The translations under genes were made by a program, and so were the position numbers. A stretch of 64,000 nucleotides of DNA from NCBI GenBank assembly GCA_041488275.1, contig JBGPOY010000003.1:14092-78091 (forward strand), in the 5' to 3' direction. The notes below the pieces were generated by a model. The model searched no databases. It was given only the letters and a program-made list of their open reading frames with translations, and was not told the DNA's origin. Shown piece after piece: positions 1 to 64,000 of this stretch (positions within the stretch are counted from its first letter, which is position 1; every line of letters starts with the position of its first letter). This DNA comes from Candidatus Nanoarchaeia archaeon. GTDB lineage: Archaea > Nanobdellota > Nanobdellia > Woesearchaeales > ARS49.

Positions 1-145
1 ATGGTCTTCTGCTGCTGTTCAAATGACATCTCGTCGTTCGGCTGCGCTTTCCCGCGCCACGCGTTCAAACAGAAACCGCAATTAAGATTGCAGGCGTATT
101 TGACAAGAAAGGTTGCGCTTTTCAGTTCCCGTCCCGCCTGAGCGC

Positions 146-207
146 TGCCCCGGGGAGTTGGAAGCGGGTTGTGCAAGTCAGAATGCAAACCTACCATCCT
201 GCCTGGG
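146..207 (+). repeat. Copy A of dispersed palindromic intergenic repeat family (core GTTGTGCAAGTCAGAA; right end CCTGCCTGGG)
   Basis: gttgtgcaagtcagaa at 168-183 and cctgcctggg at 198-207 match copies at 22778, 31772, 33857 and 36663. It lies just 3' of the Vps4-like gene. Confidence 0.7.
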
Positions 208-228
208 CCGGACTCATGCGCAGCAGGG

Positions 229-1371
229 TTATTGAGGACGGGCAGCATGGGTCTCGAGCGCGGCGGAAAGTTCGTCGTCAGGGAGTGCGCGTAAGTGGCG
301 CTGCACGAGCGAAAACCAAGGCCGCGTGCTGGGCGTTTTCTTCGCCAGCGCGTCCTCGAAGTCGTCCATCGTGATATCGCGCGTGCGTTTGGTGACGAGG
401 AACTCCTTGAGCGGGATGTCCGTCGCGGCTTCTGCAAGAGAAACAATGTCGGCACCCGAGAAACTTTCTGTAACCTGCGCCAACTTGGCAAAATCGATGT
501 TCTTCGCCAGCGGGCGTTCTTTCATGCGGGACGCGAGAATGCTGGTGCGCGCTTCTTCGTCAGGGGGAGGAACAAAGACCGTCGTTCCGAAACGTCCTTC
601 GCGGCGGAGCGCGATGTCAATCGCCCAAGGCACGTTCGTCGCCGCGATGAGCAGAATACGTTGGTGCTTGTTGCCGACGCTGTCCATTTCCGTGAGCAGT
701 TGGCTGACAAAATTGCGCTCATGCACGCCTGCCGTGTCGCGCTCGCCCCCCAGCGCCTCAAATTCGTCGAAGAAAATAATGGCGCCGCGCGGCTGTTCGC
801 GCGCGGCTTTGAACAACGCGGCGATGTTTTGCTCGGTTTCACCGACGTATTTGCTTTTCAAGTCGGATGCCTTGACGTTGAAGAACGCGACGTCGGCTTC
901 TCCTGCGGTTGCCTCGGCGAGCAGCGATTTTCCGCAGCCGGGCGGCCCGAACATCAGAATACCGCCGCCGACTTTCTTGCCGTATTTCTTGAAAACTTCC
1001 GGGTGTTTGAACGGCTCGATGATTTTGAGGCGGATGTCCTGCTTAACTGACTCGAGTCCGGCGATGTCCTTGAACCGCGTCTGCGGCTTGGCAATCAGCA
1101 TGCCTTTGATGCGCTCGTCCACGGCGGACGCGCCGCTTTCGCCGGCGACCTGCACGCCGCCGTCAAGCGTTTGCGCGCGCCAGTAGAGCGCGTTCGCGAC
1201 GTCAACGTAACGGCTCTTCGCTTCGGTGACGGTGGACTGCTTGCTCGCGTCCACGAGCAGTTTGGCAGCGGTGAGAAACGAGCGTTTTGCATCAGGCGAG
1301 CCTTGCTGTTCGAGTTGCTGCGCGTGCACGATGTACTGTTTCGCGTTTGCAACGAGCGTCAGTTCGTCCAT
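229..1371 (-). CDS. Vps4/CdvC-like AAA+ ATPase with N-terminal MIT-like helical domain
   Basis: 380 aa. Walker A GPPGCGKS and Walker B IIFFDEFE. About 70 aa of helical N-terminus precede a single AAA module. The ATG lies 1 nt after the stop of the upstream ORF. Confidence 0.8.
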   Translation of the reverse strand: MDELTLVANAKQYIVHAQQLEQQGSPDAKRSFLTAAKLLVDASKQSTVTEAKSRYVDVANALYWRAQTLDGGVQVAGESGASAVDERIKGMLIAKPQTRFKDIAGLESVKQDIRLKIIEPFKHPEVFKKYGKKVGGGILMFGPPGCGKSLLAEATAGEADVAFFNVKASDLKSKYVGETEQNIAALFKAAREQPRGAIIFFDEFEALGGERDTAGVHERNFVSQLLTEMDSVGNKHQRILLIAATNVPWAIDIALRREGRFGTTVFVPPPDEEARTSILASRMKERPLAKNIDFAKLAQVTESFSGADIVSLAEAATDIPLKEFLVTKRTRDITMDDFEDALAKKTPSTRPWFSLVQRHLRALPDDELSAALETHAARPQ

Positions 1372-1372
1372 C

Positions 1373-1906
1373 TTAGCTCCTCAACACGTCGCTGATGCTT
1401 TGTGACGGCAGGAATGCCTGCGCGATTCTGTTTTCGAGCAGACGCTGCTTTGCGTAGACGTCGTCGAGCTGGGTAAGTTCACGGATTGCATCTCGCGAGT
1501 CATACCGTTCGACTCTTGCGATGGCATGCTCACTTTTTCCGACAACGCTTTCAATCGTTGTAGGGGAGAATGTGCGGGGAGCGTCTCGTGAAATCGAGTA
1601 CACGCGTTCCGGTTCCGCAATCGCGGGCGTGCTGACGTAGATGCGCTCCGCGGCGTAACTGCGCCCCGTCTGCGTTTTCGGCAGCGGCGAGTCGTTTCCC
1701 GCGTACCGCATCGATACGGCGTAGTTGAACGTCTGTCGGGCCGCGCCGTCGCTTCCTTTGTAGCTTTCGTGCGCACTGGTTCCGGGCGTGCAGCCGCAGG
1801 AGCCCAGATCGCCGTTCAGCAGCGCGCTGCCTCCGCACGACATCAGTTCCTCGGGACGGACAAGTTCGTCATACCTGGTAGGAAAGACGTCTAGAAACAA
1901 AAGCAA
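1373..1906 (-). CDS. Hypothetical protein translationally coupled to the Vps4-like ATPase
   Basis: 177-aa ORF. The codon at 1906 is TTG and the first ATG is at 1843. The junction reads TAA-G-ATG. No recognisable domain. Confidence 0.5.
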   Translation of the reverse strand: MLLFLDVFPTRYDELVRPEELMSCGGSALLNGDLGSCGCTPGTSAHESYKGSDGAARQTFNYAVSMRYAGNDSPLPKTQTGRSYAAERIYVSTPAIAEPERVYSISRDAPRTFSPTTIESVVGKSEHAIARVERYDSRDAIRELTQLDDVYAKQRLLENRIAQAFLPSQSISDVLRS

Positions 1907-1995
1907 TTGTGCGTTCCGCGCGACAGCGGTGGGACAAACGAATCATCGTCTCGACGATACTCATTTTTATAAACCCGCAGAACGACAGGAGCAGT

Positions 1996-2919
1996 ATGGG
2001 TGAGATGCCGAAGGGGCTGAAGCAGCATGAAATCCAGCAGCAGGTAGACTGGACGCTCACGGACGAGGTCAAACAGCGCGCCCAGCACTATTATGACCTG
2101 CACCTTATCACCGACCTCAACAAGTACACCCTGTTTCAGTGCTCGATGTTTTCCGTTCTTGCCGCGCGGCAGGATTACAAGAATCACGTCAAAACGTACG
2201 CGCGTCTGCTGAGCCACGGCTACGGCGACCCCGCAAAGATTGTGGCCGACCAGAAAACGCTGCACTGGCACCGTCTCACGTCAGGATTAAGCGCGCCCAA
2301 CCAAAAACGCAAGTACCTCATCGGTTTGGCGAATTACTTTCTCAAGTCTCCTTTACCTGCGGAAATTGTCGCAGACGCGACGAACGGGCAGCACCGCGAG
2401 TTTGAGCTCCGCGACCAGTTCGCGCGCGAGGCTCCGGGAATCGCGGACAAGGGCTCCTCGATGCTGCTCGGACACATTGGGTACGAAAATGTCGTGCCTA
2501 TTGACACGTGGATGGTCAAGTTCCTCCGCGAACACGGATTTCCCGAGGTCAAACAGCCCAATTACCGCACCACTTCAGGACCGAAACACGACGTCTACCT
2601 GCGTTTGGAGACCGCCATCACGGAGCACGCCGAAAAGAACGGGCTCACGCCGTTCCGATGCCAAGTGTCCCTCTGGGTTGCGGCAACGCGCTGGACGCCG
2701 CAGAAATTCATCAATCCTCAGGACTTCATGAACACGCAGCAGCACGAATTGTGGATGCCGCGCACGCTTGAAGACGTACTGCCTGACGGCAAAGTCCCGC
2801 CGAAACCGTTCGAACACTTCAAGACCGACCGAAAAATCCAGCGCGCGGGCATTGAGGAAAAGGTGAAGACCGTCGATGCGTCTGCATCACAATTATTATT
2901 ATATAGTTCTCTCGACTAA
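1996..2919 (+). CDS. HhH-GPD DNA glycosylase/lyase, archaeal Ogg2-like
   Basis: GIADKGSSMLLGHIGYENVVPIDTW matches the Ogg2 helix-hairpin-helix region, including the catalytic Lys and downstream Asp. I prefer the ATG at 1996 (TATA tttttataaa about 25 nt upstream, aggag before the ATG) over the ORF-track start at 1909. Confidence 0.6.
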   Translation: MGEMPKGLKQHEIQQQVDWTLTDEVKQRAQHYYDLHLITDLNKYTLFQCSMFSVLAARQDYKNHVKTYARLLSHGYGDPAKIVADQKTLHWHRLTSGLSAPNQKRKYLIGLANYFLKSPLPAEIVADATNGQHREFELRDQFAREAPGIADKGSSMLLGHIGYENVVPIDTWMVKFLREHGFPEVKQPNYRTTSGPKHDVYLRLETAITEHAEKNGLTPFRCQVSLWVAATRWTPQKFINPQDFMNTQQHELWMPRTLEDVLPDGKVPPKPFEHFKTDRKIQRAGIEEKVKTVDASASQLLLYSSLD

Positions 2920-2934
2920 ACAGGCGCGGGGCGT

Positions 2935-4998
2935 ATGTTACTCAAATCGCTGTCGCTAAAAAATATTCGGAGCTATGTCGAACAGCAGGTGGAGTTTCCG
3001 TCCGGCACGCTGCTGCTCGCCGGCGACATCGGCTCGGGCAAGTCAACGATTCTTCTCGCGATTGAGTTCGCGCTGTTCGGACTGCTCCGCGGCGACGTCG
3101 ATGGAAGCGCGCTGCTCCGCAACGGCAGCCGCGAGGGTTTTGTCGAGCTCACGTTCACGCTGGACAGCAAGGAGCACGTGCTGCACCGCGCGCTGAAGCG
3201 CCAGAAGGAGCGAGTCAGTCAGGAAGCGGGCTGGATGCAAACGGATGGCGTCCGCAAGGACGGCACCGCCCAAGAGCTGCGCGCGTGGGTGCTCGACCTG
3301 CTCGGCTATCCGAAGGAGTTTCTCACCAAGAGCAAGAGTATGCTGTTCCGCTATACGGTTTTCACGCCGCAGGAAGAGATGAAACGCATTCTGTTCGAGG
3401 AAAAAGACGCGCGCCTTGAGACGCTGCGCCGCGTGTTCAACGTCGATAAGTACAAGCGCATCAAGGAAAACGCCGCAATCTACGTGCGGGAACTCCGGGA
3501 AGAACGCCGCTCGCTGGAAGGGCAGACAATTGACCTCGAATCAAAACGCAACGCGCTGGCGCTGAAACGCGAAGAATCCGACGCGGTCAAAGAACGCTCG
3601 GAACGCGTCAAGCACGCGCTCGAGATTGCGCGGCAACAGACGCAGGCGCAAAGGACAGTCGTTGTGCAGCACGAAGAGAGCGTGAGAAACGCCCAGCGCA
3701 TCCGCACCGATCTTTCCGTCGTACAGACCAGCGTCCTGCACCAGGAACAAACGCTCCAGCGCGCGCAGGCCGACCGCCAACGGCTGCTTTCCCAGCAGGA
3801 AACACTTGCCAAGGAACTTCCCGCGTCGCTTCCGCCGATTGAGCACGCGCGAGCGGCTGTCGCGCAGAAGGACGCGCAGCTCGCCGAGTTGGAGAAGACG
3901 ATTCGCAACTTCCACGCGGCAATAGCCCAGATTAGCACGATGAAGAAAATGTCGGAAGACTTGAAGCAGAAAGTCGCGTCCATCTCCAATTGTCCGACAT
4001 GCCTGCAAGTGGTCACGCAGGAGCACAAGAACCGCATCGCGTTTGGCGAGGACCAGAAACTGCACGAGCACGAGAAGCACCTTACCTATAATACTGCGAC
4101 CAAGGAACAGCTCGAGACGCAGTTGGTCATCATGCGGCAGGAACTGCAAGGGTTGCGTCTGCAGGAACAGCAGGCGTTGCTCGCGCACGCCAAGCAAAAG
4201 GCGCTCGCGGACCTCGCGCAGCAGGTCGCGGCAAAGGCGGAGCAGATAACGCAGTTCCACGACGCGCTCGAAGGATTACGGCAGAAAAAGACCGAACTCA
4301 TATCGATGGTTGAAGCGAACGCCAATACGGAGCAGGCGGCGACAAAAGCGAAACAGGCGCTCGATGTTCTGCTTATCGAGGAACGGAAATATGACGTCGA
4401 TTTCGCGCGGCTGACGCAGGATTATCACAGCATTGAGAAATATATCGCGTCGCTTGCCGATGAGCTCAAGCTCAAGGAACAGGCGCGCGAGAAACTGCAG
4501 CGCATCGCCGGCGTGCAGGCGTGGCTCACCGACCAGTTCTCCAACTTAATGGACGTGATGGAAAAGCACGTGCTCTCGCGCGTGCATCACGAGTTCAACG
4601 ACTTGTTCCAGCGCTGGTTCGGCATTCTGGTCGAGGACGAACTGCTCTCGGCGCGGCTGGATGACGCGTTCAGTCCGATCGTGGTGCAGAATGGGTTTGA
4701 AGTTGACGTATCTCATCTGTCCGGCGGAGAAAAGACCGCATGCGCGCTCGCGTATCGTTTGGCGCTGAACAAGGTCATCAACGACGTCATCGGCAGCATC
4801 CGCACGCGGGACGTCCTCATTCTTGACGAGCCGACGGACGGCTTCTCGAGCGAACAGCTCGACAAGGTGCGCGACGTGCTGGAACAACTGCATCTGGGTC
4901 AGGTGATTCTGGTCAGCCACGAAAGCAAGATTGAGTCGATGGTTGACTCCGTGCTGCGCGTGCAGAAGGACGGGCACGTGTCCCGCATCGCTGCGTAG
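2935..4998 (+). CDS. rad50: Rad50-type SMC-like ATPase (short form)
   Basis: Walker A GDIGSGKST, central zinc hook CPTC within a long coiled coil, signature SGGEKT, Walker B LILDEPTDG, and an H-loop-like SHES. 687 aa. Confidence 0.85.
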   Translation: MLLKSLSLKNIRSYVEQQVEFPSGTLLLAGDIGSGKSTILLAIEFALFGLLRGDVDGSALLRNGSREGFVELTFTLDSKEHVLHRALKRQKERVSQEAGWMQTDGVRKDGTAQELRAWVLDLLGYPKEFLTKSKSMLFRYTVFTPQEEMKRILFEEKDARLETLRRVFNVDKYKRIKENAAIYVRELREERRSLEGQTIDLESKRNALALKREESDAVKERSERVKHALEIARQQTQAQRTVVVQHEESVRNAQRIRTDLSVVQTSVLHQEQTLQRAQADRQRLLSQQETLAKELPASLPPIEHARAAVAQKDAQLAELEKTIRNFHAAIAQISTMKKMSEDLKQKVASISNCPTCLQVVTQEHKNRIAFGEDQKLHEHEKHLTYNTATKEQLETQLVIMRQELQGLRLQEQQALLAHAKQKALADLAQQVAAKAEQITQFHDALEGLRQKKTELISMVEANANTEQAATKAKQALDVLLIEERKYDVDFARLTQDYHSIEKYIASLADELKLKEQAREKLQRIAGVQAWLTDQFSNLMDVMEKHVLSRVHHEFNDLFQRWFGILVEDELLSARLDDAFSPIVVQNGFEVDVSHLSGGEKTACALAYRLALNKVINDVIGSIRTRDVLILDEPTDGFSSEQLDKVRDVLEQLHLGQVILVSHESKIESMVDSVLRVQKDGHVSRIAA

Positions 4999-5003
4999 TC
5001 ATT

Positions 5004-5020
5004 CGTAATGTTTATAAATA
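5004..5020 (+). promoter_or_regulatory. BRE/TATA promoter for the 5043 gene
   Basis: gtttataaata lies about 25 nt upstream of the gaagaagg-ATG. Confidence 0.5.
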
Positions 5021-5042
5021 AAGACGCGCATACGGAAGAAGG

Positions 5043-6482
5043 ATGGCAAAGAGGGTGCTGCAGACAATTCTATTGCTTGCCACGGTTCTCGCTCTCGCCT
5101 CGGTTGCCTTCGCGTTTGAATTCCACGTGGACATCCAGCCCAGCGAAGCCAGCACCAAAATCGGGCAGTCCGCCAACTATACGCTCACCATCTCGCACGA
5201 CTCTCAGAAAACAGAATCGTTTGACATTTATTCTCCCGACGTTGAATGGGACATCACGACCGACGTGCTGCGTCCGGTCGCGGTCGCGAAAGGCGAAACC
5301 AAGATCGTGAAGCTGATGGTGCGCCCGCTGTACGCCACGCCCGGCTATTACGCGTTCGCGCTGCACGTCCGGCACGCCGGCACGGGCGACTTGATTAAGA
5401 ATGTCATCATCATCGGCGTTCAGCCGAAGAACTACGTTCCCGGACAGTACACTCCCGCCGTGCGCATCACGCCCGTCATCGCGCCTTCCGTTGACCCGCG
5501 CGAACCGATTGTCGTCACGCTGAACGTCAACAACGCCAACAACCGCGACCTCAAGACCGTCGCGTTCAAGATTCGCAGTAATCTTCTGAATACTGACACC
5601 ATCATCAATCTGAACGGACTGGAAAAGAAACAGCTCGTCTTCCCCATCAGGATTCCCGCCGACACGCCGCCGCAAAAGGACACGCTCCGCGTCACCGCGC
5701 TCGTGCCTGACGGCGACGAAATCATCCCGTTCACCGCAGAACCTGTCGACTATGCCGTGATGGAATACGGCGAGATTGCCTCTTCCGTCGCGGAGAAAGA
5801 CACGTTCCTCAAGCGCGAGTGGGTCTACACGCTCACGAACAACGGCAACGCGCCGAAAACGACCGAATACAAACTCCGCAGCAACTTCTTCCAGAGCTGG
5901 TTCACGACCGCACCCGGAAGCCACGAAATCAAGCTCGCTGACGGACGCTACAACGCATGGGACATCAGCCTCGGCGTCGGCGAACACACGACTGTCGCCG
6001 TCACGACCAACTATCGCCCGCTCCTGATTATTTTCCTCATCGTCGCCGTCGCGCTGGGCGCGTACTACCTGTTCCGCAGCCCGCTCGTCGTGCGCAAGAG
6101 CGCCGTCGTGATTGCCGCCCGCGAAGGCGGCATGAGCGAATTGAAAGTCCTGATTGAAGTCTCCAACCGCAGCGGACGCCCCGTCAAGAACGTCCAAGTG
6201 CTGGACAAAGTGCCGCACATCGCCTCGGTCGTGCGCGACTTTGACGTCGGCACCATCCGCCCGGTGAAAATCGCCCATGACGACAAGAAAGGAACGCTGA
6301 TGAAGTGGGCGTTCGAAGAACTCGACGCGGGCGAGGAACGAGTCATCGCGTACAAGATTCGCAGCAAGCTCAGCATCCTCGGTCAGATGAGGCTGCCTGT
6401 TTCCGTTACGAAGTGCGAGACGTCTCCCGGACACGAAAGAAGGACGAAGTCGAACATTTCTCAGATTGGGTTCGGGCAGTGA
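5043..6482 (+). CDS. Predicted cell-surface/membrane protein (signal peptide, Ig-like repeats, one TM helix)
   Basis: N-terminal hydrophobic signal LLLATVLALASVAFA and an internal TM segment LLIIFLIVAVALGAYYLF. No catalytic motifs. Confidence 0.65.
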   Translation: MAKRVLQTILLLATVLALASVAFAFEFHVDIQPSEASTKIGQSANYTLTISHDSQKTESFDIYSPDVEWDITTDVLRPVAVAKGETKIVKLMVRPLYATPGYYAFALHVRHAGTGDLIKNVIIIGVQPKNYVPGQYTPAVRITPVIAPSVDPREPIVVTLNVNNANNRDLKTVAFKIRSNLLNTDTIINLNGLEKKQLVFPIRIPADTPPQKDTLRVTALVPDGDEIIPFTAEPVDYAVMEYGEIASSVAEKDTFLKREWVYTLTNNGNAPKTTEYKLRSNFFQSWFTTAPGSHEIKLADGRYNAWDISLGVGEHTTVAVTTNYRPLLIIFLIVAVALGAYYLFRSPLVVRKSAVVIAAREGGMSELKVLIEVSNRSGRPVKNVQVLDKVPHIASVVRDFDVGTIRPVKIAHDDKKGTLMKWAFEELDAGEERVIAYKIRSKLSILGQMRLPVSVTKCETSPGHERRTKSNISQIGFGQ

Positions 6483-6706
6483 CCCTCTCGCAAAAAGAAT
6501 GGAACGAGCGCAGACAGCAGCTCTTGGATTCCATGACTATTTCGGTTCAGGAGAGCGGCGGAAAAATCGTCACGAAGACGGTCTACTTTCCCAACAACGA
6601 TGTGCCTGAATTTCTTGAACGGTTACAGGCATTTGAGCGGCGCAGCAGACGTTCCACGCTCCAAATCGGTCCGTGCTACGACCGCAACGGGAAGTATTTG
6701 CACTAG
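6479..6706 (+). CDS. Possible small hypothetical protein
   Basis: An in-frame GTG overlaps the stop of the upstream gene (GTGA). This is the downstream part of ORF 6305-6706. There is no homology signal. Confidence 0.3.
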   Translation: MTLSQKEWNERRQQLLDSMTISVQESGGKIVTKTVYFPNNDVPEFLERLQAFERRSRRSTLQIGPCYDRNGKYLH

Positions 6707-6716
6707 CTAGAAAATA

Positions 6717-7094
6717 TTATTTCTCCCAGCTCTTGAAAATGTCGTAGAAGACCAAAGGACCGCGCTTTTCTTTGCGGTCGTATTCCGCTCGCTGTGACTG
6801 AGACATTGCCGCCGTTTCTCGCTTGTGGTCTTTCACGAGCATATAGCCGATGCCGAGCCACATGCTTCCCAAGACCGCGCCGATGAACAGTGTTTCGGCA
6901 ATAGGGTTCCAAACGTATTCGCGCTTGGGCGCAGGAGCGCGAGTGACTGGAAGAGGAGCGGGCATCGCCGTTGCAACGCGCACTTCAAGCGCAGCATCGG
7001 GCGCAGAAGTCGCTTGTTCGCTCTGCCCCATCCCAAAATCTTCAGGACAACAGCACGGGTACCAATAATCCTCAACATGCCCCATAAAAATCAT
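6717..7094 (-). CDS. Hypothetical small membrane protein
   Basis: 125-aa ORF with one clear TM helix (LFIGAVLGSMWLGIGYML). Confidence 0.5.
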   Translation of the reverse strand: MIFMGHVEDYWYPCCCPEDFGMGQSEQATSAPDAALEVRVATAMPAPLPVTRAPAPKREYVWNPIAETLFIGAVLGSMWLGIGYMLVKDHKRETAAMSQSQRAEYDRKEKRGPLVFYDIFKSWEK

Positions 7095-7142
7095 GAAATG
7101 CCCTGAACATAATAAATCTTTTGACGAAAAAGGAAGAAAATA

Positions 7143-7270
7143 TCCCCTTGCCCGGATTTGAACCGGGAACCTTGCGGGTTCTGCTGACTCACTGTCATCC
7201 TTGGCGTTGCGCCACGTCGGTGAGTGACTCTCGTCTACAGCCGCACGCTCTGCCGTTGAGCTACAAGGGG
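7143..7270 (-). tRNA. tRNA-Tyr(GTA) with a ~53-nt intron 3' of the anticodon
   Basis: Acceptor CCCCTTG/CAAGGGG carries C1-G72, the archaeal Tyr identity pair. D arm GCTC..GAGC, anticodon stem TGCGG/CCGCA with loop CTGTAG interrupted, T arm CCCGG-TTCAAAT-CCGGG. No encoded CCA. Confidence 0.85.
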
Positions 7271-7293
7271 CTGAGTGCTGATTTCGGGGATTT

Positions 7294-7310
7294 CCTTTTA
7301 AAGGTTGCTA
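7294..7310 (-). promoter_or_regulatory. TATA promoter for tRNA-Tyr
   Basis: cctttaaaagg (minus-strand reading) lies about 28 nt upstream of the tRNA 5' end. Confidence 0.5.
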
Positions 7311-7322
7311 CGCGGAGTTACC

Positions 7323-7337
7323 ATAACGTTTATATAG
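7323..7337 (+). promoter_or_regulatory. BRE/TATA promoter for tRNA-Asp
   Basis: aacgtttatata lies about 25 nt upstream of position 7361. Confidence 0.55.
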
Positions 7338-7360
7338 CGTCTGCTGAAAACGAAGGTCAT

Positions 7361-7432
7361 GCTCTGGTAGTCTAGCGGTCAGGATGGGACCCTGTCGCGG
7401 TCCCGACCCGGGTTCGAATCCCGGCCAGGGCG
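7361..7432 (+). tRNA. tRNA-Asp(GTC)
   Basis: Full cloverleaf folded by hand. Acceptor GCTCTGG/CCAGGGC, anticodon stem GGACC/GGTCC, loop CTGTCGC, T arm CCGGG-TTCGAAT-CCCGG. Confidence 0.95.
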
Positions 7433-7451
7433 TTTTATTATTCTTCACACC

Positions 7452-7781
7452 ATGGCACTGCTCATCCGGGATGTCAACGATGAACGATTGGACGAGATTG
7501 TGAAGTCGTCGGCATCCACCGTGATTGGGATTGCGTTTCTCGGCTCGGAGTCCGAGCCGTGCAAGAAGTTCGTGCCGGAATTGGTCGCGGCGGCGCAGCG
7601 GCTGGAGCATTCGATGACGTTTTACCGCATCGATGCGCTTGAAAATCCGGACATTACGGATAAGCACGGCGTGAAGGCGGTGCCGACCCTGCTGATTTTC
7701 AAAAACGGAAAGGAAATAGGAAAATATGAGGGACCGTACAGCAGAGAAGCGCTTTACGCGCGCATCACAAAAATCTTGTAG
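7452..7781 (+). CDS. Thioredoxin-fold protein with monothiol SEPC site
   Basis: 109 aa. The Trx-like AVPTLLIFKNG cis-Pro region is present. The WCGPC position reads SEPCK, so the first Cys is replaced by Ser. Confidence 0.7.
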   Translation: MALLIRDVNDERLDEIVKSSASTVIGIAFLGSESEPCKKFVPELVAAAQRLEHSMTFYRIDALENPDITDKHGVKAVPTLLIFKNGKEIGKYEGPYSREALYARITKIL

Positions 7782-7789
7782 AGGAAACC

Positions 7790-8263
7790 ATGAAAACCGA
7801 ACTGGCGACGTTTGCGATGGGCTGTTTCTGGCACGTCCAGCTCGTGTTTGACCAGGTGCCGGGCGTCATCAAGACGCGCGTCGGCTACACGGGCGGCGCG
7901 ATGAAGAACCCGACGTACGAAAACGTTTGCTCCGACGAAACCGGCCATGCGGAAGCCGTCGAGGTCGAGTTCGACCCGTCAAAAGTTGATTACGGAAAAC
8001 TCCTTGACGTCTTTTGGCGCAATCACGACCCGACGACCGTCGACCGGCAGGGTCCTGACGAAGGTTCGCAGTACCGCAGCGCGATTTTCTATCACGGCGC
8101 CGCGCAAAAAGCTGCGGCGGAAAAGTCAAAGGCGGCCGCGCAAAAGAAGCTCGGCACGAAGAATGTCGTGACGCAAATCGTCGAGGCAGGGCAGTTCTAC
8201 GCCGCCGAGGAATATCACCAGAAGTATCTGGCGAAGCGCGGGCAGACGACCTGCCGCATTTAG
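7790..8263 (+). CDS. msrA: Peptide methionine-S-sulfoxide reductase
   Basis: GCFW active-site motif, and GYTGG...HAEAVEVEFDP typical of MsrA. Confidence 0.9.
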   Translation: MKTELATFAMGCFWHVQLVFDQVPGVIKTRVGYTGGAMKNPTYENVCSDETGHAEAVEVEFDPSKVDYGKLLDVFWRNHDPTTVDRQGPDEGSQYRSAIFYHGAAQKAAAEKSKAAAQKKLGTKNVVTQIVEAGQFYAAEEYHQKYLAKRGQTTCRI

Positions 8264-8329
8264 CCACCATTCGGCGATTACAGAGTATTATATAATGTCA
8301 AGACGTAGGACGAACCAAAGGTGGTATCT

Positions 8330-8557
8330 ATGCTCGGCTGTAGAAAATGTCAAGGAATTGCGGGATGCATGTTCCTCGTGCTCGGAGTCCTCTTCTTGCT
8401 GAGAGACTTCAACGTGTGGAACTTCTGGAACGTCTCGTGGTGGAGCGCAGTGCTCGTCGTGTACGGCATCACCGTGCTCGCCCAGCGTTCGTGCGGTGAC
8501 TGTCAGGCGTGCATGGGCTGCGGTCCGTCTGCCTCGATGGCCATGAAGAAGAAGTGA
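8330..8557 (+). CDS. Small Cys-rich membrane protein, hypothetical
   Basis: The ATG at 8330 is preceded by aaggtgg, with TATA tattatataa about 35 nt upstream. Two TM helices and a CGDCQACMGC tail. Confidence 0.5.
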   Translation: MLGCRKCQGIAGCMFLVLGVLFLLRDFNVWNFWNVSWWSAVLVVYGITVLAQRSCGDCQACMGCGPSASMAMKKK

Positions 8558-8560
8558 GCG

Positions 8561-8582
8561 TTCCTTCGTGTTTTTTATTTGG
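8561..8582 (+). terminator. Oligo-T terminator
   Basis: The T-runs ttttttattt lie directly after the stop codon. Confidence 0.4.
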
Positions 8583-8603
8583 CTTCTCCAAAACAACGGT
8601 TGG

Positions 8604-8621
8604 AACGAAACCTTTATAAAC
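8604..8621 (+). promoter_or_regulatory. Consensus BRE/TATA promoter (aacctttataaacaaccccc)
   Basis: Same ctttataaaC..cccc box as the L7Ae (40321) and EF-1alpha (46170) promoters. There is no ORF downstream before tRNA-Lys. Confidence 0.5.
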
Positions 8622-8639
8622 AACCCCCTTGTTTCCCGT

Positions 8640-8655
8640 ATTGCAGTTTATATAG
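8640..8655 (+). promoter_or_regulatory. Second TATA box upstream of tRNA-Lys
   Basis: gtttatata lies about 100 nt upstream of the mature tRNA-Lys 5' end. Confidence 0.4.
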
Positions 8656-8754
8656 ATTGAGTGCGCACACATGGAGGGAAGGTTCATCGGTTCTGGCAGG
8701 GGGAGTCGGCTCATTCGCAATCACGCAAAACTATCTGGCGTGGTTTGCATTAAA

Positions 8755-8828
8755 GGGCTGCTAGCTCAACCTGGCAGAGCAGCTGGCTTTTAACCAGCGG
8801 GTTAAGGGTTCAAATCCCTTGCAGCCCG
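8755..8828 (+). tRNA. tRNA-Lys(TTT)
   Basis: Acceptor GGGCTGC/GCAGCCC, anticodon stem GCTGG/CCAGC, loop CTTTTAA, T arm AAGGG-TTCAAAT-CCCTT. Confidence 0.95.
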
Positions 8829-8884
8829 TCAAGTGACGGGGTGCAAGCTCACCGAGCGCAACTCGGTGTTTGCTTGCAGCCCGT
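8818..8884 (+). repeat. 12-nt direct repeat of the tRNA-Lys 3' end bracketing a 43-nt hairpin-bearing insert
   Basis: cttgcagcccgt occurs at 8818-8829 and 8873-8884. The hairpin CACCGAG-CGCAA-CTCGGTG lies at 8850-8868. Confidence 0.7.
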
Positions 8885-8962
8885 TCCATTCATCGGCACA
8901 TCCGCGCGGGGCAAAAGGCCCAATAGTCCGTCAAGTTCATAGCAAGTGGGGAAGACACGCGA

Positions 8963-9205
8963 ATGAAAGCTAAATACGACGTGACCAAGCACATCCTGGT
9001 GCCAAAGCACGCCAAGGCCAGTGAAAAAGAGAAGAAAGACCTTCTTGAGTCCTACAAAATCACCATCCGCGAACTTCCGCGCATGGTCAAATCCGATCCC
9101 GCGCTCCAGCTTCTTGACATTGACGAGGGCGACGTCATCAAAATCACGCGCCCCTCCCCGACGTCGGGCGAGACCGTCTTCTATCGCCGCGTGGTGAACG
9201 GGTAA
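8963..9205 (+). CDS. rpoH: DNA-directed RNA polymerase subunit H (Rpo5)
   Basis: 80 aa. HILVPKH...LPRM..DP...G.VIKI.R.S motif set and the conserved position ahead of rpoB. Confidence 0.9.
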   Translation: MKAKYDVTKHILVPKHAKASEKEKKDLLESYKITIRELPRMVKSDPALQLLDIDEGDVIKITRPSPTSGETVFYRRVVNG

Positions 9206-10684
9206 ATGGCAAGCTACAGCAAGCTCCTCTTCGAGAAGTATTTCCAGGAGAACTCGCTCGTCGCCAGCGACATCGAGAGCTTCAACCACTTCCTCGAAAA
9301 GACTTTGCAGCGCGTCATTGACGAAAACAAGATTATCGAACCGACCATCATTCCGCCGAACGTCGAATCCTTCAAAATCCGTTTGGACAAAATCATCGTC
9401 GAGAAGCCGGAAATCACGGAAGCCGACGGCAGCAAGCGTCCGATTTATCCCATCGAAGCGCGCCTGAGAAAAATCAGTTACGCCGCTCCCATTTATCTCG
9501 AAGTCTCGAGCCACATCAACGAAGTCCAGCGCGAAAGCATCACGACGCAAATCGGCTCGATGCCCATCATGCTCAAGAGCAATCTCTGCCACCTCAGCAA
9601 GCTGTCGCACGACGAACTCATCGAAAAGGGCGAAGACCCCAACGACACGGGCGGCTACTTCATCATCAACGGCACCGAACGTGTCCTCGTCAACGTCGAA
9701 GACCTCGCGGCGAACCGCATGATGGTCGAAAAAGACGGAAGCGACACCATCGGCAAGATTTTCAGCGAGTTCGGCGCGTACAAGATTCCGCACACGTTCG
9801 AACGCCTCAAGGACGGACTGTTCTACATCAGCTTCACGCGCGTCAAGCGCGTCCCGCTCATCATGCTCATCAAGGCCCTTGGTCTGACGAAGGACGAAGA
9901 CATCGTCAACGCCATCAGCAAGGACCGTCAATTCGACGAAGTTCTCATCAACCTGTTCGAGTTTGTCAACCTCAAGGATCCGGAAGACGCGATTGACCAA
10001 ATCGCGAAACGCATCGGCATCACGCAGGCCAAGGACGTCCGCATGGAGCGCATGGACGAACTCATCGACAAGTTCCTGCTCCCGCACATCGGCACGACCA
10101 AGGATGCCCGCGCGAAGAAGGCGCTCAACCTGTGCAAGATGCTCAAGAAGATGATTCTCGTCAGCCTCAACGAAGCCCCTGTCGACGACAAGGACCACTA
10201 CTCGAACAAGCGCCTGAAGCTTTCCGGCGACTTGCTCGCAGACTTGTTCCGCGTCAACCTCAAGGTGCTCATCGGCGACCTGATGTACAACTTCCAGCGC
10301 ATCGTCAAGCGCGGCAAGTTCCCGAGCATCAAGGTCATCATCCGCGAGAAGCTCCTCACGTCGAGAATTTACAGCTCGATGGCGACCGGCAACTGGGTCG
10401 GTTCGCGCAAGGGAATCTCGCAGCGCATCCAGCGACTCAACCACTTGAACACGCTTTCACACTTGCAGCGCGTCGTTTCCCCGCTCAGCTCGAGCCAGGA
10501 AAACTTCGCCGCACGTGAACTCCACGCGACGCACCTCGGACGATTGTGCCCGTCGGAAACGCCGGAAGGTACGAACATCGGTCTGAGAAAGAACCTCGCC
10601 CTGCTCGCGCAAGTGTCGCGAGGCATGGAAGACGCTGAAGCCATCCAACTGCTCAAGCACGCCGGTCTCAAGGAGGCCCACTAA
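9206..10684 (+). CDS. rpoB2: RNA polymerase subunit B'' (N-terminal half of split Rpo2)
   Basis: 492 aa with GGYFIINGTERV and RLCPSETPEGTNIGL motifs. Its stop overlaps the next start. Confidence 0.95.
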   Translation: MASYSKLLFEKYFQENSLVASDIESFNHFLEKTLQRVIDENKIIEPTIIPPNVESFKIRLDKIIVEKPEITEADGSKRPIYPIEARLRKISYAAPIYLEVSSHINEVQRESITTQIGSMPIMLKSNLCHLSKLSHDELIEKGEDPNDTGGYFIINGTERVLVNVEDLAANRMMVEKDGSDTIGKIFSEFGAYKIPHTFERLKDGLFYISFTRVKRVPLIMLIKALGLTKDEDIVNAISKDRQFDEVLINLFEFVNLKDPEDAIDQIAKRIGITQAKDVRMERMDELIDKFLLPHIGTTKDARAKKALNLCKMLKKMILVSLNEAPVDDKDHYSNKRLKLSGDLLADLFRVNLKVLIGDLMYNFQRIVKRGKFPSIKVIIREKLLTSRIYSSMATGNWVGSRKGISQRIQRLNHLNTLSHLQRVVSPLSSSQENFAARELHATHLGRLCPSETPEGTNIGLRKNLALLAQVSRGMEDAEAIQLLKHAGLKEAH

Positions 10685-12483
10685 TGGCGAGCGAAGTCTA
10701 CCTGAACGGCCGTTTTGTCGGCGACATTGAAGACAAGGACGGATTTGTCAAGCACTTGCGCGCCGAGCGCAGAAAGACGCAGGGCACGATGAACGTCCGC
10801 TACGACGAAGCCCTCGACCAAGTGATGGTCGAGACGACGCACGGACGCCTCAGACGCCCGCTCATCATCATCAAGGACGGCATCCCGACGCTCACGGAGA
10901 AGCACATCAAGCAGCTCCAAAAGAACGAACTCGGCTGGAACGACCTCATCGAGCAGGGAGTCATCGAATTCCTCGACGCGGCTGAAGAAGAAAACGCGCT
11001 CGTCGCGTTTAACGAAGCCGACCTCACGCCGGAACACACGCACCTCGAAATCTCGCCGCTCGCGATGCTCGGCTTGACCGCGTCGTTGATGCCGTACGCA
11101 AACTATTGCCACGCTCCTCGCGTCATCATCAACGCGCGCAACCTGCGTCAATCGATTGGACTGTACACCGCGAACTACCACGTCCGCATGGACATGGACG
11201 TCAACCTGCTTCACTATCCGCAGTCGCCGATTGTGAAGAGCATCACGCACGACCTTGCCAAGTACGACAAGCACGCGGCGGGACAAAACATTGTCGTTGC
11301 GGTGATGAGCTACCGCGGCTACAACATGGAAGACGCCGTCATCATCAACAAGGGCAGCATCGAGCGAGGATTCGGACGCAGTAGCTATTTCCGCCCCGCG
11401 GCGACCGAAGAACTTCGTTACTCGGGCGGCCTGATGGACCAAATCGGGATTCCCGACAAGGAAGTCAAGGGCTACAAGTCCGAGAAAGACTACCGCCTCC
11501 TCGAAGAGGACGGCATTATCTATCCTGAAGCAAAAGTCAAGGAGGAAGACGTCATCATCGGCAAGTCCTCACCTCCGCGATTCCTCTCATCGCTCGAAGA
11601 ATACTCGCTCGCCGGCAACGTTCGACGCGAATCCAGCGTTGCGTTGCGACACGGCGAAGAAGGCATCGTTGACTTCGTCCTCATCACCGAAAACGAAGAA
11701 GGAAACAAGCTCGTGCAGGTCCGCTTGCGCGACCACAGAATTCCGGAAATCGGAGACAAGTTCACGTCCCGCCACGGACAGAAAGGAGTCGTCGGACTCA
11801 TCGTTCCGTCCTCGGACATGCCTTTCACGTCAAACGGTCACGTTCCTGACTTAATTTTCAGCCCGCACTCCGTTCCTTCGCGTATGACGTTCTCCCACTT
11901 GATTGAGCTCGTCGGCGCAAAGGCAGGCGCGCTGGGCGGACGCTACATCGACGGCACCGCGTTCGACGCCGAACCCGAAGAAGCGCTCCGCAAGGAATTG
12001 CTCACGCTCGGCTTCCGCGAAAACGGCGTCGAGACGATGCACAACGGCCTCACGGGCGAACAGTTCCAGGCCAAGATTTACGTCGGTCCGATGTACTACC
12101 TGCGCCTGAAGCATATGGTCGCCAACAAGATTCAGTCCCGCGCGCGCGGACCCATCCAGCTCCTCACCCGCCAGCCGACCGAAGGCCGCGCGAAAGAAGG
12201 CGGTCTCCGCTTCGGAGAGATGGAGAAGGACACGCTCGTCGCGCACGGCGCCTCGATGCTGCTCAAGGAGCGCTTCGACTCCGACAAGACGGTCGTTCCG
12301 GTCTGTGAAAACTGCGGCGTCATCGCGATTCACGACCCGTACAAGAACAAGCGGTACTGCCCGATTTGCGGCGAGAACACCGAAGTCAACGACATCGAAA
12401 TCAGCTACGCGTTCAAGCTCATCCTCGACGAATTCAAGTCGATGGGCATCTATCCGAAATTGATGCTGAAGAGCAAGTACTAA
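10684..12483 (+). CDS. rpoB1: RNA polymerase subunit B' (C-terminal half of split Rpo2)
   Basis: 599 aa with GYNMEDA, GDKF.SRHGQKGV, GGLRFGEME and a C-terminal Zn ribbon CENCG...CPICG. Confidence 0.95.
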   Translation: MASEVYLNGRFVGDIEDKDGFVKHLRAERRKTQGTMNVRYDEALDQVMVETTHGRLRRPLIIIKDGIPTLTEKHIKQLQKNELGWNDLIEQGVIEFLDAAEEENALVAFNEADLTPEHTHLEISPLAMLGLTASLMPYANYCHAPRVIINARNLRQSIGLYTANYHVRMDMDVNLLHYPQSPIVKSITHDLAKYDKHAAGQNIVVAVMSYRGYNMEDAVIINKGSIERGFGRSSYFRPAATEELRYSGGLMDQIGIPDKEVKGYKSEKDYRLLEEDGIIYPEAKVKEEDVIIGKSSPPRFLSSLEEYSLAGNVRRESSVALRHGEEGIVDFVLITENEEGNKLVQVRLRDHRIPEIGDKFTSRHGQKGVVGLIVPSSDMPFTSNGHVPDLIFSPHSVPSRMTFSHLIELVGAKAGALGGRYIDGTAFDAEPEEALRKELLTLGFRENGVETMHNGLTGEQFQAKIYVGPMYYLRLKHMVANKIQSRARGPIQLLTRQPTEGRAKEGGLRFGEMEKDTLVAHGASMLLKERFDSDKTVVPVCENCGVIAIHDPYKNKRYCPICGENTEVNDIEISYAFKLILDEFKSMGIYPKLMLKSKY

Positions 12484-12484
12484 C

Positions 12485-15265
12485 ATGCCAAAAGCAAAAG
12501 CAAGCGCGGAAACGAAGAAGGACATCGCCGAGATGACGCCTGACGTCGCCGAAACGGTTGACGAAGACGAAGTCATGCTGAAGTCCGGAGACGTCGGCGC
12601 GGGAATGACGTCCGAGGAAGCCGCGGCTCCGGTCGCGGAAGTCTCTACGGATGCGGTTGAAAGCGCGAGCGCCGCTCCTCGTCGAGAACTTCCGATTGCC
12701 GCGCCTCAATACATTTTCAAGCAGGTCAAGTCCTTGGTGTTCGGCGTTCTCTCGCCGAAGATGATTAAGAAGATGGCGAGCGCCAAGATTGTCACTCCTG
12801 AACTCTATGACAAGGAGGGGTATCCGGTCGACGGCGGCCTTATGGACATCCGCCTCGGCGTCATCGACCCCGGCCTGCGCTGCAAGACGTGCGGCTGCAA
12901 GTTGAAGGAGTGCATCGGTCACTTCGGCTACATCGAGCTTGCACGACCGGTCGTCCACATCAAGTTCGTTCCCGTTATCCTTTCATTGCTCCGCAGCACC
13001 TGCCACGAATGCGGCAAAGTCCTGATTCCGAAGGAAAAAATCGAGAAGGCGAAGAACGTCCTCTCCAAGATTGAGCGCGAAGGCGGCTTGCGCGCGCGCA
13101 GAAAGGCCATCAAGACGATTATTGATTCTCTCAAGGCGGGCGCGAAGTGCGCGCACTGCAACGCGAAGCAGGCGAAGGTCAACCTCGAAAAGCCCACGAC
13201 GTTTGTCGAGGGAGAACGCCGCGTCTCGCCCATCGAAGTCCGCGCCCGTTTGGAAAAGATTCCCGACGAAGACGCGGCGTTGTTCGGATTGAACCCGAAG
13301 ACCGCGCGTCCGGAATGGATGATTCTCACGGTCTTGCCCGTTCCGCCGGTCACGATGCGACCCAGCATCACGCTCGAAACCGGTGAGCGTTCGGAAGACG
13401 ACCTCACCCATAAGATGGGCGACATTGTCCGTATCAACCAGCGCCTGTTCGAAAACATCAACGCGGGCGCTCCCGAAATCATCATTGAAGACTTGTGGGA
13501 CCTCTTGCAGTATCACGTGACGACGTTCTTCGACAACGACGTCGCGCAGCTGCCTCCCGCCCGCCACCGCAGCGGTCAGCCGCTGAAGACGCTCACCGAG
13601 CGCATCAAGAGCAAGGAAGGACGCATCCGACACAACCTCGCCGGAAAGCGCACCAACTTCTGCGCCCGTACGGTTATCTCTCCTGACGCCCGCATCAAGG
13701 TCAACGAAGTCGGCGTTCCGAAGGTCATCGCGATGAAGGTCACCGTGCCCGAAGTCGTGCAAGCGTGGAACATGGTCTACTTGAAGAAGTTCATCGAGCG
13801 CGGTCCGCACACCTATCCTGGCGCGAACTACGTTGTCCGTCCTGACGGCAAGAAAAAGAAGATTACCGAGGAAACCAAGGAAGCCGCGATTGAGGAGCTC
13901 CAGCCCGGCTACGTCGTCGAACGCCACATGATGGACGGCGACATCACGATTTTCAACCGACAACCGTGCCTGCACCGCATGAGCACGATGTGCCACCGCG
14001 TCAAGGTCCTGCCTGGACGCACGCTGCGATTGAACCCGACCGTCTGTGCCCCGTACAACGCGGACTTCGACGGTGACGAAATGAACCTGCACGTTCCTCA
14101 GACCGAAGAATCGCGCGCCGAAGCCGAAATCCTGATGGACGTCCAGACGCAGATTATTTCTCCGCGTTACGGACTGCCGGTCATCGGCGGCTTGCAGGAC
14201 GCGCTGTCGGGCAACTTCGCGCTCACGCGCGGCGGGGAAATGCCCCGCGAGGAAGCCATCGAATTCCTGATTCACATCGGTCTCACCGACGTCAGCAAGC
14301 TGCCGCACAAGAAGACCGTCAACGGCCGCGAGATTTTCAGCGTGCTCATGCCGGACGACTTCAATTTCAACGGCACCTCGCGAGCCGGAACGCCCGTTGT
14401 CATCAAGGACGGCAAGCTCGTCGAAGGAGTCATTGACGAAAACTCGCTCGGCGAGGGTTCGGGACACTTGCTCCGCGCGCTCCACCGCCAGTACGGTTCG
14501 GAAAAGACGATTGACCTGCTCTACAAGATTTTCACGCTCGGCAACGAATTCCTGCAAAAGACGGGCTTCAGCTGTCACATCTCGGACTACGACCTGCCCT
14601 CGTTCGTGCAGGAACAGATTGAAGCGACCATCAACGAGGCCGAAAACGAGATTCAGGGCGTCATCCAGCAGTTCCACGACGGCAAACTGGAAGCGTTCCC
14701 CGGACGCTCGATCGGCGAGACGCTTGAGTTCAAGATTCTCGAATTGCTCAACAAGGCGCGTAACAAAGCCGGACAGATTGTCCGCGAGCACGCCAAGAAG
14801 GACACGGACACCCGAATCATGGTCGACTCCGGCGCCCGCGGTAACATTCTCCAGCTCTCGCAAATCTCCGCCATCGTCGGCCAGCAGGCATTGCGCGGCA
14901 AACGCATCGAGAAGGGCTACCGCGGACGCACGCTGTCGTGCTTCAAGCGCGGCGATATTTCGCCGTTGGCTCGCGGCTTCGTGCGCAACAACTTCAAGCG
15001 CGGCTTGACTGCCCAGGAGTTCTTCTTCTGCAGCATCACGGGTCGCGACTCGCTGATGGACACCGCCCTGCGTACGCCGAAGTCAGGTTATCTCTATCGC
15101 CGCTTGGCGAACGCCATGCAGGACTTGCGCGTCGAGTACGACGGCACGGTCCGCGACGCGACGGGCAAGATTATCCAGTTCGCCTACGGAGAAGACAACA
15201 TCGACGTCTCGCGCAGCGAGGCCGGCAAAATCAACATCAAACGCATCATCGAATCGGTGGACTAA
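12485..15265 (+). CDS. rpoA1: RNA polymerase subunit A' (Rpo1N), with a possible ~75-aa acidic/Ala-rich N-terminal extension
   Basis: CKTCG...GHFGYIEL zinc region and the NADFDGDEMN catalytic loop. Homology to A' starts near residue 76. The ATG lies 1 nt after the rpoB1 stop. Confidence 0.93.
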   Translation: MPKAKASAETKKDIAEMTPDVAETVDEDEVMLKSGDVGAGMTSEEAAAPVAEVSTDAVESASAAPRRELPIAAPQYIFKQVKSLVFGVLSPKMIKKMASAKIVTPELYDKEGYPVDGGLMDIRLGVIDPGLRCKTCGCKLKECIGHFGYIELARPVVHIKFVPVILSLLRSTCHECGKVLIPKEKIEKAKNVLSKIEREGGLRARRKAIKTIIDSLKAGAKCAHCNAKQAKVNLEKPTTFVEGERRVSPIEVRARLEKIPDEDAALFGLNPKTARPEWMILTVLPVPPVTMRPSITLETGERSEDDLTHKMGDIVRINQRLFENINAGAPEIIIEDLWDLLQYHVTTFFDNDVAQLPPARHRSGQPLKTLTERIKSKEGRIRHNLAGKRTNFCARTVISPDARIKVNEVGVPKVIAMKVTVPEVVQAWNMVYLKKFIERGPHTYPGANYVVRPDGKKKKITEETKEAAIEELQPGYVVERHMMDGDITIFNRQPCLHRMSTMCHRVKVLPGRTLRLNPTVCAPYNADFDGDEMNLHVPQTEESRAEAEILMDVQTQIISPRYGLPVIGGLQDALSGNFALTRGGEMPREEAIEFLIHIGLTDVSKLPHKKTVNGREIFSVLMPDDFNFNGTSRAGTPVVIKDGKLVEGVIDENSLGEGSGHLLRALHRQYGSEKTIDLLYKIFTLGNEFLQKTGFSCHISDYDLPSFVQEQIEATINEAENEIQGVIQQFHDGKLEAFPGRSIGETLEFKILELLNKARNKAGQIVREHAKKDTDTRIMVDSGARGNILQLSQISAIVGQQALRGKRIEKGYRGRTLSCFKRGDISPLARGFVRNNFKRGLTAQEFFFCSITGRDSLMDTALRTPKSGYLYRRLANAMQDLRVEYDGTVRDATGKIIQFAYGEDNIDVSRSEAGKINIKRIIESVD

Positions 15266-16414
15266 ATGCACGCTGACCTGAAAGAATACGAAGGCAAAGT
15301 TCCGGACAAGCTTCTCCGAGACCTCGAGGAACAGTGCCCGGCAGGCAAGCTGAAGAAGGCAGCAAAGAAGCTGCACGAGGAATATCTTCACGCGAAGATT
15401 GACGCCGGCGAAAGCGTCGGCATCGTCGCGGCCGAATCCATCGGCGAACCTTCCACGCAAATGACCCTCAACACGTTCCACTTCGCGGGCGCCGCTGAAA
15501 TGAACGTCACCGTCGGACTGCCGAGAGTCGTCGAACTGCTCGACGGCCGCAAGGAAATCAAGACGCCGATGATGGAAATCTATCTCAAAGCCCCGTACAA
15601 CAAGGGCAAAGACTTGAGAGAGCTCGCGCTGGCGCTCAAGGAAACGAGCTTCAACGAACTCGTCAGCGAATTCAACCTCAACGTCGTCGACCTCAAGATT
15701 GAGTGCAAGCTCAAGAACGACAAGATGAAGGAATTGAGCGTCACGGCGAACACGATTGCCAAGGCGCTCGAGAAGGCGGTCAAGGGCATCACGATTAAGG
15801 AAGGCGACGGCGAAATCACCATCAAGCTCAAGGGTGCGGAAGACAAGAGCCTCAACGAACTGTACAAGGTCAAGGAAGCCGTGCGCAAGGTGTACGTGTC
15901 GGGCATCAAGAGCATCTCGCAAGTCCTGCCCGTGCGCCGCAAGGAAGAATTCATCATCATCACCGCGGGCTCGAACCTCAAGAAGGTCCTCGAGCTCGAC
16001 TTTGTCGACGCAACCCGCACGACGACCAACGACGTGCAGGAAATCCGCGAAGTCCTCGGCATCGAAGCCGCCCGTCAGTCTGTCTTGAACGAAGTCACGC
16101 GCGTGTTCGAAGACCAGGGTATCGACATTGACATCCGCCACATCATGCTGGTCGTCGACACGATGACCGTCTCCGGCGACGTCAAGGGCGTCACGCGCTA
16201 CGGAGTCATCAGCGAAAAGAGCTCCGTCTTGGCCCGCGCGTCGTTCGAAACTCCCATTTTGCACATCATTGAAGCCGCGCTCGTCGGCGAAACGGATGAA
16301 CTCAACTCCGTCGTCGAGAACGTCATGCTCAACCAGCCCGTTCCGATTGGCACCGGTCTTCCGGGACTCGTGGCAAAGGTCGAGAAGAGCAAGCTCAAGG
16401 AAGCAAAGGAATAA
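15266..16414 (+). CDS. rpoA2: RNA polymerase subunit A'' (Rpo1C)
   Basis: 382 aa. [27 protein letters not shown] trigger-loop region. Confidence 0.93.
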
Positions 16415-16418
16415 TCTC

Positions 16419-16688
16419 ATGGCAACGCACACAACCGACATCAAGAAACTGCTCGACGCGGGCAAGCTCGTCATCGGCGGCGAGCGCACGCTCAAACTGC
16501 TCAAGCAGGGCCACGCGAAACACGTTTACCTTTCCAAGAATTGCAACGCGGACATGTGCGGCGACGTCAAACGCTACGCGCAGATGAGCGGCACCGAAGT
16601 CAGCCAGCTCAATGAGTCCAGCGAAGAGCTCGGCGCGCTGTGTCGAAGACCGTTCGGCATCAGCATCATCAGCGTCGCGAAGGAGTAA
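16419..16688 (+). CDS. rpl30e: Ribosomal protein eL30 (L30e)
   Basis: 89 aa from the internal ATG at 16419. GKLVIGGERTLKLLKQG...ELGALCRRPFGISIISV matches the L30e fold, and the gene sits in its conserved position after rpoA2. Confidence 0.85.
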   Translation: MATHTTDIKKLLDAGKLVIGGERTLKLLKQGHAKHVYLSKNCNADMCGDVKRYAQMSGTEVSQLNESSEELGALCRRPFGISIISVAKE

Positions 16689-16704
16689 GTCTTCTCGTGG
16701 TTGT

Positions 16705-16792
16705 CAGAAATTGCGTTAAGGAAAAAGAAGAGACGCAATTTCTGAACATGCTCCCAACTTGCTCCAATTGGGATGGCAGGTGAGCAAGTTGG
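16705..16792 (+). promoter_or_regulatory. Two tandem perfect hairpins in the L30e-nusA spacer
   Basis: cagaaattgcgt (16705-16716) pairs with acgcaatttctg (16733-16744), giving 12 bp. ccaacttgctc (16754-16764) pairs with gagcaagttgg (16782-16792), giving 11 bp. Confidence 0.6.
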
Positions 16793-16809
16793 GACATATC
16801 AAGTTCGGC

Positions 16810-17205
16810 ATGGACGAAATGAAGTTCATGGCGTTGCTTGAACAAATCTCCGGCGTCATTCCGAAAGACGTCATTGTTTCTGAAGAACGCATTGTCTTTA
16901 TCGTTCCCGCGCAAAGCATCGCCCGCTGCATCGGCAAGGGCGGTGTGATCGTGAAGAAGCTCGAGAACCTGTTGAAGAAGAAGGTCAAGTACATCGAGTA
17001 TTCGGACCAATTGCCGCAGTTCGTGCGCAACGCGGTTGCGCCGCTGGAGCTCGCGAATGTCGAGGAAGAAGACGGCGTCGTCACAATGCACGCAGCCGAC
17101 CACCAGACGCGCGGATTACTCATCGGACGCTCCGCAGGCAACCTTCGTTCGACGGAAGCCCTCGTGCAGCGCTATTTCCCTATCAAAGAGCTGAAGGTAG
17201 CGTAA
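16810..17205 (+). CDS. nusA: Archaeal NusA-like KH-domain protein
   Basis: Two KH-like modules (IGKGGVIVKKLE, IGRSAGNLRS). The ATG at 16810 is preferred because the longer ORF (16759) runs through the second hairpin. Confidence 0.8.
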   Translation: MDEMKFMALLEQISGVIPKDVIVSEERIVFIVPAQSIARCIGKGGVIVKKLENLLKKKVKYIEYSDQLPQFVRNAVAPLELANVEEEDGVVTMHAADHQTRGLLIGRSAGNLRSTEALVQRYFPIKELKVA

Positions 17206-17233
17206 TCTTTAAATACCCCCTCTCGGGGTGTGA

Positions 17234-17677
17234 ATGACAATGGCAAATAAGGCAAACGGACTGAACGTGGCGAAATCGCTTATTGCCAGGCGCCACGCCG
17301 GCCGTTGGCACTCGAAGAAGTACGTCAAGCGCATTCTCGATCTCAAGACCAAGGCCGACCCGCTCGAAGGCGCGTCGCAGGCAAAAGGAATCGTTCTGGA
17401 AAAGGTTCAGCTCGAAGCCAAGCAACCGAACTCCGCGATGAGAAAGTGCGCCCGCGTCCAGCTCATCAAGAACGGCCGCCAAGTGACTGCGTTCATGCCG
17501 GGCGACGGCGCGCAGAAGCTCATCGACGAACACGACGAAGTCATGATTGAATGCATCGGCGGAAAGAAAGGACGCGCGAAAGGCGACATCCCCGGAGTCC
17601 GCTGGCAGGTTATCAAAGTCAACGATCAAAGCCTCGACGCATTGCTCGACGGCAAGATCGAGAAGGCACGAAAGTAA
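17234..17677 (+). CDS. rps12: Ribosomal protein uS12
   Basis: [15 protein letters not shown] and GDIPGVRW motifs. 147 aa. Confidence 0.95.
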
Positions 17678-17678
17678 T

Positions 17679-18299
17679 ATGGCAGACGAAGTTGCAGCCC
17701 ACTCCGGAATTCTCGCGTTCAACACGTGGAACACCGAAGGTATCGTGGTCGAGGACCTGGGCTTGCAGCGCTACATCATCACCCAAGCGCGTATCGTTCC
17801 CAAGACCGGCGCGCGCTACGCGGGCCACAACTTCCACAAGAGCAAGGTCTTCATTGTCGAACGCCTGATTAACAAGGTCATGAACCCCGGCACGAAGTCG
17901 GGCAAGCACTGGCACAGCTCCGGCCACATGACGGGCATGGCTCCGCAGGCGTACGACATCGTCCGCCGCGCGTTCATCCTGATTGAACAGCGCCTGAAAG
18001 AAAACCCGATCAAGGTCTTCGTCAAAGCGTTGGAAAACGCGGCTCCGAGAGAAGAAATCGTCACGATTGAATACGGCGGCGCCCGCTATCCGAAAGCGGT
18101 CGAGTGCGCTCCGCAGCGACGCATTGACATCGCATTGCGGTACTTCACGCAGGGCGCGTACGGCAAGAGCTTCAACTCCAAAGTCTCCATCGAAAGCGCG
18201 CTCGCCGACGAAATCATTTCCGCGTACCGGCTCGACCAGAAGTCAACCGCCATCCAGAAAAAGCTGGAATTGGAACGACAAGCGGACGCGAGCAGATAA
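17679..18299 (+). CDS. rps7: Ribosomal protein uS7
   Basis: Starts at the internal ATG 17679, 1 nt after the S12 stop. REEIVTIEYGGARYPKAV and IDIALRY are typical of archaeal S7. Confidence 0.92.
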   Translation: MADEVAAHSGILAFNTWNTEGIVVEDLGLQRYIITQARIVPKTGARYAGHNFHKSKVFIVERLINKVMNPGTKSGKHWHSSGHMTGMAPQAYDIVRRAFILIEQRLKENPIKVFVKALENAAPREEIVTIEYGGARYPKAVECAPQRRIDIALRYFTQGAYGKSFNSKVSIESALADEIISAYRLDQKSTAIQKKLELERQADASR

Positions 18300-18445
18300 T
18301 TCTTGCGACTTCGTTGAACTAAGAGAAGAGTCTTAATCCTGACTGCGAAGCAGTCAGTTATGACCTGCTTCTCGCAGTGGAACGAGGAGCAATTTGCTCA
18401 AGCTTTTCGAAAGCTTGCGACATGCGGACGCGAGCAGATAATTCT
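18282..18445. repeat. 22-nt direct repeat of the rps7 3' end (gcggacgcgagcagataattct) flanking a 120-nt insert
   Basis: Exact copies at 18282-18303 and 18424-18445. Weaker similarity continues for about 15 nt beyond each copy. Confidence 0.8.
18309..18420 (+). repeat. Copy 1 of a ~110-nt structured repeat (second copy at 46053-46165)
   Basis: Collinear similarity to 46053-46165 with no gaps over the first 88 nt. Central hairpin CTGACTGC-GAA-GCAGTCAG at 18339-18357. Confidence 0.75.
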
Positions 18446-18493
18446 GACTCTTCGTGCATAACTCTTTAAAGACCACTCTTCGGCGCTTCTTCC

Positions 18494-19723
18494 ATGAAGT
18501 TTGGGAAGAAAGTCATCGCCGGCGCGCTCGTGGCCGCCGCAAGTCTCTTGTCGCCTGCCTACGCGCAGAATGAGCCGGAAGTCTACGACAAGAACCCGTC
18601 GATTTCCGTCCCGATAAAGAGCCCCGTCACCAACGCCGACGCGAACACGCTCTTCAACGCGGGCGCGAACACCGCAACAGGCCTGCTCCTCAAAACACTG
18701 TCCAATGCGATTGACGTGGACAGCCCATGGTACCGCGGCGGCGAAACACTGACGCAGGTGTCCATCGACTCGTTGACCGCGGCAGTCTTTCACGAATTAG
18801 CCCATTACCGCGAAGCAGGCAACTTGGATAACTCTCGGCCCGGATTGCACGTGACGCCGCAGTTCGACCTTCGCCCCTTCGCGTACGGCATCTTCAGCGG
18901 AGGCGAGACCTCAATGATTGCCCAATATGATACTCCTGCCGTCCTGCCCGTAAGCGCCGCTGAACTGCTGGGCGTCATCGTTGCGGGACCCAACCAGCAG
19001 CACTTGAACGCGGCGCACATCTGGCGCACGAGCCGCGCACCGACGCGCACGTATCAGGATTCGGCGTTCCTGCTGTCGCAGCTTGCGGAAACAACCAGCC
19101 TTTTCTTCGACCCGCTCGCCAACGATGTCGTCGTGTACGGCAGTTTGATGAACCAGACTGGCATCCCCGTCAGCACCGCGCGGCTCAAGCGCAGCTCCGA
19201 AATCATCACCTTGCTCAATCTGCCCGTCTATGAATCCATCGCGCACTTGGTGGATTTCATCGCGACCGGAGAGCGCGAACACACACCGCTCAGTTTAGAA
19301 TTGGGCGACTGGACCATCTACGCGCCGCTCTTCACCAAATACATGACCGCGAAAGGCGAATTCGCGAACATTGAATTGCTCATCGACGGACCGGTGAAGT
19401 TCGACATCTCGTTCGGGAGAGACCTGAAGTTTAACCAACCGAGTGCGCCGCTCGACTGGATGCGGTTTGGCGGCACGGTCACGATTCCGCTGGACGGCAT
19501 CAGGCCGGGATTGACCGTCGCTCCGTTTGTCTACCTCAACAGCAAACGTTCGCAGCTGACGTATGAAGGCATCGCGACCGGGTTCGGCGTGTCGTATCCT
19601 CTGGTGCCGCGGTTTATGATTGATGGAATGGTTGAATACCAGAATAAAGACATCATTGAGCGCGTCGTCAAGAACTACCAGCAGCACTTTCAGTTCTTGG
19701 CGGGGTTCAGCCTGCGCTTCTAA
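18494..19723 (+). CDS. Secreted protein with bacterial outer-membrane beta-barrel-like C-terminal signature
   Basis: Sec-type signal peptide ending AYA-Q. The C-terminus HFQFLAGFSLRF has alternating hydrophobics and a terminal Phe. TATA ctttaaag lies about 25 nt upstream of the ATG. Confidence 0.6.
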   Translation: MKFGKKVIAGALVAAASLLSPAYAQNEPEVYDKNPSISVPIKSPVTNADANTLFNAGANTATGLLLKTLSNAIDVDSPWYRGGETLTQVSIDSLTAAVFHELAHYREAGNLDNSRPGLHVTPQFDLRPFAYGIFSGGETSMIAQYDTPAVLPVSAAELLGVIVAGPNQQHLNAAHIWRTSRAPTRTYQDSAFLLSQLAETTSLFFDPLANDVVVYGSLMNQTGIPVSTARLKRSSEIITLLNLPVYESIAHLVDFIATGEREHTPLSLELGDWTIYAPLFTKYMTAKGEFANIELLIDGPVKFDISFGRDLKFNQPSAPLDWMRFGGTVTIPLDGIRPGLTVAPFVYLNSKRSQLTYEGIATGFGVSYPLVPRFMIDGMVEYQNKDIIERVVKNYQQHFQFLAGFSLRF

Positions 19724-19771
19724 AGGTTTAAATACGCCACGCGACAGAGCAGAGACCGCAAAGAGGTACTT

Positions 19772-20929
19772 ATGAAGTTCCAGGTCTTTTGGGAGAATCC
19801 GCAGTATCGCCCGCGAAAAAAACTCTCGGAAGATATCAGTTGTGATTACCTTATTGTCGGTGGCGGGCTCACGGGCGTGTCTCTTGCGTATTTCTTGCAC
19901 CGTTCCAAAAAGATTGTGCTGATCGAGAAAGACACCGTCGCAAGCGGTGCTACGGGCAGGGCGGCAGGAATCCTCACCCTGAAAGGCGAGCTGGATCTCC
20001 AGGACATCATCCAAAAATTCGGAAGAAAGCAGGGACTCATTTTTTGGAAGGGCAATCATCAGGGGCTGCGGCTCGTCAAGAATATCATCACGAAAGAGAA
20101 AATCTCTTGTGACTTTGAGCCCCAAAGCACCATTTACGCCTGTTCGGAGAGCCACGAAACGAGCCCGCACGTGCTGGACGAATACATCACCGAGAAAGAC
20201 ATCGAGCGGTCAACGAAGCTCGTGGTCGGCAAAGAGTTGGAAAAGGAAGTGAAGACGCCGGTGTTCCGCTACGCCATCCTGTCGAAAGGACACGCGGCAT
20301 CCATCAATCCCCTGAAACTGACGCAAAACTTATCCAAGGTCGTCGAGCGAAAGGGCGTCCGGATATACGAGCACACCCCGTTCACGCATCTTCTCGGGCA
20401 TACCGCCGTAACGCCCCGGGGCAAGATTCATTTCAAAAAAATCATCTTCGCGATGGACGCGGACACGCGCAACAAGAAAATCAAACGAATCGAGTCGACG
20501 ATTGTCGTCACCGAGCCGCTGACCCGCAAAGAACTGCACAGCATCCACCTCGACAAAAAGAAGATTATCTGGGACTCGAAGAAAATCTATAACTACCTGA
20601 AAGTCACTCCTGACCGCAGGATTCTTCTCGGCTACGGAGACCATCCGGTGGGCAGACACCATCACAACAAGGGACCGCACGCGCCGCATCTCGCGAGAAT
20701 CAAGCTCTTTTTGGCGCGGCTCTTTCCCGATCTGCACGAGCGCATCGAGTACGCCTGGTCCGGCACGTTCGGCAAAACCGACAACAAGGTGCCCATCATT
20801 GAATGGAAACGAGACCGCATCGTCGTTGCCGGTCCTGCTTCGCAAGTCGTCAGCGTGCTGACCGCAAAGCACGTCGCAGACCTGCTTCAAAACAAACGCT
20901 CCGTGCTGGAAGGATTTTTCAGGCGTTAG
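19772..20929 (+). CDS. FAD-dependent oxidoreductase (DAO/glycine oxidase-like)
   Basis: N-terminal dinucleotide fold DYLIVGGGLTGVSLAYFL. 385 aa. Confidence 0.75.
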   Translation: MKFQVFWENPQYRPRKKLSEDISCDYLIVGGGLTGVSLAYFLHRSKKIVLIEKDTVASGATGRAAGILTLKGELDLQDIIQKFGRKQGLIFWKGNHQGLRLVKNIITKEKISCDFEPQSTIYACSESHETSPHVLDEYITEKDIERSTKLVVGKELEKEVKTPVFRYAILSKGHAASINPLKLTQNLSKVVERKGVRIYEHTPFTHLLGHTAVTPRGKIHFKKIIFAMDADTRNKKIKRIESTIVVTEPLTRKELHSIHLDKKKIIWDSKKIYNYLKVTPDRRILLGYGDHPVGRHHHNKGPHAPHLARIKLFLARLFPDLHERIEYAWSGTFGKTDNKVPIIEWKRDRIVVAGPASQVVSVLTAKHVADLLQNKRSVLEGFFRR

Positions 20930-20932
20930 AAA

Positions 20933-21199
20933 CTACTTTCTCTTCCGCTCAAACGTCCACTTCATCGCCGCGAGGACGATGATGCAGACGCCGACGAACG
21001 CGTTCAGAAACGTGATGAAGAAGTCGCCGAGATGCAGTCCGTAAAAGAAGAACAGGGTTGCGCCGGTGATGCCGAAGAACGTCAAAAGCCAGTTGAGGTC
21101 CTTCAAATGCTTGGTTTTCCACGCCTGCCAGAGCTCGGGAATCCATTGGAGCAGGACACAGATGCTTCCCAGCGTGGCAACGACGTCCCAGACGTTCAT
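20933..21199 (-). CDS. PQ-loop / SemiSWEET-like three-helix transporter
   Basis: 88 aa with three TM helices. LLQWIPELWQAWKTKHLKDL resembles the PQ-loop motif followed by a basic stretch. TATA tatttatagg lies about 24 nt upstream, so the transcript is probably leaderless. Confidence 0.55.
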   Translation of the reverse strand: MNVWDVVATLGSICVLLQWIPELWQAWKTKHLKDLNWLLTFFGITGATLFFFYGLHLGDFFITFLNAFVGVCIIVLAAMKWTFERKRK

Positions 21200-21252
21200 G
21201 CTCCCAAAGGAGCGTTCTCCCTATAAATAGGCTTGGTTTGTTCGTGGAAAAC

Positions 21253-21270
21253 CGTAACCTTTATATATAA
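21253..21270 (+). promoter_or_regulatory. BRE/TATA promoter of the surface-protein gene
   Basis: aacctttatatataa lies about 50 nt upstream of the ATG at 21321. Confidence 0.5.
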
Positions 21271-21320
21271 ACCATCACTCCTGATGAATAACAACACTAG
21301 TATTAGTGGGGGTAACGCAC

Positions 21321-22688
21321 ATGAAGAATCTGACTCTGTTGTCCATCGTGATGCTCGTTGCCATCGCGCTCTTCTCCGTCGGCGCAAGCGCACAGCTTGC
21401 AGTCACGGGAACGACGCTCGGCAGTGACAGCACCAAGGCAGGACAAAACGTCACCGGCACGATTACGTTGACCAACAACGGCAACGTGACCATCAATAAC
21501 ATCGCACTCTCCAGCACCGCTGCGAGCAAGTACTTTATCGGCTTCACGGGAGCACCCACGAGCCTCGCTGCGGGCGCAAGCGCGACCATCAGCATTTCGG
21601 GATTCCTCTCGAAGGATCTCGACGCGGTTGACACCTCGTTCAACCCGCTGCAGCAAAACGTCGGCAACGTCGTCGCCACGGGCACCGGCTCCGCGACCGC
21701 GAGCGCTCCGATTTTGATGCAAATCCGCAACGTGCTCCACATCAAGAAAGTCGTGGTCACCGTCAACGGTCAGGACGACAAGAGCCTGAACGACGGAGAC
21801 ACCATCAAGGCCCTCAAGCCCGGCGACTCCTTGACCATCAAGGTTGAAGTCGAAAACCAGTTCAGCACCTCGAGCTCCGAGGACCGCGACCTGGAAAACG
21901 TCCGCGTCACGCTTGACAGCGAGAACGACATCGACCTCAGCGACACCGAACAGACGATTGACAGCATCTCCGCCGACAGCACCGAAGACCAAACCTTCGA
22001 CGCGACCGTCACGGACGCCGCCTCCGGCACCTACCGCTTGCAGGTTACTGCAGACGGCAACGGCCAGAGCCCGTTCACCGGACGCTACGCGGAACGCATC
22101 GTCGTCTTCCTCAAGGTTGAACGCGAAAGCCACGAGCTCGCCATCCGCTCGGCCTCAATCAGCCCGAGCATCCTCGCCTGCGGCGCAACCCGCAACGTCG
22201 ATGCCAAGGCGCACATCGTGAACACCGGCAAGAGCAACGAGAACGACGTCTCCGTCGAACTCGCCATCCCTGCGCTCGGCATCAGCGTCAGAAAGGACGC
22301 CATCAAGCTCGACAAGAGCGACGAAACGACCCGCACCATCAGCGCGACCCTCCCTGACTCCGTCAAGCCGGGCACGTATGAAGCGGACATCGTGACGTAC
22401 TTCGCCGGCACCAGCGAAAGCGACCGCAAGGCCCTGACCCTCAAGGTCGAGGACTGCGCCGCCCCTGCGACGACGCCGACGCCGGTTGTCACGCAGCCGA
22501 CGACGCCTACCACGCCTCCGGTCACCGCGACGCCTCCGACGGTTGTCTCGAGCACCAAGGCAAGCGCCACGTCGTCCTTCTGGGACAGCGGCGCGGGCAT
22601 CGCGACGCTCGTCATCGGCATCCTTGTTGCGGTTGCAGTCATCGTGCTTTTGGTCACGATGATTACCCGCAAGCCGACGGCTGAATAA
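21321..22688 (+). CDS. Cell-surface (S-layer-like) glycoprotein candidate with C-terminal membrane anchor
   Basis: Signal peptide MKNLTLLSIVMLVAIALFSVGASA, many N-x-S/T sites, a Pro/Thr linker TTPTPVVTQPTTPTTPPVTATPP, then a TM helix and a basic tail. Confidence 0.7.
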   Translation: MKNLTLLSIVMLVAIALFSVGASAQLAVTGTTLGSDSTKAGQNVTGTITLTNNGNVTINNIALSSTAASKYFIGFTGAPTSLAAGASATISISGFLSKDLDAVDTSFNPLQQNVGNVVATGTGSATASAPILMQIRNVLHIKKVVVTVNGQDDKSLNDGDTIKALKPGDSLTIKVEVENQFSTSSSEDRDLENVRVTLDSENDIDLSDTEQTIDSISADSTEDQTFDATVTDAASGTYRLQVTADGNGQSPFTGRYAERIVVFLKVERESHELAIRSASISPSILACGATRNVDAKAHIVNTGKSNENDVSVELAIPALGISVRKDAIKLDKSDETTRTISATLPDSVKPGTYEADIVTYFAGTSESDRKALTLKVEDCAAPATTPTPVVTQPTTPTTPPVTATPPTVVSSTKASATSSFWDSGAGIATLVIGILVAVAVIVLLVTMITRKPTAE

Positions 22689-22692
22689 GCAT

Positions 22693-22729
22693 CTCTTCTT
22701 TTTTCTTTTTCTTATTTCTCGTTTTTTAT
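22693..22729 (+). terminator. Oligo-T terminator tract
   Basis: cttcttttttctttttcttatttctcgttttttat lies directly after the stop codon. Confidence 0.55.
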
Positions 22730-22777
22730 CATACCAACGACGACTTGAATTCACTCCGTTGAGCGCTCCCGTTTCTT

Positions 22778-22840
22778 CCCAGGCAGTACGGCCGTAGGCG
22801 CCCGTCAAGAGTCGCACAACTAACGACAAACCTGCCTGCG
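22778..22840 (-). repeat. Copy E of the palindromic intergenic repeat family
   Basis: cccaggcagt ... gagtcgcacaac ... cctgcctgcg. This is the reverse orientation relative to copies A and B. Confidence 0.65.
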
Positions 22841-22938
22841 TCCCGGAAACGATTGCCCATCCTACGCATGACACTGCCGTGAAAACCACGGATTTCTCTC
22901 AGGAACGCATTTGAATCCTGTCCTGCGTCATTCAGGCA

Positions 22939-23679
22939 ATGAAAAACGCGGTGTGGGTGTTGGCGGCCTTGCTGGCGACGTCGTTCGTGACGGGCATCAC
23001 GGTTCCCTTGACGCTGGCCGTTGAGCCGGGACCGTTCTCCATCGTCAGCGCGAGCGTGAACATGCCGCGCGTGACGCTTGCAGCAGGGCAGGGCGCGGAC
23101 GTCACCGTGACGACGCAACTTTCGTCGCCCGGGACGGTCGTGATGACCGCGTTGAATACGGTGGCCGACTCGAACAGCACGACCGTCTTTACTGCCTCGT
23201 TCCACGTTCCGTTTACGTTTCCGTCCGGCAATTATACCGTGACGCTGACGGCAAGCAACGGCACGGACACCGTGACAGCCGCGCTGCCACTCGAGATTCT
23301 TCCCCTCACCGCGGTGGGCCTTGATGCGCCATCGCTTCTTCGGCATCTCACCCCGGGAAGCACCCTCGCCCTCGAGGGAGATGCCGATTTTTCCTCACCC
23401 AGCAAGCCGACGCTGCAGAACCTCGGCAACGTGCCGATTGATTTGACCATCAGCGCCGATACGCCCACAACAGGAAGCCAGAAAGTCGCGCTTTCCAACA
23501 TACTGCTGTCCGTGGACAACGCGACGTTCATCACGCTGAAAACGTCAACGCAAACGCTGAGCGTGAATCTGCTGCCTAATCAAACAATTCCTTTGTATTT
23601 GAGAATTACCGTACCGGACACGACATCGCCGGGGAACTACACCGGAGCCCTGCACGTGAGTGCGAAGCGCGCCGGATAG
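22939..23679 (+). CDS. Secreted hypothetical protein (signal peptide, beta-rich)
   Basis: N-terminal signal VWVLAALLATSFVTG. 246 aa. No catalytic motifs. Confidence 0.6.
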   Translation: MKNAVWVLAALLATSFVTGITVPLTLAVEPGPFSIVSASVNMPRVTLAAGQGADVTVTTQLSSPGTVVMTALNTVADSNSTTVFTASFHVPFTFPSGNYTVTLTASNGTDTVTAALPLEILPLTAVGLDAPSLLRHLTPGSTLALEGDADFSSPSKPTLQNLGNVPIDLTISADTPTTGSQKVALSNILLSVDNATFITLKTSTQTLSVNLLPNQTIPLYLRITVPDTTSPGNYTGALHVSAKRAG

Positions 23680-23684
23680 AAGAA

Positions 23685-23810
23685 TTACTTGCGGTTGCGG
23701 AAAGAAACCAGGCACGACTGCTTAATCCAGCATTGCGTGCATTGCTCAATCAGCTCGTGTTTCTTGCCGAAACACGGGTCGTTCACCAGCTTCAACATCT
23801 TCACTGCCAT
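23685..23810 (-). CDS. Possible 41-aa four-Cys mini-protein
   Basis: My own translation gives MAVKMLKLVNDPCFGKKHELIEQCTQCWIKQSCLVSFRNRK. It is below the ORF-track size cutoff and lies downstream of the 147-aa gene on the same strand. Confidence 0.25.
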   Translation of the reverse strand: MAVKMLKLVNDPCFGKKHELIEQCTQCWIKQSCLVSFRNRK

Positions 23811-23865
23811 GGTTCTCTTGTCGACGGGAGGCTATTTAAGTGTTTCGGCGTTGGGCACCAGAAAG

Positions 23866-24309
23866 CTATGCCGCGGTGCGGTACTCAGAATTCTTCGTGA
23901 AAACCTTGAACGGGTTCGGCGTGCCTTGCATCTCGAACGGCGAAGGAGCAACCACGTGTTTCGCGGCTTCGTTTTGGAACGTTTCGTCGACCGGCAGCAC
24001 CGGCTCCGCGTAGACAGTCGCGGGCGCGAGGCGGTGTTCCGCGGTTTCGTCGAACTTATTCGTGTCTTCGAAATGCGCGAACGAGCGCTTGATGCGAATT
24101 TCTCTCTGCGCTTCGCGGGCGGCGGGAATGTAGTCCATCAGCGCGCGGCGCAGGTAGGAACTTTCGTTGTCGAAGGTCAGCAATTTCTTTTCGCCGGTAG
24201 CTTTGACTTCAACATGCAACGATTTCAGAAATTCGGCGACGTCAGAGCGGCTGAGCGTTGATGTGTCCGAACGAACAATTGCGTCAATGGTTTTTGATTC
24301 CCCCGACAT
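23866..24309 (-). CDS. Hypothetical protein
   Basis: 147-aa ORF with ordinary composition and no motif recognised. Confidence 0.45.
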   Translation of the reverse strand: MSGESKTIDAIVRSDTSTLSRSDVAEFLKSLHVEVKATGEKKLLTFDNESSYLRRALMDYIPAAREAQREIRIKRSFAHFEDTNKFDETAEHRLAPATVYAEPVLPVDETFQNEAAKHVVAPSPFEMQGTPNPFKVFTKNSEYRTAA

Positions 24310-24397
24310 AGTTCTGACTCTCGCTGCGCCGTATTTAAGCTTTTATCTTTACGAAGCGTCACAAACATTTAAAACCGCAGACGCTCGCTTCCCTGCT

Positions 24398-24991
24398 ATG
24401 CGAACGTTCATCCTGCGCGCGCGGAAGTCCAGTACATCTCCCAACTTTAACCTCAGCGACCTGCCGAAGGCGGGAAGAATGGAGATTGTGGCGTCGTGCA
24501 TCGGCAACGCGCTGTGGGTGAGCAACAACGTGCGCAGCGACACCGTCATCCACGTCGTTCTGGAAGGACCGCCGACGCCGCCGAAGACCGTCACGTTCAC
24601 GGGCGGCAGCATCGAAGGCTTGAGCGTCGACGAGCGCGGCATCGCGTGGCTCGTGCAAAAGGCATTGCGGAAAGCCATCAAAATGGGCAGCAGCGAGACG
24701 AAGGACGTCGCGCCGGGCGTTATCGTGTCGTCCGCAAGCTTTGAGGAAATGGTCAAGCGTCACGCCGAGCACGGCACGGTGTACTATTTGCACCCGAAAG
24801 GAAAGGACATTCGCACTGCGGAGCTGCCGGAAGACGTCACGTTCGTGTTCGGCGACTACATCGGCATGCCGGAAAAATCAGAATCCTTTCTCGAAAAAAT
24901 CGGGGCGCAAAAACTCACGCTCGGACCCGTTACCGTTTTCGCGTCGCAGTGCGTCACGATTGTGCAGAATGAGTTGGACCGGAGAAATTAA
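24398..24991 (+). CDS. trmY: tRNA (pseudouridine54-N1)-methyltransferase, SPOUT family
   Basis: From the ATG at 24398, the sequence MRTFILRARKSSTSPNFNLSDLP...GPPTPPKTVTF...VYYLHPKGKDI...FVFGDYIGM is collinear with the Mj1640/TrmY family. TATA gtatttaag lies upstream. Confidence 0.8.
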   Translation: MRTFILRARKSSTSPNFNLSDLPKAGRMEIVASCIGNALWVSNNVRSDTVIHVVLEGPPTPPKTVTFTGGSIEGLSVDERGIAWLVQKALRKAIKMGSSETKDVAPGVIVSSASFEEMVKRHAEHGTVYYLHPKGKDIRTAELPEDVTFVFGDYIGMPEKSESFLEKIGAQKLTLGPVTVFASQCVTIVQNELDRRN

Positions 24992-25446
24992 CGCGCGGGC
25001 TTGAGTTCGGCGAGCCGCTTTTGGTAATCGCGAGTTGCCTGCCACACTTTCTTTTCTGCACGGAAATACGCTTTCAGCGTTTTTTCCAGTTCTCTTTCTT
25101 CAGGAGCAAGTTGGAATTGCGCGTGTTTTGCCGTGATCCGTTCATATTTAACGCCTGACGTACGGAGTAGTCCTTCAAGCGCACTGATTTCATCCTTGTT
25201 TCGTTCTGCAAAAGGAGTTGCCACGCTGACAAGTACGTATGGTTTCTGGTCCTTGAATCCGTAGAAGTGTTGCGCGCGAACCGTTGTTCCGCGCGACTCG
25301 GCTAGGCACATCGACTCGTGACCATAAATCTCTTTTCCATGCTTGTGCGGGCCGGTTGCGGACGTGACTTCGAGCGGCGCTTTGAGCGCGAGACGCACTT
25401 CTTTCTCCACAACTTCCTTCAGCCCTTTTTCCGTCGTAATCGTCAT
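24988..25446 (-). CDS. Hypothetical protein downstream of nreA
   Basis: 152-aa ORF on the same strand as dinB-nreA. No motif recognised. Confidence 0.45.
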   Translation of the reverse strand: MTITTEKGLKEVVEKEVRLALKAPLEVTSATGPHKHGKEIYGHESMCLAESRGTTVRAQHFYGFKDQKPYVLVSVATPFAERNKDEISALEGLLRTSGVKYERITAKHAQFQLAPEERELEKTLKAYFRAEKKVWQATRDYQKRLAELKPAR

Positions 25447-25493
25447 GCCGTTCCGATAGAGAACGCGCTATTAAATGATTTCTATCCTGCTGA

Positions 25494-26645
25494 CTAGAAT
25501 TCCCACAGCGTTTTCTGTTTGCCGATGGTGTTGACGAGCTGCATGCGGTCGGTGTGGTACTGGATGCCCATTTTGGTTTTGGTGTCGATGTAGTGCATGG
25601 CTTCGGAACGTGTTTTGAACGACAACGGTTCGGTTTGCATTGCTTTTCTCGTGAGTTCGCGGCACACCCAGACTCCCGTCGGAACGTAGCCGTTCGTGAC
25701 TTCGCGGAAGACGAATGCGCCGGCTTGCGCGTCCTGCTGGCGCAGATGGTCGGCGACGACCTGCCGCTGCGCGTAATAGCATCCGCCCATGCCGGAGTAC
25801 TGCTTGCGTCCGTAGTAGCTTTCGTAGTCGCTGAACGAGAAGGTCTTGTCACCGAGAATCTTGTCGAACACTTCGATGGCTTCGTACTGCCATTGCGACG
25901 GTGTCAGCATGACTGCGAAATAGTTGTTGAGTCCGGCGCTTTCGTACACGCGGTAGTCCTTGATGAGTTCGTTCTTGCGGACGTCCGCCATCGCGTCCTT
26001 GCCGATGATGTCATCGGTGGCCGTGATGCTCCAGCGCGTCGGGACAAGTTTGCGGTTTTTCGCCATGCCGAACGCGCCTGTGGAGAGTGCTTTCTGGATG
26101 GGCGTGAAGTCAAGTCCTTTCTGCGCGAGTTCGAGCACGGCGCCGCTCGCTTTCAGGTCGGTGTCGTAATGCGCCTTTTGCATGTCCTTCTGCCATTTTG
26201 CGGTTTCTGTTTCCAACTGCGTGAGTGTCGCGGACGGTCCGAACGGTGAGTGGTCTTCGTTGAATGTTACGCCTTGCGGGGCTTTCTCGAACTCGGCGTG
26301 CGTCATGAGCGAGGTTTTGGAGAGCGCTATTTCCTGCAATTGCTGGATGAATCTGCCGCCGACGTCCGTGACGGGAACGGGTTTCATTCCTCTGAGAAGC
26401 TGCATGCGAAAGTTGATGATGCTGTCGCGGTCGTACGTGCCGAGCCAGTGTTCCGGCGAGTCGTACGAAAAGCTGTCGGGCGCCTGCGCGAGCATCGGTC
26501 CGGCGAACACTTTCGGGTAGTTTGCCTGCCCGATAAACACCGACGGCGGAGAACTGCCCTCGAAGGAGTTGCCCTTGAGCGTGAGCGTCGGCATGTTGTA
26601 CTTGTTTGCCGTGATTTCCTTGAGGAACGCGTGTTTGCCGATCAT
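25494..26645 (-). CDS. nreA: Nre-family archaeal DNA repair protein with C-terminal PIP box
   Basis: 383 aa. PSVFIGQANYP, KLVPTRWSITATDD and GGCYYA motifs of the Nre family. The C-terminus QKTLWEF fits Qxx(L)xx(F). Overlaps the dinB stop by 4 nt. Confidence 0.75.
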   Translation of the reverse strand: MIGKHAFLKEITANKYNMPTLTLKGNSFEGSSPPSVFIGQANYPKVFAGPMLAQAPDSFSYDSPEHWLGTYDRDSIINFRMQLLRGMKPVPVTDVGGRFIQQLQEIALSKTSLMTHAEFEKAPQGVTFNEDHSPFGPSATLTQLETETAKWQKDMQKAHYDTDLKASGAVLELAQKGLDFTPIQKALSTGAFGMAKNRKLVPTRWSITATDDIIGKDAMADVRKNELIKDYRVYESAGLNNYFAVMLTPSQWQYEAIEVFDKILGDKTFSFSDYESYYGRKQYSGMGGCYYAQRQVVADHLRQQDAQAGAFVFREVTNGYVPTGVWVCRELTRKAMQTEPLSFKTRSEAMHYIDTKTKMGIQYHTDRMQLVNTIGKQKTLWEF

Positions 26646-27721
26646 ACCGCCTCGGGCTTGAAGTCGCGCACGCTGACGCCGACAAGCCGGATGTTTCTCG
26701 TGTCGGAAAGGAACGGCTGGAGCAGCGAGAACGCGGTGTTGCGCAGCGCTTCGATGTTGTCGAGGTGGTCGATGAGGTTGCGTTGTTTTGTTTTGGTGTC
26801 AAAGTCGTCGTAGCGGACTTTGACCGTGATGGTCTTGAAGCGGAGTTTTTCGGAGCGGATTTGCTCGTGGACGTCCTGAATCATCGCGTCGAGAAGTTCG
26901 CGGACGCGCTTCGTGTCTTTCGTGTCGTGCTCGAACGTGCGCTGGCGCCCGATGCTTTTCGCCTGCCATTCCTCGACGAGGTGCGTGCTTCCTTCGCCTC
27001 TTGCTTGCCAGTAAATGCTTTCGCCGAACGAGCCGAGCGTCTGGACGAGTTGCTCGCGCGTGAAGCGGTGCACGTCTTGCACTGTGTTGATGCCGAGCTG
27101 GTTCAGGATAGTCTTGGTTTTCGGTCCGACTCCGCGCAGCACGGAAATGTCCTGCGGCGCGAGGAATTCGATGGCTTTTTCCTGCGGAACAACCGTGAGC
27201 CCGTCGGGCTTTTGGAAGTCGGACGCGACTTTTGCGATAAGTTTGTTCGGACCGATACCGACGCTGCACGCCAATCCTTCCTTGGTCTTGATGTCATCCT
27301 TGATAGTTTGGGCGAGCGTCTTTGCGGCTGCGTAGCTTCCGGTCTGCGAAACGTCAAGGAACGCCTCGTCAATCGAGACTTGTTCGATGGCGTCGGTGTG
27401 CGTTCTGAGAATCTGCATGACTCGCTGTGAGGTTTCTGCGTAGAGTTTGTAGTTAACCGGCGTGAAGATGCCCTGCGGGCACAGCCGGTAGGCTTTGCTG
27501 ATGGGCATTGCCGAATGCACGCCGAACTTCCGCGCGGCGTAGTTGCACGTCGCGACGACGCCTCGTCCGCTGCCTGCCTTCGGGTCTGCCCCGACAATCA
27601 CGGGCTTGCCCGCGTACTCTGGGTGGTGGCGTTCCTCAACGGCTGCAAAGAACGCGTTTAAGTCCAGATGCAGAATGATGATTGGGGCAGGCTCCATACG
27701 AAGCGAAGAACAATCGGACAT
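26642..27721 (-). CDS. dinB: Y-family DNA polymerase IV (DinB/Dpo4)
   Basis: ILHLDLNAFFAAVE, SIDEAFLDV and HhH GVGPKT motifs. 359 aa. Confidence 0.9.
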   Translation of the reverse strand: MSDCSSLRMEPAPIIILHLDLNAFFAAVEERHHPEYAGKPVIVGADPKAGSGRGVVATCNYAARKFGVHSAMPISKAYRLCPQGIFTPVNYKLYAETSQRVMQILRTHTDAIEQVSIDEAFLDVSQTGSYAAAKTLAQTIKDDIKTKEGLACSVGIGPNKLIAKVASDFQKPDGLTVVPQEKAIEFLAPQDISVLRGVGPKTKTILNQLGINTVQDVHRFTREQLVQTLGSFGESIYWQARGEGSTHLVEEWQAKSIGRQRTFEHDTKDTKRVRELLDAMIQDVHEQIRSEKLRFKTITVKVRYDDFDTKTKQRNLIDHLDNIEALRNTAFSLLQPFLSDTRNIRLVGVSVRDFKPEAV

Positions 27722-27836
27722 TTAAAAGATTGCGAGCCCGTGTCCAGTGAAGCATTGGCTCGCGAGTGAAGTTCGTGAAGGAATAGACCGTCCGAGAAGG
27801 TAGGGGTTTTCAGACTTGTTTGAGCAGCAAAAAGTT

Positions 27837-28250
27837 CTAATAAATAATTCGGTTCTGATCATTTTTCAACGTCTTAATCAGGGATGCTGCCCTGACTATG
27901 GTGGGACATCTTTCACACCCGCCCAAAAGATGATGATAGACACCTTCTTTTACATCATTAAGGTGTGTTCTATCTTGCCAGTTCTGTTCAAGCAATGCTT
28001 TCAGTGCGTCATCACACTCCATGCTTTTTACGGGAGGGACGAGCGTGGCAAGATTTTTCGCAATAGCTTCCAATCCATCGAACTGCGTTCCACCGATGAC
28101 TCCACCGATGACAAGTTGTGGTCTTGGGGCAGGAATGTTGTCTTGGACGTACTGTACGTCAAGCTTTCTGCTCAAAGCATACGTGATAAGCCCTTGCACA
28201 ACATACGTTTCAAGCCCTTCAGGTCCAGGTCGAAAAATAATATTTGCCAT
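27837..28250 (-). CDS. Hypothetical protein in an AT-richer islet
   Basis: 137-aa ORF. The local base composition is visibly lower in GC than the flanks. No motif recognised. Confidence 0.45.
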   Translation of the reverse strand: MANIIFRPGPEGLETYVVQGLITYALSRKLDVQYVQDNIPAPRPQLVIGGVIGGTQFDGLEAIAKNLATLVPPVKSMECDDALKALLEQNWQDRTHLNDVKEGVYHHLLGGCERCPTIVRAASLIKTLKNDQNRIIY

Positions 28251-28339
28251 TTCAGCAAGCTATTTGCTTCATTTGTTTAATAATTTTCACCTTCTCAGCA
28301 AGTCTGAACAAAGCGTCGTCTCACTGCGCAGAATACGAG

Positions 28340-29152
28340 TTATTTATGCTTTTCAACCAATTTTCGCATGCGTTCGACGAAGTCTTCGGCCATGGCTTGG
28401 TACTTCGTGTACTCGTCGCCTTTGATTTCCTTGATTTCGTGGTGGATAATCATCTTGGACAGACTGTAGAGGTAGCGCATCACGTGTGTGTACTTGGGTT
28501 CGAGCTGGTGGGTTTTGACGAAGTGGGTTTCCAGCAGGTCGGCGACGTGGTCGGGGCTCGGCGGGATTTCGCCGGCGCTCATGAGCGCGGCGTGTGCCGA
28601 GTCGATGGCTGCCCAGTAGAGGTCGAGCGTGGCCTGCATCACGTGCCATTTGCTGTTGTGCAAGGTCGTGGGCGCGCGCATGTAGTAGTTCCAGATGCTT
28701 TCCTGTGACGGGCGGATTCTGCCCTGACGCAGCAGGAGTTGCAACGGGTCGAAGAAGCCCGTGTCGAGCAATGCGACGCCGTCGCGGAGAATGTTGATGC
28801 CGACGGGGTCGCCTGCGCGAACGTATTCCCAGAAGCTGGTGAGCCGGAGCGTCGTGACGTGAAAGCGAGGCGTAATGTCGGTCACGACCTTTTCCACGAT
28901 GACGCGGTAGGCGGTAATCATTTCGTGGCTGAGGTTGATGGTGACATCGTCCACGACGACGAGAATGTCGATGTCGCTCTTCGACGAACGTTTTTCGCGA
29001 GTTGCTGCGCTGCCGAACAGGACGACCGCCTTCAGAAAGTTGCCGAACTCCTTGTAGAGCCTTGTGGCAAACGTGCGCGCCAGCTCGCGGTCATCTTTGG
29101 AGTAAAGATTGATGGCTGGATTTTCTCGCGGGTAGATGTTGAATTCTGCCAT
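28340..29152 (-). CDS. Nucleotidyltransferase (Pol-beta/MNT fold) fused to a HEPN/KNTase-C-like helical domain
   Basis: GSAATREKRSSKSDIDILVVVDD (the GS...DxD NTase motif) at the N-terminus. The C-terminal half is helical. Confidence 0.7.
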   Translation of the reverse strand: MAEFNIYPRENPAINLYSKDDRELARTFATRLYKEFGNFLKAVVLFGSAATREKRSSKSDIDILVVVDDVTINLSHEMITAYRVIVEKVVTDITPRFHVTTLRLTSFWEYVRAGDPVGINILRDGVALLDTGFFDPLQLLLRQGRIRPSQESIWNYYMRAPTTLHNSKWHVMQATLDLYWAAIDSAHAALMSAGEIPPSPDHVADLLETHFVKTHQLEPKYTHVMRYLYSLSKMIIHHEIKEIKGDEYTKYQAMAEDFVERMRKLVEKHK

Positions 29153-29219
29153 TCCCAGCTCGCTAACGCCTTCGGCGCTTTAAGAACATTTATCACCATC
29201 GCAGAAGGGTAAAAACAGC

Positions 29220-31118
29220 TTATTCGAGCCCGAGTCCCGACCAGAACGGGCTGCCGCGGTATTCTTCAGACAACGCCATCTCGCCGAACAGGAAGTAGGG
29301 CGGATGGTTTTGGGCGAAGTAGGAGTGTTGGGCGGTGTTCCAGTCAATTCTCTTCCCGCCGGGAGCGGAAAGCCCGTAAATGCTGTGCCCGAAGAGCTTC
29401 CAGCCGCCGTAGAGAGCTTCGTACTGCTTCGCGGGGTCTTGCGCGCCGGGTTCGACGACTAAGTCGATGGGCTTGCCTTGCTTTTCGGCGGCGGCTTTCA
29501 TGAGTTGGACAAATTCCTTGATGGGCGCGCTGCCCATCCCCGGCGTCAGGTGTTCGTCTTGGTAGCCGAAGTTGTCGGAAATGTGCAGGTGCCCGACGAC
29601 CTTGTGCTTGTTGAGGTCGTCCATTTCGGACAGCAGCCACTTGTTGAAGCGCTTGTCCGAGTCAGCAATGCTTTCGCCGGGCTTGGACTGGAAGTACTTG
29701 CGCCAGACGTTCACGTGTCCGACGTCGACGGTCGCCTTGATGTGTTTCTCGGCTTCCGAATACGCAGCGTCGGGCGACATTCCTTTTTGGTCCTGCAACA
29801 GTTTTGCCATCCGCGAACGGGATTCGAGCACGAGCGTCTTGATTTCCTGCGGGTGCGAGCCGTACGTTTCGGGAAAAATGCCTTCGGGCGCGACGAACAA
29901 GTCCTTCTTGAGCTTCTTTTCCTTCTCGATGTTGTACGCGAACATACCCAGTTGAGCGATGGATTCTGCGCTCTTTTTCACGGCAAATTCGGTGATGGGT
30001 TTGAGCCGCTGGAATTGGTCGTCAAAGTCCTTGATTTGTTCCTGATAGGAAAGCGCGGACTGCTGGATGCGCGAGAGCTGGCGGTCGAGATGGTCTTTCG
30101 CAATCTTCAGTCGTTCTGTCGGGAGTCCTCGCTCGGGCATGACCAAGTCGGGAGGGACTCCTTCTTCGTGGAATTCCTTCATCAGGTGTTCCTTGTCCTT
30201 GCCCGCCATGTGCTCGAGCTTCTGCCACTTGGTCATCGCTTCTTCAACGCGCTTCTTCCTCTCAAGAAGACGGTCGTAGTCCTGCAAGTGCCAGAGGCGT
30301 TCGCCTTCCGCCTGCAGCGTGCGGGCGTTGACGAGTTCCTTGTAATAGATTTGTTCGGGCTTGAGCTTCTGGTCAGGATGCCCCGCGTTCCAGTCCTCGG
30401 TTTTCTTCTCGATGTCCTTCCATTCCAGCGTCTGGAGCTTGAACTTCTTGTTCTTGACATCGTATTCAGGAATCGGGTTGCCGAACGAGTCAGATTTCAG
30501 CGTGCCGTCGGGGTTTTTCTCGTACACGGGCGCGTTGATGGGGACGTTCTTGCGCACGGTCGTGACGACGTCGCCGGTGCGCTCGTCAACGAGGTACAGC
30601 GCGGCTTCGGTTTTTTCGTTCGGGTGCGCGAGGAACTCGACGTCGGCGCGTTTGTCCACGTCGAACAAAGGACGCGCGAATTCCTGCGCGTGAATCGTGA
30701 CGGCTCCGCCTTGCGCGGTGTCTGCCGCGAACTCGATGGCGCGCTTGATTTCCTGCATGTTTTGGACGCGCGAGTTCTCGTCAAAGCCGCGGTTGCCGAA
30801 GCCCGCGAAGCCTCCGGTTCCTACGGTAGCGTGCGTGCTCAGTTCGACCTTGTTGACTTTCGCGATTTCGCGAATCGTGCGGCGCTGTTCCGAGTCAATG
30901 CTTTCGGGAGTGATTTGCCCTGAGAAAATGCTGCCCTTGCCGGCTCCGAGAAAACCGATTTCGACTTTGCTCGCGCCCTCGCGGATTTTTGCGATGAGCG
31001 GCTGAACCGCGTCCTTGGTCGCGATGATGCTGATGCCGATGTCGCGGATGGGGATGAGCGCGTCTTCATTGTAGTCGCGGTCCATCGAGTGATAGTAGCC
31101 GCGGTCGGGACCCGCCAT
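29220..31118 (-). CDS. Xylose-isomerase/endonuclease-IV-like TIM-barrel protein interrupted by a ~250-aa helical insert
   Basis: N-terminal half: ELSTHA...GGAVTIHAQEF. C-terminal half: VDVGHVN...VGHLHISDNFGYQDEHLTPGMGSAPI...VVEPG. These are separated by a Lys/Glu-rich region. The ATG abuts the stop of the 203-aa ORF. Confidence 0.6.
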   Translation of the reverse strand: MAGPDRGYYHSMDRDYNEDALIPIRDIGISIIATKDAVQPLIAKIREGASKVEIGFLGAGKGSIFSGQITPESIDSEQRRTIREIAKVNKVELSTHATVGTGGFAGFGNRGFDENSRVQNMQEIKRAIEFAADTAQGGAVTIHAQEFARPLFDVDKRADVEFLAHPNEKTEAALYLVDERTGDVVTTVRKNVPINAPVYEKNPDGTLKSDSFGNPIPEYDVKNKKFKLQTLEWKDIEKKTEDWNAGHPDQKLKPEQIYYKELVNARTLQAEGERLWHLQDYDRLLERKKRVEEAMTKWQKLEHMAGKDKEHLMKEFHEEGVPPDLVMPERGLPTERLKIAKDHLDRQLSRIQQSALSYQEQIKDFDDQFQRLKPITEFAVKKSAESIAQLGMFAYNIEKEKKLKKDLFVAPEGIFPETYGSHPQEIKTLVLESRSRMAKLLQDQKGMSPDAAYSEAEKHIKATVDVGHVNVWRKYFQSKPGESIADSDKRFNKWLLSEMDDLNKHKVVGHLHISDNFGYQDEHLTPGMGSAPIKEFVQLMKAAAEKQGKPIDLVVEPGAQDPAKQYEALYGGWKLFGHSIYGLSAPGGKRIDWNTAQHSYFAQNHPPYFLFGEMALSEEYRGSPFWSGLGLE

Positions 31119-31730
31119 TTAGAACTCCTGCCGCTGTTTCGGGCGGTCTTCGTCGTCGAGCTTGCGCGTCTTGTACGCTTCGATTTGGTGAATTGCTTTT
31201 TCGGTGCGGGTCATGAGGTCTTTGGCTCGTTCGTCACGGATGTACGGCGCGGCTTTCTCGAATTCGTGCACGAGTTCGCCGTAGCGTTGCAATGATTCTG
31301 TTTCTGCGCGGGTCAACTGCTCGCCGGTCGCGACTTTGTCGCGCAGGTTGGCGATGCGGTCGTAGCCGTGGTGTTCGCGGAACTCGTACACGGCGGCGAC
31401 GATGTCGTGCCGGACGTAGTCCCGAGCGTGTTCGCGCGTTTCCGTACGAGGCGCGTTTTCGACGGCGGTTTCGAGCGTCTCTGCCTTTTTCGGGCGCCGG
31501 AACAATCGTTCGACTTCGACCGGGCGCGATTCGGGAACGCGGACGCGTTCGAGCGCTTCGAGTTCGCGATTGGTTTCGCGTTCCAGCGCGTCGAGCGAGG
31601 ACGTCGCCTTCTGCGCAGCCTGTTCGGCGTGCTTCAGCTCGTCGCTCACCCGCTTGCGGAGGGCGCGAATCTGGTCCAATCGCTCGTCGGGGGACGCTGC
31701 GCGGAGTGCCTGAATATCAATGGTGACCAT
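31119..31730 (-). CDS. Hypothetical coiled-coil protein coupled to the TIM-barrel gene
   Basis: 203 aa, charged and helical. Its stop is immediately followed by the next ATG. Confidence 0.5.
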   Translation of the reverse strand: MVTIDIQALRAASPDERLDQIRALRKRVSDELKHAEQAAQKATSSLDALERETNRELEALERVRVPESRPVEVERLFRRPKKAETLETAVENAPRTETREHARDYVRHDIVAAVYEFREHHGYDRIANLRDKVATGEQLTRAETESLQRYGELVHEFEKAAPYIRDERAKDLMTRTEKAIHQIEAYKTRKLDDEDRPKQRQEF

Positions 31731-31771
31731 TGATGTTCGTCAGTGAGTTTGAAGTAATAACCGTATCTACG

Positions 31772-31859
31772 CTCGCGTCGTGCCAGGCTCTCAGGCAGTT
31801 TTGTCGTAGGTGAAAGTTCTGACTCGCACAACCAACGACCATACTGCCGGGGACGCGAG
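31772..31859 (-). repeat. Copy C of the palindromic intergenic repeat family, with extended outer stem
   Basis: ccaggctctcaggcagt ... ttctgactcgcacaac ... actgccgggg, flanked by ctcgcgtc (31772) and gacgcgag (31852-31859), which are exact reverse complements. Confidence 0.7.
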
Positions 31860-31909
31860 ACACGGACATCATACAAGACTCCTTGCTTTTTCTATGTTTT
31901 GGGACAATT

Positions 31910-33508
31910 TCACCATGACTGCATGCCGTACGACTTCTTGAAGTTCTTGTAGTGGAGATAGCACAGTTTCTTGGAAATCTTGTTGACGGAATCGAACGCG
32001 CGCTTCATGTCGTCGCTGCCGGGCGCGCCTTTGGCAACGCCGGGCCAGAATGACTTCGCGATGTCGCCAGTGCCTCCGACCACGGCTCCGATGGCTTCGC
32101 GCGCGCCGGAAAAGACTGCAGCTGCGGGTTCGAAAAATCCTTCGAAGCTCGGGACGCGGGGCTTTTCCTCTTTCGGCGCGGGCTTGCCGAACGCTTCCTT
32201 GTCCGCCTCATCGAGAAATTTTTGCAGGTCTTCCTCGACGCCTTCGAGCGCGAATTTGAGTGTTTCGTTGATGCCTTTGAGCAGGTCGATGTCTTCTTGT
32301 TCTTTGAGGCGTTTGTACGCTGCGATGTGTTCTTCGCTCCACGCGTAGCTGCGCCACGTGACTTCTGCTTCGCCGACGTGAACCGGTCCTCGATGCTGGA
32401 AGTCTGACGTCGTGATGGACATGGACGGCTTGGTGCGGTACTGGAACGTCATGAGAATGCAGTTGTACGGCGCGCCCTTGCCGTACTTCTTGTCCGTGTC
32501 TTTCTCTGCCTTGCGCGCGAGGACTTCAATCTCGACGAGTGAGGTCTCGAACGCGCGAATCAGTTCCGCACGAGAATTACGCTCGATGTCGAGCCCGAGC
32601 CGTTTAACCGTGCGGAGGTACGGCTTGACCCATTGCATGTAGAGCTTGATGGTGCTGTAATACTGCCGCATGTACTTGAGCAGGTAGTTGCGACGCTGCA
32701 CGAGTTCGCGCTGCGAATGTTCCTTCCACGTGTAGTACTGCGTGAGCTTGCGCTTGAGCGTCGTTACGACCGAAGGGTTGAAGTCATTCTCGAGTTTGCC
32801 CACGCGCGCCCAGAACGTGTCGTCGCTTTCGCCGGGGAACTTGCGCGTCTGGAAGAAGAGGTCAGGCAGCACCGCGAAGCTGAGCTGTTGCGAAAGTCCG
32901 AAGACGCTTGCCGGGCTTTTCGCGCCGCCTTCCACGAGGTCGACGTACATTCCTTTCAACGTGATTTCGGCGCTGTCGGCGTTGGCGGGCTTCTTACCTT
33001 CTTCTGCCTTGATTCCGTCGGGGTCTTCCCACGGCGCGAACTTGCCCGAGCTATTGTAGTAGTAGCCGAGCCTCTCGCGGATGGCGCGCAACTCGCGGAC
33101 GTAGACGGGAATGCTGCGCACCATGTCGTGGATGATTCTGAGAAACTGCATGACTCTATCCTGCGTGAGCCCGAGCCGTTGCTGTCCTGCTCCGAACAGG
33201 CTGGATGATTCGGACGCGCTGAAGACGTCCGAGATTTTGTCCACCAACGGATAGCCGATTTGGCGGAATTGCGTGAGACTCCAGAAATAAATGCCTTCGA
33301 TGCTCGCGTTCGGTCCTTCGAGAATGACGCGGAACCGGTTGTTCGGCAGGGGGTACGCGCCCTGCGGCGGAATGCTGCCGTCCTTTGCGGGAGCGTAGGA
33401 AACGAACTGGTCTTTGGTGACCTCAGCGGAGTCCCATTTCTTGAAGACGTCCTTGGGGTCGCGCGGCTTGTCCGCTGCCGGTTTTCCCTCTTTTTTTGGC
33501 GCTGCCAT
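31910..33508 (-). CDS. Large hypothetical protein (532 aa), no recognisable domain
   Basis: Long ORF with ordinary composition. Basic AKP-rich N-terminus. Its own TATA (ctttaaatacc) overlaps the yhbY stop. Confidence 0.6.
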   Translation of the reverse strand: MAAPKKEGKPAADKPRDPKDVFKKWDSAEVTKDQFVSYAPAKDGSIPPQGAYPLPNNRFRVILEGPNASIEGIYFWSLTQFRQIGYPLVDKISDVFSASESSSLFGAGQQRLGLTQDRVMQFLRIIHDMVRSIPVYVRELRAIRERLGYYYNSSGKFAPWEDPDGIKAEEGKKPANADSAEITLKGMYVDLVEGGAKSPASVFGLSQQLSFAVLPDLFFQTRKFPGESDDTFWARVGKLENDFNPSVVTTLKRKLTQYYTWKEHSQRELVQRRNYLLKYMRQYYSTIKLYMQWVKPYLRTVKRLGLDIERNSRAELIRAFETSLVEIEVLARKAEKDTDKKYGKGAPYNCILMTFQYRTKPSMSITTSDFQHRGPVHVGEAEVTWRSYAWSEEHIAAYKRLKEQEDIDLLKGINETLKFALEGVEEDLQKFLDEADKEAFGKPAPKEEKPRVPSFEGFFEPAAAVFSGAREAIGAVVGGTGDIAKSFWPGVAKGAPGSDDMKRAFDSVNKISKKLCYLHYKNFKKSYGMQSW

Positions 33509-33537
33509 CGCTGAATACTCAGCGTCGTTGTTGGTAT

Positions 33538-33771
33538 TTAAAGCTTCGTGGTGCGCTTCAGAACGACGACAAACCCGACTTTGCTCGTCACGACCGCGCC
33601 CACTTTCGACGCGAGCCCCTCTACGAGCTCGCGGCGCTGTTCAGGCTCGCCCGCGCCGGGAAGGAGCTTCACGCGCACTTCGCCGTGGCGCTTCAGCTGT
33701 TTCTGGATTTCGGCGACCATGTTCTCAGTCAGGCCTGCCTTTCCGACGTTAATCGTGGGGAGCATAGTCAT
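33538..33771 (-). CDS. YhbY/CRM-domain RNA-binding protein
   Basis: 77 aa. VGKAGLTENMVAEIQKQLKRHGEVRVKL matches the CRS1/YhbY signature. Confidence 0.8.
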   Translation of the reverse strand: MTMLPTINVGKAGLTENMVAEIQKQLKRHGEVRVKLLPGAGEPEQRRELVEGLASKVGAVVTSKVGFVVVLKRTTKL

Positions 33772-33824
33772 GAATGGAGTTTTGACCCGTTTTTAAGCGT
33801 ATGCCTCGGAAACAGGCGTTCGTC

Positions 33825-33960
33825 GTGACCATGAGGCACGGCCGTCGTTCACCGTGCCCAGGGGCGTTGGAAGAGGGTTGTGCAAGTCAGAACGACAACC
33901 TACGACAATACTGCCTGAGAGCCTGGTACGACAGCCAAACGGCCTGTGCCTCATGGTTAC
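33825..33960 (+). repeat. Copy B of the palindromic repeat family, nested inside 21-bp terminal inverted repeats (MITE-like)
   Basis: Outer TIRs are gtgaccatgaggcacggccgt (33825-33845) and acggcctgtgcctcatggttac (33939-33960). The inner core is 33857-33926, with gttgtgcaagtcagaa at 33877-33892. Confidence 0.75.
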
Positions 33961-33965
33961 GGGGA

Positions 33966-34655
33966 TTAGATGATGTACCAAATCATCCAGATGCCGAGGG
34001 CGAGGAGCACGACGCCGGTGATGAGCCGCATCGCTTCCTTGTGCTTGTCGCGCCACTTGTGCATCTCTTTCGAGCTGACGCCCTTGTACATCGCGTAGAC
34101 GATGATGGCGAGCGGCAACACGAAGATGACGTTGTACAACAGCAACTGCGAGACGTTGCGCACGGTGAAGCCCGTGATGGACATGATGGCGAGCACGGCA
34201 AGATACACTGCGCCCGTGCACGGGAGCTCGACGAGCGCGACGAAGATGCCCAGCCCGAACGCCGTAAACAAGTTGTCCGAGATTTTTCGGACGTACATCT
34301 TGATTCTGACCGCGTCGTCAGGCGCGATTTGCAGGGAGAACCATTTCCCGTAAAAGAAATAGTCCTTGATTTCTAACAGTCCTGCGATGATAATCAGCGC
34401 CGCAATGATGATGTACGCGTAGACGCTGAACCTGCCCAGACTGCGGATGACGGGCAGCAACAAAAGCCCTGCGGAAAGATACGTCACGTAGACGCCGAAA
34501 ATATAGACGCCTCCGTGGATGAGCAGCTTGTTGGGCTGCTTGAACCGCTTGGTGAGATACGCGAGCAGGAAAATCAGGACGCCAAAGGCGCACGGGTTGA
34601 TGCTGTCGACGAGCGCGGCTCCGACGAGAATGGGGAGGCTGATTTCGGCGACCAT
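33966..34655 (-). CDS. ccdA: CcdA/DsbD-family transmembrane thiol-disulfide electron transporter
   Basis: Polytopic membrane protein with the two family Cys motifs: DSINPCAFGV in TM1 and ELPCTGAVY in a later helix. Confidence 0.8.
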   Translation of the reverse strand: MVAEISLPILVGAALVDSINPCAFGVLIFLLAYLTKRFKQPNKLLIHGGVYIFGVYVTYLSAGLLLLPVIRSLGRFSVYAYIIIAALIIIAGLLEIKDYFFYGKWFSLQIAPDDAVRIKMYVRKISDNLFTAFGLGIFVALVELPCTGAVYLAVLAIMSITGFTVRNVSQLLLYNVIFVLPLAIIVYAMYKGVSSKEMHKWRDKHKEAMRLITGVVLLALGIWMIWYII

Positions 34656-34656
34656 G

Positions 34657-34722
34657 TCAGCAGAACTCGCACGATTGTTTCTTGGGTTCCTTGGTTGATT
34701 TTGTCTTTTTCTTTGCAGCCAT
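34657..34722 (-). CDS. Possible 21-aa mini-ORF ending CEFC
   Basis: My own translation gives MAAKKKTKSTKEPKKQSCEFC. A GGTGA sits 5 nt upstream of the ATG, and the stop lies 1 nt before the ccdA ATG. Confidence 0.25.
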   Translation of the reverse strand: MAAKKKTKSTKEPKKQSCEFC

Positions 34723-34732
34723 CAGATTCACC

Positions 34733-35263
34733 TCATCCGAACGTCAGTTGAATAACATCGTGGTCGCTCCACACGTAGTCGGTATACTCCGTGGAAGCGT
34801 TGCCGTTGACCGTCATCGTGAGCTTGCCGGGGACGCCGTTGCACAAATCGCCGTTGCACTTGTCTGCGATGCACGTGCTCGTGAAGCGCACGCCCTGCAC
34901 CTTCATGAACTCGCCCAACTGCATCTTCGTTGTGTCGGTGACGCGCCCCGCGACCGGGTCGTAGGGAAGCGTGACGTGCAAGTGAATCTTGTTGCGCTCC
35001 TTGTGCGTGTGCGGTTCGTCGAGCGGGCCGGTTTCGAGCGGGAGCTTGTACGCGCTGCCGCAAATCGTGATGGGAACGTCCGCGTGGACGTGCACCGAGA
35101 GCTTGCAGTTCTGGTTGTTCGCGTCGCAGGTCATGATGCCGCCTTCGGCGTTCTCGCCGTAGAACTGCTGGAGACTGTACGCGAAGTAACCGATGATGGC
35201 GATGACAACGGCACCTATGAGAAACTGAAACAGGTGATTCTTGCGCGGGGTCTTGCGGGCCAT
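34733..35263 (-). CDS. Membrane-anchored Cys-rich extracytoplasmic protein, hypothetical
   Basis: N-terminal TM anchor LFQFLIGAVVIAIIGYFAY followed by several Cys. TATA gtttatata lies about 30 nt upstream. Confidence 0.55.
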   Translation of the reverse strand: MARKTPRKNHLFQFLIGAVVIAIIGYFAYSLQQFYGENAEGGIMTCDANNQNCKLSVHVHADVPITICGSAYKLPLETGPLDEPHTHKERNKIHLHVTLPYDPVAGRVTDTTKMQLGEFMKVQGVRFTSTCIADKCNGDLCNGVPGKLTMTVNGNASTEYTDYVWSDHDVIQLTFG

Positions 35264-35304
35264 CTCTTTTTCAATTCGTGTTCTGCGCGCGTGCTATATA
35301 AACG

Positions 35305-36090
35305 TTACGCGCCCGCCACTTTGACGTCTCCTGGAGGAAGGGCGCGGATAATCTCGTCAAGGTCTCCCCCGCCAAGGTGTTTTTGGACTTTCTTGGCGGC
35401 GTCGCTCGGTTTGTCGCTGCCGTGCGTCACAAGCATGACCTTGGCGCAGTGCTTCCTTACCGCTCGTTCCGGACCGCCCATGATTCTTCCATCAGGCAGC
35501 AACCCGATGGCAAGTTTCAGCGACACACGCAGCGTTTGGCGCTTGCCGCGCACCATAAAGCTGCCCTTGCTCATGAATTCGCCGGACTGCGCTTCCTTGC
35601 TCACTTGCTCAGGAGTGACGCAGTACGCGTCCATCACCGTGACGCCAAGCTTCCAGCCGCGGGAATAGCTTGCCGTCGCTTGACTTGCCTCTTCCACCGT
35701 TGCCGGCTGAGGCGGGTTGCCTTCGGTCTTGATGACGAAGAACGGACTGCCGGGAGCTTCAGTATGACAAAGAAGGTCGTGCGGCTCGGCGTGTTTTTTG
35801 ACAATCACTTCGTTCGAGCCGGCATCCCTGCCGCCGACGCACAAGTAACCTTCGCTCGAGAGAAACCAGCGGAACTTTTCGTACCAGAGCCGCGACTTTG
35901 TTTCTTTGATGGTGACGGTCTTTGTGGGCGCAGAAGCGGAAGGGCGGGATTCGCGCGCGGCGAGCTGCGCCTTGAATTTCGCGACGGCAACGCGCGCGCC
36001 TTTGGCTTTGTTCTTCAGTTTTTTGGCGTGCTCGAAATACTCTGCCGCATTCTGCTCAACAGTCTTGCGCAAATCGAGGACGATACGCAT
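35305..36090 (-). CDS. Stand-alone NFACT-R (DUF814)-type protein related to the RqcH/NEMF C-terminal part
   Basis: WYEKFRWFLSSEGYLCVGGRDAGSNEVIVKKH...H.E.PGSPFFVIK is the NFACT-R signature. At 261 aa it lacks the N-terminal NFACT-N domain. Confidence 0.7.
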   Translation of the reverse strand: MRIVLDLRKTVEQNAAEYFEHAKKLKNKAKGARVAVAKFKAQLAARESRPSASAPTKTVTIKETKSRLWYEKFRWFLSSEGYLCVGGRDAGSNEVIVKKHAEPHDLLCHTEAPGSPFFVIKTEGNPPQPATVEEASQATASYSRGWKLGVTVMDAYCVTPEQVSKEAQSGEFMSKGSFMVRGKRQTLRVSLKLAIGLLPDGRIMGGPERAVRKHCAKVMLVTHGSDKPSDAAKKVQKHLGGGDLDEIIRALPPGDVKVAGA

Positions 36091-36091
36091 A

Positions 36092-36574
36092 TCAGCAGGC
36101 GCGGACGTCCTCAGTGAGAATCGCTTTGTCCGGACAGAACACTTGCCCCGCGTCGGTGTTCAGCACGGGAGTAAGCTTGATTTGCTGCGGCGTGCCGACG
36201 CCGGCGATGGAGAACATCGTCTTGAGCGCGCCCGCGGGAGCGATCGGCTGCTTCAGAATGTTGGGTGTCAGCGCGATGTTGTCCGTACCGACGACTCTCG
36301 CTTGCAACGCGTCGATGCGCGCGCCCGGACCGTTGTCGAGCGAAAGTTCCACGTTGGCGCCGTTGACGCACAATTGCGGAACGCCCTTGACGTTGATGAG
36401 CTGGAGGTCGACGGATTCACAGACGTTGGAATTCACTTCCGGCGTGCCTTGCACGAACGTCGCTTGCTGTTCGACATAGTCCTGTCCGTAGCTCATCACG
36501 ACCGCGCCGAGCGCGATGGAGAACCCAATCAGGAGCAGTGTCGCGAACAGGGGAGAAATGCCTCGTTTGTTCAT
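36092..36574 (-). CDS. Archaeal type IV pilin-like protein (class III signal peptide)
   Basis: MNKRGISPLFATLLLIGFSIALGAVV is a canonical prepilin N-terminus. SD gggaggg and TATA ctttatata lie upstream. Confidence 0.8.
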   Translation of the reverse strand: MNKRGISPLFATLLLIGFSIALGAVVMSYGQDYVEQQATFVQGTPEVNSNVCESVDLQLINVKGVPQLCVNGANVELSLDNGPGARIDALQARVVGTDNIALTPNILKQPIAPAGALKTMFSIAGVGTPQQIKLTPVLNTDAGQVFCPDKAILTEDVRAC

Positions 36575-36662
36575 GGTCGCCTCTTTTCCCTCCCTGTTGA
36601 AATCGTGCTATATAAAGATTGCTTCAGGTAGAGTGTAGCGTCTGAGCTCTCCACACGTTCAG

Positions 36663-36764
36663 CCCAGGCAGGATTGCCGTAGGTAGTAGTTTTGAACCGC
36701 GCAACGAACGATCAGACTGCCTGTGCCTCATGGTGACGACGAACCAAACTGCCTGAGAGCCTGG
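36663..36764 (-). repeat. Copy D (composite) of the palindromic repeat family in a divergent promoter region
   Basis: cccaggcagg...gcgcaac (reverse core), then actgcctgtgcctcatggtgac (matches the outer TIR of copy B), then actgcctgagagcctgg. Confidence 0.65.
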
Positions 36765-36819
36765 CACGGCGACACATTTGAGGCAACATTTATAACCCTC
36801 GACAAAACAAATCGGAGTG

Positions 36820-37521
36820 ATGGCTGCCGACGAGCTTCCTGAGGAATTGCGCAATCTCAGTCCTGAGCAGCTGCGCGACCTGCAGAAAAAGCAGTGCGTC
36901 TTCTGCCGCATCGCTGAAGGGGCAGTCCAAGCAAGAAAAATCTACGAAGATGACAGCTTCCTCGCGGTGCTGGACATCAATCCCGCGACGCCCGGTCACA
37001 TTCTTGTGCTGCCGAAGGAGCACTACAGCATTCTTCCGCAGTTTCCCGAAGAACAAATCGCGCATCTTGGGATGCTGGCGAAGCATCTTGCGCAGGCCGC
37101 GCTGCCCGCGTTGAAAGCGCACGGCATCTCCATCGTCGCTGCGAACGGGCTTGCCGCAGGACAGCGCGCGAGCCACTTCCTGCTCCATATCATCCCGCGC
37201 ATGGAAGACGACGGCGCCGGAATCACGCTTCCCGAAAACAAAATCTCTGGCGCGGACTTGCAAAAACTGCGCGTTCAGCTGCAGCCGTTTGTCAACCGCG
37301 CGCTCGGCAAGGACGTCGAGCAGGAACCGACACTTTCTCCTGCGGAACTTCCGCTGCTCGAAAAGAAATCAGCACAGAAAGAAGAGAAGCCCGCGAAAAA
37401 GACCGAACCGAAAACCGAGAAACGCACCGAACAGAAAGAATCCGACTCCAAAAAGGCATCCAAGCCCAAAAAATCCAACCTTGACGAGATTGCGGACTTC
37501 CTCGCAGGTGACAGGAAATGA
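36820..37521 (+). CDS. HIT-superfamily protein with non-canonical HxLxH triad and Lys/Glu-rich tail
   Basis: CVFCRI...TPGHILVLPKEH...AAGQRASHFLLHIIPR. The middle His of HxHxH is Leu. Confidence 0.75.
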   Translation: MAADELPEELRNLSPEQLRDLQKKQCVFCRIAEGAVQARKIYEDDSFLAVLDINPATPGHILVLPKEHYSILPQFPEEQIAHLGMLAKHLAQAALPALKAHGISIVAANGLAAGQRASHFLLHIIPRMEDDGAGITLPENKISGADLQKLRVQLQPFVNRALGKDVEQEPTLSPAELPLLEKKSAQKEEKPAKKTEPKTEKRTEQKESDSKKASKPKKSNLDEIADFLAGDRK

Positions 37522-38045
37522 GCTGCTCCCTGTGCGACCGGATTCAGAAAAAGGAAGGGCTGCTGTTCGAGGACAGCGATGTCGCAGCATTGCTCGCTCC
37601 GGCGCCGGCAAGCGCCGGTCACATCGTGGTCGCGCCGAAGCAGCACAGCGTTCTGCTGACGCAAGTGCCGGACTGGATTACGGGCAAACTGTTCACGCTC
37701 GCCAACAAGCTCAGCATCTCGCTCTTTGAAGGGCTCGGCGTGCACGGCACCAACCTGCTCATCCCGATGGGCGAGCCTGCAGGACAAACATCGCCGCACG
37801 TCGGCGTCCACGTCGTTCCCCGCACGGAAAACGACGGCATCAACCTCCTCTGGCAGCCCCGACAGCTTTCGGAAGAAGAAATGAGCGCGGTCGAACTGAA
37901 ACTGAAAGACGAAGTCAAATCCGTCGGCAGTTTCCAGAAAGAACCGCCCAAACCGAAAACCGAGCCGCCGAAAGCAAAGAAAGTCGAGCTCAAAATGAGC
38001 GAAGAAGAAAATCATTTGATTCGCAGTCTGAAAAGGATACCGTAA
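37518..38045 (+). CDS. Second HIT-superfamily paralog with HxGxH triad
   Basis: CSLCDRI...SAGHIVVAPKQH...GQTSPHVGVHVVPR. The middle His is Gly. Overlaps the upstream HIT gene by 4 nt. Confidence 0.75.
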   Translation: MSCSLCDRIQKKEGLLFEDSDVAALLAPAPASAGHIVVAPKQHSVLLTQVPDWITGKLFTLANKLSISLFEGLGVHGTNLLIPMGEPAGQTSPHVGVHVVPRTENDGINLLWQPRQLSEEEMSAVELKLKDEVKSVGSFQKEPPKPKTEPPKAKKVELKMSEEENHLIRSLKRIP

Positions 38046-38231
38046 TTATTGTTCGGTCTTGCGTTCTAAATCGCGGGCGTACACAATGCGTTCCGTACCG
38101 TTTTTGAAGTCGTAGATGATGGTCGCGATGAGCTTGCCTTCAGAACGTATCGGCGTTTCCGTGGGCGGAAGACATGCCGGACTTCGATACGGCCGCTCGA
38201 ATGCCCGAGTTCCTTCGTACAAGTCAAACAT
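38046..38231 (-). CDS. Small hypothetical protein, probably leaderless
   Basis: 61-aa ORF. TATA tttttatatt ends about 20 nt upstream of the ATG. Confidence 0.4.
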   Translation of the reverse strand: MFDLYEGTRAFERPYRSPACLPPTETPIRSEGKLIATIIYDFKNGTERIVYARDLERKTEQ

Positions 38232-38271
38232 ACATCGCCCGAGGAAGCTCGAATATAAAAATTATTGGATA

Positions 38272-39192
38272 CTAAAGAAGCAGCAGCGGATTGCCCATCA
38301 GCAGCGTCGCGACGAACGCGAGCAGGAACGACGGCACGAACGGAATGCCGTACTTGACCGGCACGAGAATTTTGTGGTGTTTCGCGAGTGTTTGTAATTC
38401 AGCGATTTGTTTTTTCGTGATGCCCAAGTCTTTCGGTCCGGCGATGCGTTTGCCCGCGACAACGACGTCGGTGACAATCCAGTCGCCTTCCATCAGCTGG
38501 TCGGGAGTAATCTGTTTCACCATGCACGCTTTCTCGACGGTGCGGACGATCATGAAGAACCAGAGCGTTGACCAGCCGATGGCGCCCAGCACCACGACCA
38601 AGAGTTTCGTGCGGGTATCGGGCATCAGCGTCAAGGCAATCACGACGCTGCCGAAAAGAAACACGTACGCGCCGATACGCATCAGCCGGAACGTCAGCGT
38701 TTTCGCGTTTTTCTCAAACGCAGAGGAAAATTCTTTGCCGTTTCGGACCGCGATGATAATCACCGCGACGACGCCGTAAATCGCGCCCCAGATGAGCGCG
38801 TTTATCAGAAATGAAATGGAAAAGTCCGTGAGCGAGAACTGCAGTCCAAAGATGCTGCCGAGCGCCATCATCATTTTGCTGTCGCCGCCGCCCCATTGTC
38901 CGGCGTAATACATCGCGAAGCCGAGCGCGACAAACGCAACAAGCCCGAGCGCGCAGTCCAGCAGCGGATGCCAGTCCCAAGCAACGATTGCCTGAATCAG
39001 ATGCAACCCGACTCCTGCGGCGATGCCCGCGAAGTTGAGCCAGTCCGGCACTTCGGTCGTTCGCAAATCAGTGATGGTGCCGATAACGAGAATGACTCCC
39101 GCGATGATGAGCGCCAGTTCGAGCATACCCGCACGCAAGCAGGCGCGTTTATAAACTCTGCGTTCCGGTTTTTCCGTCGCTATCGTCCTCAA
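38272..39192 (-). CDS. A24-family prepilin/preflagellin peptidase
   Basis: Polytopic membrane protein with both catalytic Asp motifs (ITDLRTTEVPD and GGGDSKMM). 306 aa. Confidence 0.8.
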   Translation of the reverse strand: MRTIATEKPERRVYKRACLRAGMLELALIIAGVILVIGTITDLRTTEVPDWLNFAGIAAGVGLHLIQAIVAWDWHPLLDCALGLVAFVALGFAMYYAGQWGGGDSKMMMALGSIFGLQFSLTDFSISFLINALIWGAIYGVVAVIIIAVRNGKEFSSAFEKNAKTLTFRLMRIGAYVFLFGSVVIALTLMPDTRTKLLVVVLGAIGWSTLWFFMIVRTVEKACMVKQITPDQLMEGDWIVTDVVVAGKRIAGPKDLGITKKQIAELQTLAKHHKILVPVKYGIPFVPSFLLAFVATLLMGNPLLLL

Positions 39193-39224
39193 AGTTTATT
39201 AATGATGAGCGCATAGAAACGCCT

Positions 39225-39944
39225 GTGCTGAAGGGGTTGGTGGCAGGATTACGGAAGCGTCCGAAGGCCGCGAACTTCCCGCGCCACATCGCCATCGCGG
39301 GTTCGGGTTCTCGTGCGTTCGCGCAGTCGCATCGCTTGAGTTTTGAGCAGGCGAGCGCGCTGAAGTTCCGCAACATCAAGGGCTGCATCGAAACGTGCGT
39401 CAAGCACCAAATTCCGATGCTCACGATTCATCTGCTGCCGCTGAACAGCGAGACCAACACCCTGTTTCCGCGCCTCATGGACGCGCTTGCCGTGTTCTTC
39501 GCCGATTTGAAATCGTGGGCGCCGGTGCACGCGCACCAAATCCGCATCAGCGTGCTCGGCAAATGGTACGATTTGCCCGGGCGAGTCGTGGAAAGCATCA
39601 AGGACGCGGTGCAGTCGACGCGCGACTACGACGCGTTCCACGTGAACTTCTGCGTGAACTATGACGGGCACGAGGAAATCGTGGACGCGTGCAAAATCGT
39701 CGCGCGGCAAGTGCTTGCAGGCAAGCTCGACCCCGACCACATCGACGCGCGGCTCATCAAGGAAAATAGTTACAGCTCAAACTTCGTTCCTCCCGACTTG
39801 CTCGTGAGGATGGGCACGCCGAAACTCGGCAGTCTCTTGCTATGGGACGCGCCCAGCGCGAAAATCTACGTTTCTTCTCACGCGTGGCAGGAATTCACTG
39901 CAAGGGATTTGCTTGCCGCCGTTGCGTGGTGGCAGAAAAATTAA
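39225..39944 (+). CDS. cis-Prenyltransferase (UppS)-fold protein lacking catalytic residues
   Basis: Collinear with UppS (HIAIAGSGSRAFA versus HVAIIMDGNGRWA; VNYDGHEEI; DLLVRMGTPKLGSLLLW versus DLVIRTGGEHRISNFLLW). The Asp, Arg and Ser positions are substituted. Confidence 0.65.
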   Translation: MLKGLVAGLRKRPKAANFPRHIAIAGSGSRAFAQSHRLSFEQASALKFRNIKGCIETCVKHQIPMLTIHLLPLNSETNTLFPRLMDALAVFFADLKSWAPVHAHQIRISVLGKWYDLPGRVVESIKDAVQSTRDYDAFHVNFCVNYDGHEEIVDACKIVARQVLAGKLDPDHIDARLIKENSYSSNFVPPDLLVRMGTPKLGSLLLWDAPSAKIYVSSHAWQEFTARDLLAAVAWWQKN

Positions 39945-40273
39945 GGGAACGGTCCTTCTGATGCGGGGCTTTGTTTGAGCAGTTCTTCCAGATTGATGTT
40001 GATGTACTCAACTTCGTACGTGGAGTTCTTTGTCTTGAAAATAAGCGTGTTGTCTTTGAGGTCAACAGCAACAACTGACGAAGTGCGCAGGGGCGCCTGG
40101 TTCTCGCGCAGGATGCACAGCTGGTCGCCCACTTTCGTGTTGTGCTGGAAGTACCGGAGATGGTCCGCGAGCGAGCCGCCCGCGCCGGAACGGCGGCTGA
40201 CCCGCGCGATTTCTTCGCCGTTCTTGCGGTACACGATTTCCTGACCGTCCCTAAAGATTTCCCCCACGAACAA
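39941..40273 (-). CDS. Hypothetical protein
   Basis: 110-aa ORF with a TTG or GTG start. TATA ttattatag lies nearby. No motif recognised. Confidence 0.4.
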   Translation of the reverse strand: MFVGEIFRDGQEIVYRKNGEEIARVSRRSGAGGSLADHLRYFQHNTKVGDQLCILRENQAPLRTSSVVAVDLKDNTLIFKTKNSTYEVEYININLEELLKQSPASEGPFP

Positions 40274-40313
40274 CAGAGAGAATAACGTCTATAATAATGT
40301 TGCACGCCTCCAG

Positions 40314-40330
40314 CCGTAAGCTTTATAAAC
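40314..40330 (+). promoter_or_regulatory. BRE/TATA promoter of the L7Ae-S28e-L24e-ndk cluster
   Basis: gtaagctttataaaccacccc lies about 110 nt upstream of the L7Ae ATG. Confidence 0.6.
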
Positions 40331-40354
40331 CACCCCTCTGGAACAAAGGTATCT

Positions 40355-40369
40355 CTGATGAGATGATGA
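40355..40369 (+). promoter_or_regulatory. K-loop-like D'/C' motif (CUGA-UGAGA-UGAUGA) in the L7Ae 5' leader
   Basis: ctga tgaga tgatga, followed by the 8-bp hairpin ccctcggc-aat-gccggggg. Confidence 0.5.
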
Positions 40370-40437
40370 CCCTCGGCAATGCCGGGGGGAATTGAGGGGG
40401 ATTGCGTTTCTACGTATTCCTCAGGAGGAATCAACTT

Positions 40438-40764
40438 ATGGCAAATGAAATGGCCGACAACGCGTTGCAGGCGATTGAAGTCGCCAAGACGACCGGCAAA
40501 ATCCGCAAGGGCGCGAACGAAGCGACCAAGGCAGTCGAGCGAGGCATCGCCAAGCTCGTCGTCATCGCCAAGGACGTCCAGCCCGCAGAAGTCGTGATGC
40601 ACATCCCGTTGATTGCGAAGGAGAAAGGCATTCCCTGCGTCATCGTTGACAGCAAGGAAGAGCTCGGTCAGGCAGCCGGCATCGGCGTCCCGACCTCCGC
40701 CATCGCGATTGTCGAGGAAGGCGACGCGAAGAAACTGATTGCAGAGATTAAGGCAAAGGCATAA
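40438..40764 (+). CDS. rpl7ae: Ribosomal protein L7Ae (eL8 family, K-turn binder)
   Basis: [31 protein letters not shown]...EKGIP. SD caggagg lies 8 nt upstream of the ATG at 40438. Confidence 0.93.
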
Positions 40765-40768
40765 TCCT

Positions 40769-41128
40769 ATGGCAGACGACAAAGCCAAAAAACCGGACGC
40801 GGCAGCGAAACCGGCCGCAGCTCCTGCGGCAAAACCCGCAGTTGGCGCTCCCGCGGGCAAGCCCGGCGCGAAGCAGACCGAACAGCGCGGCGCGGAAGCG
40901 GTGCGCTTCACGATGAGCTTCCCCTCGCGGGTTGAAGAAATCGTTGGTCGTACCGGCTCGCGCGGCGAAGCCATCCAAGTGCGTGTCCGTGTCCTGACGG
41001 GACGCGACCAGGACAAGGTCCTGCGGCGCAACGTCAAGGGTCCTGTCCAAAAGGACGACATCCTGATGCTCCGCGAAACGGAAATGGAAGCGCGGCCGCT
41101 CGGCAAGGGCGGACGCGGAAGCGTGTAA
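40769..41128 (+). CDS. rps28e: Ribosomal protein eS28 (S28e), possibly with a 48-aa Ala/Lys/Pro-rich N-terminal extension
   Basis: The [23 protein letters not shown]...RRNVKGPV...[13 protein letters not shown] core is present. An alternative canonical start, ATG 40913 (MSFPSRV), would remove the extension. Confidence 0.85.
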
Positions 41129-41130
41129 CC

Positions 41131-41352
41131 ATGGCAAAATGTTCCTTTTGCAGAAACACCATTGAGCTCGGCACGGGCAAGATGCTTATCCTGAAGGACG
41201 GACGCACGTTCAACTTCTGCTCGCGCAAGTGCGAGAAGAACCAGGTCAAGCTCGGGCACGTCGGCCGCGAGACCAAGTGGACGCTCTCCTACCGCCTCGA
41301 AAGGAAAGCTGCGGGAAAGAAGCACGAAGTAAAGAAAGAAGCTGCAAAGTAA
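41131..41352 (+). CDS. rpl24e: Ribosomal protein eL24 (L24e)
   Basis: MAKCSFCRNTIELGTGKM....DGR...FCSRKC zinc-ribbon signature. Confidence 0.9.
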   Translation: MAKCSFCRNTIELGTGKMLILKDGRTFNFCSRKCEKNQVKLGHVGRETKWTLSYRLERKAAGKKHEVKKEAAK

Positions 41353-41365
41353 GGTCTGCTCGACC

Positions 41366-41929
41366 ATGATTGAACGAACACTCATCCTTGCGAAACCCGA
41401 CGCGGTACAGCGCGGGCTCGTGGGCGAGATTCTGAAACGTTTCGAGCAGCGCGGCTTCCGCATTGTCGCCTTGAAGCTCATCAACCCGACCGAACAGCAT
41501 CTCGGCATGCATTACGCCGACGATCCGGTCTGGAAAAGGAGCGTCGGCACCAAAACACGCGCGTCAATGCTCGCGAAGGGCATCGTGATGAAGGAAACGG
41601 ACGAAGAAATCGGGGCTCGCGTGCGGCGCTGGAACATGGAATGTCTGCGCGCGCCGATTGCGGCGATGGTCTTCGAGGGCGAATCCGCGATTGAGGGCGG
41701 CAGAAAACTTGTCGGTTCAACGGAACCGAAGTCCGCGGCACCGGGAACGATTCGCGGCGATTACTCCAACGACAGCTACGGATTGGCGGACAAGCAGCAG
41801 CGCGTGTTGCGCAACCTCGTCCACGCGTCCGGCAGCGTCGAGGAAGCGAACAAGGAAATCACGGTCTGGTTTACGGACAAAGAATTGTACAATTACGAGA
41901 AACACGATACCAAAGTACTCTACGGGTGA
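41366..41929 (+). CDS. ndk: Nucleoside diphosphate kinase with an internal ~45-aa insert
   Basis: ERTLILAKPDAVQRGLVGEI..RFE.RGF.IVALK, TIRGDY, and NLVHASGS containing the catalytic His. Confidence 0.8.
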   Translation: MIERTLILAKPDAVQRGLVGEILKRFEQRGFRIVALKLINPTEQHLGMHYADDPVWKRSVGTKTRASMLAKGIVMKETDEEIGARVRRWNMECLRAPIAAMVFEGESAIEGGRKLVGSTEPKSAAPGTIRGDYSNDSYGLADKQQRVLRNLVHASGSVEEANKEITVWFTDKELYNYEKHDTKVLYG

Positions 41930-41935
41930 TACGAC

Positions 41936-44131
41936 ATGGCAGAAGATACAAAACTCCAACGCGCGCAAAAACTCTCACGAGAGCAGAAGAACATCCGCAA
42001 CATCGCGACTTCTGCGCACATTCACCACGGCAAGACCGCGTTCACCGACAACCTGCTCTCTGCAGCGGGCTTCATGTCCAACACCGCCGCGGGCGACCTC
42101 GACAAGGGCATGGCCACGTGGCAGCACAAAGACGAGCAAGAACGCCTGATGACGGTCGACGCCGCGAACGTCTCCATGGTTCACACGTTTGACAATCAGG
42201 AATATTTGATTAACTTAATCGACACGCCCGGACACATCGACTTCGGCGGCAACGTCACGCGCGCGATGCGCGCCATTGACGGCACCGTCGTTCTCGTCTG
42301 CGCGTCGGAAGGCATCATGCCGCAGACCGAAACCGTGCTGAAGCAGGCCTTGCGAGAACGTGTCAAGCCCGTGTTGTTCATCAACAAAGTGGACCGCCTC
42401 ATCAAGGAGATGCAGTACACGCCGGAACAGATTCAGGCGCGCTTTGTCAAAGTCATTCTGGAATTCAACCGCCTTATCGAGCAGATTGCGGAAGGAGAAT
42501 TCAAGCAGAAGTGGAAGGTCAACATCCAGGACGGCAGCGTCGCGTTCGGAAGCGCGCGCGACAACTGGGCGCTCTCGCTCCAATACATGCAGAAGAAGGG
42601 AGTCTCGTTCAAGGACATCCTGAAGCTCTACGACATGGACGAGAAAACGCGCCAGGACTGGGTCTGGAAGAACGCTCCCCTGCACGAAGTCATTCTCGAC
42701 ATGGTCATCAAGCATTTGCCCGACCCGGTGGAAGCGCAGAAGTACCGCATCCCGAAGATTTGGCACGGCGACCAGGAAAGCCCGCTCGGCAAGAGCCTCA
42801 TGACGTGCGACCCGAACGGAAAACTCGCGTTCGTCATTACGCGCATTTTGATTGAACCGAAATCCGGAAGAGAAATCTCCGCCGGAAGATTGTACAGCGG
42901 CACGATGCGCGAAGGCATGACCGTCTACCTGAACAACGCAAAGCAAGAACAGCGCGTCGGACAGGTGTTCCTCTATCAGGGCATCAAGCCCGAACTCATT
43001 GACTCCGTTCCGGCGGGAAACGTCCTCGCGATTGCAGGAGTCACCGGATTCGCGGGCGAGACCATCACGATGGAGCCCGACCAGCCGTTCGAGGAATTGA
43101 AGCACATCTTCGAACCCGTCATCTCGAAGGCAATCCTGCCCGTCAAGCCGCAGGACTTGTCGAAACTTGTTGAGGTTCTGAGAAAAGTCAGCAAGGAAGA
43201 CCCGTCGGTCAAGATTGAAATCAACCAGGAAACCGGCGAAAACCTCCTGCACGGCATGGGCGAACTTCACCTCGAAATCATCGAGAACAGAATCATCACG
43301 GAAAAGGGAGTCCAAATCAAGACGTCGCCTCCGATTGTTGTCTACCGAGAAACCGTCTCGAAGGCGAGCGCGGAAGTCGAAGGAAAGTCGCCGAACAAGC
43401 ACAACAAGCTCTACTTCAAGGTCGAACCGCTGGAACCGCACATTTCCGAACTGATTCGGAAGGGCGACATTTCGGAAGGCAGAATCAAGAAGAAAGACTT
43501 GGTCTTGCGAGACACGCTCGTGGACGCGGGCTACGACAGCGATACGGCGTTGTCCATCAAGGACATTTACAAGGGCAGCATCTTCATGGACGCCACGCGC
43601 GGAAACGTGCAGCTCTCTGAATGTATCCAGCTCGTCATTGAAGGATTCGAGCAAGTGATGGACGCGGGTCCGCTCGCGCGCGAACCGTGCTTCGGCATCA
43701 AGGTCACGCTCACCGACGCTCGCTTGCACGAAGACGCGATTCACCGCGGCCCCGCCCAGATGTACCCCGCCGTGCGCGAGGGCGTCCGAGGCGCGATGAT
43801 GCAGGCAGGTCCCGTCATCTTCGAACCTATCCAAACGCACTTGCTGGAAGCTCCGATTGAATTCACGGGCGACCTCACGAAGCTCGTGATGAACAAGCGC
43901 GGACAGATTTTGGAGATTAACGAAGTCGGCACGCAAACGAACGTCAAAGCGAAGCTGCCGGTCGGCGAAATGCTTGGCTGGAGCTCGGACTTGCGTTCCG
44001 CGACCGGCGGACGCGGACAAAGCTCGCTCGTCGACCAGACCTTCGAGAAACTCCCGAACGAACTGCAGAACAAGATCACCGCGCAAATCGTGCAGCGGAA
44101 AGGCTTGACTGCGGGACAATTGGGCGCGTAA
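41936..44131 (+). CDS. fusA: Translation elongation factor 2 (aEF-2)
   Basis: G-domain AHIHHGKT, DTPGH, NKVD, and the diphthamide-loop DAIHRG. 731 aa. Confidence 0.95.
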   Translation: MAEDTKLQRAQKLSREQKNIRNIATSAHIHHGKTAFTDNLLSAAGFMSNTAAGDLDKGMATWQHKDEQERLMTVDAANVSMVHTFDNQEYLINLIDTPGHIDFGGNVTRAMRAIDGTVVLVCASEGIMPQTETVLKQALRERVKPVLFINKVDRLIKEMQYTPEQIQARFVKVILEFNRLIEQIAEGEFKQKWKVNIQDGSVAFGSARDNWALSLQYMQKKGVSFKDILKLYDMDEKTRQDWVWKNAPLHEVILDMVIKHLPDPVEAQKYRIPKIWHGDQESPLGKSLMTCDPNGKLAFVITRILIEPKSGREISAGRLYSGTMREGMTVYLNNAKQEQRVGQVFLYQGIKPELIDSVPAGNVLAIAGVTGFAGETITMEPDQPFEELKHIFEPVISKAILPVKPQDLSKLVEVLRKVSKEDPSVKIEINQETGENLLHGMGELHLEIIENRIITEKGVQIKTSPPIVVYRETVSKASAEVEGKSPNKHNKLYFKVEPLEPHISELIRKGDISEGRIKKKDLVLRDTLVDAGYDSDTALSIKDIYKGSIFMDATRGNVQLSECIQLVIEGFEQVMDAGPLAREPCFGIKVTLTDARLHEDAIHRGPAQMYPAVREGVRGAMMQAGPVIFEPIQTHLLEAPIEFTGDLTKLVMNKRGQILEINEVGTQTNVKAKLPVGEMLGWSSDLRSATGGRGQSSLVDQTFEKLPNELQNKITAQIVQRKGLTAGQLGA

Positions 44132-44140
44132 AACGTAGTG

Positions 44141-44162
44141 TTATTCTCTTATTTTTTTCTTC
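44141..44162 (+). terminator. Oligo-T terminator after EF-2
   Basis: ttattctcttatttttttcttc. Confidence 0.5.
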
Positions 44163-44203
44163 CCAGCACAACCTATTAATATGCGTCTGCCGGTCGAGCG
44201 AGT

Positions 44204-44662
44204 ATGACCACCGCGAAATTGAAGGAGTTTCTCGCGACGCACGCGATTCCTCACGAATTGAAGGAGTTCCCTATGTCCGTGCACACCGTCGAGATGGCCG
44301 CCGGAGCCGTGCACGTCGCGCTGGACCGCATGGTCAAGACGTTGATTCTGATTGACAAGAAAGACGACCTGTACTCTGTGCTCGTGCGCGGCGACGACCG
44401 CGTCTCCATCATCCGCGTCGGGTTTAACCTGAAGCTCGACAATCTGCGCTTGGCGAAAGCCGATGAAGTGTTCGCGCGCACGGGTTACTCTATTGGCGGC
44501 GTGCCTCCGCTCGGGTTCCCGGCAAAGTTCGTGATGGACATGAAAGTCAAGGAAATGCCGTTCTTCTGGGCGGGCGGCGGCAGCGACAAGGCGCTCGTGA
44601 AGCTCATTCCCGCGGACGTCATCAAGGCGACGAACGCCGCCGTGACGCGAGTGACCGTGTGA
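44204..44662 (+). CDS. YbaK/ProX-type aminoacyl-tRNA trans-editing deacylase domain protein
   Basis: 152 aa. KTLILIDKKDDLY.VLV.GD.RV....GY.IGGVPPLGF pattern. TATA cctattaatat lies about 22 nt upstream. Confidence 0.65.
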   Translation: MTTAKLKEFLATHAIPHELKEFPMSVHTVEMAAGAVHVALDRMVKTLILIDKKDDLYSVLVRGDDRVSIIRVGFNLKLDNLRLAKADEVFARTGYSIGGVPPLGFPAKFVMDMKVKEMPFFWAGGGSDKALVKLIPADVIKATNAAVTRVTV

Positions 44663-45339
44663 CGCTCGCGGCGCTACGAAATGAACTTAAGGCGAACGTC
44701 GAACAGCCATACAAGAAAGGCGCAACGAATTTCTTCAAGGAGCCGATTAAGCCGTATGGAGTTCGTACGCCTATCGTGAGGAAGATTGCCCGAAAATATT
44801 TTCCGAGACATCTCCCCCCATCCTCCATCCTGAAACTCTGCGACGAACTGTGGAAGTCCGGCTGGTTCGAGGAAGGCGTCGTGGCGATTGAGTGGGCGCA
44901 CCGCGCAAAAGTCGAAGACCTTGCCGTGTTCGAGTCGTGGCTGCACAACTATATCTCCAACTGGGCGCACGTGGACGGCACGTGCGGGCAGCTTATCGGA
45001 CCGTTGCTGGAACAGAAGCCGGAATGGATTCCCCGCATCAGGACGTGGATAACGTCAAAGAATCGCTGGGTGCGACGAGCGTCCGCGGTCGCGTTCGTCG
45101 TTCCGGGCAGGCACGGCAAGTACTTGGACGAGATTTTCTCGACGGCAAAGAAACTGATGCGCGACCCCGACGACCTCGTGCAAAAGGGTTACGGCTGGAT
45201 GCTGAAGGAAGCCGCCAACGCGCACCAGCACAAAGTGTTTGAATTCGTGATGCAGCACAAGAAGCAGATGACGCGCACCGCGTTGCGGTACGCTATCGAG
45301 AAGATGCCGAAGGCAATGAAGCAACGGGCGATGGCGTAG
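44659..45339 (+). CDS. AlkD-like HEAT-repeat DNA alkylation repair protein
   Basis: 226 aa. W.HVD...NRWVRRASAVAFV...KGYGWMLKEA resembles the DNA alkylation repair enzyme family. Confidence 0.55.
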   Translation: MTLAALRNELKANVEQPYKKGATNFFKEPIKPYGVRTPIVRKIARKYFPRHLPPSSILKLCDELWKSGWFEEGVVAIEWAHRAKVEDLAVFESWLHNYISNWAHVDGTCGQLIGPLLEQKPEWIPRIRTWITSKNRWVRRASAVAFVVPGRHGKYLDEIFSTAKKLMRDPDDLVQKGYGWMLKEAANAHQHKVFEFVMQHKKQMTRTALRYAIEKMPKAMKQRAMA

Positions 45340-45386
45340 TCTCCAGACGATAAAAGTTATTATAGATGTACAACTCGCATCTCCGC

Positions 45387-45980
45387 ATGGAACTCAAACC
45401 TCAAAAGATTGTCTTCGTGAACTACGACATCGCAAAGCGGCTTCTTGATGACACGCACGCGCTCACCCAGAACCCGCTGGACATCCAGTACAGCGCGCTG
45501 CTTCCGCCCGCGACGCTCGAGACCGCTTCGAAGGCAGCAATGGGCGCCGCATACGCCGTCATCGCGGATGCACTGCACCTGAAGCCTGAGGACATCCCGC
45601 AGCCGCTGCCGCACAAAATACAGAACGCGCTAACCGATCACTGGGTTGTTGAAAAGGATTTCTTTGCCGGCACGAACAAGACCGACCGCTGGGTACGCAT
45701 CAAGACGCCTGCAAACAAGTCCCCGATTGAAATCATCACGCAGGGCGCCATCCGCGCCGAAATCTGTTATTCTTCGCCTCATCGGTTCAAGCAGAACGAT
45801 GCGTACCGCCTGTTTGAAGTGCTGGGCGTGCGCGAAAACAGCGAGTTCCAGATACGCCTCGCGCCTTCCGGCCAGCGTCTCGCGGACTCCCGCTTCCTTG
45901 ACAACGAACTGGACGCCACGATGTCCCAGCTCGAAGTCGCGCTGGACAAGTACGTGATGCCGTTTGCGGTTACGCGCTGA
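45387..45980 (+). CDS. Hypothetical protein
   Basis: The ORF-track start is 45366. TATA ttattatag ends at 45365, so the leaderless ATG at 45387 is preferred. No motif recognised. Confidence 0.45.
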   Translation: MELKPQKIVFVNYDIAKRLLDDTHALTQNPLDIQYSALLPPATLETASKAAMGAAYAVIADALHLKPEDIPQPLPHKIQNALTDHWVVEKDFFAGTNKTDRWVRIKTPANKSPIEIITQGAIRAEICYSSPHRFKQNDAYRLFEVLGVRENSEFQIRLAPSGQRLADSRFLDNELDATMSQLEVALDKYVMPFAVTR

Positions 45981-46052
45981 GTCGTTCGTCGTTTTCCAAC
46001 TCAATCCGAGCTGCGACTCGGATGAGCCACAGGACGCATTGCGTCCTGTGTG

Positions 46053-46165
46053 CTTCGTGAAGCAGAAAGAAGGGTCTCAATCCTGCTTGCGAAGCAGGCA
46101 GTTATGGCTTGCTTCTTGATGCTGAACGAGAAGGAATTTGGCCAAACTTTACCAAAGGTTGAGCG
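46053..46165 (+). repeat. Copy 2 of the ~110-nt structured repeat (first copy at 18309-18420)
   Basis: Hairpin CTGCTTGC-GAA-GCAGGCAG at 46083-46101 has paired substitutions relative to copy 1. It lies immediately upstream of the tuf promoter. Confidence 0.75.
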
Positions 46166-46179
46166 GAAGCTTTATAAAC
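46164..46179 (+). promoter_or_regulatory. BRE/TATA promoter of tuf-rps10
   Basis: gaagctttataaaccccc. SD ggagggg sits before the ATG at 46232. Confidence 0.6.
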
Positions 46180-46231
46180 CCCCTACTTGTTCTCGAATAT
46201 CACTACCAATCATAGTTTTGGAGGGGCATAT

Positions 46232-47515
46232 ATGGCAAAAGCAAAACCGCACATTAACGTTGTTTTCGTCGGTCACGTTGACCACGGCAAGTCCACGACT
46301 GTTGGACGACTCTTGTTCGATGCTGGCGCAGTTCCTGAACAGGAAATGCGCAAGCTGAAGGAAAAGGCAGAGGAAATGGGCAAGGGCGGATTCGAGTTCG
46401 CCTTCGTCATGGACAACCTCAAGGAAGAGCGCGAACGCGGCGTCACCATCGACTTGAGCCACAAGAAGTTCTCGACTCCGAAGTACGACTTCACCATCAT
46501 CGACGCGCCCGGTCACCGTGACTTCATCAAGAACATGATTACCGGCGCCTCGCAGGCAGACGCGGCAGTCATCGTCATCGGCTCTGAAGGAGTTCAGGCC
46601 CAGACGAAGGAACACGCGTTCCTCGCCAAGACCTTCGGCGTCGGCCAGGTTATCATCCTCTGTAACAAGCAGGACCTCAACAAGTACGACCAGGCCAAGT
46701 TCAACGCGACCAAGGCTCAGGCAGAACAGCTCTTGAAGAGCGTCGGTTACAAGACCGAAAACGTCAAAATCATTCCGGCAGCATCGTACCTTGGCGAAAA
46801 CATCGTCAAGCGCTCGCCGAACATGCCGTGGTACACCGGCCCGACGTTGATTGAAGCGTTGGACCTGCTCACGGTACCGGTCAAGCCGACCAACCTTCCG
46901 TTGCGCATGCCGATCCAGGATGTCTACAGCATCACGGGCATCGGCCTCGTTCCGGTTGGCAAAATCGAAACGGGCATTTTGAAGGCTGGCGACAAGGTCA
47001 TCATTGTTCCCGGCCGTGAAGGCAAGGGAGTCAGTGGAGAAGTCAAGAGTATCGAAATGCACCACGAAATGATTACGGAAGCTGAGCCCGGCGACAACGT
47101 CGGCATCAACTTGCGCGGTCCCGAAAAGAAGGACCTCGCGCGCGGCGACGTCTTGGGTCACCCCAACAACGTCCCGACCGTCTCGACCGAGTTCACCGCG
47201 AACATCATCGTGCTGAACCACCCGACCGTCATCACCGTCGGCTACACGCCCGTGTTCCACATCCACACGGCGCAGGTCGCTTGCCAAATCACCGAGATTG
47301 TCAAGAAGATCAACCCTGCGAATGGAGAAACCATCCAGGAACACCCGGACTTCATCAAGAACGGAGACGCTGCGGTCGTCAAGATCAAGCCGATGCAGCC
47401 CCTCGTCATTGAGAAGAACAAGGACATCCCGCAGATGAGCCGATTCGCAATCCGAGACAGCGGCGTCACCGTCGCGGCCGGCATGTGCATCGACCTCGTC
47501 AAGAAGGCGATGTAA
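46232..47515 (+). CDS. tuf: Translation elongation factor 1-alpha (aEF-1A)
   Basis: [17 protein letters not shown] and NKQD G-motifs. 427 aa from the internal ATG. Confidence 0.95.
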
Positions 47516-47521
47516 GTCGTA

Positions 47522-47539
47522 TTGATTTTTATTTTTTCC
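47522..47539 (+). terminator. T-rich tract between tuf and rps10 (possible attenuating terminator)
   Basis: ttgatttttattttttcc. Confidence 0.35.
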
Positions 47540-47584
47540 ACGGCGAGCCGGGCGTCGTCGTGAGCAGCACACCGCACAACCACC

Positions 47585-47899
47585 ATGCAAAAAGCACGCA
47601 TCAAACTGGCAAGCACCGACATCGACAAGTTGAACCAGGTCTGTGCCTACATCAAGGACATCGCCGACAAGACCGGCGTTGACATGCGTGGTCCGATTCC
47701 GTTGCCGACCAAGAAGTTGAGAATGGCGACGCGAAGATGCCCGTGCGGTGACGGTTCTGCGACGTGGGAGCGCTTCGAAATGCGCATCCACAAGCGCCTG
47801 ATTGACTTGGGCATTGACGAACGTGCCCTCAGACTCGTCATGAAGGTTCCTATTCCTGAAAGTCTCAACATTGAGATTGAAATGATTGACCAAGCATAA
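47585..47899 (+). CDS. rps10: Ribosomal protein uS10
   Basis: 104 aa. RIKL.S.D...L......I.....G....GPIPLPTK...RMEIHKRLID pattern. Confidence 0.92.
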
Positions 47900-47901
47900 G
47901 G

Positions 47902-48312
47902 GTGATTTCTGTGAGTGAAGAATTACGAAACCCGAAGTTGCACGACTTTTACAACGCGATTATGAAAGTCGGCGTGCCCGGTTACGACCGGGAATCGTTT
48001 GCGGTTGACTCGATTCACGTCGAGCACTCGCGCGGCAGCATTGCGCTGAGCAAGTCCGAGCTGACGACGCTGGACACGCTGGCGGGCGCCGTCGCTCGCT
48101 GGCGCGACATCGAAACGCTCCGCGCCGACAGCCCGAAGGAAGCGAAGCACATCGAAGACACGCTCGTTCCCACGGGACTTGTCGAACGCGATCCGACTGC
48201 GGTGCGCGGCACCATCTACCGCGTGACGCGGTTCGCGCTGAAGCAGGTGCGTTATGTCGCCGTGCTGTCGGAAAAGCCGGCTGCCGTGAAAACGGAAGTC
48301 AGCACGGTTTAG
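47902..48312 (+). CDS. Hypothetical protein downstream of rps10
   Basis: 136-aa ORF with a GTG start 3 nt after the S10 stop. No motif recognised. Confidence 0.45.
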   Translation: MISVSEELRNPKLHDFYNAIMKVGVPGYDRESFAVDSIHVEHSRGSIALSKSELTTLDTLAGAVARWRDIETLRADSPKEAKHIEDTLVPTGLVERDPTAVRGTIYRVTRFALKQVRYVAVLSEKPAAVKTEVSTV

Positions 48313-48344
48313 AACGCATGTTTTATTTTTCAAACCGGTGAATC

Positions 48345-48851
48345 ATGACTGAAATGCTTGACGTTGTTGACAAAAAGGGACGCTTTCTCAAGGCAATGCC
48401 CCGCGCGGAAGTGCATGCGAAGGGTTTGCTGCACCGCGGCGTGCGCGTCCTGATTTTCAACCGCGCGGGCGAGATGTTTATCCAGCAACGAGCGTTAAGC
48501 AAAGACGTCAATCCCGGATTGTGGGAGGGCTCGCTTGCCGGTCATCAGGATTTTGGCGAGAAGCCGCTGCAGACCGCGATGCGCGAGACCAAAGAAGAGC
48601 TCGGCCTGAACGTGTCGCCGAAGCGCTTCCGCACGCTGGGCAACTTCCGGACGAACAACGCGCGCGAGCGAATGTTCTACACGCTCTTTGTCGTTCATAA
48701 TGTCAAGAAAACGCCCACGCTTGACGCGCAGGAAGTCCTGCAAGGACACTGGGAGACTCCTGTTGCCGTGTCGCGCCATCTGCGCGAGCACCCGGAGAAG
48801 TACACGCCCGGCTTCCGGCTCGCGTGGCAGATATTCTCGAAAAAGCGCTGA
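48345..48851 (+). CDS. NUDIX hydrolase
   Basis: Nudix box GHQDFGEKPLQTAMRETKEELGL. Confidence 0.8.
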   Translation: MTEMLDVVDKKGRFLKAMPRAEVHAKGLLHRGVRVLIFNRAGEMFIQQRALSKDVNPGLWEGSLAGHQDFGEKPLQTAMRETKEELGLNVSPKRFRTLGNFRTNNARERMFYTLFVVHNVKKTPTLDAQEVLQGHWETPVAVSRHLREHPEKYTPGFRLAWQIFSKKR

Positions 48852-48914
48852 GTGCGACGTTCGCATCATACAGAACCATAACCTTTATATACGAATCTTA
48901 ACGATAGTTAAGAA

Positions 48915-49286
48915 ATGGGGTTGAAGGTACTGCATCCGCAAGAGTTGGAAGTGTTCTACCTGCTTCCAGCACTCAGAAAGGAGTTCGCCGCCTGCCTGAA
49001 AGCGCAGGGAACCAGCCAAACCGTGATTGCCGGCATTCTCGGCGTCACCGATGCGGCGGTCAGCCAGTACTTCAGCCAAAAACGCGCCCAAGACGTTTCG
49101 TTCCCTGCCGAAGAAAAGAAGCTCATCGCGAGCGCGGCAAAGAACCTCACCACGCAGGCGCAATTCATTTTCGAATCGCAAAAACTGCTCGATCATTTTG
49201 TCAAGACGAAGTTCACGTGCCAGCTGCACAAACAAGTGAACGCGGACACACCGTCCAACTGCAACGTCTGTTTTGAGGGCAACTAA
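48915..49286 (+). CDS. HTH transcriptional regulator with C-terminal Cys cluster, upstream of suf
   Basis: HTH segment SQTVIAGILGVTDAAVSQYF. The C-terminus reads CQLHK...NCNVC. TATA ctttatata lies about 23 nt upstream, so the transcript is probably leaderless. Confidence 0.6.
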   Translation: MGLKVLHPQELEVFYLLPALRKEFAACLKAQGTSQTVIAGILGVTDAAVSQYFSQKRAQDVSFPAEEKKLIASAAKNLTTQAQFIFESQKLLDHFVKTKFTCQLHKQVNADTPSNCNVCFEGN

Positions 49287-49287
49287 C

Positions 49288-50067
49288 ATGCAAACCACTA
49301 CAACTACTTGGAATTGCGCCGACTGCGGCTGGGAATTCGATGAAAGCAAAGGAAATGATGCCATCGGCATCTCCGCAGGAACCGACTTCGCCGCAATCAA
49401 AGGCGTCCAGTGCCCGGACTGCGGCAACCGTCATTTTGAACAGAAATCATCGGAGGAACATACCATGACCGTCAAGAAACAGGAAACCGTCACCACGACG
49501 GAAGGACCGATTACGCGCGAGACCAACATCCAGCACCTCGCGAACACGTATCCGGAAGCTGTCATCGTGATGATGGAACGCGGACTGCACTGCTTCGGAT
49601 GCCACGCGAGCGCGTACGACACCGTCGAAGCCGGCTCCAAAGGGCACGGCTTGCCTGACGAGGAAATTGATAAGATGGTCAGCGAAATGAACCAGATTGT
49701 CGCGACCCGTCAGACCGCGAAAGCAAGTCCGCAGGAAATCAAGAAAGACGTCACGCTGACCGAAAAGGCGGCAAAGAAGCTCGTCGAGCTGATGGCCGCG
49801 GAACAGAAGCAGGGCTACGGACTTCGCGTCCAAGTGGTTCCGGGCGGCTGCTCGGGGTTCAGTTACGGCTTGGACTTTGACAACAAGGCGAACAAGGACG
49901 ACACCGTTCTTGACCGCCACGGCGTCAAGGTCTACATCGACGCAGAAAGCATGAGCCAGCTCACGGGCGCAACTATCGACTACGTTGACGGCTTGCAGGG
50001 TTCGGGCTTCAAGGTTGAAAACCCGAACGCGCACTCTTCGTGCGGGTGCGGGAAGAGCTTCGCATGA
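49288..50067 (+). CDS. Three-domain fusion: rubredoxin-like Zn ribbon + DUF1858-like redox-disulfide domain + A-type Fe-S carrier (SufA/IscA)
   Basis: WNCADCGW...CPDCG, then ERGLHCFGCHAS...HGL.DEEIDKMV, then GLRVQVVPGGCSGFSY...SSCGCGKSF. Confidence 0.75.
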   Translation: MQTTTTTWNCADCGWEFDESKGNDAIGISAGTDFAAIKGVQCPDCGNRHFEQKSSEEHTMTVKKQETVTTTEGPITRETNIQHLANTYPEAVIVMMERGLHCFGCHASAYDTVEAGSKGHGLPDEEIDKMVSEMNQIVATRQTAKASPQEIKKDVTLTEKAAKKLVELMAAEQKQGYGLRVQVVPGGCSGFSYGLDFDNKANKDDTVLDRHGVKVYIDAESMSQLTGATIDYVDGLQGSGFKVENPNAHSSCGCGKSFA

Positions 50068-50792
50068 CCTTGGAAATTAGGGATTTGCACGTCACGGCAA
50101 ACGGCGTGCCTATCCTCAAGGGTGTGAATCTCACGCTCCGGAACGGCGAACTCCACGCGCTGATGGGACCGAACGGCTCGGGCAAGAGCACCCTCAGCTG
50201 CGTCATCGCGGGACATCCGGGCTACCGCGTCGAGCAGGGAGACATTCTTGTCGACGGCAAAAGCATCCTCGCGATGAAGCCCGAAGACCGGGCAAAGGCA
50301 GGCTTGTTCCTCGCGTTCCAGCATCCGGTCGAGATTCCGGGCGTGACGCTCGGAACGTTCCTGTTCACGCTCTTCAAACAAAAATTTCCGAAAGGCAGCG
50401 CCGCGACGTTCCAGAAAGAACTCGCCGCGCTCCGCGCGCAACTGGGACTCGACGCTGCGTTCACCGACCGACCGCTCAATGCCGGCTTGTCCGGCGGCGA
50501 AAAGAAGCGCGCCGAAATGCTCCAAATGCTCCTGCTTCGTCCGAGCATCGCAATCCTCGATGAAACCGACTCGGGGCTGGACATCGACAGCCTGAAAATC
50601 GTCTCGAACGCCATCAACGCGCTCCGCTCTCCGCAGTTTTCGGGGCTCGTCATCACCCACTACAACCGCATCCTCGAATACGTCAAGCCTGACCACGTGC
50701 ACGTCCTCGTAGACGGCAAAGTCGTGCGCAGCGGCGACGCGACGCTCTCGCTGGAGCTCGAAAAGAAGGGATACGCCAAGGTGGGCGCGTGA
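50064..50792 (+). CDS. sufC: Fe-S cluster assembly ATPase SufC
   Basis: [17 protein letters not shown] and [10 protein letters not shown] motifs. Overlaps the upstream stop (ATGA). Confidence 0.93.
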
Positions 50793-52189
50793 ACGCGGAA
50801 ACCATCAACGCAGGATACGCGGAAAAATACGGCTTCCACGACGAGGAACGCGCGATGTTTAAGACGCCGAAAGGGCTGTCCGAAGACGTCGTCCGCCAGA
50901 TTTCAGCCAGAAAGAACGAGCCTGCGTGGATGCTCGACCTCAGACTCAAAGGATTGCAGGCGTTTCTGGATAAGCCGATGCCTGCGTGGGGCGGCGACTT
51001 GAGCACGATTGATTTTGACAACATCACCTATTATTTCAGTTCAAACGAAAAGACCGAGCACACGTGGGACAAAGTTCCCGCCGATATTAAGCGCACGTTC
51101 GAAAAACTCGGCATTCCGGAAGCGGAGCAAAAATTCCTCGGGGGCGTCGGCGCGCAATACGAATCCGAAACGGTTTATCACAAGTTGCGCGACGACCTCG
51201 CGGCGCGCGGCGTTGTCTTCCTCGACACGGACACCGCACTCAAAGAACACCCTGAAATTTTCAAGAAGTACTTCGCAAGCGTTGTCCCGATTGACGACAA
51301 CAAGTTCGCAGCCCTGAACAGCGCGATGTGGAGCGGCGGCTCGTTCATCTACATTCCTCCCGGAGTCAACGTCGAAGTTCCGCTCCAAGCCTATTTCCGT
51401 ATCAACGCGAAGAACGTCGGACAGTTCGAGCGCACGCTTATCGTCGTCGACAAAGACGCAAGCATCACCTACATCGAGGGCTGCACGGCTCCGGTGTACA
51501 GCACAGACTCACTGCACGCAGCCGTCGTCGAACTTGTCGCCCTCCCGGGCAGCAAGGTCCGCTACGTCACGATTCAGAACTGGAGCAGCAACGTCTACAA
51601 CCTCGTCACCAAGCGCGCCATTGCGCACGAGAACTCGGTCGTGGAATGGATTGACGGCAATCTCGGCAGCAAGCTCACGATGAAGTATCCTGCGGTCATT
51701 CTCAAGGGCGACAACTCTCGCGCGGACATCCTCAGCATCGCGTACGCGGGCAAGGGACAACACCAAGACGCGGGCGGTAAAATCACGCATCTCGGCAAGA
51801 ACACGCAGTCCCGCATCGTTTCCAAATCCATCAGCAAAGACGGAGGCCGCACGAGTTACCGCGGCCTGCTCCGCGTCGCGAAGGGATGCACCGGCGTGAA
51901 GAGCACGGTGCGCTGCGACGCGCTCCTGCTGGACGACCATTCGCGCTCGGACACGTATCCAACGATGCAAATCGACGAACAGACTGCAACGGTCGCGCAC
52001 GAAGCCACCGTCGGCAAAATCGGAGAAGACCAGCTGTTCTACCTCACGAGCCGCGGCCTGAGCGAAAGCGAAGCGATGGCAATGATTGTGCTCGGCTTCA
52101 TTTCCGATTTCACCAAGGAACTCCCGATGGAGTACGCGGTCGAGCTGAACAAGCTTATCAGGCTGGAAATGGACGGTTCGGTGGGATAA
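50789..52189 (+). CDS. sufB: Fe-S cluster assembly scaffold SufB
   Basis: 466 aa. The conserved SufB C-terminal beta-helix region is present (IEGCTAPVY...[14 protein letters not shown]...HEATVGKI). Confidence 0.92.
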
Positions 52190-52980
52190 TGGCAGTCGTC
52201 CTTTCGCTGACGGATGAAGCCCGCGCCGCAGGCGTTTTGTGGGATAACCGCACGCTCCGCGTGCCGAAGAACACGCGCCTCACGGAACCGCTGACCTACA
52301 CCGCGACCGGCGACACGCCGTTCACCGTCGAGCTTGACGCGAACGCGCGGCTCACACTTATTGAAACGCTGACCAAGGACAAGAGCGTCAACCTCAGCAC
52401 GACGCTGACGCTCGGCGAGAAAGCGCAGCTCCAACTTATCAGCGTCGGCACGGAGAGCAACATCAACGTGCAGCGCTCCGTGAAACTCGCGGGCGCGGAC
52501 AGCGCGTACCGCGAACACGACGTCTTTGTCGGCACCGGGCAACAGGGGTTTAGTATCGCAACGACCGTCGAGAATGCCGCCCCCCGCACATCGGCAGAAG
52601 TACAGATGCACGGCGTGCTCGACAACGCCGCCACTGCCTCGTGCACCGGACGCATGACGATTCCGAAAGGCGCCGTGAAAGCGCGTTCACGCCTCGCCCA
52701 GCACGTGCTCCTGCTCAGCCCGAACGCCAAGGCAGAAACGTTTCCCTATCTTGAGATTGAAGAGAACGACGTGCAGGCGGGCCACGCCGCAACGGTTCGG
52801 CCGCTCGACGCCGACAGCCTGTTTTACTTGCGTTCGCGCGGCTTGCCTGACGGCGAAGCGCGCGCACTCCTCATCAAGGGCTTCCTCGCGCCGTTCCTCG
52901 CCGCGCTCACGCCTGAAGCGCAAACGCTCATCTTGAGCCACATCAACCAGAAACTCGACCATGCACTCGCAACTCAGTAA
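52189..52980 (+). CDS. sufD: SufD-like protein (short)
   Basis: From the ATG overlapping the sufB stop (TAATG). The C-terminus ...HAATVRPLD...LFYLRSRGL....A..LL..GF is typical of SufB/D. Confidence 0.75.
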   Translation: MAVVLSLTDEARAAGVLWDNRTLRVPKNTRLTEPLTYTATGDTPFTVELDANARLTLIETLTKDKSVNLSTTLTLGEKAQLQLISVGTESNINVQRSVKLAGADSAYREHDVFVGTGQQGFSIATTVENAAPRTSAEVQMHGVLDNAATASCTGRMTIPKGAVKARSRLAQHVLLLSPNAKAETFPYLEIEENDVQAGHAATVRPLDADSLFYLRSRGLPDGEARALLIKGFLAPFLAALTPEAQTLILSHINQKLDHALATQ

Positions 52981-54190
52981 GAACCCAAAGACGGAATTGA
53001 ACGTCCGCGCAGATTTCCCTATCCTCGCGCAGCCGGTAGTCTATCTCGACAGTGCTGCAACGAGCCAGAAACCTGCTGCAGTCATCCGCACGCTCGAACA
53101 GTTTTACAAAACAACGAACGCCAACGTGCACCGTGGCGTGTACCAATGGAGCGCGCAGGCGACTTCCCTCTACGAAGGCGCGCGCAAGAAAGTGGCGGGC
53201 TTCATCAACGCGCAGCCGCACGAAATCGTGTTTGTCCGCAACGCGACCGAAGCAGTCAACCTCGTCAGTCACAGCTGGGCAGGATATCGCCTCAATAAAG
53301 GCGACCGAATCCTTTTGACGGCAATGGAACACCACAGCAACATCGTCCCGTGGCAAATTGCAGCAAAGTGGAAAGGCGCAGAAATCGACTATATCCCTCT
53401 CACGAAAGAAGGCACGCTCGACATGACTGAAGCGAAGAAGCTGCTCGCCAAGAAACCGAAACTGCTCGCACTCACGCACGTTTCGAACGTGCTCGGCACC
53501 ATTAACCCTATCAACGAGCTCATTACGCTGGCGCATGCGCAGGGAACAAAGGTTCTCATCGACGCGTGCCAGAGCGTTCCGCACCTTCCTATCGACGTGA
53601 AGGCGCTTGACGCTGATTTCCTTGTCTTTTCGGGGCATAAGCTGTTCGCGCCCAGCATCGGCGTCCTGTACGCCAAGGAAGCGCTCCTCGAAAGCATGGA
53701 GCCGTTCCTGACGGGCGGCGATATGGTCAAGGAAGTCACGCTCGCGAACGCGACGTGGAACGCAATCCCGTGGAAGTTCGAGGCAGGCACGCCCGCCGTT
53801 GCCGAAGCGGTCGCGCTCGGAAGCGCGGTTGACTATCTCAACGCAGCGGGAATGGAAAATGTCCAGCAACACGATCAAGCACTTATTCGCTACGCGCAAG
53901 AACAGCTTGCGCAGATTCCAGGCATCACTATCTACGGTCCTCGCGATGCCTCTCAGCGTTGCGGTGTCGTCGCGTTCAACCTCGCGGACGTGCACCCGCA
54001 CGACCTCGCGAGCGTGCTTGACGAGCGCGGCGTTGCCGTGCGTTCGGGACATCATTGCGCCATGCCGCTCCACGCAGCTCTTGGAGCTCCGGCCACGTGC
54101 CGCATGAGCATCGCACTCTATAACACTCACGAAGACATTGATGCGCTGGTTACAGCGCTGCGCGAAGCGCGGAGCGTCTTCAAACTATGA
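52961..54190 (+). CDS. sufS: Cysteine desulfurase SufS (class V aminotransferase)
   Basis: 409 aa. Collinear throughout with SufS/CsdA, including the SGHK PLP-lysine and RSGHHCA active-site Cys loop. Confidence 0.9.
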   Translation: MHSQLSKNPKTELNVRADFPILAQPVVYLDSAATSQKPAAVIRTLEQFYKTTNANVHRGVYQWSAQATSLYEGARKKVAGFINAQPHEIVFVRNATEAVNLVSHSWAGYRLNKGDRILLTAMEHHSNIVPWQIAAKWKGAEIDYIPLTKEGTLDMTEAKKLLAKKPKLLALTHVSNVLGTINPINELITLAHAQGTKVLIDACQSVPHLPIDVKALDADFLVFSGHKLFAPSIGVLYAKEALLESMEPFLTGGDMVKEVTLANATWNAIPWKFEAGTPAVAEAVALGSAVDYLNAAGMENVQQHDQALIRYAQEQLAQIPGITIYGPRDASQRCGVVAFNLADVHPHDLASVLDERGVAVRSGHHCAMPLHAALGAPATCRMSIALYNTHEDIDALVTALREARSVFKL

Positions 54191-54591
54191 GCGAGATGTT
54201 CACCGAGATTATCTTGGACTATTACCGGCACCCGCGCAACCGCGGAGTCATTGCGAACGCTGACGCGAGCGCGCGCGACACGAATCCGCTGTGCGGCGAC
54301 GTGCTCACGATGAGCCTGAAGCTCGACGGAACGACGGTCGCGGACGCGAAGTTTGACGGGCATGGCTGCGCCATTTCGCAGGCGGCGGCAAGCATGCTCG
54401 CCGAGCACGCACAAGGCAAGCCGCTCGACGCAATTCGCACGCTTGCGAAGCAGGACGTGCTCACGATGCTCAACATCCCGATTTCGCCGGTGCGGCTGAA
54501 GTGCGCGCTGCTCGGACTTAAAGTACTGAAGCTCGCCGCCTACCAAAAACTGGGCGCGCAGCTGACGCGAGAGGAGGCAGAACTCGTATGA
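54187..54591 (+). CDS. sufU: SufU/IscU-like sulfur acceptor
   Basis: NPLCGD, GHGCAIS and LKCALLG Cys motifs. Confidence 0.85.
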   Translation: MSEMFTEIILDYYRHPRNRGVIANADASARDTNPLCGDVLTMSLKLDGTTVADAKFDGHGCAISQAAASMLAEHAQGKPLDAIRTLAKQDVLTMLNIPISPVRLKCALLGLKVLKLAAYQKLGAQLTREEAELV

Positions 54592-54776
54592 CTGACGAAA
54601 AGAAAGACACGAAGAAACGGAAAGTCGAAGTAAAGGTCGCCGGCCCGAATTATCAGGAAAAGGACCCGATGCTGGCGATTATCGAACAGCTCGACCAATA
54701 CGACGAAGGCACGCCGAAACGCAAGCACGAGTCGATGTGCAACAACCCCCATCATGACCACGCCGACGTATCTTGA
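54588..54776 (+). CDS. Small charged hypothetical ORF between sufU and the second desulfurase
   Basis: 62 aa. Overlaps both neighbours. No motif recognised. Confidence 0.25.
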   Translation: MTDEKKDTKKRKVEVKVAGPNYQEKDPMLAIIEQLDQYDEGTPKRKHESMCNNPHHDHADVS

Positions 54777-55884
54777 CGCAAGCGCCACGACTCCGGTCGA
54801 CCCCGGCGTTCGCACGGCGATGGAACCGTTCCTCTCGCGCGAGTTCGCAAACCCTTCTTCGCTGCACGAGGCAGGACAGCATGCGCGTGATGCGGTTGAG
54901 CTCAGCCGGCTCGCGATTGCGCGCATCCTGAACTGCAGTCCGAGCGAGATTTTCTTCACGTCCGGCGGCACGGAAAGCATCAACTGGGCGCTCAAGGGCG
55001 CGCTGAAGGCTTCCGCGAAGAAGCACATCATCACAACGGCGATTGAGCACCACGCCGTTTTGGAAACGTGCGCGTATTTGAAAGCGCACGAAAGCGCGAG
55101 CGTCACGATTGTTCCCGTCGACAAAGATGGCAGAGTCACGCTCTCCACGATTGAACAGGCAATTACTCCCCACACGCTTCTGATTTCCGCGATGTACGTC
55201 AACAACGAGCTCGGCACGATTCAGCCCGTGCAGGACATCGGCGCGCTGGCGCGCAAGCACAAGGTATTGTTCCACGTTGATGCCTGCCAAGCAGGGCTGC
55301 TCGACCTTGATGTCAAGAAACTGAACTGTGATTTGCTTTCGCTCAACGCGAGCAAGCTCGAAGGGCCGAAAGGTGTCGGCTTGCTGTACGTTCGCAGCGG
55401 CGTGAAACTGGTTCCGTTGCTGCACGGCGGCGGGCAGGAACACGGACAGCGTTCCGGCACCGAGAACGTGCCCGGCATTGTCGGGTTTGCGAAAGCGCTT
55501 GAGCTCGCGCAGGCGCACCGCGGCAGGGAACTGACGCGTATGAAGCAGCTGCAGCAGACGCTTGAGCAGGGGCTCGCCGAAGCGGGCGCGACCATCAACG
55601 GCGCAGCCGCTCCTCGCACGGCAATCACGAGCGCGACGTTCACGGGGAGCGAAGCAGAATCTTTGCTCTTGCAGTTGAGCGACCGCAAGGTGTTCGTGTC
55701 AACCGGCAGCGCGTGCGCGACCAAGCAGCGCGAACCTTCTCACGTGCTCCGCGCCATCGGTCTGTCGCCGAAGGACGCCCACGCGACGCTCCGCTTCTCG
55801 CTGAGCAGGAACACGACCGTGCAGGACATCGAGCGCGCAGTAAATGCTGTGAAGGACGTTCTGCTTGTTCGTAACGTTTATTAA
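54754..55884 (+). CDS. Second cysteine desulfurase (NifS/IscS-like)
   Basis: YLDASATTPVDP, the SLNASKLEGPKG PLP-Lys region, and STGSACA active-site Cys. Confidence 0.88.
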   Translation: MTTPTYLDASATTPVDPGVRTAMEPFLSREFANPSSLHEAGQHARDAVELSRLAIARILNCSPSEIFFTSGGTESINWALKGALKASAKKHIITTAIEHHAVLETCAYLKAHESASVTIVPVDKDGRVTLSTIEQAITPHTLLISAMYVNNELGTIQPVQDIGALARKHKVLFHVDACQAGLLDLDVKKLNCDLLSLNASKLEGPKGVGLLYVRSGVKLVPLLHGGGQEHGQRSGTENVPGIVGFAKALELAQAHRGRELTRMKQLQQTLEQGLAEAGATINGAAAPRTAITSATFTGSEAESLLLQLSDRKVFVSTGSACATKQREPSHVLRAIGLSPKDAHATLRFSLSRNTTVQDIERAVNAVKDVLLVRNVY

Positions 55885-55906
55885 GTCCTGATTCTCTTTT
55901 CGGTGT

Positions 55907-56377
55907 ATGTTCGACCGTCTCGCGTCGCATGGCGTATTGCACGCCGCAGCCCACGTCGGGTTCTTCTCAGGCATGGGCATGCTCCTGCCGCTCATCACGA
56001 ACGCGTGGACCAAGCACGTCCAGCCGTGGCTGTACTCGCCGTACGGGTTCTACGTCGCGATTGGCTTAATCGTGTTCAGCCTGCTCATTATCGGTTTTCT
56101 TGCCGGCAGCGCGAGCAAGCTGCTCAAGAGCGTCGGCTGGCTGGTCATCGTGCCCGGAGTCCTCGCCATCATGTTTACCGCGTTCGGGCAGGCGACGGTC
56201 GGGGGCTGGGCGCAGGCGCACATTACGGGCTTTACCACCGTCCAGCCGCTGTTTGACGTCTTTGTGGCGCATACGGTTCCCAGTACTGCGGTCGTCGGCG
56301 GGATGTACATCCTTATCGGCATGTCCTGCCTCTGGCTGGGCGGAAAAATCAAGCACGCCGCAAGCCTGATTGGATAA
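55907..56377 (+). CDS. Hypothetical polytopic membrane protein
   Basis: 156 aa with four or five hydrophobic helices. Confidence 0.5.
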   Translation: MFDRLASHGVLHAAAHVGFFSGMGMLLPLITNAWTKHVQPWLYSPYGFYVAIGLIVFSLLIIGFLAGSASKLLKSVGWLVIVPGVLAIMFTAFGQATVGGWAQAHITGFTTVQPLFDVFVAHTVPSTAVVGGMYILIGMSCLWLGGKIKHAASLIG

Positions 56378-56454
56378 CTACAACACCGTTGCAGTTCTCG
56401 CGTGCGCAATGATTATCCTTTCTACAACTCCTTCTGTTGTCTGAGGTGGTCATC

Positions 56455-57282
56455 ATGGCCCGATCCGCATTGAAACCCGCACCGCAACCGACGTTCCAAG
56501 AACTGTTAAAGTCGCACACGCTCCAATCGCCGCCGAACCTTGACGACGAGATTGCCAAGACGCTCGACGGAATGGGGCGTCTGGCGACGCGCGGATTTAT
56601 GCACCAGAACGATGCCAACTACTGGACCTCCATGTCGATGCTCGTTGAGCACTATTTCTCGCTGCAAATCGCGAAGCGAGGGTATGCACCCATCAATAAC
56701 GAGCTGTTCAACATCACGCGGTACGCGACCGTGGACGTGACGTACGAGAAGGACAACCGCGGCGCGATGATGACGCACGCGCATTCTCTTGAACTGCCCT
56801 TGTTCCTCGCCGCGTCGATGGGCGCCGAAAACTGGGAATGGACTCGCCAAGTCAGCCACCAATTCGACGAGTACAACCGCGAGCACGTAGCGCAAGTCAA
56901 GATTACGGCGCCGGTTCCCGCACCGACGAGCGCAGTCCAGCAGAAAGCGCTGGAAGCGAGCGCGGCAGTGCACGAAATCATTGCGCAGTCCCGCCGGGAA
57001 AAAGTGCTGTCAGACTTGCTGATGTTTTCCAAGCAGAAACTTCCGCAGCCGACCGAAGACCTCTGCACCATCTGGATTCCCCGCGATGAGGACGTGAGCG
57101 TCAGCTATTCCGTGACGCGCAAACCCGAACGCGACCCCGCGCTGACGCTGTGGTACCAGAAACGCCACTTTGTCATCACCACGTGGAACGTTCCGGAAGA
57201 GAAGCCGTTCGAGCGCATCCTGCAGGAATACGCAGGGATGCAGAACCTGCAGCCGTTCAAGGACGAACTGAAGCTATCCTGA
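56455..57282 (+). CDS. Hypothetical protein, first gene of the ATPase/CYTH operon
   Basis: The ATG at 56455 is preceded by gaggtgg. Its stop overlaps the next ATG (TGATG). No motif recognised. Confidence 0.5.
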   Translation: MARSALKPAPQPTFQELLKSHTLQSPPNLDDEIAKTLDGMGRLATRGFMHQNDANYWTSMSMLVEHYFSLQIAKRGYAPINNELFNITRYATVDVTYEKDNRGAMMTHAHSLELPLFLAASMGAENWEWTRQVSHQFDEYNREHVAQVKITAPVPAPTSAVQQKALEASAAVHEIIAQSRREKVLSDLLMFSKQKLPQPTEDLCTIWIPRDEDVSVSYSVTRKPERDPALTLWYQKRHFVITTWNVPEEKPFERILQEYAGMQNLQPFKDELKLS

Positions 57283-57851
57283 TGCCCGACTACATCATTG
57301 CAGGCCCGCCGTGCTGCGGCAAGAGCTCCGTCGTGGAGGGGTTGTACTGGCGAGGCTATGGCGTCGTGCTCGAATCCGCACGAGAAGTCATACGCGAGCA
57401 GCAGCCGCTGAAGAACCCTATCCTGCCCGATACGTGCATCGTCGCGTTCCAAGTGCTCGTGTATCAGCATCATCTGCGGGCGTTGGAAAAGTCGCGCAAG
57501 CCGCTGCGATTCCTCGACCGCGCTCCCGCGATTGAAAGTGAAGTGTATTGCCAGATGCAAGGGCAGCGGCTTCCCGAGCACTTCAAGCACGTGCTGGACC
57601 GCCACGTGCGCGGGCGGTACGAAAAGATTTTCTTTTTGGACCCGCTGCCGCATTACGAGAACGACGCCGAGCGCAGGGAAACGCGCGAGCAGGCGTGCCG
57701 GCTGGGAACGTGTCTGGAAGAGGCGTACGTCGCGTCAGGCTGCGATGTGGTTCGCGTCCCGTTATTCCCCGGCACGCCCGAACAATCAATTGATAAACGG
57801 ATACGGTTTATCCTCGACCATGTACGAACACGAACTGAAGTTCCGCGTTGA
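57282..57851 (+). CDS. Small P-loop NTPase/kinase-like protein
   Basis: N-terminal Walker A IIAGPPCCGKSS. 189 aa. Confidence 0.6.
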   Translation: MPDYIIAGPPCCGKSSVVEGLYWRGYGVVLESAREVIREQQPLKNPILPDTCIVAFQVLVYQHHLRALEKSRKPLRFLDRAPAIESEVYCQMQGQRLPEHFKHVLDRHVRGRYEKIFFLDPLPHYENDAERRETREQACRLGTCLEEAYVASGCDVVRVPLFPGTPEQSIDKRIRFILDHVRTRTEVPR

Positions 57852-58299
57852 CGACCTCGCAGCGGTTGAAAAGAAAATTCTGGCGCGCGGCGGCGTCGCG
57901 CACGGCACCCGGAACGAGGACAATTACTTCATCCGGTTCGGCGGCTGGCTGCTTCGCCTGCGCACCGACCCGCCGACGCTCACCGTGAAAGGACCGCAAC
58001 AGAAGAACTCTCCCGTGCGTTCGGCGCTTGAATTCAACGTTCCCGTTCCGCGTTTCTTGCTCGGGCTTGCGGTCGCGCTTTTCCCGAAACGCCACCATTA
58101 CGCCAAAATCAGGAAAGTATTCACGCTCGCGAAGACCGAAGTCGTGCTGGACACGCTCGTTTTCGGCACGTTTGTCGAGATTGAAGGCGCCATTAAGGAC
58201 GTTTTGGCAGTTCAGAAATTGCTCGGACTGAAAACTCCCACCCGCGAAACGTATTCTCGGCTTGCAGAAAGCGCTACGCGTGCTTCTTCGGCGTCTTAG
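57820..58299 (+). CDS. CYTH-domain (triphosphate tunnel metalloenzyme) protein
   Basis: The N-terminal EHELKF carries the ExExK signature. About 159 aa, beta-rich. Overlaps the ATPase gene by 32 nt. Confidence 0.65.
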   Translation: MYEHELKFRVDDLAAVEKKILARGGVAHGTRNEDNYFIRFGGWLLRLRTDPPTLTVKGPQQKNSPVRSALEFNVPVPRFLLGLAVALFPKRHHYAKIRKVFTLAKTEVVLDTLVFGTFVEIEGAIKDVLAVQKLLGLKTPTRETYSRLAESATRASSAS

Positions 58300-59734
58300 T
58301 CGGCAGCGTGAACGTAAACGTGCTGCCCTTGCCCAGTCCTTTGCTGGCCGCGTGGATGGTGCCGCCGTGCGCATCAACGATGATTTTGCACGTGTAAAGC
58401 CCCAATCCGGTTCCGATGCCGGTCTGTTCCTGCACGCGGAAGAATTCAGTGAAAAGCTCGGAAAGCACGTCAGGAGCAATCCCGATGCCGGTGTCCTTGA
58501 ATTCAACCGCCACTGAACCTGCCTTACGGCGGGCAGTAATCGTGATGCTGCCTCCTTGCACATTGTACTTGATGGCATTGTTGAGGAGGTTTGAAATGAC
58601 ATCAGTCATCAGCGATTCATCAACGCGAATGGGCGGCAGAGACGCAAGATTGAGGGTGACCAGCAAGCCCTTTCCTCGCGCAACCTCTTCTTGCCGATTT
58701 ACTTCATTATGGATAATCTGTGGCAGTGAAACCAACGTGCGATTGACGACGACGCCCGTCCTGCGGATTTTTGCGATGTTGAGGAACCGCTGGATGAGCT
58801 CGCGGAGCCTGCGGCTGTCGGACATGATGAGGTTGACCGCTTCCTGCTGACGCGGGGAAAGCTCGCCGTATTTTCCATCAGTCAATAAATCAGCAAACCC
58901 CAAGATGCTCGTGATGGGCGTCGCGAACTGGTGCACGACCGACGCGACGAGCGTTTCCTTGAATGTCTCGGCGCGCTTGCGTTCGGTGATGTCGCGCATC
59001 GTCGCTTGAAGAGTCCCGTCGGGCAGTCGACGCCCGCTGACTTCCGCAGTAAAAACCGAGCCGTCCTTGCGAAGAACGTGCCGCTCGAACCGGACCGGTT
59101 CTCCTGCATTAACTTGGGCGAGGCGTTGTTTCCCTGTGGGAATTTCTGAGGGAAGGTACGTGGCAAATGCAGACATTTTGTACAGCTCCTCCTGCGAATA
59201 GCCAAGCATGGCACAAAACTGTTTGTTGACGAGCAGAAAGTTCGCCTTGGAATCCACCAAATAGATGCCGTCCGCAGCCTGCTCGATAAAGATGCGGTAT
59301 CGCTGTTCGCTTTCCCGTATCTTCTGCTCTGTCTTTTTTTGCTCCGTGATGTCATGGAATAGCTGCTGGATCAAGAGCTTGCCGTCTTCCAGAAAAGGGA
59401 ATGACGTAAACTGCACCATGCGCACGCCTCCATCGAGCTGTTGAATCTGCTGTTCAGTCGCTGGCGCGGGCTGGAAGTTCCGCGACATTTTGCGCCAGCG
59501 GGCATGAAGCACATCGCGGAACCCTTTGCCAAAAAACAAGTGTTCAGGTTTTCCGACAACCTGTCTCAGAGATGAAGCGCCCAGCATCCGCAGCCCCGCA
59601 CGGTTAATGAACACAATCTTGTCTCCGTCCCTAAAGATGACGGGTTCGGAAAAAGTCTCGAGCAGCTTGCGGTACGCGCTTCCGGTGTGAAGAAGTTGCT
59701 CAGACTTTTCGAAAGACGACGTTGAGCGCGCCAT
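58274..59734 (-). CDS. Cytoplasmic PAS-domain sensor histidine kinase
   Basis: Two PAS-like segments, H-box VVHQFATPITSI, and HATPase N/G boxes (NLLNNAIKY, DTGIGI, GTGLGL). Confidence 0.88.
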   Translation of the reverse strand: MARSTSSFEKSEQLLHTGSAYRKLLETFSEPVIFRDGDKIVFINRAGLRMLGASSLRQVVGKPEHLFFGKGFRDVLHARWRKMSRNFQPAPATEQQIQQLDGGVRMVQFTSFPFLEDGKLLIQQLFHDITEQKKTEQKIRESEQRYRIFIEQAADGIYLVDSKANFLLVNKQFCAMLGYSQEELYKMSAFATYLPSEIPTGKQRLAQVNAGEPVRFERHVLRKDGSVFTAEVSGRRLPDGTLQATMRDITERKRAETFKETLVASVVHQFATPITSILGFADLLTDGKYGELSPRQQEAVNLIMSDSRRLRELIQRFLNIAKIRRTGVVVNRTLVSLPQIIHNEVNRQEEVARGKGLLVTLNLASLPPIRVDESLMTDVISNLLNNAIKYNVQGGSITITARRKAGSVAVEFKDTGIGIAPDVLSELFTEFFRVQEQTGIGTGLGLYTCKIIVDAHGGTIHAASKGLGKGSTFTFTLPTKTPKKHA

Positions 59735-60129
59735 CAGCCGAGCGCTTTCTTGACGCGCTTCACCAAGTCCTTGTTGTCAAAGGGTTTGGGAACATAGTCG
59801 CTGATGCGGAGGCGCTTCATTTCCTGCATTGCCTGCAGTCCGAACTCGGCCACGGTCACGAAGATGAGCTTGACCTTGTCCCACTTCTCGTTCTTGCGGA
59901 TGCGCTCGCAGAGCTCGCGCCCGTTCATGTCCGGCATGAAGAAATCGACCAAGACCAAATCAAAGGAACTCTTGCGCATGGCGGCAAGCGCCTCGGCGCC
60001 GCCGAGAACCATCATCGCATCGTACCCTTCATTATCGAACAACGTTTTGAGAAGCTTCAAGACGTTCGGCTCGTCATCGACGAGGAGGATACGTTTTCTG
60101 GTCACCGTTTTTGCCACAGACTGCCTCAA
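59734..60129 (-). CDS. CheY-like response regulator receiver (stand-alone)
   Basis: ILLVDDEP...LVLVDFFMPDMNG...K receiver motifs. TTG or GTG start. TATA tttataaa lies at about 60166. Confidence 0.85.
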   Translation of the reverse strand: MRQSVAKTVTRKRILLVDDEPNVLKLLKTLFDNEGYDAMMVLGGAEALAAMRKSSFDLVLVDFFMPDMNGRELCERIRKNEKWDKVKLIFVTVAEFGLQAMQEMKRLRISDYVPKPFDNKDLVKRVKKALG

Positions 60130-60216
60130 AGGAATACTGTGATTTATCGAAAGGTCGTGAGGCGTATTTATAAACTTTTGCGACGGAAAGTTGACGAAGA
60201 CCGATGCGCCGGACGC

Positions 60217-60708
60217 TCACTCGAACAGTGCCGCGACTGCGCTGAAAAGTCCGCGCATCATCCGCCGCGTCTTTGAGAACATCGGTCCGGAATACATGAA
60301 CGCGAAGAGCAGTCCCAGAATGATGAGACTGGCGTCGTAGGTCTGCCGCGCGAAGTAGTCGCACGCGAGCGCGGGGCTGCTCGTGCACGTCAGGAGCAAG
60401 CCAAACTCATCCATAAACAATCCCATGCCGATGCCGAACAACACGGCGGCCACGTTGAACATGCGCGGACGGTTGGTCGTCAGCGCAATCCAGTTCGCGA
60501 TGGCAATGAGGAAAAAGCCGTAATAAAAATGGTGGATATGGTAACTGCGAATGAACAACCGCAGCCAGGACGGACCGTACATCACCGTCATCCGCGAAAC
60601 AATGAACGACAGGCTGAACGAGACGGCGATGAGGAACGGCGTCATCTTCCTGCGTCGGAGAATATCCTCATAGAAGACGCTTCTCAGCTCGCGAATCCAG
60701 TCCAACAT
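60217..60708 (-). CDS. Hypothetical membrane protein whose ATG lies 1 nt after tRNA-Ser(CGA)
   Basis: 163 aa with about four TM helices. The ATG at 60708-60706 follows the discriminator at 60710 after a single T. Confidence 0.55.
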   Translation of the reverse strand: MLDWIRELRSVFYEDILRRRKMTPFLIAVSFSLSFIVSRMTVMYGPSWLRLFIRSYHIHHFYYGFFLIAIANWIALTTNRPRMFNVAAVLFGIGMGLFMDEFGLLLTCTSSPALACDYFARQTYDASLIILGLLFAFMYSGPMFSKTRRMMRGLFSAVAALFE

Positions 60709-60709
60709 A

Positions 60710-60792
60710 CGCCGCCGGCAGGATTTGAACCTGCAGCCCCTTGCGGGAACGGTTTTCGAGACCGTCGCACTACCGGATTATGCGACAGCGGC
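60710..60792 (-). tRNA. tRNA-Ser(CGA)
   Basis: Acceptor GCCGCTG/CGGCGGC, anticodon stem ACGGT/ACCGT with loop CTCGAAA, long variable arm TCCCGCAAGGGGC, T arm GCAGG-TTCAAAT-CCTGC. Confidence 0.88.
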
Positions 60793-60891
60793 ATTGAAAG
60801 TGTGTACATGCGCCACGGAGGCTCGCTCCCTGACGACTGCCGATGTCGCGACCGCCGAGCGGCCTCGGCGTGGATGCGACAGCGGCATTGA
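60780..60891 (-). repeat. 18-nt direct repeat of the tRNA-Ser(CGA) 5' end plus leader, bracketing a 76-nt hairpin-bearing insert
   Basis: atgcgacagcggcattga occurs at 60780-60797 and 60874-60891. The hairpin gccgag-cggc-ctcggc lies at 60854-60869. Confidence 0.8.
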
Positions 60892-60897
60892 GTGTGG

Positions 60898-61047
60898 TCA
60901 AAATTCCGAGAGCGCTCTATTTGTTCCTTGCGCCTTTGCTTTTCTCAGCTCAGGAACGTTCTTTACGGCATTCGCAACGACGACCTGCTTGATGTCTTCG
61001 AACTGCGTAAGACGCGTGTTTTTCTTGGCTTCTTCGGAACTGACCAT
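60898..61047 (-). CDS. Possible 49-aa protein whose ATG lies 1 nt after tRNA-Glu
   Basis: My own translation gives MVSSEEAKKNTRLTQFEDIKQVVVANAVKNVPELRKAKAQGTNRALSEF. It is below the ORF-track cutoff. Confidence 0.35.
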   Translation of the reverse strand: MVSSEEAKKNTRLTQFEDIKQVVVANAVKNVPELRKAKAQGTNRALSEF

Positions 61048-61048
61048 A

Positions 61049-61123
61049 TGCACCCGGCGGGATTCGAACCCGCGTCGCCGCCGCGAGAGGGCAGCATCCT
61101 TGACCGGACTAGACTACAGGTGC
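61049..61123 (-). tRNA. tRNA-Glu(CTC)
   Basis: Acceptor GCACCTG/CGGGTGC, anticodon stem CTGCC/GGCGG, loop CTCTCGC, T arm GCGGG-TTCGAAT-CCCGC. Confidence 0.9.
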
Positions 61124-61145
61124 GCTCCTCGTTCGTCCTGAGAAG

Positions 61146-61162
61146 GCATTTAAAAAGGTTAC
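61146..61162 (-). promoter_or_regulatory. TATA promoter for tRNA-Glu
   Basis: cctttttaaatg (minus-strand reading) lies about 27 nt upstream of 61123. Confidence 0.5.
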
Positions 61163-61207
61163 TAAGAAAAAAAAGGCGCGCACGAAGCGCGCAAAAAGGA
61201 AGAACAA

Positions 61208-61360
61208 TTACTTTCCCTTGTGGGACATGTGGTGCCATCCTGAGAGCAGGAACAGCAGGGCAAGAACATACAGGCTCCACAAACTGTTGCCGGAGTACGC
61301 GAAGTACCCTGCAACAATACCGCCGATAATGTTCAGCCATCCACGGCTTTTTGAGTCCAT
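61208..61360 (-). CDS. Possible 50-aa two-helix membrane protein
   Basis: My own translation gives MDSKSRGWLNIIGGIVAGYFAYSGNSLWSLYVLALLFLLSGWHHMSHKGK. SD gaggtga and TATA tttatata lie upstream. Confidence 0.45.
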   Translation of the reverse strand: MDSKSRGWLNIIGGIVAGYFAYSGNSLWSLYVLALLFLLSGWHHMSHKGK

Positions 61361-61445
61361 ATCAAATCACCTCTTTCACTCGTAAAATGATTATTCTGTA
61401 TATAAATTAAAGGGTTTTTTGAGAGGGCGCAGCGAGGAGAGAAAA

Positions 61446-61527
61446 GACGCCACCGCCCGGACAAACACCGAGACCGCTCGGTGAGCCCGTGCGGGGCAAT
61501 GTACTTTATGAGACGCCACCGCCCGGA
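61446..61527 (+). repeat. Two 16-nt copies of the tRNA-Ser(GGA) 3'-end sequence bracketing a 50-nt hairpin-bearing insert
   Basis: gacgccaccgcccgga occurs at 61446-61461 and 61512-61527. The last 14-15 nt equal 63378-63391 inside tRNA-Ser(GGA). The hairpin caccgag-accg-ctcggtg lies at 61466-61483. Confidence 0.8.
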
Positions 61528-61638
61528 GCACTAGCGTTCAACGCAGACGCTTACAGGCTGTGACATGATCTAAGTTCTTGAAAACACCCGTGGATGGGAG
61601 CTTCCAGGTCTACTGAGTTTCACAGACGAGAAGTTCTA

Positions 61639-62301
61639 TTAAAGTCTTTTGGCCAGCTCTTGATACGCGACAGTGATGTATGGCAGAGCGAGATTAACAG
61701 TCTTTAGGGGAACGTTAATCATCGGATTATGCACGCCAGTATCCCCGAGGAATTTGACTCCGTTGAGTTCTTCCGCAGTCTTTGGCATCAAATACGGCTT
61801 TGTACCCACTGGATGGCTGCTTGCCATGCCAATCATCGCACCCAAGCCAAGAAGGTGTCCCTTAGCATTCTTCAGCGTATCGAGCTGTTTGTCTCGTGCG
61901 AAGACGTGGAAGATCAATTTTTCCAAGATTTTCCGCAACAAAAAGGCCGTGCAATCCCCACTCACTCCTGCGTTGTGCTTCAAATCGCGTAATTCCGAAG
62001 GACAAATCTTCTGAAGCACGGGAAGCACGTCATCAGGAATAACATCCTGCACAACAACCACTTTTGGCGGATATCTTTGTGCGTATTGCTCTCTATATTG
62101 CCGCAAGTACTTCGCCCTCTTCAGAGCCATGCGCAAGCTGGACGCTGTCGGATGACAGCCGTCCTTGGAAAGAGCTTCGACAATCTGTTGCCTCACCTTC
62201 TCACTCTTGAAGAAGCCGCCGTGCCAAAGACGCACCAAAGATGTCGGTACCGAGTTACTCTTCATCTTCTTCCTCATCCACGTACGGATGCTTCTGGACA
62301 T
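61639..62301 (-). CDS. Hypothetical protein with N-terminal wHTH-like segment (islet gene)
   Basis: 220 aa. IVEALSKDGCHPTASSLRMALKRAKYL resembles the neighbouring 86-aa protein. Confidence 0.5.
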   Translation of the reverse strand: MSRSIRTWMRKKMKSNSVPTSLVRLWHGGFFKSEKVRQQIVEALSKDGCHPTASSLRMALKRAKYLRQYREQYAQRYPPKVVVVQDVIPDDVLPVLQKICPSELRDLKHNAGVSGDCTAFLLRKILEKLIFHVFARDKQLDTLKNAKGHLLGLGAMIGMASSHPVGTKPYLMPKTAEELNGVKFLGDTGVHNPMINVPLKTVNLALPYITVAYQELAKRL

Positions 62302-62515
62302 ACGCGTATTTACCGGGCTTCCCTTTCCGCGTAAGGAACTTAGCTCTCTGCAGGGCCTTCATCAGCCCTTTGTCCGTGAAGTTATAGCCGTCGGCTTCCA
62401 AGGCCTCCTGTATCTCGCCGACATTCTTCAACTTCAGAAATTTCTTTGCCTTCCACAACATCTTGAGCGCATCGGGTGCTGTTTTCGCAATCGTCATCTT
62501 CGCACGTACCTCCAT
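62255..62515 (-). CDS. Small wHTH-like protein (islet gene)
   Basis: 86 aa. IQEALEADGYNFTDKGLMKALQRAKFL, with an acidic tail. Confidence 0.5.
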   Translation of the reverse strand: MEVRAKMTIAKTAPDALKMLWKAKKFLKLKNVGEIQEALEADGYNFTDKGLMKALQRAKFLTRKGKPGKYAYVQKHPYVDEEEDEE

Positions 62516-62883
62516 AACTTATTTTCCTCCATTCTTCGCAGTTCCTTGCGGCGCGTCAGGCCGAGCAATACTCCTGACAACGTTGTAATCGGTACGAACA
62601 CGCCTCTGGATTCGAGTGTTCGCTTTACGTCAACAATACCGATAGGCTTGTCGAATTCACCGTCGACAAGAAGTTCGCGAACATAATCAGTTACCGAATG
62701 CTTTGATTTTCCTGCTTCCGATTTGTGCGGCTTCGTGCTTGGTTTGCTCGCGGTTTCTTCAACTTCAGGTGCGGCGTACTCGCGCATGATTCTTGCGACT
62801 TCGTCGTGGCTTCCCTCGACGACAATGGTCGTACCGTTCTTTGTTTTAATGTGTGCTTTTACCATGTGATAACCACCAAGCAA
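62494..62883 (-). CDS. Hypothetical protein with C-terminal wHTH-like segment (islet gene)
   Basis: 129 aa. VDVKRTLESRGVFVPITTLSGVLLGLTRRKEL. Confidence 0.45.
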   Translation of the reverse strand: MLGGYHMVKAHIKTKNGTTIVVEGSHDEVARIMREYAAPEVEETASKPSTKPHKSEAGKSKHSVTDYVRELLVDGEFDKPIGIVDVKRTLESRGVFVPITTLSGVLLGLTRRKELRRMEENKLWRYVRR

Positions 62884-62986
62884 TATCGCGATAGTGCGAT
62901 ATAAAAACCTTTCGGATTACGAGGGTCAGCAGCCAAGAATAAAGCTCACGCTAGAAGAATCGCAGCCTTCTCCCCTCAGAAGTGCC

Positions 62987-63214
62987 TTAGATGTTTTCCA
63001 GCACTGCGACTACAACGGCCATCACTAGGCAGATGAAAATGACTGCTGCGATGTCCGCCGACGGTGCTATCGCTTGCGCGAGTTGCCAAAATGCGTCGAG
63101 TATTTGGGTAATTGCCGACATTTCTTGTTGTGTACCTCCTTTAATGTAGACCTGAGCCAAACTCAAGCTAACCAACGCAGCGCTATGGCAGGCTTTTAAC
63201 TGTTGAGAATCCAT
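62987..63214 (-). CDS. Small hypothetical membrane protein (islet gene)
   Basis: 75 aa with a C-terminal TM helix AAVIFICLVMAVVVAVL. Confidence 0.4.
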   Translation of the reverse strand: MDSQQLKACHSAALVSLSLAQVYIKGGTQQEMSAITQILDAFWQLAQAIAPSADIAAVIFICLVMAVVVAVLENI

Positions 63215-63377
63215 GTCCAGTGTCCACTGTCGAGCAGCAAGAATCTCTACCCTGAACGCCGCACCCTGACGTTAGGGTGAAAACAGGCAGAAAAACGTGT
63301 GGCGTCTATGGTTGAGACAGGACGCTCACCGTAGAACTGGACCAAAACGCGTCAGGCGTTTGTGGTTCAAAATAGAA

Positions 63378-63461
63378 CGCCACCGCCCGGATTTGAACCG
63401 GGAAATCCTTGCGGAAACAAGCTTTCCAGGCTTGCGCCTTACCAGGTTGGGCCACGGTGGC
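63378..63461 (-). tRNA. tRNA-Ser(GGA)
   Basis: Acceptor GCCACCG/CGGTGGC, 3-bp D stem, anticodon stem CAAGC/GCTTG with loop CTGGAAA, long variable arm, T arm CCCGG-TTCAAAT-CCGGG. Confidence 0.9.
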
Positions 63462-63561
63462 ATGAATGTCAGTGTGAAATGCACAGGCGCGCCGGCGCCG
63501 TGCACGCTGCCGCTGGCCTAGCCCGAGCGGACTCGGGCGTGGGTCACGGTGGCATGAATGT
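63453..63561 (-). repeat. 17-nt direct repeat of the tRNA-Ser(GGA) 5' end plus leader, bracketing a 75-nt hairpin-bearing insert
   Basis: cacggtggcatgaatgt occurs at 63453-63469 and 63545-63561. The hairpin gcccgag-cgga-ctcgggc lies at 63521-63538, and an imperfect palindrome at 63480-63504. Confidence 0.8.
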
Positions 63562-63572
63562 GTACTGGCAAA

Positions 63573-63646
63573 TGGCGGTGGGGAGATTTGAACTCTCGAC
63601 CTGCGGGTTATGAATCCGCCGCTCTACCAGGCTGAGCTACACCGCC
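63573..63646 (-). tRNA. tRNA with CAT anticodon (elongator Met or Ile2 type)
   Basis: Acceptor GGCGGTG/CACCGCC, D arm GCTC/GAGC, loop TTCATAA. There are two A:C mismatches, at 31:39 and 50:64. TATA ctttttaaag lies about 25 nt upstream. Confidence 0.75.
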
Positions 63647-63708
63647 GAGAGAACGCTCTCGAAGGTGCTTTAAAAAGCTTATTATAGAAGTGACAATAGG
63701 ATTCCCGC

Positions 63709-64000
63709 ATGGCAATGCCGAAAGAAGGCGATCCCGCACCGGCGTTTGAGGCGCAGGACCAGAACGGTAAACTGCATTCGTTGAAGCAATACCGCGGCAA
63801 AAAGGTCGTGCTCTACTTCTATCCCAAGGACATGACGACCGGATGCACCGTTGAAGCGTGCCAGTTCCGCGACCGCAAGGCGGACATCGCGAAAGAGGGA
63901 GCCGTTGTCTTGGGTGTGAGCGCGGATTCGGTCGCGAATCACAAGAAATTCGAGGCAAAAGAGAAACTGAACTTCACGTTACTGAGCGACCCCAAGAAAG
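63709..64000 (+). CDS. bcp: Peroxiredoxin Bcp-type (3'-truncated by the window end)
   Basis: My own translation gives MAMPKEGDPAPAFEAQDQNGKLHSLKQYRGKKVVLYFYPKDMTTGCTVEAC..., containing the PxxxTxxC peroxidatic motif. TATA ttattatag lies about 20 nt upstream. Confidence 0.8.
   Translation, partial: MAMPKEGDPAPAFEAQDQNGKLHSLKQYRGKKVVLYFYPKDMTTGCTVEACQFRDRKADIAKEGAVVLGVSADSVANHKKFEAKEKLNFTLLSDPKK

Follow-up and report, generated by a model that had tools for sequence, protein, structure and literature searches.

Two tRNA genes on the minus strand of an archaeal genome are each followed, after a single nucleotide, by the ATG of an open reading frame, and the locus raises the question of whether tRNA 3' processing could itself create the mRNAs of the genes lying downstream. 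The DNA analysed here is a stretch of 64,000 nucleotides (hereafter, the window) from a streamlined DPANN archaeon of the Woesearchaeota/Nanoarchaeia type. The reading which we favour, and consider reasonably probable, is that tRNAs and ORFs form a tRNA-mRNA co-transcript from which RNase Z cleavage creates near-leaderless mRNAs; we infer the read-through, the cleavage products and the translation. Such an organisation would probably represent a predicted case of mitochondrial-type tRNA punctuation, recurring across the family of this archaeon.

Organisation and promoters of the tRNA/ORF unit

A preliminary description of the locus had read both junctions as discriminator-T-ATG, and this is confirmed by the sequence together with the tRNA ends, which are fixed exactly by the Rfam matches (Table 1). 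ARAGORN calls both tRNAs as well, its tRNA-Ser being displaced by one base. Before both ATGs there is one T only, itself preceded by the acceptor stem of the tRNA, with neither a Shine-Dalgarno sequence nor a leader. The duplicated leader and insert noted ahead of tRNA-Ser(CGA) also proved real: a 23-nt direct repeat is found at 60780-60802 and 60874-60896, and the fold of the insert has an energy of -47.3 kcal/mol (z -3.5), equalled by 0 of 200 shuffles. The same insert design is present at tRNA-Ser(GGA) and tRNA-Ser(TGA). At the upstream border, the terminator-like hairpin closes a 50-aa ORF located upstream (61360-61208) and shields the unit from transcription arriving from that side. The TATA sequence (61148-61159) falls within the promoter 16-mer, whose end lies 22 nt upstream of the 5' end of tRNA-Glu.

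Table 1. Features of the tRNA/ORF unit and of its borders, with positions in the window
Feature	Position	Strand	Evidence or remark
Whole unit: promoter, tRNA-Glu(CTC), T, ORF49, hairpin insert, tRNA-Ser(CGA), T, ORF163	61161-60217	minus	
Terminator-like GC hairpin, then T8	61168..61193	minus	sequence; stem GCGCGC/GCGCGC plus CTTTTTTTTC
BRE/TATA promoter	61146..61161	minus	TAACCTTTTTAAATGC; promoter matrix 19.2 bits; sole strong promoter in the unit
tRNA-Glu(CTC)	61049..61123	minus	ARAGORN; Rfam RF00005, 58.2 bits; discriminator A at 61049; no encoded CCA
Single-T trailer, discriminator to ATG (61047-61045)	61048	minus	sequence; predicted RNase Z cut 61049/61048
ORF49, conserved small protein, 49 aa	60898..61047	minus	motif KKNxRLTxFxDIKxxVIANxVKNVP...SLSEF; six-frame homologues
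Hairpin insert with duplicated tRNA-Ser leader and first 13 nt of the tRNA	60793..60896	minus	direct repeat, fold
Copy A, in the hairpin insert	60896-60874	minus	
Palindrome, in the hairpin insert	60870-60853	minus	CGCCGAGGCCGCTCGGCG
tRNA-Ser(CGA)	60710..60792	minus	Rfam 57.8 bits; ARAGORN; discriminator G at 60710; no encoded CCA or own promoter
Single-T trailer before ATG (60708-60706)	60709	minus	sequence; predicted RNase Z cut 60710/60709
ORF163, conserved membrane protein, 163 aa	60217..60708	minus	invariant YHxHHFYYG and DExGLLLTC; 44 homologues
Next strong promoter, of a response-regulator gene; downstream limit of the unit	60164..60179	minus	AAAAGTTTATAAATAC; 17.3 bits; receiver domain (Pfam)

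Promoters were sought with a matrix built from the upstream regions of this genome's own tRNAs, in a motif scan which weak or atypical promoters could escape. Across the whole genome, 294 sites score 14 bits or more, compared with 9 once the sequence is shuffled, and a site of 9.8 bits or higher lies upstream of 30 of the 44 tRNA genes. That no TATA-like box lies between the tRNAs and the ORFs, as stated earlier by inspection, is borne out by the matrix: from 61146 to 60179 the best minus-strand site scores 6.4 bits, the best near tRNA-Ser(CGA) scores 5.0 bits (60804-60789), and in the tRNA-upstream scan the best score in the 60 nt upstream of this tRNA is below zero. The T-loop sequence TTCAAAT (-21 to -15 relative to the ATG) was discarded as an internal promoter, since it lies too close for the fixed spacing of this genome and scores low with the matrix.

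The same sites are informative on how translation starts in this organism. Among the 264 promoter hits (294 in total) with an ORF of 80 aa or more no further than 200 nt away, 103 place the start codon 19-21 nt past the motif (19 nt in 70, 20 nt in 24 and 21 nt in 9). This accumulation of starts points to a mainly leaderless organism, as read from promoter-start spacing rather than from mapped starts. By a rough count on crude ORF calls, 467 of the 695 long ORFs lack both a promoter at leaderless distance and a Shine-Dalgarno-like motif; translation of many internal cistrons therefore begins in a different way, one that might also be available to ORF49 and ORF163.

Conservation of the two proteins and recurrence of the junction

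The preliminary description had allowed for ORF49 not being conserved. This is not the case, as its homologues are open in all six same-genus genomes (57-66% identity in a six-frame search) and are also found beyond the genus, in G010, G015, G055, G020 and G016, with 10 sequences aligned. In five of the six congeners ORF49 is syntenic between tRNA-Glu(CTC) and tRNA-Ser(CGA); in the sixth, G001, tRNA-Ser(CGA) was not called in the ORF49 locus sequence examined. The ORF49 junction is retained only in the closest relative, G004, where it reads TT-ATG. Elsewhere, the spacer between tRNA-Glu and ORF49 measures about 68 nt in G002 and 107-190 nt in G001, G003, G005 and G006, and Shine-Dalgarno-like leaders precede ORF49 in G003 and G006. 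The G001 and G005 spacers carry a copy of the tRNA-Glu 3' end and fold stably (z -3.3 and -3.9, respectively). The copies resemble target duplications left by inserts; considered as pseudo-tRNA 3' ends able to act as RNase Z signals before ORF49, they were rejected since the predicted structures do not place the copied 3' strand in an acceptor-like stem. A GTG at 61053 was likewise rejected as the start of ORF49, being inside the acceptor stem, and the G004 orthologue begins at ATG. Regarding function, a Pfam family was not found for ORF49, a word-based protein search returned the self match only, and a first scan of the genome contigs found nothing; matches in a protein atlas were to unnamed clusters (0.90-0.92), with recognition below a usable level.

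The homologues of ORF163 are mostly 151-171 aa long and their N-termini align from residue 1. S10, D15 and R19, all upstream of the alternative start M22, are invariant in 15 aligned sequences. A downstream start, envisaged in the preliminary description, is thereby ruled out: ORF163 starts at 60708, and M22 is rejected because residues 1-21 are conserved. The ORF is intact and full length, with 58-67% identity to many homologues, and a Pfam family was not found for it. Its distribution is patchy, since it was not found in the six congeners (five of them 90-98% complete, G005 74%) and occurs in no more than 2 of 60 relatives. In these two its ATG, instead of coming after a tRNA, overlaps the preceding ORF's stop (TAATG, ATGA), and ORF163 therefore tolerates non-leaderless contexts. 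Across 35 archaeal loci of ORF163 homologues, none has a same-strand tRNA upstream, and 10 have a promoter motif 15-26 nt before the start, including five of the six closest; the family appears to be normally leaderless. Judged by their conservation, both ORF49 and ORF163 are genuine genes starting at the called ATGs.

The arrangement is not confined to this locus. In this genome, an ATG opening 49-256 codons lies within 4 nt after 6 of the 44 tRNAs, and the probability of such an ATG (1-4 nt away, at least 49 codons) at a random position is 0.024 (binomial p = 6.6e-4 for the six observed); three tRNAs have a trailer of exactly 1 nt (p = 2.5e-3). Pfam families were assigned to three of the six tRNA-abutting ORFs, namely an alpha/beta hydrolase, a 2OG-Fe(II) oxygenase and a diphthamide-synthesis fragment. 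A terminator-like run of four Ts follows none of the six ORF-abutting tRNAs, compared with 14 of the 38 others. A search for the pattern T-arm, 12-15 nt, ATG in 40 other genomes of the family returned 96 matches; the trailer is 1 nt long in 46, and in 43 of these it is a T. At least 100 codons are opened in 16 of 30 sampled family matches, where a random ATG would do so in 26% of cases (p = 1.4e-3), and in G003 at least 89 codons are opened in nine of ten matches. The family ATG counts at 2-, 3- and 4-nt trailers (16, 18 and 16) are not clearly above a rough expectation of 1/64, and the excess is confined to the 1-nt class and the ORF-length test. In 79 genomes from 79 other families of the order, discriminator-T-ATG was matched six times; counted per genome, it is about 14 times commoner in this family than in the sister families, whose genomes are equally small.

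Conservation of the junction in related genomes, which the preliminary description had proposed as a check, was found in part. The tRNA-Arg(CCT)-to-hydrolase junction reads T-ATG in G000 and G006 and TT-ATG in G003, the tRNA-Pro(CGG)-to-oxygenase junction reads TCCG-ATG in G000 and T-ATG in G003, and the ORF49 junction persists in G004 as described above; it is absent for ORF49 in the other congeners and, for ORF163, in the two relatives with the gene and in the 35 archaeal loci. As the ORF163 junction is unconserved and that of ORF49 is kept in G004 only, coupling to tRNA transcription looks like a tolerated and recurrent arrangement rather than regulation of ORF49 and ORF163 by a conserved design.

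Proposed mechanism and alternative explanations

RNase Z is known to cleave 3' of the discriminator, and leaderless mRNAs are translated efficiently in many archaea. The genome can perform the proposed tRNA processing, because it encodes both RNase Z (G000:C7:1705-2586; TIGR02651, 315 bits against a cut-off of 293) and the archaeal RNase P RNA (RF00373, 115.5 bits against a gathering threshold of 84). In the mechanism which we propose, the promoter before tRNA-Glu would drive 61161-60217 on the minus strand as a single transcription unit, yielding a primary transcript composed of tRNA-Glu, ORF49, the hairpin insert, tRNA-Ser and ORF163. As neither tRNA encodes CCA, both have to undergo maturation; RNase P would act at their 5' ends and RNase Z 3' of the discriminator. 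As the latter cut falls directly after the discriminator, each would free a downstream RNA beginning with U-AUG and bearing a 5' monophosphate, in other words a near-leaderless mRNA of the type that the ribosomes of this organism would mostly use. The RNase P cut before tRNA-Ser would set the 3' end of the ORF49 mRNA, with the stable hairpin insert serving as its 3' UTR and doubling as the 5' leader of tRNA-Ser.

An alternative, unlikely in our judgement though by no means far-fetched, accepts co-transcription but does not see RNase Z cleavage as what makes the ORFs translatable. Translation would rely on the Shine-Dalgarno-independent internal initiation that serves most genes inside operons in this organism, or on ends produced by other nucleases, and the 1-nt spacing would reflect compaction, the single T being kept as the T that every tRNA trailer needs. 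The many long ORFs with neither start signal are in line with internal initiation, as are the stop/start overlaps of ORF163 in relatives; compaction agrees with a dense genome of 0.92 Mb in which 27 of 29 strict T-arm matches have a T right after the discriminator. However, coupling through a stop/start overlap is impossible after an untranslated tRNA, and, on the basis of established ribosome footprints, an AUG placed 1 nt from a folded acceptor stem would leave the ribosome without single-stranded upstream mRNA unless the tRNA were removed or unfolded. Moreover, the cut after the discriminator is needed anyway for CCA addition to the tRNAs, and the excess of the junction over sister families with equally small genomes argues against compaction.

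It is less likely still, and in our opinion rather improbable, that the junctions are by-products of the tRNA-end recombination which spreads hairpin inserts, ORF163 being a recent accessory gene, maybe poorly expressed or silent, and the adjacency having no role in expression. Such an origin would suit the patchy occurrence of ORF163, and the tRNA-Ser(CGA) of the closest relative, G004, is followed by nothing; furthermore, tRNA-end duplications with inserts occur here at three tRNA-Ser genes, tRNA-Val(GAC) and tRNA-Ser(GCT), and at tRNA-Glu(CTC) in congeners. Yet, within the 64-kb window, the 20-nt 3' end of tRNA-Ser(CGA) (up to three mismatches) matches only itself and tRNA-Ser(GGA), and the DNA downstream of ORF163 carries no copy of the tRNA-Ser 3' end, which speaks against a mobile element. 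A Pfam search covering the seven ORFs of 59734-62883 found the receiver domain and otherwise nothing above the curated cut-offs, with no integrase or mobile family among these seven; a 486-aa ORF at 58274-59734 is among those located further downstream. The integrity of ORF163 speaks against a silent gene, and different species retain ORF49 as well as the junctions of the hydrolase and the oxygenase, which needs expression. In addition, a recombinational origin is compatible with the expression mechanism. A bolder version of the co-transcript reading, for which we hold out little expectation, would see the tRNA genes of the family as general "promoter plus processing" modules expressing promoterless genes placed one T after the discriminator, including newly acquired accessory genes such as ORF163, which the obligatory RNase Z cut would turn into leaderless mRNAs; the recombination that spreads inserts at tRNA ends would deliver the genes, creating an integron-like platform for capture and expression.

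An assembly chimera at a repeat, as the source of the tRNA-Ser/ORF163 junction, is highly improbable: independent contigs from the one public DNA run containing the stretch (possibly the source sample, and in that respect not independent) do break, and only there, in the tRNA-Ser T-arm, in a 30-nt repeat shared with tRNA-Ser(TGA), but each tRNA-3'-end/ATG junction, that of tRNA-Glu/ORF49 included, lies inside a single contig, the last 35 nt of tRNA-Ser(CGA), the T and ORF163 being together on one (60100-60744), the acceptor 3' strand CGGCGGC pairs with the 5' strand GCCGCTG of the other contig and not with that of tRNA-Ser(TGA), in support of the join as assembled, and the contig depths are similar (10.6, 8.6 and 9.7). 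Of the public sequencing runs, this one DNA run and no RNA run matched 59700-61700.

Significance and comparison with known systems

If RNA work confirms the proposed processing, tRNA punctuation would exist outside organelles, as a recurrent and lineage-specific habit in a free-standing archaeal genome. It would constitute a second route to archaeal leaderless mRNAs, through processing rather than transcription initiation, and would offer a natural setting in which to ask whether a triphosphate end is required for leaderless initiation. In archaea, RNAs with a 5' monophosphate may not be as stable as primary transcripts, and the arrangement would bear on how leaderless RNAs of this kind are recognised and stabilised. 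It would also give a concrete reason for gene callers and operon predictors misjudging starts and units in DPANN genomes. In the literature surveyed, which lies mostly outside subscription journals, no description was found of archaeal tRNA-N1-ATG junctions or of tRNA processing yielding leaderless mRNAs in archaea.

Several known systems share parts of the arrangement. In bacterial operons of the tRNA-tufB type, one promoter serves a tRNA together with a protein gene. An archaeal example is provided by Thermococcus kodakarensis, in which a tRNA-Lys lies within the 5' UTR of TK0306, which is 159 nt long including the tRNA (PMC4247193). As in the present unit, a tRNA and a protein gene stand under one promoter, but the TK0306 mRNA keeps a leader after the tRNA, of which nothing would remain here. 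In Haloferax, cuts by RNase P and tRNase Z at tRNA-like elements give exact ends (PMC4946936), and 72% of the protein-coding primary transcripts are leaderless (PMC4983044). Primary archaeal leaderless mRNAs have in common with the predicted ones an AUG at or within 1-2 nt of the 5' end and no Shine-Dalgarno sequence, whereas the 5' end would here be processed, with a monophosphate and an extra U, rather than initiated with a triphosphate.

The dicistronic tRNA-sRNA transcripts of Nanoarchaeum equitans offer a further parallel: a promoterless gene directly follows the tRNA and RNase Z makes the 5' end of the downstream RNA (PMC3491384). Both cases concern a DPANN archaeon with a minimal genome and a promoterless gene right after a tRNA. 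A permissive Rfam scan of 58000-64000 found no C/D box family in 60217-61162, the only C/D box match being a sub-threshold sR32 at 58820-58872 (21.2 bits against a gathering score of 40). A dicistronic tRNA-sRNA reading was rejected for the present unit, as the downstream sequences are conserved protein-coding ORFs with no C/D family match. Unlike the N. equitans type, the downstream product would be an mRNA with its start codon 1 nt from the cut, so that the cut would also create the initiation context.

In the mitochondrial model, polycistronic transcripts are cut by RNase P and RNase Z/ELAC2 into leaderless mRNAs. There too, tRNAs abut coding sequence at a distance of zero to a few nucleotides and one promoter serves several genes (see PMC3790967, PMC8437803). 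The predicted likeness would extend further, in that tRNA end-processing would set the mRNA ends and the released mRNAs would be leaderless. In contrast to mitochondria, the setting is a cellular archaeal chromosome with hundreds of promoters of its own, in which a minority of the tRNAs (about 6 of 44) is involved, RNase P is the archaeal RNA enzyme, and stop codons are complete without polyadenylation.

Anatomy and promoter of the tRNA/ORF unit

The preliminary description of two tRNAs, each followed after one nucleotide by an ATG, is confirmed, and the arrangement is wider than that account. The tRNA ends it proposed are matched by Rfam, and both tRNAs are also called by ARAGORN, tRNA-Ser with a shift of one base. 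The unit combines tRNA-Glu(CTC), a 49-codon ORF (ORF49), tRNA-Ser(CGA) and a 163-codon membrane ORF (ORF163), and belongs to an assembly of 917 kb in 13 contigs (94% complete; window C3:14092-78091). MAGs carrying ORF163 homologues are titled Woesearchaeota, Nanoarchaeia or Nanoarchaeota, which points to a DPANN-type archaeon.

Features of the tRNA/ORF unit, in order of transcription
Feature	Position	Strand	Basis or remark
GC hairpin followed by T8	61193-61168	minus	closes the 50-aa ORF upstream
Promoter TAACCTTTTTAAATGC	61161-61146	minus	promoter matrix, 19.2 bits
tRNA-Glu(CTC)	61123-61049	minus	ARAGORN, Rfam
Single T between tRNA-Glu(CTC) and ORF49 ATG		minus	sequence
ORF49, 49 codons, ATG start	61047-60898	minus	
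104-nt segment: tRNA-Ser leader and first 13 nt of tRNA-Ser repeated around a hairpin	60896-60793	minus	
tRNA-Ser(CGA)	60792-60710	minus	ARAGORN, Rfam
Single T between tRNA-Ser(CGA) and ORF163 ATG		minus	sequence
ORF163, 163 codons, ATG start	60708-60217	minus	

CCA is not encoded in either tRNA, and the hairpin insert before tRNA-Ser(CGA) has a predicted fold of -47.3 kcal/mol (z -3.5).

Promoters were located with a 16-position matrix trained on the upstream regions of the 44 tRNA genes of this genome (consensus AAACCTTTATAAACCC). It scores at least 9.8 bits upstream of 30 of them, where the end of the motif is 19-32 nt from the tRNA, and finds 294 sites of at least 14 bits in the genome against 9 in shuffled sequence. 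The promoter of tRNA-Glu is the sole high-scoring site within the unit; the next strong one (60179-60164, 17.3 bits) lies past the ORF163 stop and serves a response-regulator gene. On the minus strand between the two, the matrix scan gave no strong site (best 6.4 bits), and the earlier statement that no TATA-like box separates the tRNAs from the ORFs stands, as far as a motif scan can tell.

For 264 of the 294 sites an ORF of at least 80 aa is present within 200 nt of the motif, and its start codon follows at 19 nt in 70 cases, at 20 nt in 24 and at 21 nt in 9. This very sharp spacing, set beside tRNA 5' ends at 19-32 nt, argues that most promoter-proximal genes are leaderless; leaders of 1-2 nt also seem common.

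Fourteen of the 44 tRNA genes, on several contigs, have no recognisable promoter in the 60 nt upstream by the same scan. Those for Pro(CGG), His, Pro(GGG), Asn and Lys(TTT) are seemingly embedded behind protein genes, so that tRNA-Pro(CGG) would have coding sequence on both flanks. Directly before three promoters, one of them that of tRNA-Pro(TGG), stands the palindrome CACCGAG-N4-CTCGGTG, also seen in the hairpin inserts (C1:57482-57499, C4:22578-22595 and C4:60588-60605), followed each time by a second hairpin, GTTTCGNG...CNCGAAAC, running into the BRE/TATA.

Recurrence of tRNA-ATG junctions

Six of the 44 tRNAs are followed, at most 4 nt past the discriminator, by an ATG opening 49-256 codons. 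Besides tRNA-Glu(CTC) (trailer T, 49 aa) and tRNA-Ser(CGA) (T, 163 aa), these are tRNA-Arg(CCT) (T, 256 aa, alpha/beta hydrolase by Pfam), tRNA-Ile(GAT) (TT, 82 aa, diphthamide-synthesis fragment by Pfam), tRNA-Phe(GAA) (TTT, 227 aa) and tRNA-Pro(CGG) (TCCG, 202 aa, 2OG-Fe(II) oxygenase by Pfam). The chance of such an ORF at a random position of the genome is 0.024, which gives a binomial probability of 6.6e-4 for six in 44. Of 29 strict T-arm matches, 27 have a T directly after the discriminator, so a spacing shorter than one T would lose the customary trailer base. Trailers with a run of four T occur in none of the six ORF-abutting tRNAs vs 14 of the 38 others, a difference not significant alone and consistent with read-through.

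The pattern GGTTCRAATCC, 12-15 nt, ATG yielded 100 matches in 32 of 41 family genomes, and its reversed control none. Counted by hand outside the genome under study, trailers of 1, 2, 3 and 4 nt account for 46 (43 with T), 16, 18 and 16 matches. Taking the first match per genome outside the one under study, 16 of 30 open at least 100 codons, compared with 26% of random ATGs in the genome under study (p = 1.4e-3). In two congeners for which all matches were retrieved, 9 of 10 (G003) and 3 of 6 (G006) open 89-256 and 92-254 codons, respectively; the one match in G030, a relative flagged unpublished, opens 14 codons. The tRNA-Arg(CCT)-to-hydrolase junction reads T-ATG here and in G006 and TT-ATG in G003, while that of tRNA-Pro(CGG) and the oxygenase reads TCCG-ATG here and T-ATG in G003. 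Across 79 genomes representing as many other families of the order, discriminator-T-ATG has 6 matches; across 40 family genomes it has 43, which makes it about 14-fold commoner per genome in this family than in its sisters. Such junctions thus appear to be a genome-wide and family-wide habit.

The ORF behind tRNA-Ile(GAT) (C1:37363-37611) matches the first 56 of 302 positions of the diphthamide-synthesis family and is a Dph2-like gene that has been split, truncated or frameshifted. At C3:21255 (minus strand, window about 7164), a strict T-arm GGTTCAAATCC with an acceptor-like strand and T-rich trailer receives no ARAGORN call, and may belong to a tRNA gene that holds an intron or is disrupted in some other way; G003 has a comparable uncalled T-arm (L078), which precedes TT-ATG and a 165-aa ORF. 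A 479-aa ORF (C5:40316-41755) beginning 26 nt past the ARAGORN end of tRNA-Leu(CAA) looks, by eye, like a metallo-beta-lactamase/beta-CASP RNase-J-like nuclease.

Reality and history of the two ORFs

The possibility, raised beforehand, that ORF49 might not be conserved is contradicted by six-frame homologues with open frames in all six congeners (57-66% identity); further ones occur in the relatives G010, G015 (flagged unpublished), G055, G020 and G016. Ten aligned sequences describe a protein of 46-52 aa with a conserved core. For ORF163, 44 homologues are nearly all 151-171 aa long, and in 15 aligned sequences the starts agree within two residues. Residues S10, D15 and R19 are invariant and lie upstream of the alternative start M22, which speaks against the downstream start also considered earlier. 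Both called start codons are thus supported.

ORF49 lies between tRNA-Glu(CTC) and tRNA-Ser(CGA) in five of the six congeners; in the stretch of G001 examined, tRNA-Glu(CTC) was called and tRNA-Ser(CGA) was not. The closest relative, G004, reads discriminator-TT-ATG. In G001, G003, G005 and G006 the distance from tRNA-Glu to the ATG is 107-190 nt, and this spacer contains hairpins, a T-arm copy in antisense orientation and, in sense orientation, the tRNA-Glu 3' end once more. The sense copy ends 5-6 nt from the ATG in G001 and G005; for G003 and G006 the gap is 23-28 nt and includes GAGG or GGTGAT motifs. ORF49 of G002 starts with GTG about 68 nt beyond the tRNA, and in G010 and G015 a tRNA-Glu-like 3' end lies about 20 nt before the ORF, which a Shine-Dalgarno-like motif precedes. 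The linkage between tRNA-Glu and ORF49 is thus old; the junction is only partly conserved, and the leader has varied in length, from 28 nt that include a Shine-Dalgarno motif down to 1 nt.

ORF163 was found in only 2 of 60 relatives and in none of the six congeners; in each of the two, the stop codon of the preceding ORF and the ORF163 ATG overlap. No same-strand tRNA was found upstream at any of 35 archaeal homologue loci, ten of which, including five of the six closest, have the promoter motif 15-26 nt ahead of the start codon, the signature of a primary leaderless mRNA. In the genome under study a tRNA 3' end occupies the place of its relatives' transcription start. Both junctions are evolutionarily young. 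The two closest homologues (64% identity; L086 and L091, in public Nanoarchaeia-type MAGs) also adjoin a tRNA-Ser gene, in this case tRNA-Ser(TGA), which lies about 220 nt upstream in the opposite orientation; they have their own promoter at leaderless distance.

Proposed processing, rival explanations and known systems

The genome encodes RNase Z (C7:1705-2586, 315 bits against a curated cut-off of 293) and an archaeal RNase P RNA (C7:48900-49238, 115.5 bits against a threshold of 84). From sequence we infer read-through, cleavage and translation of the unit. A single transcript would begin near 61126, and RNase P and RNase Z would cut out both tRNAs, an obligatory excision since CCA has to be added to them. 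Processing would release tRNA-Glu, tRNA-Ser, a U-AUG-ORF163 RNA and a U-AUG-ORF49 RNA whose 3' UTR, a stable hairpin insert, would terminate at the RNase P cut. Compared with the organism's leaderless mRNAs, these near-leaderless RNAs would show no difference except a single U and a monophosphate end, and would be translated by its default route. That tRNA processing makes leaderless mRNAs is plausible, somewhat favoured and better grounded than before.

Co-transcription with the tRNAs, with no role for the RNase Z cut, is unlikely. By a crude census, a leaderless promoter and a Shine-Dalgarno-like motif are both absent from 467 of 695 long ORFs, so another initiation route exists; however, stop/start coupling is impossible behind a tRNA, and known ribosome footprints suggest that an AUG separated from a folded acceptor stem by a single base is inaccessible before cleavage.

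Less probable still is that recombination at tRNA ends produced the junctions as a side effect. Small hairpin inserts flanked by duplicated tRNA ends do occur in this genome and its kin (here 5'-type at three tRNA-Ser genes, and 3'-type at tRNA-Ser(GCT), before the seryl-tRNA synthetase gene, and at tRNA-Val(GAC)), and ORF163 arrived recently. Yet ORF163 is intact, no tRNA 3'-end repeat was found downstream of it within the window, and a recombinational origin would leave the need for gene expression in place. An assembly chimera is very improbable: the breaks in independent contigs fall at a repeat of 30 nt that tRNA-Ser(TGA) also carries, but each junction lies inside a single contig and acceptor complementarity agrees with the join.

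As to the inserts themselves, behind tRNA-Ser(GCT) (C4:36737-36960, L038) come a 52-nt hairpin insert and then the tRNA's T-stem/acceptor 3' strand repeated exactly, CCGGGCGGTGGCGTC; 36 nt beyond, with AGGAG and GAGG motifs, is the ATG of seryl-tRNA synthetase, and tRNA and synthetase appear to share one promoter. An orphan 3'-type insert (61527-61446, minus strand), two CCGGGCGGTGGCGTC copies around a CACCGAGCGGTCTCGGTG hairpin with no tRNA body, is 92% identical to C4:36808-36891 and immediately precedes the weak TATA belonging to the 50-aa ORF (61360-61208).

In the full-text literature, with subscription journals mostly outside it, no report was found of archaeal protein genes starting 1-4 nt behind a tRNA, nor any of leaderless mRNAs that arise in archaea through tRNA processing. 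The nearest analogue is mitochondrial tRNA punctuation. Among Archaea, PMC4946936 describes Haloferax tRNA-like elements acquiring exact ends in vivo through RNase P and tRNase Z. The nearest archaeal parallels to the unit are the tRNA-C/D sRNA dicistrons of N. equitans, where PMC3491384 assigns the sRNA 5' end to RNase Z, and tRNA-Lys/TK0306 of T. kodakarensis, where PMC4247193 places the tRNA inside the TK0306 5' UTR.

Follow-up and report, generated by a model that had tools for sequence, protein, structure and literature searches.

Att-duplicating integration at tRNA gene ends is the textbook outcome for archaeal elements. The attC sites of integrons and attP(+) of the CTX phage are imperfect hairpins whose stem imitates a double-stranded target and whose variable terminal stem-loop is kept by structure. 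In the archaeon Caldiarchaeum subterraneum, the tRNA-Thr(GGU) locus is polymorphic in the natural population and consists of a 5' fragment, a 1.8-kb insertion and the full tRNA (Sugahara et al. 2012, PMC3293823). The insertion, 1,868 bp long, contains a putative recombinase, brings an intron-bearing 5' part and was read as the work of a mobile element (PMC3293823). Casposons, which depend on Cas1, insert at tRNA gene 3' ends, give rise to 14-15 bp target duplications and can integrate in tandem (PMC5137440). Here we describe much shorter modules at tRNA gene ends, starting from a window of 64,000 nt (the whole stretch of DNA that was analysed) in the genome of a Candidatus Nanoarchaeia archaeon. 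Our literature searches returned no description of such short modules, and the family is apparently undescribed so far. We propose as the probable, if far from assured, explanation that the repeats and the 76-nt insert found at tRNA-Ser(CGA) together make up a single member of a family of miniature insertion modules without ORFs that occupy tRNA ends in DPANN archaea.

Three related units in the window

The tRNA-Ser(CGA) gene is intact on the minus strand at 60709-60793 (ARAGORN; Rfam tRNA, 57.8 bits) and starts with the inner, tRNA-proximal copy of a direct repeat. A sequence-only reading of this DNA had reported here an 18-nt duplication made up of tRNA positions 1-13 and 5 leader nucleotides. 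Indeed, the exact repeat ATGCGACAGCGGCATTGA was located on the minus strand at 60780-60797 (inner copy) and 60874-60891 (outer, distal copy), and its composition agrees with the gene placement by ARAGORN and Rfam. The repeat finder gave a longer match of 23 nt, 91% identical (60780-60802 and 60874-60896, family D4), and the similarity continues to about -11 when one indel is allowed. Eleven nucleotides separate the start of the outer copy from the stop codon of a small ORF located upstream. The two copies enclose an insert of 76 nt (60798-60873) devoid of open reading frames, which begins at its 5' side with CCAC-GCCGAG-GCCG-CTCGGC and ends at its 3' side with GCGCATGTACACACTT. On the minus strand it comprises, from the outer copy inwards, a hairpin H1, GCCGAG-GCCG-CTCGGC (60854-60869), an antisense segment GCGACATCGGC (60839-60849) complementary to tRNA positions 11-1 with 10 of 11 pairs, a second hairpin H2 (60811-60837), and a G-poor, unstructured tail CATGTACACACTT (60798-60810); all four were delimited by RNA folding, H1 and the tail also from the sequence. 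The duplex between the antisense segment and its target was computed at -19.5 kcal/mol, a strength reached by 2.7% of shuffles, and among the three targets of the window its own is the best partner.

The tRNA-Ser(GGA) gene, also intact (63377-63462, minus strand; ARAGORN, Rfam), is preceded by a 22-nt repeat pair with 95% identity (repeat finder, family D5). The inner copy occupies 63448-63469 and the outer copy, which has one mismatch (G10 to A), 63540-63561. The 70-nt insert between them (63470-63539) presents an H1 hairpin CCCGAG-TCCG-CTCGGG (63522-63537) and the antisense segment GGCCAGCGGC (63509-63518), followed by H2 and the tail, all on the minus strand. The 3' end of tRNA-Met(CAT) is only about 19 nt from the outer copy. 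The parallel previously drawn between the CGA and GGA inserts withstood formal alignment: the global score was 26, whereas dinucleotide shuffles averaged 8.3 +/- 2.0 (z=8.7, 0/1000), and the inserts are homologous. Moreover, the joint motif CCGAGNCCGCTCGG N5-25 GGCAG matches exactly these two inserts.

Short repeats in a metagenome assembly might be suspected of being an assembly artefact or a chance repeat. We give this explanation a negligible probability, because the expectation for the joint motif is 0.00 and the similarity of the inserts was never matched by shuffles. Furthermore, both units are present on the JGI contig Ga0534153_0000110, reached via a neighbouring 163-aa gene, the same architecture is displayed by dozens of unrelated assemblies, and one occupied site was recovered in three separate samples.

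Two features had been overlooked at first, namely the antisense segment inside each insert and a third copy of the module at 61445-61527. This third unit is on the opposite (plus) strand, at a displaced fragment of the tRNA-Ser(GGA) 3' end (repeat finder, family D1). Its 17-nt repeat AGACGCCACCGCCCGGA, the reverse complement of the tRNA-Ser(GGA) 3' end, is found at 61445-61461 and 61511-61527, and the 49-nt insert in between contains an H1 hairpin CCGAGACCGCTCGG (61468-61481) and, after it, an antisense segment of its own, GCCCGTGCGGGGC (61485-61497), with AATGTACTTTATG as tail. The computed antisense duplex (-18.3 kcal/mol) is equalled by 2% of shuffles, and here again the own target is the best partner of the three. 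The H1 hairpin is nearly the same in all three units, and their tails have ATGTAC / CTGTGC in common. The earlier remark that each upstream duplicate copies its own tRNA can be widened accordingly, as every insert of the window has its own duplicated target.

An island of 1.85 kb (61528-63374, minus strand) separates the displaced copy from the 3' end of tRNA-Ser(GGA). No recombinase was found among its four ORFs with Pfam, PHROG, NCBIfam and PADLOC. The 220-aa protein encoded in the island belongs to a widespread family, mostly from bacterial MAGs, of unassigned function; it is located in a 2-3-gene cassette and is not a recombinase. In one related locus (L010), the two tRNA genes are separated by 44 nt and the island is missing.

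Conserved architecture and sporadic distribution

From the outside towards the tRNA, the order of the parts is outer copy, GC hairpin, antisense segment, unstructured G-poor tail and inner copy. This order is kept in roughly twenty 5' and 3' units that were read or folded, the 3' units being the same kind of module in the opposite orientation. The inserts measure 46-140 nt overall, 46-56 nt in class 1 and 49-76 nt in the window, and the flanking repeats, 12-30 nt long, are sequence-specific. The H1 hairpin is variable in sequence and conserved in pairing: across 11 related units the helix is 94% paired, with compensatory changes in five of its six pairs. The helix between the inner copy and the antisense segment covaries as well, and the covariation score observed was reached by 0/500 shuffles. 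Among 32 automatically collected units, the antisense match exceeded 95% of shuffles in 13, where 1.6 were expected. The stem formed by copy and antisense is only 11-12 bp long and usually mismatched at position 5. The match is imperfect, sometimes weak or absent (L045, L014, L297), and among similar targets a unit may pair better with another than with its own. The left edge of the duplication varies from 0 to about -16, with a locus-specific flank sometimes up to about 16-20 nt. The nature of the duplication is thus ambiguous: it may be a true target-site duplication, or an att-type identity together with remnants of older tandem units.

We found a 5' duplication of tRNA-Ser in about 16 of about 120 DPANN loci. 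At the same loci, 74 tRNAs called non-Ser by ARAGORN gave four calls; by eye, three of these are intron-bearing tRNA-Ser miscalled '???' or Tyr, leaving one true case, a tRNA-Met. Duplication of the 3' end was seen at about 19/133 loci for tRNA-Ser and also at Glu (4/13), Ala (2/9) and Met (2/19) genes. Altogether, about 10-15% of the sampled tRNA genes in DPANN genomes carry a duplicated end. Complete units may follow one another in tandem arrays (three in L026, two in L041), and kilobase-sized cases were also seen (L053). In addition, non-canonical tRNA introns are numerous in these archaea, some of them in the D-loop, and some hairpin modules are common to units and D-loop inserts (L020 and L062). 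The proposed target, the 5' part of tRNA-Ser genes, is therefore correct as far as it goes, whereas its exclusivity is contradicted by the units at 3' ends and at Glu, Ala and Met genes.

Occupied and empty versions of the same site exist. Orthologous tRNA-Ser(TGA) genes, which differ by 2 nt, are empty in one case (L292) and occupied in three samples (L294, L295, L296). In L010, the one genome among those fetched in which the order tRNA-Met/Ser(GGA)/Glu/Ser(CGA) is preserved, both 5' units are missing. Units are also sporadic within a genome: one locus (L057) carries a unit and another of the same MAG (L074) carries none. Conversely, different tRNA genes have inserts in common. A stretch of 31-32 nt is 100% identical between a tRNA-Ser (L014) and several tRNA-Met units (L054, L300-302), a segment is common to a Met and an Ala insert (L012 and L020), and the inserts at tRNA-Ser(GCT) in L119 and tRNA-Ser(TGA) in L294 are alike by eye. 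The likeness of inserts follows the genome rather than orthology. For the window organism itself, the best neighbour-protein identity in databases is 67%, and no close relative was found. The sequence-only reading had hesitated between independent insertions by one mechanism and an ancient feature maintained by selection. The former is favoured by the three targets in the window, by the related inserts elsewhere and by the existence of sites with and without units. The latter is unsupported, in view of the sporadic units, their absence from L010 and the within-genome rather than orthologous similarity.

Does the module nevertheless work as a part of the pre-tRNA that is under selection? It could then be a structured leader or trailer that signals processing, offers RNase P or tRNase Z a minihelix mimic, assists folding or acts as a switch. 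The conserved, covarying structure is in line with this idea, as are the location within the transcribed region, with promoters before the outer copy, and the switch-like arrangement of copy, antisense and copy. Moreover, the extra copy is always beside its antisense partner, and the real end, whether 5' or 3', is always set off by an unstructured spacer. However, a functional leader is hard to reconcile with units that are sporadic within genomes and missing from relatives, with similarity that does not follow orthology, and with a third unit that flanks a displaced, non-functional tRNA fragment and is antisense to the tRNA. Predicted equilibrium folds often favour unproductive pairing: the 3' acceptor strand is often predicted to engage the outer copy instead of the true 5' end, and this changes in only some loci when the antisense segment is scrambled. 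Simple sequestration of a decoy copy is unsupported by these folds, and the harmlessness of the module would then depend on the order of co-transcriptional folding. Around the units and seven related loci, only tRNA models were credible in Rfam at E<=10, and no matching family was found. We therefore consider a selected pre-tRNA function improbable. A purely RNA-level role is disfavoured in particular because the third unit and the 3' units are antisense to the tRNA or beside a dead tRNA fragment.

Other RNA identities were examined. The lone Rfam match to a snoRNA, at 60881-60933, is below threshold (17.8 bits against a gathering score of 44 bits, E=5.8). A C/D-box or other guide sRNA was rejected, C and D boxes being absent by eye and no Rfam match being credible. 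A known ribozyme or riboswitch was also rejected, as Rfam gave no match at E<=10.

Probable transcription of the units and tests for splicing

In six class-1 loci, a canonical TATA box is present 23-25 nt before the outer copy, which indicates that insertion took place inside the transcribed gene. At the serine tRNAs of the window, no TATA box was found before either repeat copy, and within the inserts none is present about 25 nt before the inner copy. Transcription would therefore probably include the module as a long 5' leader, to be removed by RNase P or an equivalent enzyme when the tRNA 5' end is cut. Elsewhere, some Met units (L300, L054) come with a TATA box that serves the inner copy.

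Promoters at a canonical distance from the outer copy would also suit a tRNA intron, in which the outer copy is the true 5' exon and the insert is excised with the inner copy by the BHB endonuclease. Such a scheme has precedents in these archaea, where non-canonical introns are frequent, including in the D-loop. In several other genomes, moreover, quasi-palindromic copies of the 5' 12-mer can pair in a BHB-like manner, with the cut between positions 4 and 5. We scanned for BHB motifs in both arrangements and at every splice position compatible with the repeat; the scan recovered the tRNA-Tyr intron used as control and gave no strict or usable motif at the CGA and GGA units of the window. The inner copy alone yields an intact tRNA-Ser, called by ARAGORN and Rfam without splicing, and with the outer GGA copy as exon the G10A change would disrupt the D-stem. 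The symmetric pairing seen in other genomes was discarded as weak and a product of the quasi-palindrome GCCNNCGUGGCA; two of the pairs in its 4-bp core are G-U, and it must compete with a copy:antisense helix of 10-11 bp. Finally, neither the 3' units nor the third unit of the window can be introns. An intron or alternative 5' exon is thus very improbable.

Origin of the modules and comparison with known systems

We know of no integrase arm sequence that carries an antisense copy of its target, and this counts against the idea that the units are decayed relics of kilobase-sized tyrosine-integrase elements. According to that idea, the elements entered via att, and internal deletion left only their two ends between attL and attR. 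The usual att duplication by archaeal elements at tRNA ends, including one case at a 5' end (PMC7253208), speaks in its favour, as does the Caldiarchaeum locus, in which the tRNA-Thr 5' fragment is 1.8 kb upstream of the full gene, across the inserted element (PMC3293823). In the window, a single 17-nt repeat, derived from the tRNA 3' end, borders both the third unit and the far side of the 1.85-kb island. Kilobase-sized cases (L053) are also consistent with such an origin, and the TATA box supplied to the inner copy in L300 and L054 is what an element-borne attP would have. However, random decay should leave varied remnants, whereas the same compact order and size (46-56 nt in class 1) are found in independent lineages in which element genes are untraceable. 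The hairpin has been preserved through compensatory change, entire short inserts are common to different genomes and tRNA types, and complete units make up the tandem arrays. No full-length element with a class-1 core was found in 0.9 Mb or in 2.9 million viral contigs. Taken together, these points make decay from large elements unlikely in our opinion.

No recombinase, transposase or Cas1 appeared in the Pfam matches listed for the called genes of roughly window 32-71 kb and the island, and the genes of the neighbourhood are housekeeping genes. The class-1 core motif had 47 matches in the viral contigs (IMG/VR), all due to chance and in coding sequence. A metagenome scan with the window-type motif, which is GC-rich and unspecific, gave the architecture in 0 of the 120 matches listed. 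With a covariance model built on 11 class-1 units, which misses the more divergent GGA unit of the window and the third unit, no copies were detected away from tRNA-Ser ends in 0.9 Mb.

Returning to the miniature insertion modules, we regard each of them as a mobile insertion, or the relic of one, that rebuilds the tRNA end. The modules would settle in a site- and orientation-specific manner in the terminal 12-20 bp of tRNA genes. The gene survives because its end is duplicated and the inner copy runs on into the intact gene. Together, outer copy and antisense segment make a stem imitating the double-stranded target, and integration of a folded single strand is therefore favoured. By analogy with attC and attP(+) of the CTX phage, such a small folded strand might be integrated by a tyrosine-type recombinase acting in trans, a step to which we attach low certainty. 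Two nearly equal alternatives would be an antisense segment that acts like a guide, or staggered-cut transposition with a long target duplication. More speculatively, the units could be integrative elements of a new class in DPANN archaea, ultra-small (about 50-140 nt) and non-autonomous. They would move as folded single strands or guide-bearing molecules, their own stem specifying the tRNA-end site and their antisense being re-templated from each target or co-adapted to it. We hold this whole reading, under which they would represent an archaeal counterpart of attC/CTX-type single-strand recombination, to be doubtful.

If the modules are mobile, they would be among the smallest site-specific elements known, and they would suggest that DPANN archaea possess a recombination activity directed at the termini of tRNA genes. 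In the antisense copy of its target, each module would then have a simple and readable determinant of specificity. Through the modules, tRNA genes have a concrete route to fragments of either end, to long structured leaders and to partial copies in tandem, and the accumulation of units could be a source of the tRNA fragments, leaders and non-canonical inserts of these lineages. This is relevant to the debate on the origin of split, fragmented and intron-rich archaeal tRNA genes. It also matters for annotation, since tRNA finders silently choose one copy of a duplicated end.

The units have several features in common with known systems. Like the archaeal integrative elements (SSV/pT26-2-type and pNOB8-type; PMC7253208), they are inserted at a tRNA end, are flanked by direct repeats of this end, rebuild the tRNA and can occupy a site in tandem. 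They differ in their size of 46-140 nt, in the lack of an integrase or any ORF, in the conserved hairpin with its antisense target copy, and in often being located at the 5' end, a site that integrases seldom use. Indeed, direct repeats derived from the tRNA end are present, and a tyrosine or serine recombinase gene is absent from the inserts and the island. The Caldiarchaeum locus shows the same succession of an upstream 5' fragment of the same tRNA, inserted DNA and the intact gene, whereas at the window loci the copies are identical or one base apart, and the inserted DNA, 76 nt at tRNA-Ser(CGA), is non-coding and contains an antisense segment. With casposons, the units share tRNA 3'-end targets, long target duplications and tandem integration, but casposons are large and self-synthesising and possess terminal inverted repeats as well as a Cas1 gene, features that are all missing here. 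BHB introns and split tRNA genes also represent extra sequence linked to tRNAs in the same lineages, with some hairpin modules in common; in contrast, the window units have no BHB, leave the tRNA intact and unspliced, and are outside the mature sequence. The units are small, non-coding, structured and multi-copy in a genome, and would depend on an enzyme in trans, as do MITEs and other non-autonomous elements. However, they lack the usual terminal inverted repeats (the two ends of the insert, CCACGCC... and ...CACACTT, do not form an inverted repeat), their duplication is 12-30 bp and sequence-specific instead of 2-10 bp, and target and orientation are strict. Finally, attC and attP(+) differ from the units, which have a stem of 11-12 bp, a tRNA-end target, archaeal hosts and no cassette genes; no IntI/Xer-type enzyme was found for them. 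The likeness, which is one of resemblance only, would lie in the defective target-mimic stem with its recurrent defect at position 5, in the covarying terminal hairpin, in the direct copies of the site combined with an internal inverted copy, and in the tandem arrays.

Duplicated tRNA ends in the window

The tRNA-Ser(CGA) gene (60709-60793, minus strand; ARAGORN and Rfam) is accompanied by a second copy of its 5' end. The 18-mer ATGCGACAGCGGCATTGA occurs on its 5' side at 60780-60797 and again at 60874-60891; on the coding strand it comprises 5 leader bases and tRNA positions 1-13, stopping exactly where the D-stem 5' strand ends, and the repeat lengthens to 23 nt at 91% identity with the repeat finder (repeat D4). 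The insert between the copies is 76 nt long, starts with CCAC-GCCGAG-GCCG-CTCGGC and ends with GCGCATGTACACACTT. The same arrangement is found at tRNA-Ser(GGA) (63377-63462), with a 22-nt repeat at 95% identity (D5). The sequence-only reading had described the 18-nt copy at both CGA sites, as the repeat coordinates confirm, and had proposed that the two inserts are parallel. Indeed, a motif common to both matches only at these two places (0.00 expected), and their alignment scored 26, against 8.3 +/- 2.0 for dinucleotide shuffles (z=8.7; 0/1000). The inserts are thus more alike than shuffled sequence, the opposite of what that reading had named as fatal to its claim.

The hairpin word CGAGNCCGCTCG of these inserts has one more occurrence, at 61469-61480 on the plus strand. 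It marks a third unit (61445-61527), not noticed in the sequence-only reading, in which the 17-nt repeat AGACGCCACCGCCCGGA (D1), the reverse complement of the tRNA-Ser(GGA) 3' end, lies on both sides of a 49-nt insert. This insert again contains the GC hairpin H1, together with a similar tail (AATGTAC...) and an antisense stretch of its own, GCCCGTGCGGGGC. Between this displaced 15-17-nt copy and the real tRNA-Ser(GGA) 3' end lies an inserted island of 1.85 kb (61528-63374). In L010, the only retrieved genome that shares the tRNA-Met/Ser(GGA)/Glu/Ser(CGA) order of the window, 44 nt and no island separate Ser(GGA) from Glu, and neither Ser(GGA) nor Ser(CGA) shows a 5' duplication. The island holds four ORFs (220, 86, 129 and 75 aa), none with a family match. 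For the 220-aa protein, 236 homologues were found at 40-48% identity, most of them from MAGs of bacteria (Nitrosomonas, Sulfuricaulis, Zixibacteria, Patescibacteria). Since these homologues are usually preceded by a 90-150-aa gene, the island looks like a small horizontally moving cassette.

Every insert in the window holds a stretch antisense to its duplicated tRNA end, a feature missed by the sequence-only reading. The CGA stretch GCGACATCGGC forms 10 of 11 pairs with tRNA positions 11-1; the GGA stretch is GGCCAGCGGC. In a 3x3 duplex matrix, the CGA and third-unit stretches were best on their own targets (-19.5 kcal/mol each; -8 to -16 for non-cognate pairs), and the GGA stretch gave a tie between targets. 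Among 32 automatically collected units, the antisense match exceeded 95% of shuffles in 13 (1.6 expected). In the predicted CGA fold, the outer copy pairs with the antisense stretch around H1; in the predicted GGA fold, the inner copy does so and the acceptor strand is taken by the outer copy. Such capture of the acceptor strand is frequent in the predicted equilibrium ensembles, so that folding alone would give the tRNA no protection. Any harmlessness of 5' units would hinge on the order of synthesis, the outer copy and antisense stretch being made first.

Several other identities were rejected. A scan for bulge-helix-bulge (BHB) splice motifs, covering both arrangements and every tRNA-restoring splice position, found none at the CGA or GGA unit and recovered the tRNA-Tyr intron used as a control. 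Moreover, the inner copy alone already yields an intact tRNA at both serine genes without splicing (ARAGORN, Rfam), and the outer GGA copy carries G10A. The control gene, tRNA-Tyr(GTA) (7143-7270, minus strand; Rfam 55 bits, missed by ARAGORN), is interrupted after position 37 by an intron of about 55 nt; the BHB scan placed its splice sites after positions 37 (5') and 93 (3'). In several other genomes, two copies of GCCNNCGUGGCA can pair as a symmetric BHB-like motif that would be cut between positions 4 and 5; we read this as a by-product of a quasi-palindrome, because the core has two G-U pairs and a 10-11 bp helix competes with it. These 12 nt form the quasi-palindromic 5' end of DPANN tRNA-Ser genes (e.g. 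loci L112, L041 and L119), which is perfect in the window tRNA-Ser(GGA), GCCAC-C-GTGGC. This may be what makes the gene end a hotspot. No Rfam family matches the units. An assembly artefact is excluded by the same architecture in many independent assemblies and samples. The window sequence matches JGI metagenome contig Ga0534153_0000110, which holds the genes of 21091-64000; those of 1-21090, a cluster for RNA polymerase and ribosomal proteins, are on Ga0534153_0003418. The source of the window is therefore either a different assembly or a fusion of the two contigs.

Occurrence and structure of units in related genomes

We scanned species-representative genomes with a tRNA-Ser variable-arm and T-arm word and obtained 119 loci; almost all belong to MAGs of Woesearchaeota or Nanoarchaeota. 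Of some 120 tRNA-Ser loci, about 16 had their 5' end copied upstream, as did 4 of the 74 tRNAs that ARAGORN called non-Ser in the same loci. By eye, three of these four (L014, L038, L069) are tRNA-Ser genes that contain introns and were wrongly labelled '???' or Tyr, leaving the tRNA-Met of L054 as the single true non-Ser case in that set. Repeats of the 3' end (14-29 nt, 44-160 nt downstream) were found at about 19 of 133 tRNA-Ser loci, and also at Glu (4/13), Ala (2/9) and Met (2/19) genes. On the antisense strand, the 3' units likewise run from outer copy through hairpin(s), antisense stretch and tail to inner copy. Orientation, which is strict, therefore tracks the target word, inward from either gene end. 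A 3' duplication accompanies the 5' unit at 7 of about 16 tRNA-Ser genes, roughly three times the base rate (L112, L026, L038, L062, L103, L119 and the window GGA gene).

One recurrent type of tRNA-Ser 5' unit, class 1 (L024, L026, L041, L045, L057, L077, L112, L116 and the window CGA unit), has the order tRNA positions 1-12, U(A/C)C(U/A), a 6-8 bp hairpin, GGUC, antisense stretch, a G-poor linker of 13-20 nt, and tRNA. When 11 such units are aligned, the hairpin proves 94% paired, five of its six pairs showing compensatory changes. Covariation is also seen in the inner part of the helix between copy and antisense stretch; the covariation score was reached by none of 500 shuffles. Units can be tandem, three in L026 and two in L041. 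In L026 (JAHJSS010000075.1, roughly 1190-1650, minus strand), three 66-nt units are followed by a two-intron tRNA-Ser copy that ends after the variable arm, and an intact tRNA-Ser(GGA) lies 23 nt beyond; compensatory changes in the hairpin set the third unit apart from the other two.

Orthologous neighbourhoods were located through homologues of the 163-aa membrane protein whose start codon directly adjoins the tRNA-Ser(CGA) 3' end (60708-60709). The tRNA-Ser(TGA) of L292 lacks an insert, and its promoter is clean. In L294, L295 and L296, from three different samples, the gene order is the same, the tRNA differs by two bases, and a 44-46-nt insert lies between two copies of a repeat about 30 nt long (-13 to +17). 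By eye, the L294 insert resembles that at tRNA-Ser(GCT) of the unrelated MAG L119, the antisense stretch of each being fitted to its own tRNA. Sequence is also shared across targets: 31-32 nt at 100% identity are common to L014 (Ser), L054 (Met) and L300-302 (Met), one segment to L012 (Met 3') and L020 (Ala 3'), and one hairpin to L020 and a D-loop insert in L062 (Ser). Occupancy is partial within a genome, with a unit in L057 and none in L074 of the same MAG. Likeness across targets within genomes, this sporadic distribution and the empty orthologous site argue that the units are inserted DNA, probably mobile. Of the two origins offered by the sequence-only reading, insertion is thus favoured on these grounds, and an ancient selected feature is disfavoured by the lack of a conserved-leader signature. 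The protein database contains nothing close to the window organism (best match, 67% identity), so that recent movement in its own genome is something that we infer.

Homologues of the 163-aa protein stand beside a tRNA-Ser in five of seven other neighbourhoods checked (including L292, L294, L297 and L300), the isoacceptor varying (TGA, GGA) and the two genes being divergent; two neighbourhoods (L298/L299 and L304) have no tRNA nearby. L304 (JGI 3300043179) carries a phage-integrase-family gene (positions 1-162) about 1.3 kb from the homologue, and the 3.5 kb retrieved yielded no tRNA.

Proposed expression and insertion

The integrated anatomy of the units, their strict orientation, structure and sporadic distribution are observed; what we say on RNA processing and DNA intermediates is inference. 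The window is archaeal, and TTTAAA-type TATA boxes lie 22-25 nt 5' of several of its tRNA genes. No recognisable promoter precedes the inner or the outer copy at either window serine tRNA: the distance from tRNA-Met(CAT) (region 63555-63646, minus strand) to the outer GGA copy is about 19 nt, which leaves no promoter space, and a stop codon lies 11 nt before the start of the outer CGA copy. Most likely, therefore, the units would be transcribed within the precursor and thrown away when the tRNA 5' end is cleaved; tRNA-Met(CAT), insert and Ser(GGA) presumably form one transcript. The Met-unit-Ser order recurs in L112. In six class-1 loci, a canonical TATA box lies 23-25 nt 5' of the outer copy, which places the insertion within the transcribed gene. 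The tRNA-Met 5' units with inserts of 100 nt (L300-L302) and 178 nt (L054) have their own TATA exactly 24 nt before the inner copy, a feature found in none of the window or class-1 units.

Recombination at integron attC sites and CTX-phage attP(+) yields direct site copies outside and an inverted copy inside. By analogy, the model that we prefer is one in which a small single strand would fold and recombine site-specifically, its copy:antisense stem mimicking the duplex target. Such a model would explain why the stem is recurrently defective at position 5, why the terminal hairpin is conserved in structure only, and why units occur in tandem arrays. No recombinase or other enzyme candidate appeared among the Pfam matches listed (about 32-71 kb in window coordinates) or in the island. 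No free form was found, the class-1 core pattern giving only chance matches in IMG/VR viral contigs, and the window-type motif gave only chance matches among the metagenome matches listed. The left edge of the duplication varies from 0 to -16 nt. This variation would be compatible with staggered-cut transposition. It would also be compatible with att identity plus leftovers of older tandem units, to which L041 and the comparison of L054 with L056 point.

Comparison with integrative elements

Our literature search for short tRNA-end modules found no description. Integrase-borne elements enter archaeal tRNA genes almost always at the 3' end, once at the 5' end (PMC7253208), and in Caldiarchaeum a 5' fragment of tRNA-Thr is separated from the full gene, 1.8 kb downstream, by a putative recombinase-bearing insertion (PMC3293823). 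The units share with these the duplicated tRNA end, the preserved gene and the tandem occupancy. Their main rival explanation, that they are relics of ordinary integrative elements, seems to us unlikely. Unlike those elements and the Caldiarchaeum locus, the units are ORF-less and only 46-140 nt long, they have a conserved hairpin-plus-antisense architecture, and those at 5' ends are biased to tRNA-Ser.

Follow-up and report, generated by a model that had tools for sequence, protein, structure and literature searches.

How does a short run of foreign-looking DNA come to lie between an intact tRNA gene and exact copies of that gene's own 3′ end, with no gene of its own for an enzyme that could have placed it there? 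The question is raised by a locus in the window, by which is meant the whole stretch of 64,000 nucleotides analyzed here from a Candidatus Nanoarchaeia archaeon, a member of the DPANN archaea, whose genomes are tiny and whose mobile elements are little explored. The answer that we favor, with a probability of about 0.65, is that the segment, called the islet below, is foreign DNA that recombined into the 3′ end of a tRNA gene, that it is now integrase-less in the manner of a CIME, and that its cargo is probably an addiction or defense module. In the order in which they are met on leaving the tRNA, the elements of the locus are:

63378-63461, minus strand: tRNA-Ser(GGA), intact, the target gene (ARAGORN; Rfam tRNA, 54.9 bits)
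63377-63391, minus strand: proximal repeat, either att core or target duplication, TCCGGGCGGTGGCGT on the tRNA strand
61528-63376, minus strand: islet, 1849 bp, of lower GC content
61511-61527, minus strand: middle repeat, 17 nt, TCCGGGCGGTGGCGTCT on the tRNA strand
61462-61510, plus strand: mini-insert C, 49 nt, between the 17-nt repeats, with the hairpin CACCGAG-ACCG-CTCGGTG 4 nt from the outermost repeat
61445-61461, minus strand: outermost repeat, 17 nt, with the original chromosomal flank beyond it

The sequence-only reading from which this work started had pointed out that the tRNA end occurs three times in exact form, and CGCCACCGCCCGGA is indeed present at 61448-61461, 61514-61527 and 63378-63391, within a core that extends further, to 15-17 nt. 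Common to both distal repeats (61445-61461 and 61511-61527) are the 17 nt AGACGCCACCGCCCGGA, of which the tRNA-proximal repeat at 63377-63391 matches 15/17, and the islet itself is bounded by exact 15-nt repeats, 63377-63391 and 61513-61527, identical to the tRNA end. Since simple arithmetic puts the chance expectation for an additional exact 14-mer in 64 kb, both strands included, at ~5e-4, the repeats are not due to chance. The proximal repeat is made up of the final 14 nt of the tRNA and 1 downstream nt; with the tRNA on the minus strand, it thus spans the last base of the T-loop, the 3′ strands of both the T-stem and the acceptor stem, the discriminator and one base downstream. The middle repeat is at once the distal edge of the islet and the proximal edge of mini-insert C. 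At one side only of the three copies is there an intact tRNA, whose 3′ end holds the insertion, with the islet starting at 63376.

Composition sets the same segment apart, as had been suspected from its AT-richer appearance. Its GC content is 0.495, versus 0.571 ± 0.017 in other 1.85-kb segments (minimum 0.5235; z = -4.5), GC3 in 3 of its 4 ORFs is 0.51-0.57 and under the minimum of 0.579 for 38 long host ORFs, and a profile at 400-nt resolution confines the shift to the repeat-bounded segment. The 50-aa ORF, a small neighbor gene beyond the islet, has a GC content of 0.516 and is also somewhat GC-poor. The presence of four small ORFs, all on the minus strand, is confirmed; together with a putative control region they are:

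62987-63214, minus strand: 75-aa ORF, a small membrane peptide with a C-terminal hydrophobic helix
62872-62910, minus strand: putative archaeal promoter TTTTTATAT and palindrome ATATCGC..ATCGCGATAT at 62880-62897, immediately upstream of the 123-aa gene
62494-62865, minus strand: p123, first cassette gene, 123 aa, a small N-terminal domain and a C-terminal wHTH-like domain
62255-62515, minus strand: p86, second cassette gene, 86 aa, a stand-alone wHTH
61639-62265, minus strand: p208 (P0001), last cassette gene, an N-terminal winged helix and a C-terminal HEPN-like (DUF4145-like) domain

The claim that no integrase is present also stood: the islet ORFs yield no significant Pfam, PHROG, NCBIfam or PADLOC match and no recombinase domain, no int fragments recognizable as those of an SSV-type split integrase lie at the islet borders, and no recombinase, IntI, Cas1 or transposase is found among the window genes examined. 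No integrase and no excised form of the islet was seen, and neither the window nor 30 Woesearchaeota loci yielded an autonomous partner element. For a segment with repeats at a tRNA end but without its own integrase, a recombinase that acted in trans or was lost by decay is the natural reading. We infer site-specific recombination by such an enzyme and a toxin or defense function for the cargo. Horizontally acquired DNA would have recombined within the last 15 nt of tRNA-Ser(GGA) in a DPANN (Woesearchaeota/Nanoarchaeia-like) chromosome, regenerating an intact tRNA and leaving a copy of the 3′ end at the far edge; the element would be what decay has left of a larger integrative element, or else a cassette whose movement depended on a recombinase gene located elsewhere, and it would have been inserted beside an older, unrelated 49-nt mini-insert at the same site, a case of tandem accretion. 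The earlier suggestion of a decayed or satellite-type integrated element needing an integrase in trans thus holds in part. A foreign integrated segment without an integrase agrees with the tRNA 3′ end, the intact tRNA, the exact repeats, the composition and the patchy cargo, whereas the flavor of a virus or plasmid satellite finds no backing, there being zero matches for p208 in PHROGs, IMG/VR, INPHARED phages and PLSDB plasmids.

What of the hairpin insert between the distal repeats? It is there, at 49 nt, and its hairpin CACCGAG-N4-CTCGGTG has a folding energy of -11.4 kcal/mol (z = -3.4). Inserts of its kind, 43-130 nt in size, number four in the window and seven in four sister MAGs and occur at both 5′ and 3′ ends of several tRNAs, with repeats of 12-29 nt. 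At 3′ ends every one of them finishes in a hairpin of 5-7 bp that stops 0-5 nt short of the outer repeat, and in the 5′-end mini-inserts A and B the hairpin is likewise beside the outer repeat. Mini-inserts C and D have a nearly identical 26-nt hairpin end (GCTCACCGAG-N4-5-CTCGGTGTTTG) with differing repeats, 17 nt of tRNA-Ser(GGA) in the one and 12 nt of tRNA-Lys(UUU) in the other; a scan of viral contigs for that end gave 8 matches, about the number expected by chance. The thought that such mini-inserts are end-only derivatives of the islet had to be given up, because no similarity of ends is detectable and the islet has no hairpin beside its distal repeat (fold z = +0.3). Judged by their ends and by their occurrence at other tRNAs, the mini-inserts are a family of their own, separate from the islet.

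In relatives, an event of this kind is demonstrably an insertion. The 3′ end of tRNA-Ser(TGA) is filled in locus L011 and empty in L016, with an exact 17-nt duplication and flanks that are ~99% identical; the inserted DNA is of the mini-insert type and its layout is tRNA[Ser]-mini-[Val-like]-mini-[Ser], the internal repeat being of tRNA-Val type. Such an internal repeat is what conservative recombination at a non-cognate tRNA, by a core borne on the element, would predict. In more distant Woesearchaeota, integrase-less islets of 0.69-2.8 kb are present at tRNA-Gln 3′ ends between repeats of 13-17 nt, with cargo that differs from one to another and, read by eye, includes RelE-like/antitoxin, Fic and HEPN+MNT genes; in L022 there are two cassettes in tandem. 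These islets have a conserved end, AATCCCTCTTTTTAACAGAAACAGTGAGTG, and no hairpin at their distal ends. By eye the distal end of the tRNA-Ser(GGA) islet seemed to resemble that conserved end (AACGyT.AGTG), a likeness that alignment does not support.

For the tRNA-Ser(GGA) islet no islet-free orthologous site was recovered, since the closest MAGs, at 59-64% identity in a flanking protein, conserve neither the tRNA cluster nor synteny in this region, and look-ups with p50 and p49 produced no islet-free contig. A Logan contig from run SRR29604914 starts exactly 30 nt before the first islet-specific base. This distance, k-1 for a Logan k of 31, is what a branch of the assembly graph at the junction would produce; it is a hint of islet polymorphism in the population and is equally explicable by a relative that has the tRNA in common and lives in the same sample. 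The predicted junctions are as follows:

islet out, mini-insert C kept: tRNA-core + CTCATAAAG
islet and mini-insert C both out: tRNA-core + CTTTTCTCTCC
islet circle: ...GTTGAACGCTAGTGC + core + TCTATTTTGAACC

Could the repeats instead be target-site duplications, made by a transposase-like integrase (casposase/Cas1-like or other) with staggered cuts at tRNA ends, with islet and mini-inserts both its non-autonomous passengers? Casposon insertion at the 3′ end of tRNA-Pro duplicates 15 bp, and casposase can insert short duplexes (PMC5137440); the near-identical ends of mini-inserts C and D have repeats of different tRNAs and lengths, as do the similar ends of the Val and Ser-TGA mini-inserts of L011; for most 3′ insertions the repeat has its left edge where T-loop and T-stem join; and at 43-130 bp the inserts fall below the size at which double-stranded circles could recombine. 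Nevertheless, no TIRs are present at the islet ends, nor by eye at those of the mini-inserts, the window genes examined hold no Cas1 or transposase, a fixed stagger would hardly give repeat lengths that vary over 12-29 nt, and L011 has its Val-type repeat between two mini-inserts where a Ser duplication would be expected. Further, the casposon duplication takes in just 5 bp of the tRNA (PMC5137440), versus 11-14 nt here. On balance we regard this origin as unlikely.

A second possibility takes tRNA ends as acceptor sites at which cassettes and mini-inserts are captured through a folded single-stranded hairpin, as with attC or the attP of CTX, by a dedicated or host recombinase encoded elsewhere. 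Single-stranded substrates would remove the problem posed by mini-insert size, hairpins do lie near the outer repeat in the mini-inserts at 3′ ends and in A and B at 5′ ends, tandem arrays exist at single sites (tRNA-islet-mini here, two cassettes at the L022 tRNA-Gln), and toxin/antitoxin- or defense-like cargo without a recombinase is as in integron cassettes; integrons and CALINs with cross-domain cassettes have been reported from Nanoarchaeota (PMC9668308). Against this, the junction repeats are 12-19 nt of a tRNA end and not a GTTRRRY core, no R''/L''/L'/R' attC architecture is discernible by eye, IntI is absent among the window genes examined, the cargo islets at tRNA-Ser(GGA) and tRNA-Gln are without the distal hairpin, and an Rfam scan found tRNAs only. 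Capture of this type is decidedly improbable for the islet. That the islet is simply native DNA, with repeats stemming only from the mini-insert event or a local duplication and a low GC content due to small, weakly expressed genes, can draw on the failure to recover an empty site and on the somewhat GC-poor small genes beyond the islet, but is scarcely credible given a third repeat exactly at the tRNA end 1864 bp away, a composition shift inside the repeat-bounded segment, a cassette that unrelated bacteria have and the loci of the closest MAGs lack, and the varied cargo of repeat-bounded tRNA-Gln islets across Woesearchaeota.

Integration by recombination at the tRNA 3′ end is the reading retained, and a bolder extension of it is a tentative possibility. 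In a Woesearchaeales-like lineage the 3′ and 5′ ends of tRNAs may be acceptor sites of a dedicated recombination system that moves recombinase-less units, both toxin/defense cassettes of 0.7-2.8 kb and hairpin mini-inserts of 43-130 nt, with the islet being one captured cassette. If true, this would be a functionally integron-like platform on tRNA ends, possibly operating via folded single-stranded hairpins.

Turning to cargo, the islet carries a conserved three-gene operon in which two small winged-helix proteins are followed by one that couples a winged helix to a HEPN-like domain, and the genes overlap. The segment that had been noted as shared and wHTH-like is borne out: p86 is paralogous to the N-terminus of p208 (38% identity), the C-terminus of p123 aligns more weakly with it, and in an AlphaFold model the N-terminal domain of p208 is a winged helix, a BFVD fold search giving winged-helix matches only. 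The first gene, p123, has 34% identity to the first cassette genes in L002 and L008, with p123-like genes present in 22 family loci, and p86 has 57% identity to an 84-aa gene of L002. The p208 ORF could begin at 62301, giving 220 aa, for which an exact-sequence look-up came back empty; the called gene starts at M13 and encodes 208 aa. Not part of the conserved cassette is the small membrane peptide, which has zero homologues in 82 family loci and is probably a 44-aa product initiated at an ATG at 63119, after the strong ribosome-binding site AAAGGAGGT, rather than one of 75 aa.

The C-terminal part of p208 is where an activity might reside. AF2 models have pLDDT values of 87 and 86, the latter for the HEPN-like domain, whose pTM is 0.84. 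With the isolated domain, HEPN structures predominate in the Foldseek output, at least 11 of the top 25 PDB matches, with TM scores of 0.45-0.60 and weak E-values (0.4-5); they include 1ufb, Csm6, 1o3u, 5yep, 4nqf, 3o10, 7bxo and 1wol. A four-helix up-down HEPN fold is accordingly proposed for the modeled domain with modest confidence. DUF4145 belongs to the HEPN clan (PMC3710099), and PF13643 (DUF4145) gives a best score of 16.8 bits versus a cut-off of 23.1, remaining sub-threshold in 6 of 34 members and one distant member, so p208 is not a demonstrated member of the HEPN conflict modules. The family profile matches no PDB sequence, and longer relatives of p208 have no informative additional Pfam domain. 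R111, D175 and H179 are invariant in the family, and the canonical arginine of Rx4-6H is absent: in the invariant motif KFLGDxxxH, H179 is kept and K171, 7 residues upstream, replaces R.

Most likely the cassette is a self-regulated toxin/antitoxin or abortive-infection-type module, which it fits by architecture only, that is by overlapping genes, wHTH partners and a promoter palindrome. The HEPN-like domain would be the putative effector, the wHTH paralogues its regulators or neutralizers, and the palindrome a candidate operator; an addictive or protective nature would explain why the cassette persists in a reduced genome. It is possible, if doubtful, that the three proteins instead serve a mobile element as DNA-binding regulators or in a partition-like role, neither toxin/antitoxin nor defense, and that the HEPN-like domain is a non-catalytic helical bundle. 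The missing arginine, the same type of wHTH domain in all three proteins and the lack of any PADLOC, Pfam or NCBIfam match are in keeping with that. However, HEPN families that have the H without the R have been described (PMC3710099), polar residues (R111, K112, E115, D175 and H179) sit in two invariant motifs, LLRKILEK and KFLGDxxxH, and a patchy cross-domain spread in variable regions is typical of conflict systems.

There are 236 homologues of p208 at 38-48% identity, of which the few with an organism name are from MAGs labeled Nitrosomonas, Sulfuricaulis (cassette at L008 4290-5663), Zixibacteria, Spirochaetia and Patescibacteria; 369 clusters were also found, and a relative is encoded on 264 metagenome stretches, bacterial and archaeal. 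In the loci examined p208 ends a same-strand run of small genes, and the cassette would appear to move as a unit among Bacteria and Archaea. Of 83 loci, 8 have a tRNA within ~3 kb of it, no more than small genomes would lead one to expect; no flanking repeats were found in L005, L008, L091 or L097, and the 15-nt flanking repeat in L002, with one mismatch, is in AT-rich DNA and may be due to chance. With neither repeats nor tRNA linkage consistent elsewhere, the cassette itself is cargo, and there is no sign of a link between it and this mode of integration.

What this islet and others like it show is that foreign cassettes of probable toxin or defense type cross the divide between Bacteria and Archaea and lodge at tRNA ends without a recombinase. 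Miniature hairpin inserts have entered those same ends time and again, and in at least one case two sister genomes offer a clean contrast of filled and empty site; defined junctions together with a testable population polymorphism offer a handle on the gain and retention of accessory genes in reduced symbiotic archaea. In addition, an uncharacterized three-gene wHTH/HEPN-like operon, of a few hundred clusters world-wide, is now defined as a candidate toxicity or defense module.

How does all this compare with known systems? With the HEPN conflict modules (DUF4145-like, HEPN-MNT toxin/antitoxins and Abi; PMC3710099) the cassette shares a HEPN-like helical fold, a histidine motif conserved close to the last helix, an N-terminal sensor or DNA-binding fusion and residence in variable mobile regions, but p208 is without the Rx4-6H arginine or an MNT partner, its partners being two or three paralogous wHTH proteins. 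Casposons (PMC5137440) have in common with the locus a preference for tRNA 3′ ends, direct repeats of ~15 bp and short insertable substrates, whereas the islet has no Cas1, PolB or TIRs, the repeats here are almost wholly inside the tRNA and 12-29 nt long, and 5′ ends are also targeted. Integron cassettes and CALINs (PMC9668308) provide parallels in small tandem cassettes without a recombinase, toxin/antitoxin or defense cargo, cross-domain spread and, for the mini-inserts, hairpins; the boundary here is the repeat listed above for the tRNA strand, with, by inspection, no attC or GTTRRRY, no IntI, and cargo islets that lack hairpins. Closer are the tRNA-targeting integrative elements that use a tyrosine integrase, which share with the islet the insertion in a tRNA 3′ end, the intact tRNA, the repeat at the distal edge, the unusual composition and the presence of accessory genes, and in Thermococcaceae integration has left partial tRNA copies (PMC9897764). 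From these the islet differs in having no integrase and no int(N) or int(C) fragments, in its size of only 1.85 kb and in its DPANN host; a literature search found no description of such tRNA-integrated elements in DPANN. CIMEs and tandem accretion were defined in Firmicutes ICE systems (PMC5704250), and the islet differs from them in that no autonomous partner was found and its tandem partner is a 49-nt mini-insert; yet as in CIMEs (PMC5704250) attL and attR are both retained, genes for recombination and transfer are absent and two repeat-bounded units stand in tandem at one tRNA 3′ end.

The window carries three exact copies of the 14-mer CGCCACCGCCCGGA (61448-61461, 61514-61527 and 63378-63391), just where the sequence-only reading had placed them, and the last of these is the 3' end of a tRNA-Ser(GGA) gene. 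As the arithmetic expectation for a second exact 14-mer in 64 kb is about 5e-4, chance is not the source of the repeats. Read on the tRNA strand, the repeated sequence, or core, is TCCGGGCGGTGGCGT and spans the last T-loop base, the 3' strands of the T and acceptor stems, the discriminator and 1 downstream base. Identity between the two distal copies extends over 17 nt (61445-61461 versus 61511-61527), and the tRNA-proximal copy, 63377-63391, has 15 of the 17 nt in common with them. The features concerned, with the four short hairpin inserts (minis A to D) that are bounded by duplicated tRNA ends, are as follows.

Features at tRNA ends in the window
63378-63461, minus strand, tRNA-Ser(GGA), its 3' end being the third repeat copy
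61528-63376, the islet, 1849 bp
60803-60873 (site 60780-60896), mini A, 71 nt, tRNA-Ser(CGA) 5' end duplicated, repeat 23 nt
63470-63539 (site 63448-63561), mini B, 70 nt, tRNA-Ser(GGA) 5' end duplicated, repeat 22 nt
61462-61510, mini C, 49 nt, tRNA-Ser(GGA) 3' end duplicated, repeat 17 nt
8830-8872 (site 8818-8884), mini D, 43 nt, tRNA-Lys(UUU) 3' end duplicated, repeat 12 nt, CTTGCAGCCCGT

An inverted partial core copy, GTGGCGTCT (9 nt), lies at 63297-63311, some 70 nt inside the islet's tRNA-proximal end, and may be either a chance match (about 0.014 expected) or a site bound by a recombinase. Elsewhere in the window a 128-nt intron-bearing tRNA adjoining tRNA-Asp (7143-7270; a tRNA by Rfam, tRNA-Tyr(GTA) by ARAGORN with introns allowed) has 14-15 nt of its T arm in common with that of tRNA-Ser(GGA).

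The islet's anatomy is that of a classical integrated element: a tRNA 3' end as target, the tRNA left intact, a far-side repeat, deviant composition and patchy, cross-domain cargo. Its GC content is 49.5% against 57.1 +/- 1.7% in other 1.85-kb windows, the minimum there being 52.35% (z = -4.5), and three of its ORFs have a lower GC3 than any of 38 long host ORFs, so that the greater AT-richness suspected by eye is borne out. The four small ORFs that had been noticed are there, all on the minus strand, with the fourth, the small membrane protein, better read as a 44-aa peptide from 63119 with a strong AAAGGAGGT site upstream. None of the four is a recombinase, in keeping with the initial description of an islet devoid of integrase. 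Nor is there one among the Pfam-annotated genes of window 9.8-20.9 kb and 31.9-64 kb or among ten further ORFs, 2935-4998 and 29220-31118 being among the few ORFs outside that scan. No terminal inverted repeats were found at the islet ends.

The window sequence is also present on contig Ga0534153_0000110 (103 kb) of JGI metagenome 3300052990. At about 20937-21091, where contigs Ga0534153_0003418 and Ga0534153_0000110 end and start respectively, there is a break in the JGI assembly; the window is from a longer assembly (148 kb). The intron-containing tRNA within the window, a histone-fold gene just past its end on the same JGI contig, and a flanking membrane protein whose best relatives, at 59-64% identity, are in Candidatus Nanoarchaeia/Woesearchaeota MAGs identify the host as a DPANN archaeon. 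The tRNA cluster is not syntenic in those relatives, which therefore offered no orthologous empty site with which to compare the islet.

The copy ends bear on the order of events. The middle and outer copies end in ...GCGTCT and the tRNA-proximal one in ...GCGTTC, which fits a sequence in which the 49-nt insert, mini C, would have come to the site first, between two 17-nt copies, and the islet would then have recombined into the tRNA-proximal copy, bringing along its own downstream bases. A Logan contig from independent short reads (run SRR29604914) has its start exactly 30 nt short of the islet-specific sequence, as is the behavior of a k = 31 graph at a branch. Beyond the tRNA end there is thus probably a second path in that sample, which may come from an islet-free allele or from a relative with the same tRNA; look-up did not recover the other branch. 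A further Logan contig from the same organism starts at 60744, inside tRNA-Ser(CGA), which is suggestive of tRNA k-mers common to relatives that co-occur in the sample, a caveat for taking contig breaks as insertion polymorphism.

Hairpins of the form CCGAG-N3-6-CTCGG number five in the window, with 0.5 expected, and four of the five are inside the minis. In minis A and B, which are upstream of their tRNAs (B in the tRNA-Met/tRNA-Ser spacer), the repeat is made up of the first 13-14 tRNA positions and the 8-10 nt of leader before them, and a CCGAG-N4-CTCGG hairpin adjoins the outer repeat. Mini D is directly downstream of tRNA-Lys(UUU) (8755-8828), with the hairpin end GCTCACCGAG..CTCGGTGTTTG. 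It shares a 26-nt hairpin end with mini C, the loop alone differing, while the flanking repeats of the two differ. In all four minis the hairpin adjoins whichever repeat is more distant from the body of the tRNA. The suggestion that the minis are end-only derivatives of the islet is unsupported, because comparison of the islet ends with the minis found no similarity and the islet's distal end has no fold (z = +0.3). Four GC-rich hairpins, one of them CCGAG-N6-CTCGG and one with a 10-bp stem, CACAGGACGC/GCGTCCTGTG, cluster at 45990-46110, intergenic and upstream of the EF-1alpha gene, with neither a tRNA nor flanking repeats.

Minis are not peculiar to this genome. In the four closest MAGs they are present at Val, Ser-TGA (both ends), Glu, Ser-GGA and Ala tRNAs with repeats of 15-29 nt, and each of the 3' type has a terminal hairpin of 5-7 bp. 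Between the sister MAGs L011 and L016, whose flanks are about 99% identical, the tRNA-Ser(TGA) 3' end is filled in the former (9532-9700) and empty in the latter (about 9100-9130): L011 has an insertion of 146 nt with an exact 17-nt duplication, in which a Val-type repeat of 15 nt separates two minis of the 3' type, 66 and 49 nt long and each with a hairpin end. There is a second L011 insertion at tRNA-Val(GAC) (2724-2790). Upstream of tRNA-Ser(TGA) a unit of about 75 nt is present in tandem two to three times (L011 9765-9920; L016 9204-9289), L011 having one unit more than L016. In each unit a stretch of leader and tRNA 5' end, about 30 nt in all, precedes a related 40-nt filler.

The mechanism we favor is conservative site-specific recombination with an element-borne core, both because the architecture is classical and because L011 has the order tRNA[Ser core]-mini-[Val-type core]-mini-[Ser core]. 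An element with a Val-type core entering a non-cognate Ser site would give just that if the crossover were at the outer edge of the core, with the tRNA preserved, and core switching after such events would leave the same end with different repeats in C and D. A staggered-cut, casposase-like mechanism (PMC5137440) would explain this last feature more simply and would cope with very short inserts; with no terminal inverted repeats, no Cas1 and no fixed duplication length it is nevertheless improbable. More doubtful still is an integron-like route via single-stranded hairpins (PMC9668308), which fits the mini hairpins and the cassette-like cargo but not the lack of an attC/GTTRRRY architecture or the cargo islets that have no hairpin.

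The islet has parallels farther afield, for in three more distant Woesearchaeota (L020, L022 and L030) 13-17 nt repeats of the tRNA-Gln(CTG) 3' end bound integrase-less islets.

Repeat-bounded tRNA-Gln islets
L020, 10651-11336, 0.69 kb
L022, 1901-2697, 0.79 kb
L022, 2698-5528, 2.8 kb
L030, 10598-11538, 0.94 kb

Their cargo, from a by-eye reading of translations, includes RelE-like toxin/antitoxin pairs, a Fic protein and a HEPN plus nucleotidyltransferase pair, and their distal ends have some 30 conserved nt in common, which abut the repeat and include AATCCCTCTTTTTAACAGAAACAGTGAGTG. Small recombinase-less cassettes with addiction-type cargo thus recur at tRNA 3' ends in the phylum, the window islet being a further example with new cargo.

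That cargo is three genes, p123, p86 and p208 (numbered by aa length), and the membrane peptide has a homologue in none of 82 cassette loci. For p208 (P0001) there are 236 homologues at 38-48% identity, none annotated, the few with an organism name being from MAGs labelled Nitrosomonas, Sulfuricaulis, Zixibacteria, Spirochaetia and Patescibacteria; in a full HMM scan of 1.84 billion representatives, only 369 clusters matched. In each context examined its gene comes last in a run of two or three small genes that overlap one another and share a strand. Homologues of p123 and p86 are in those runs (34% and 57% identity, respectively, to genes of locus L002), and the order p123-p86-p208 is seen in at least eight loci. 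The winged-helix-like motif noticed earlier proved, on alignment, to be one domain common to p86, the p123 C-terminus and the p208 N-terminus. AlphaFold models p208 with confidence, at a pLDDT of 87 (the C-terminal 137 residues alone 86, with pTM 0.84). The modelled N-terminal domain has winged-helix matches, and fold matches of the C-terminal one are dominated by HEPN structures (TT1696, TM0613, Csm6, SO_3166/HepT, sacsin and ST0689; TM 0.45-0.60, E-values weak). DUF4145, a HEPN-clan family with links to abortive-infection and restriction contexts (PMC3710099), comes up repeatedly among Pfam matches of the p208 family, always below threshold. LLRKILEK and KFLGDxxxH are invariant motifs in the p208 family, which lacks the canonical Rx4-6H arginine. 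A TATA-like box and a palindrome are directly upstream of p123. From architecture and predicted fold we infer that the cassette is probably a self-regulated toxin/antitoxin or abortive-infection-type module.

At L002, in an AT-rich genome, a p123-p109-p84-p230 cassette is flanked by TGATTATATCC(G/T)TTC, 15 nt with one mismatch, 1839 bp apart (3243-3271, 5093-5121), and an inverted pair, ATTGTCGAGAA/TTCTCGACAAT, encloses these repeats, so that the cassette has the look of an insertion into the loop of a hairpin; both could be chance in such DNA. At the metagenome locus L072 an exact 16-nt tRNA 3'-end repeat (736-751, 2897-2912) bounds a 2.1-kb segment between the tRNA and the p208 cassette, which directly adjoins it. 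At L085, also metagenomic, one of 19 nt with two mismatches (2695-2713, 4754-4772) bounds a 2.1-kb segment placed likewise, in a region resembling a defence island with neighbors that, by eye, have the look of PD-(D/E)xK-type nucleases.

The wider significance of the islet is in the lineage-wide mini-inserts and recombinase-less cassettes at tRNA ends, of which we found no description in the literature searched. The cassette had no match in PADLOC, PHROGs, NCBIfam, a PDB sequence search, IMG/VR, PLSDB or INPHARED, and a viral or plasmid origin of the ORFs gained nothing from the virus and plasmid collections among these. Of the decayed or satellite integrated element originally envisaged, the tRNA 3' end target, the repeats, the composition and the lack of an integrase stand, and a viral or plasmid character is unsupported. 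The cargo is similar to HEPN/DUF4145 conflict modules, yet beneath the family thresholds. Without an integrase in cis the islet is not an autonomous integrative element, and it lacks the defining features of casposons and of integrons. The closest known kind is the decayed, integrase-less tRNA-integrated element, with CIMEs and their tandem accretion (PMC5704250) as the nearest bacterial counterpart and the partial-tRNA-flanked integrated elements of Thermococcaceae (PMC9897764) as the archaeal likeness.
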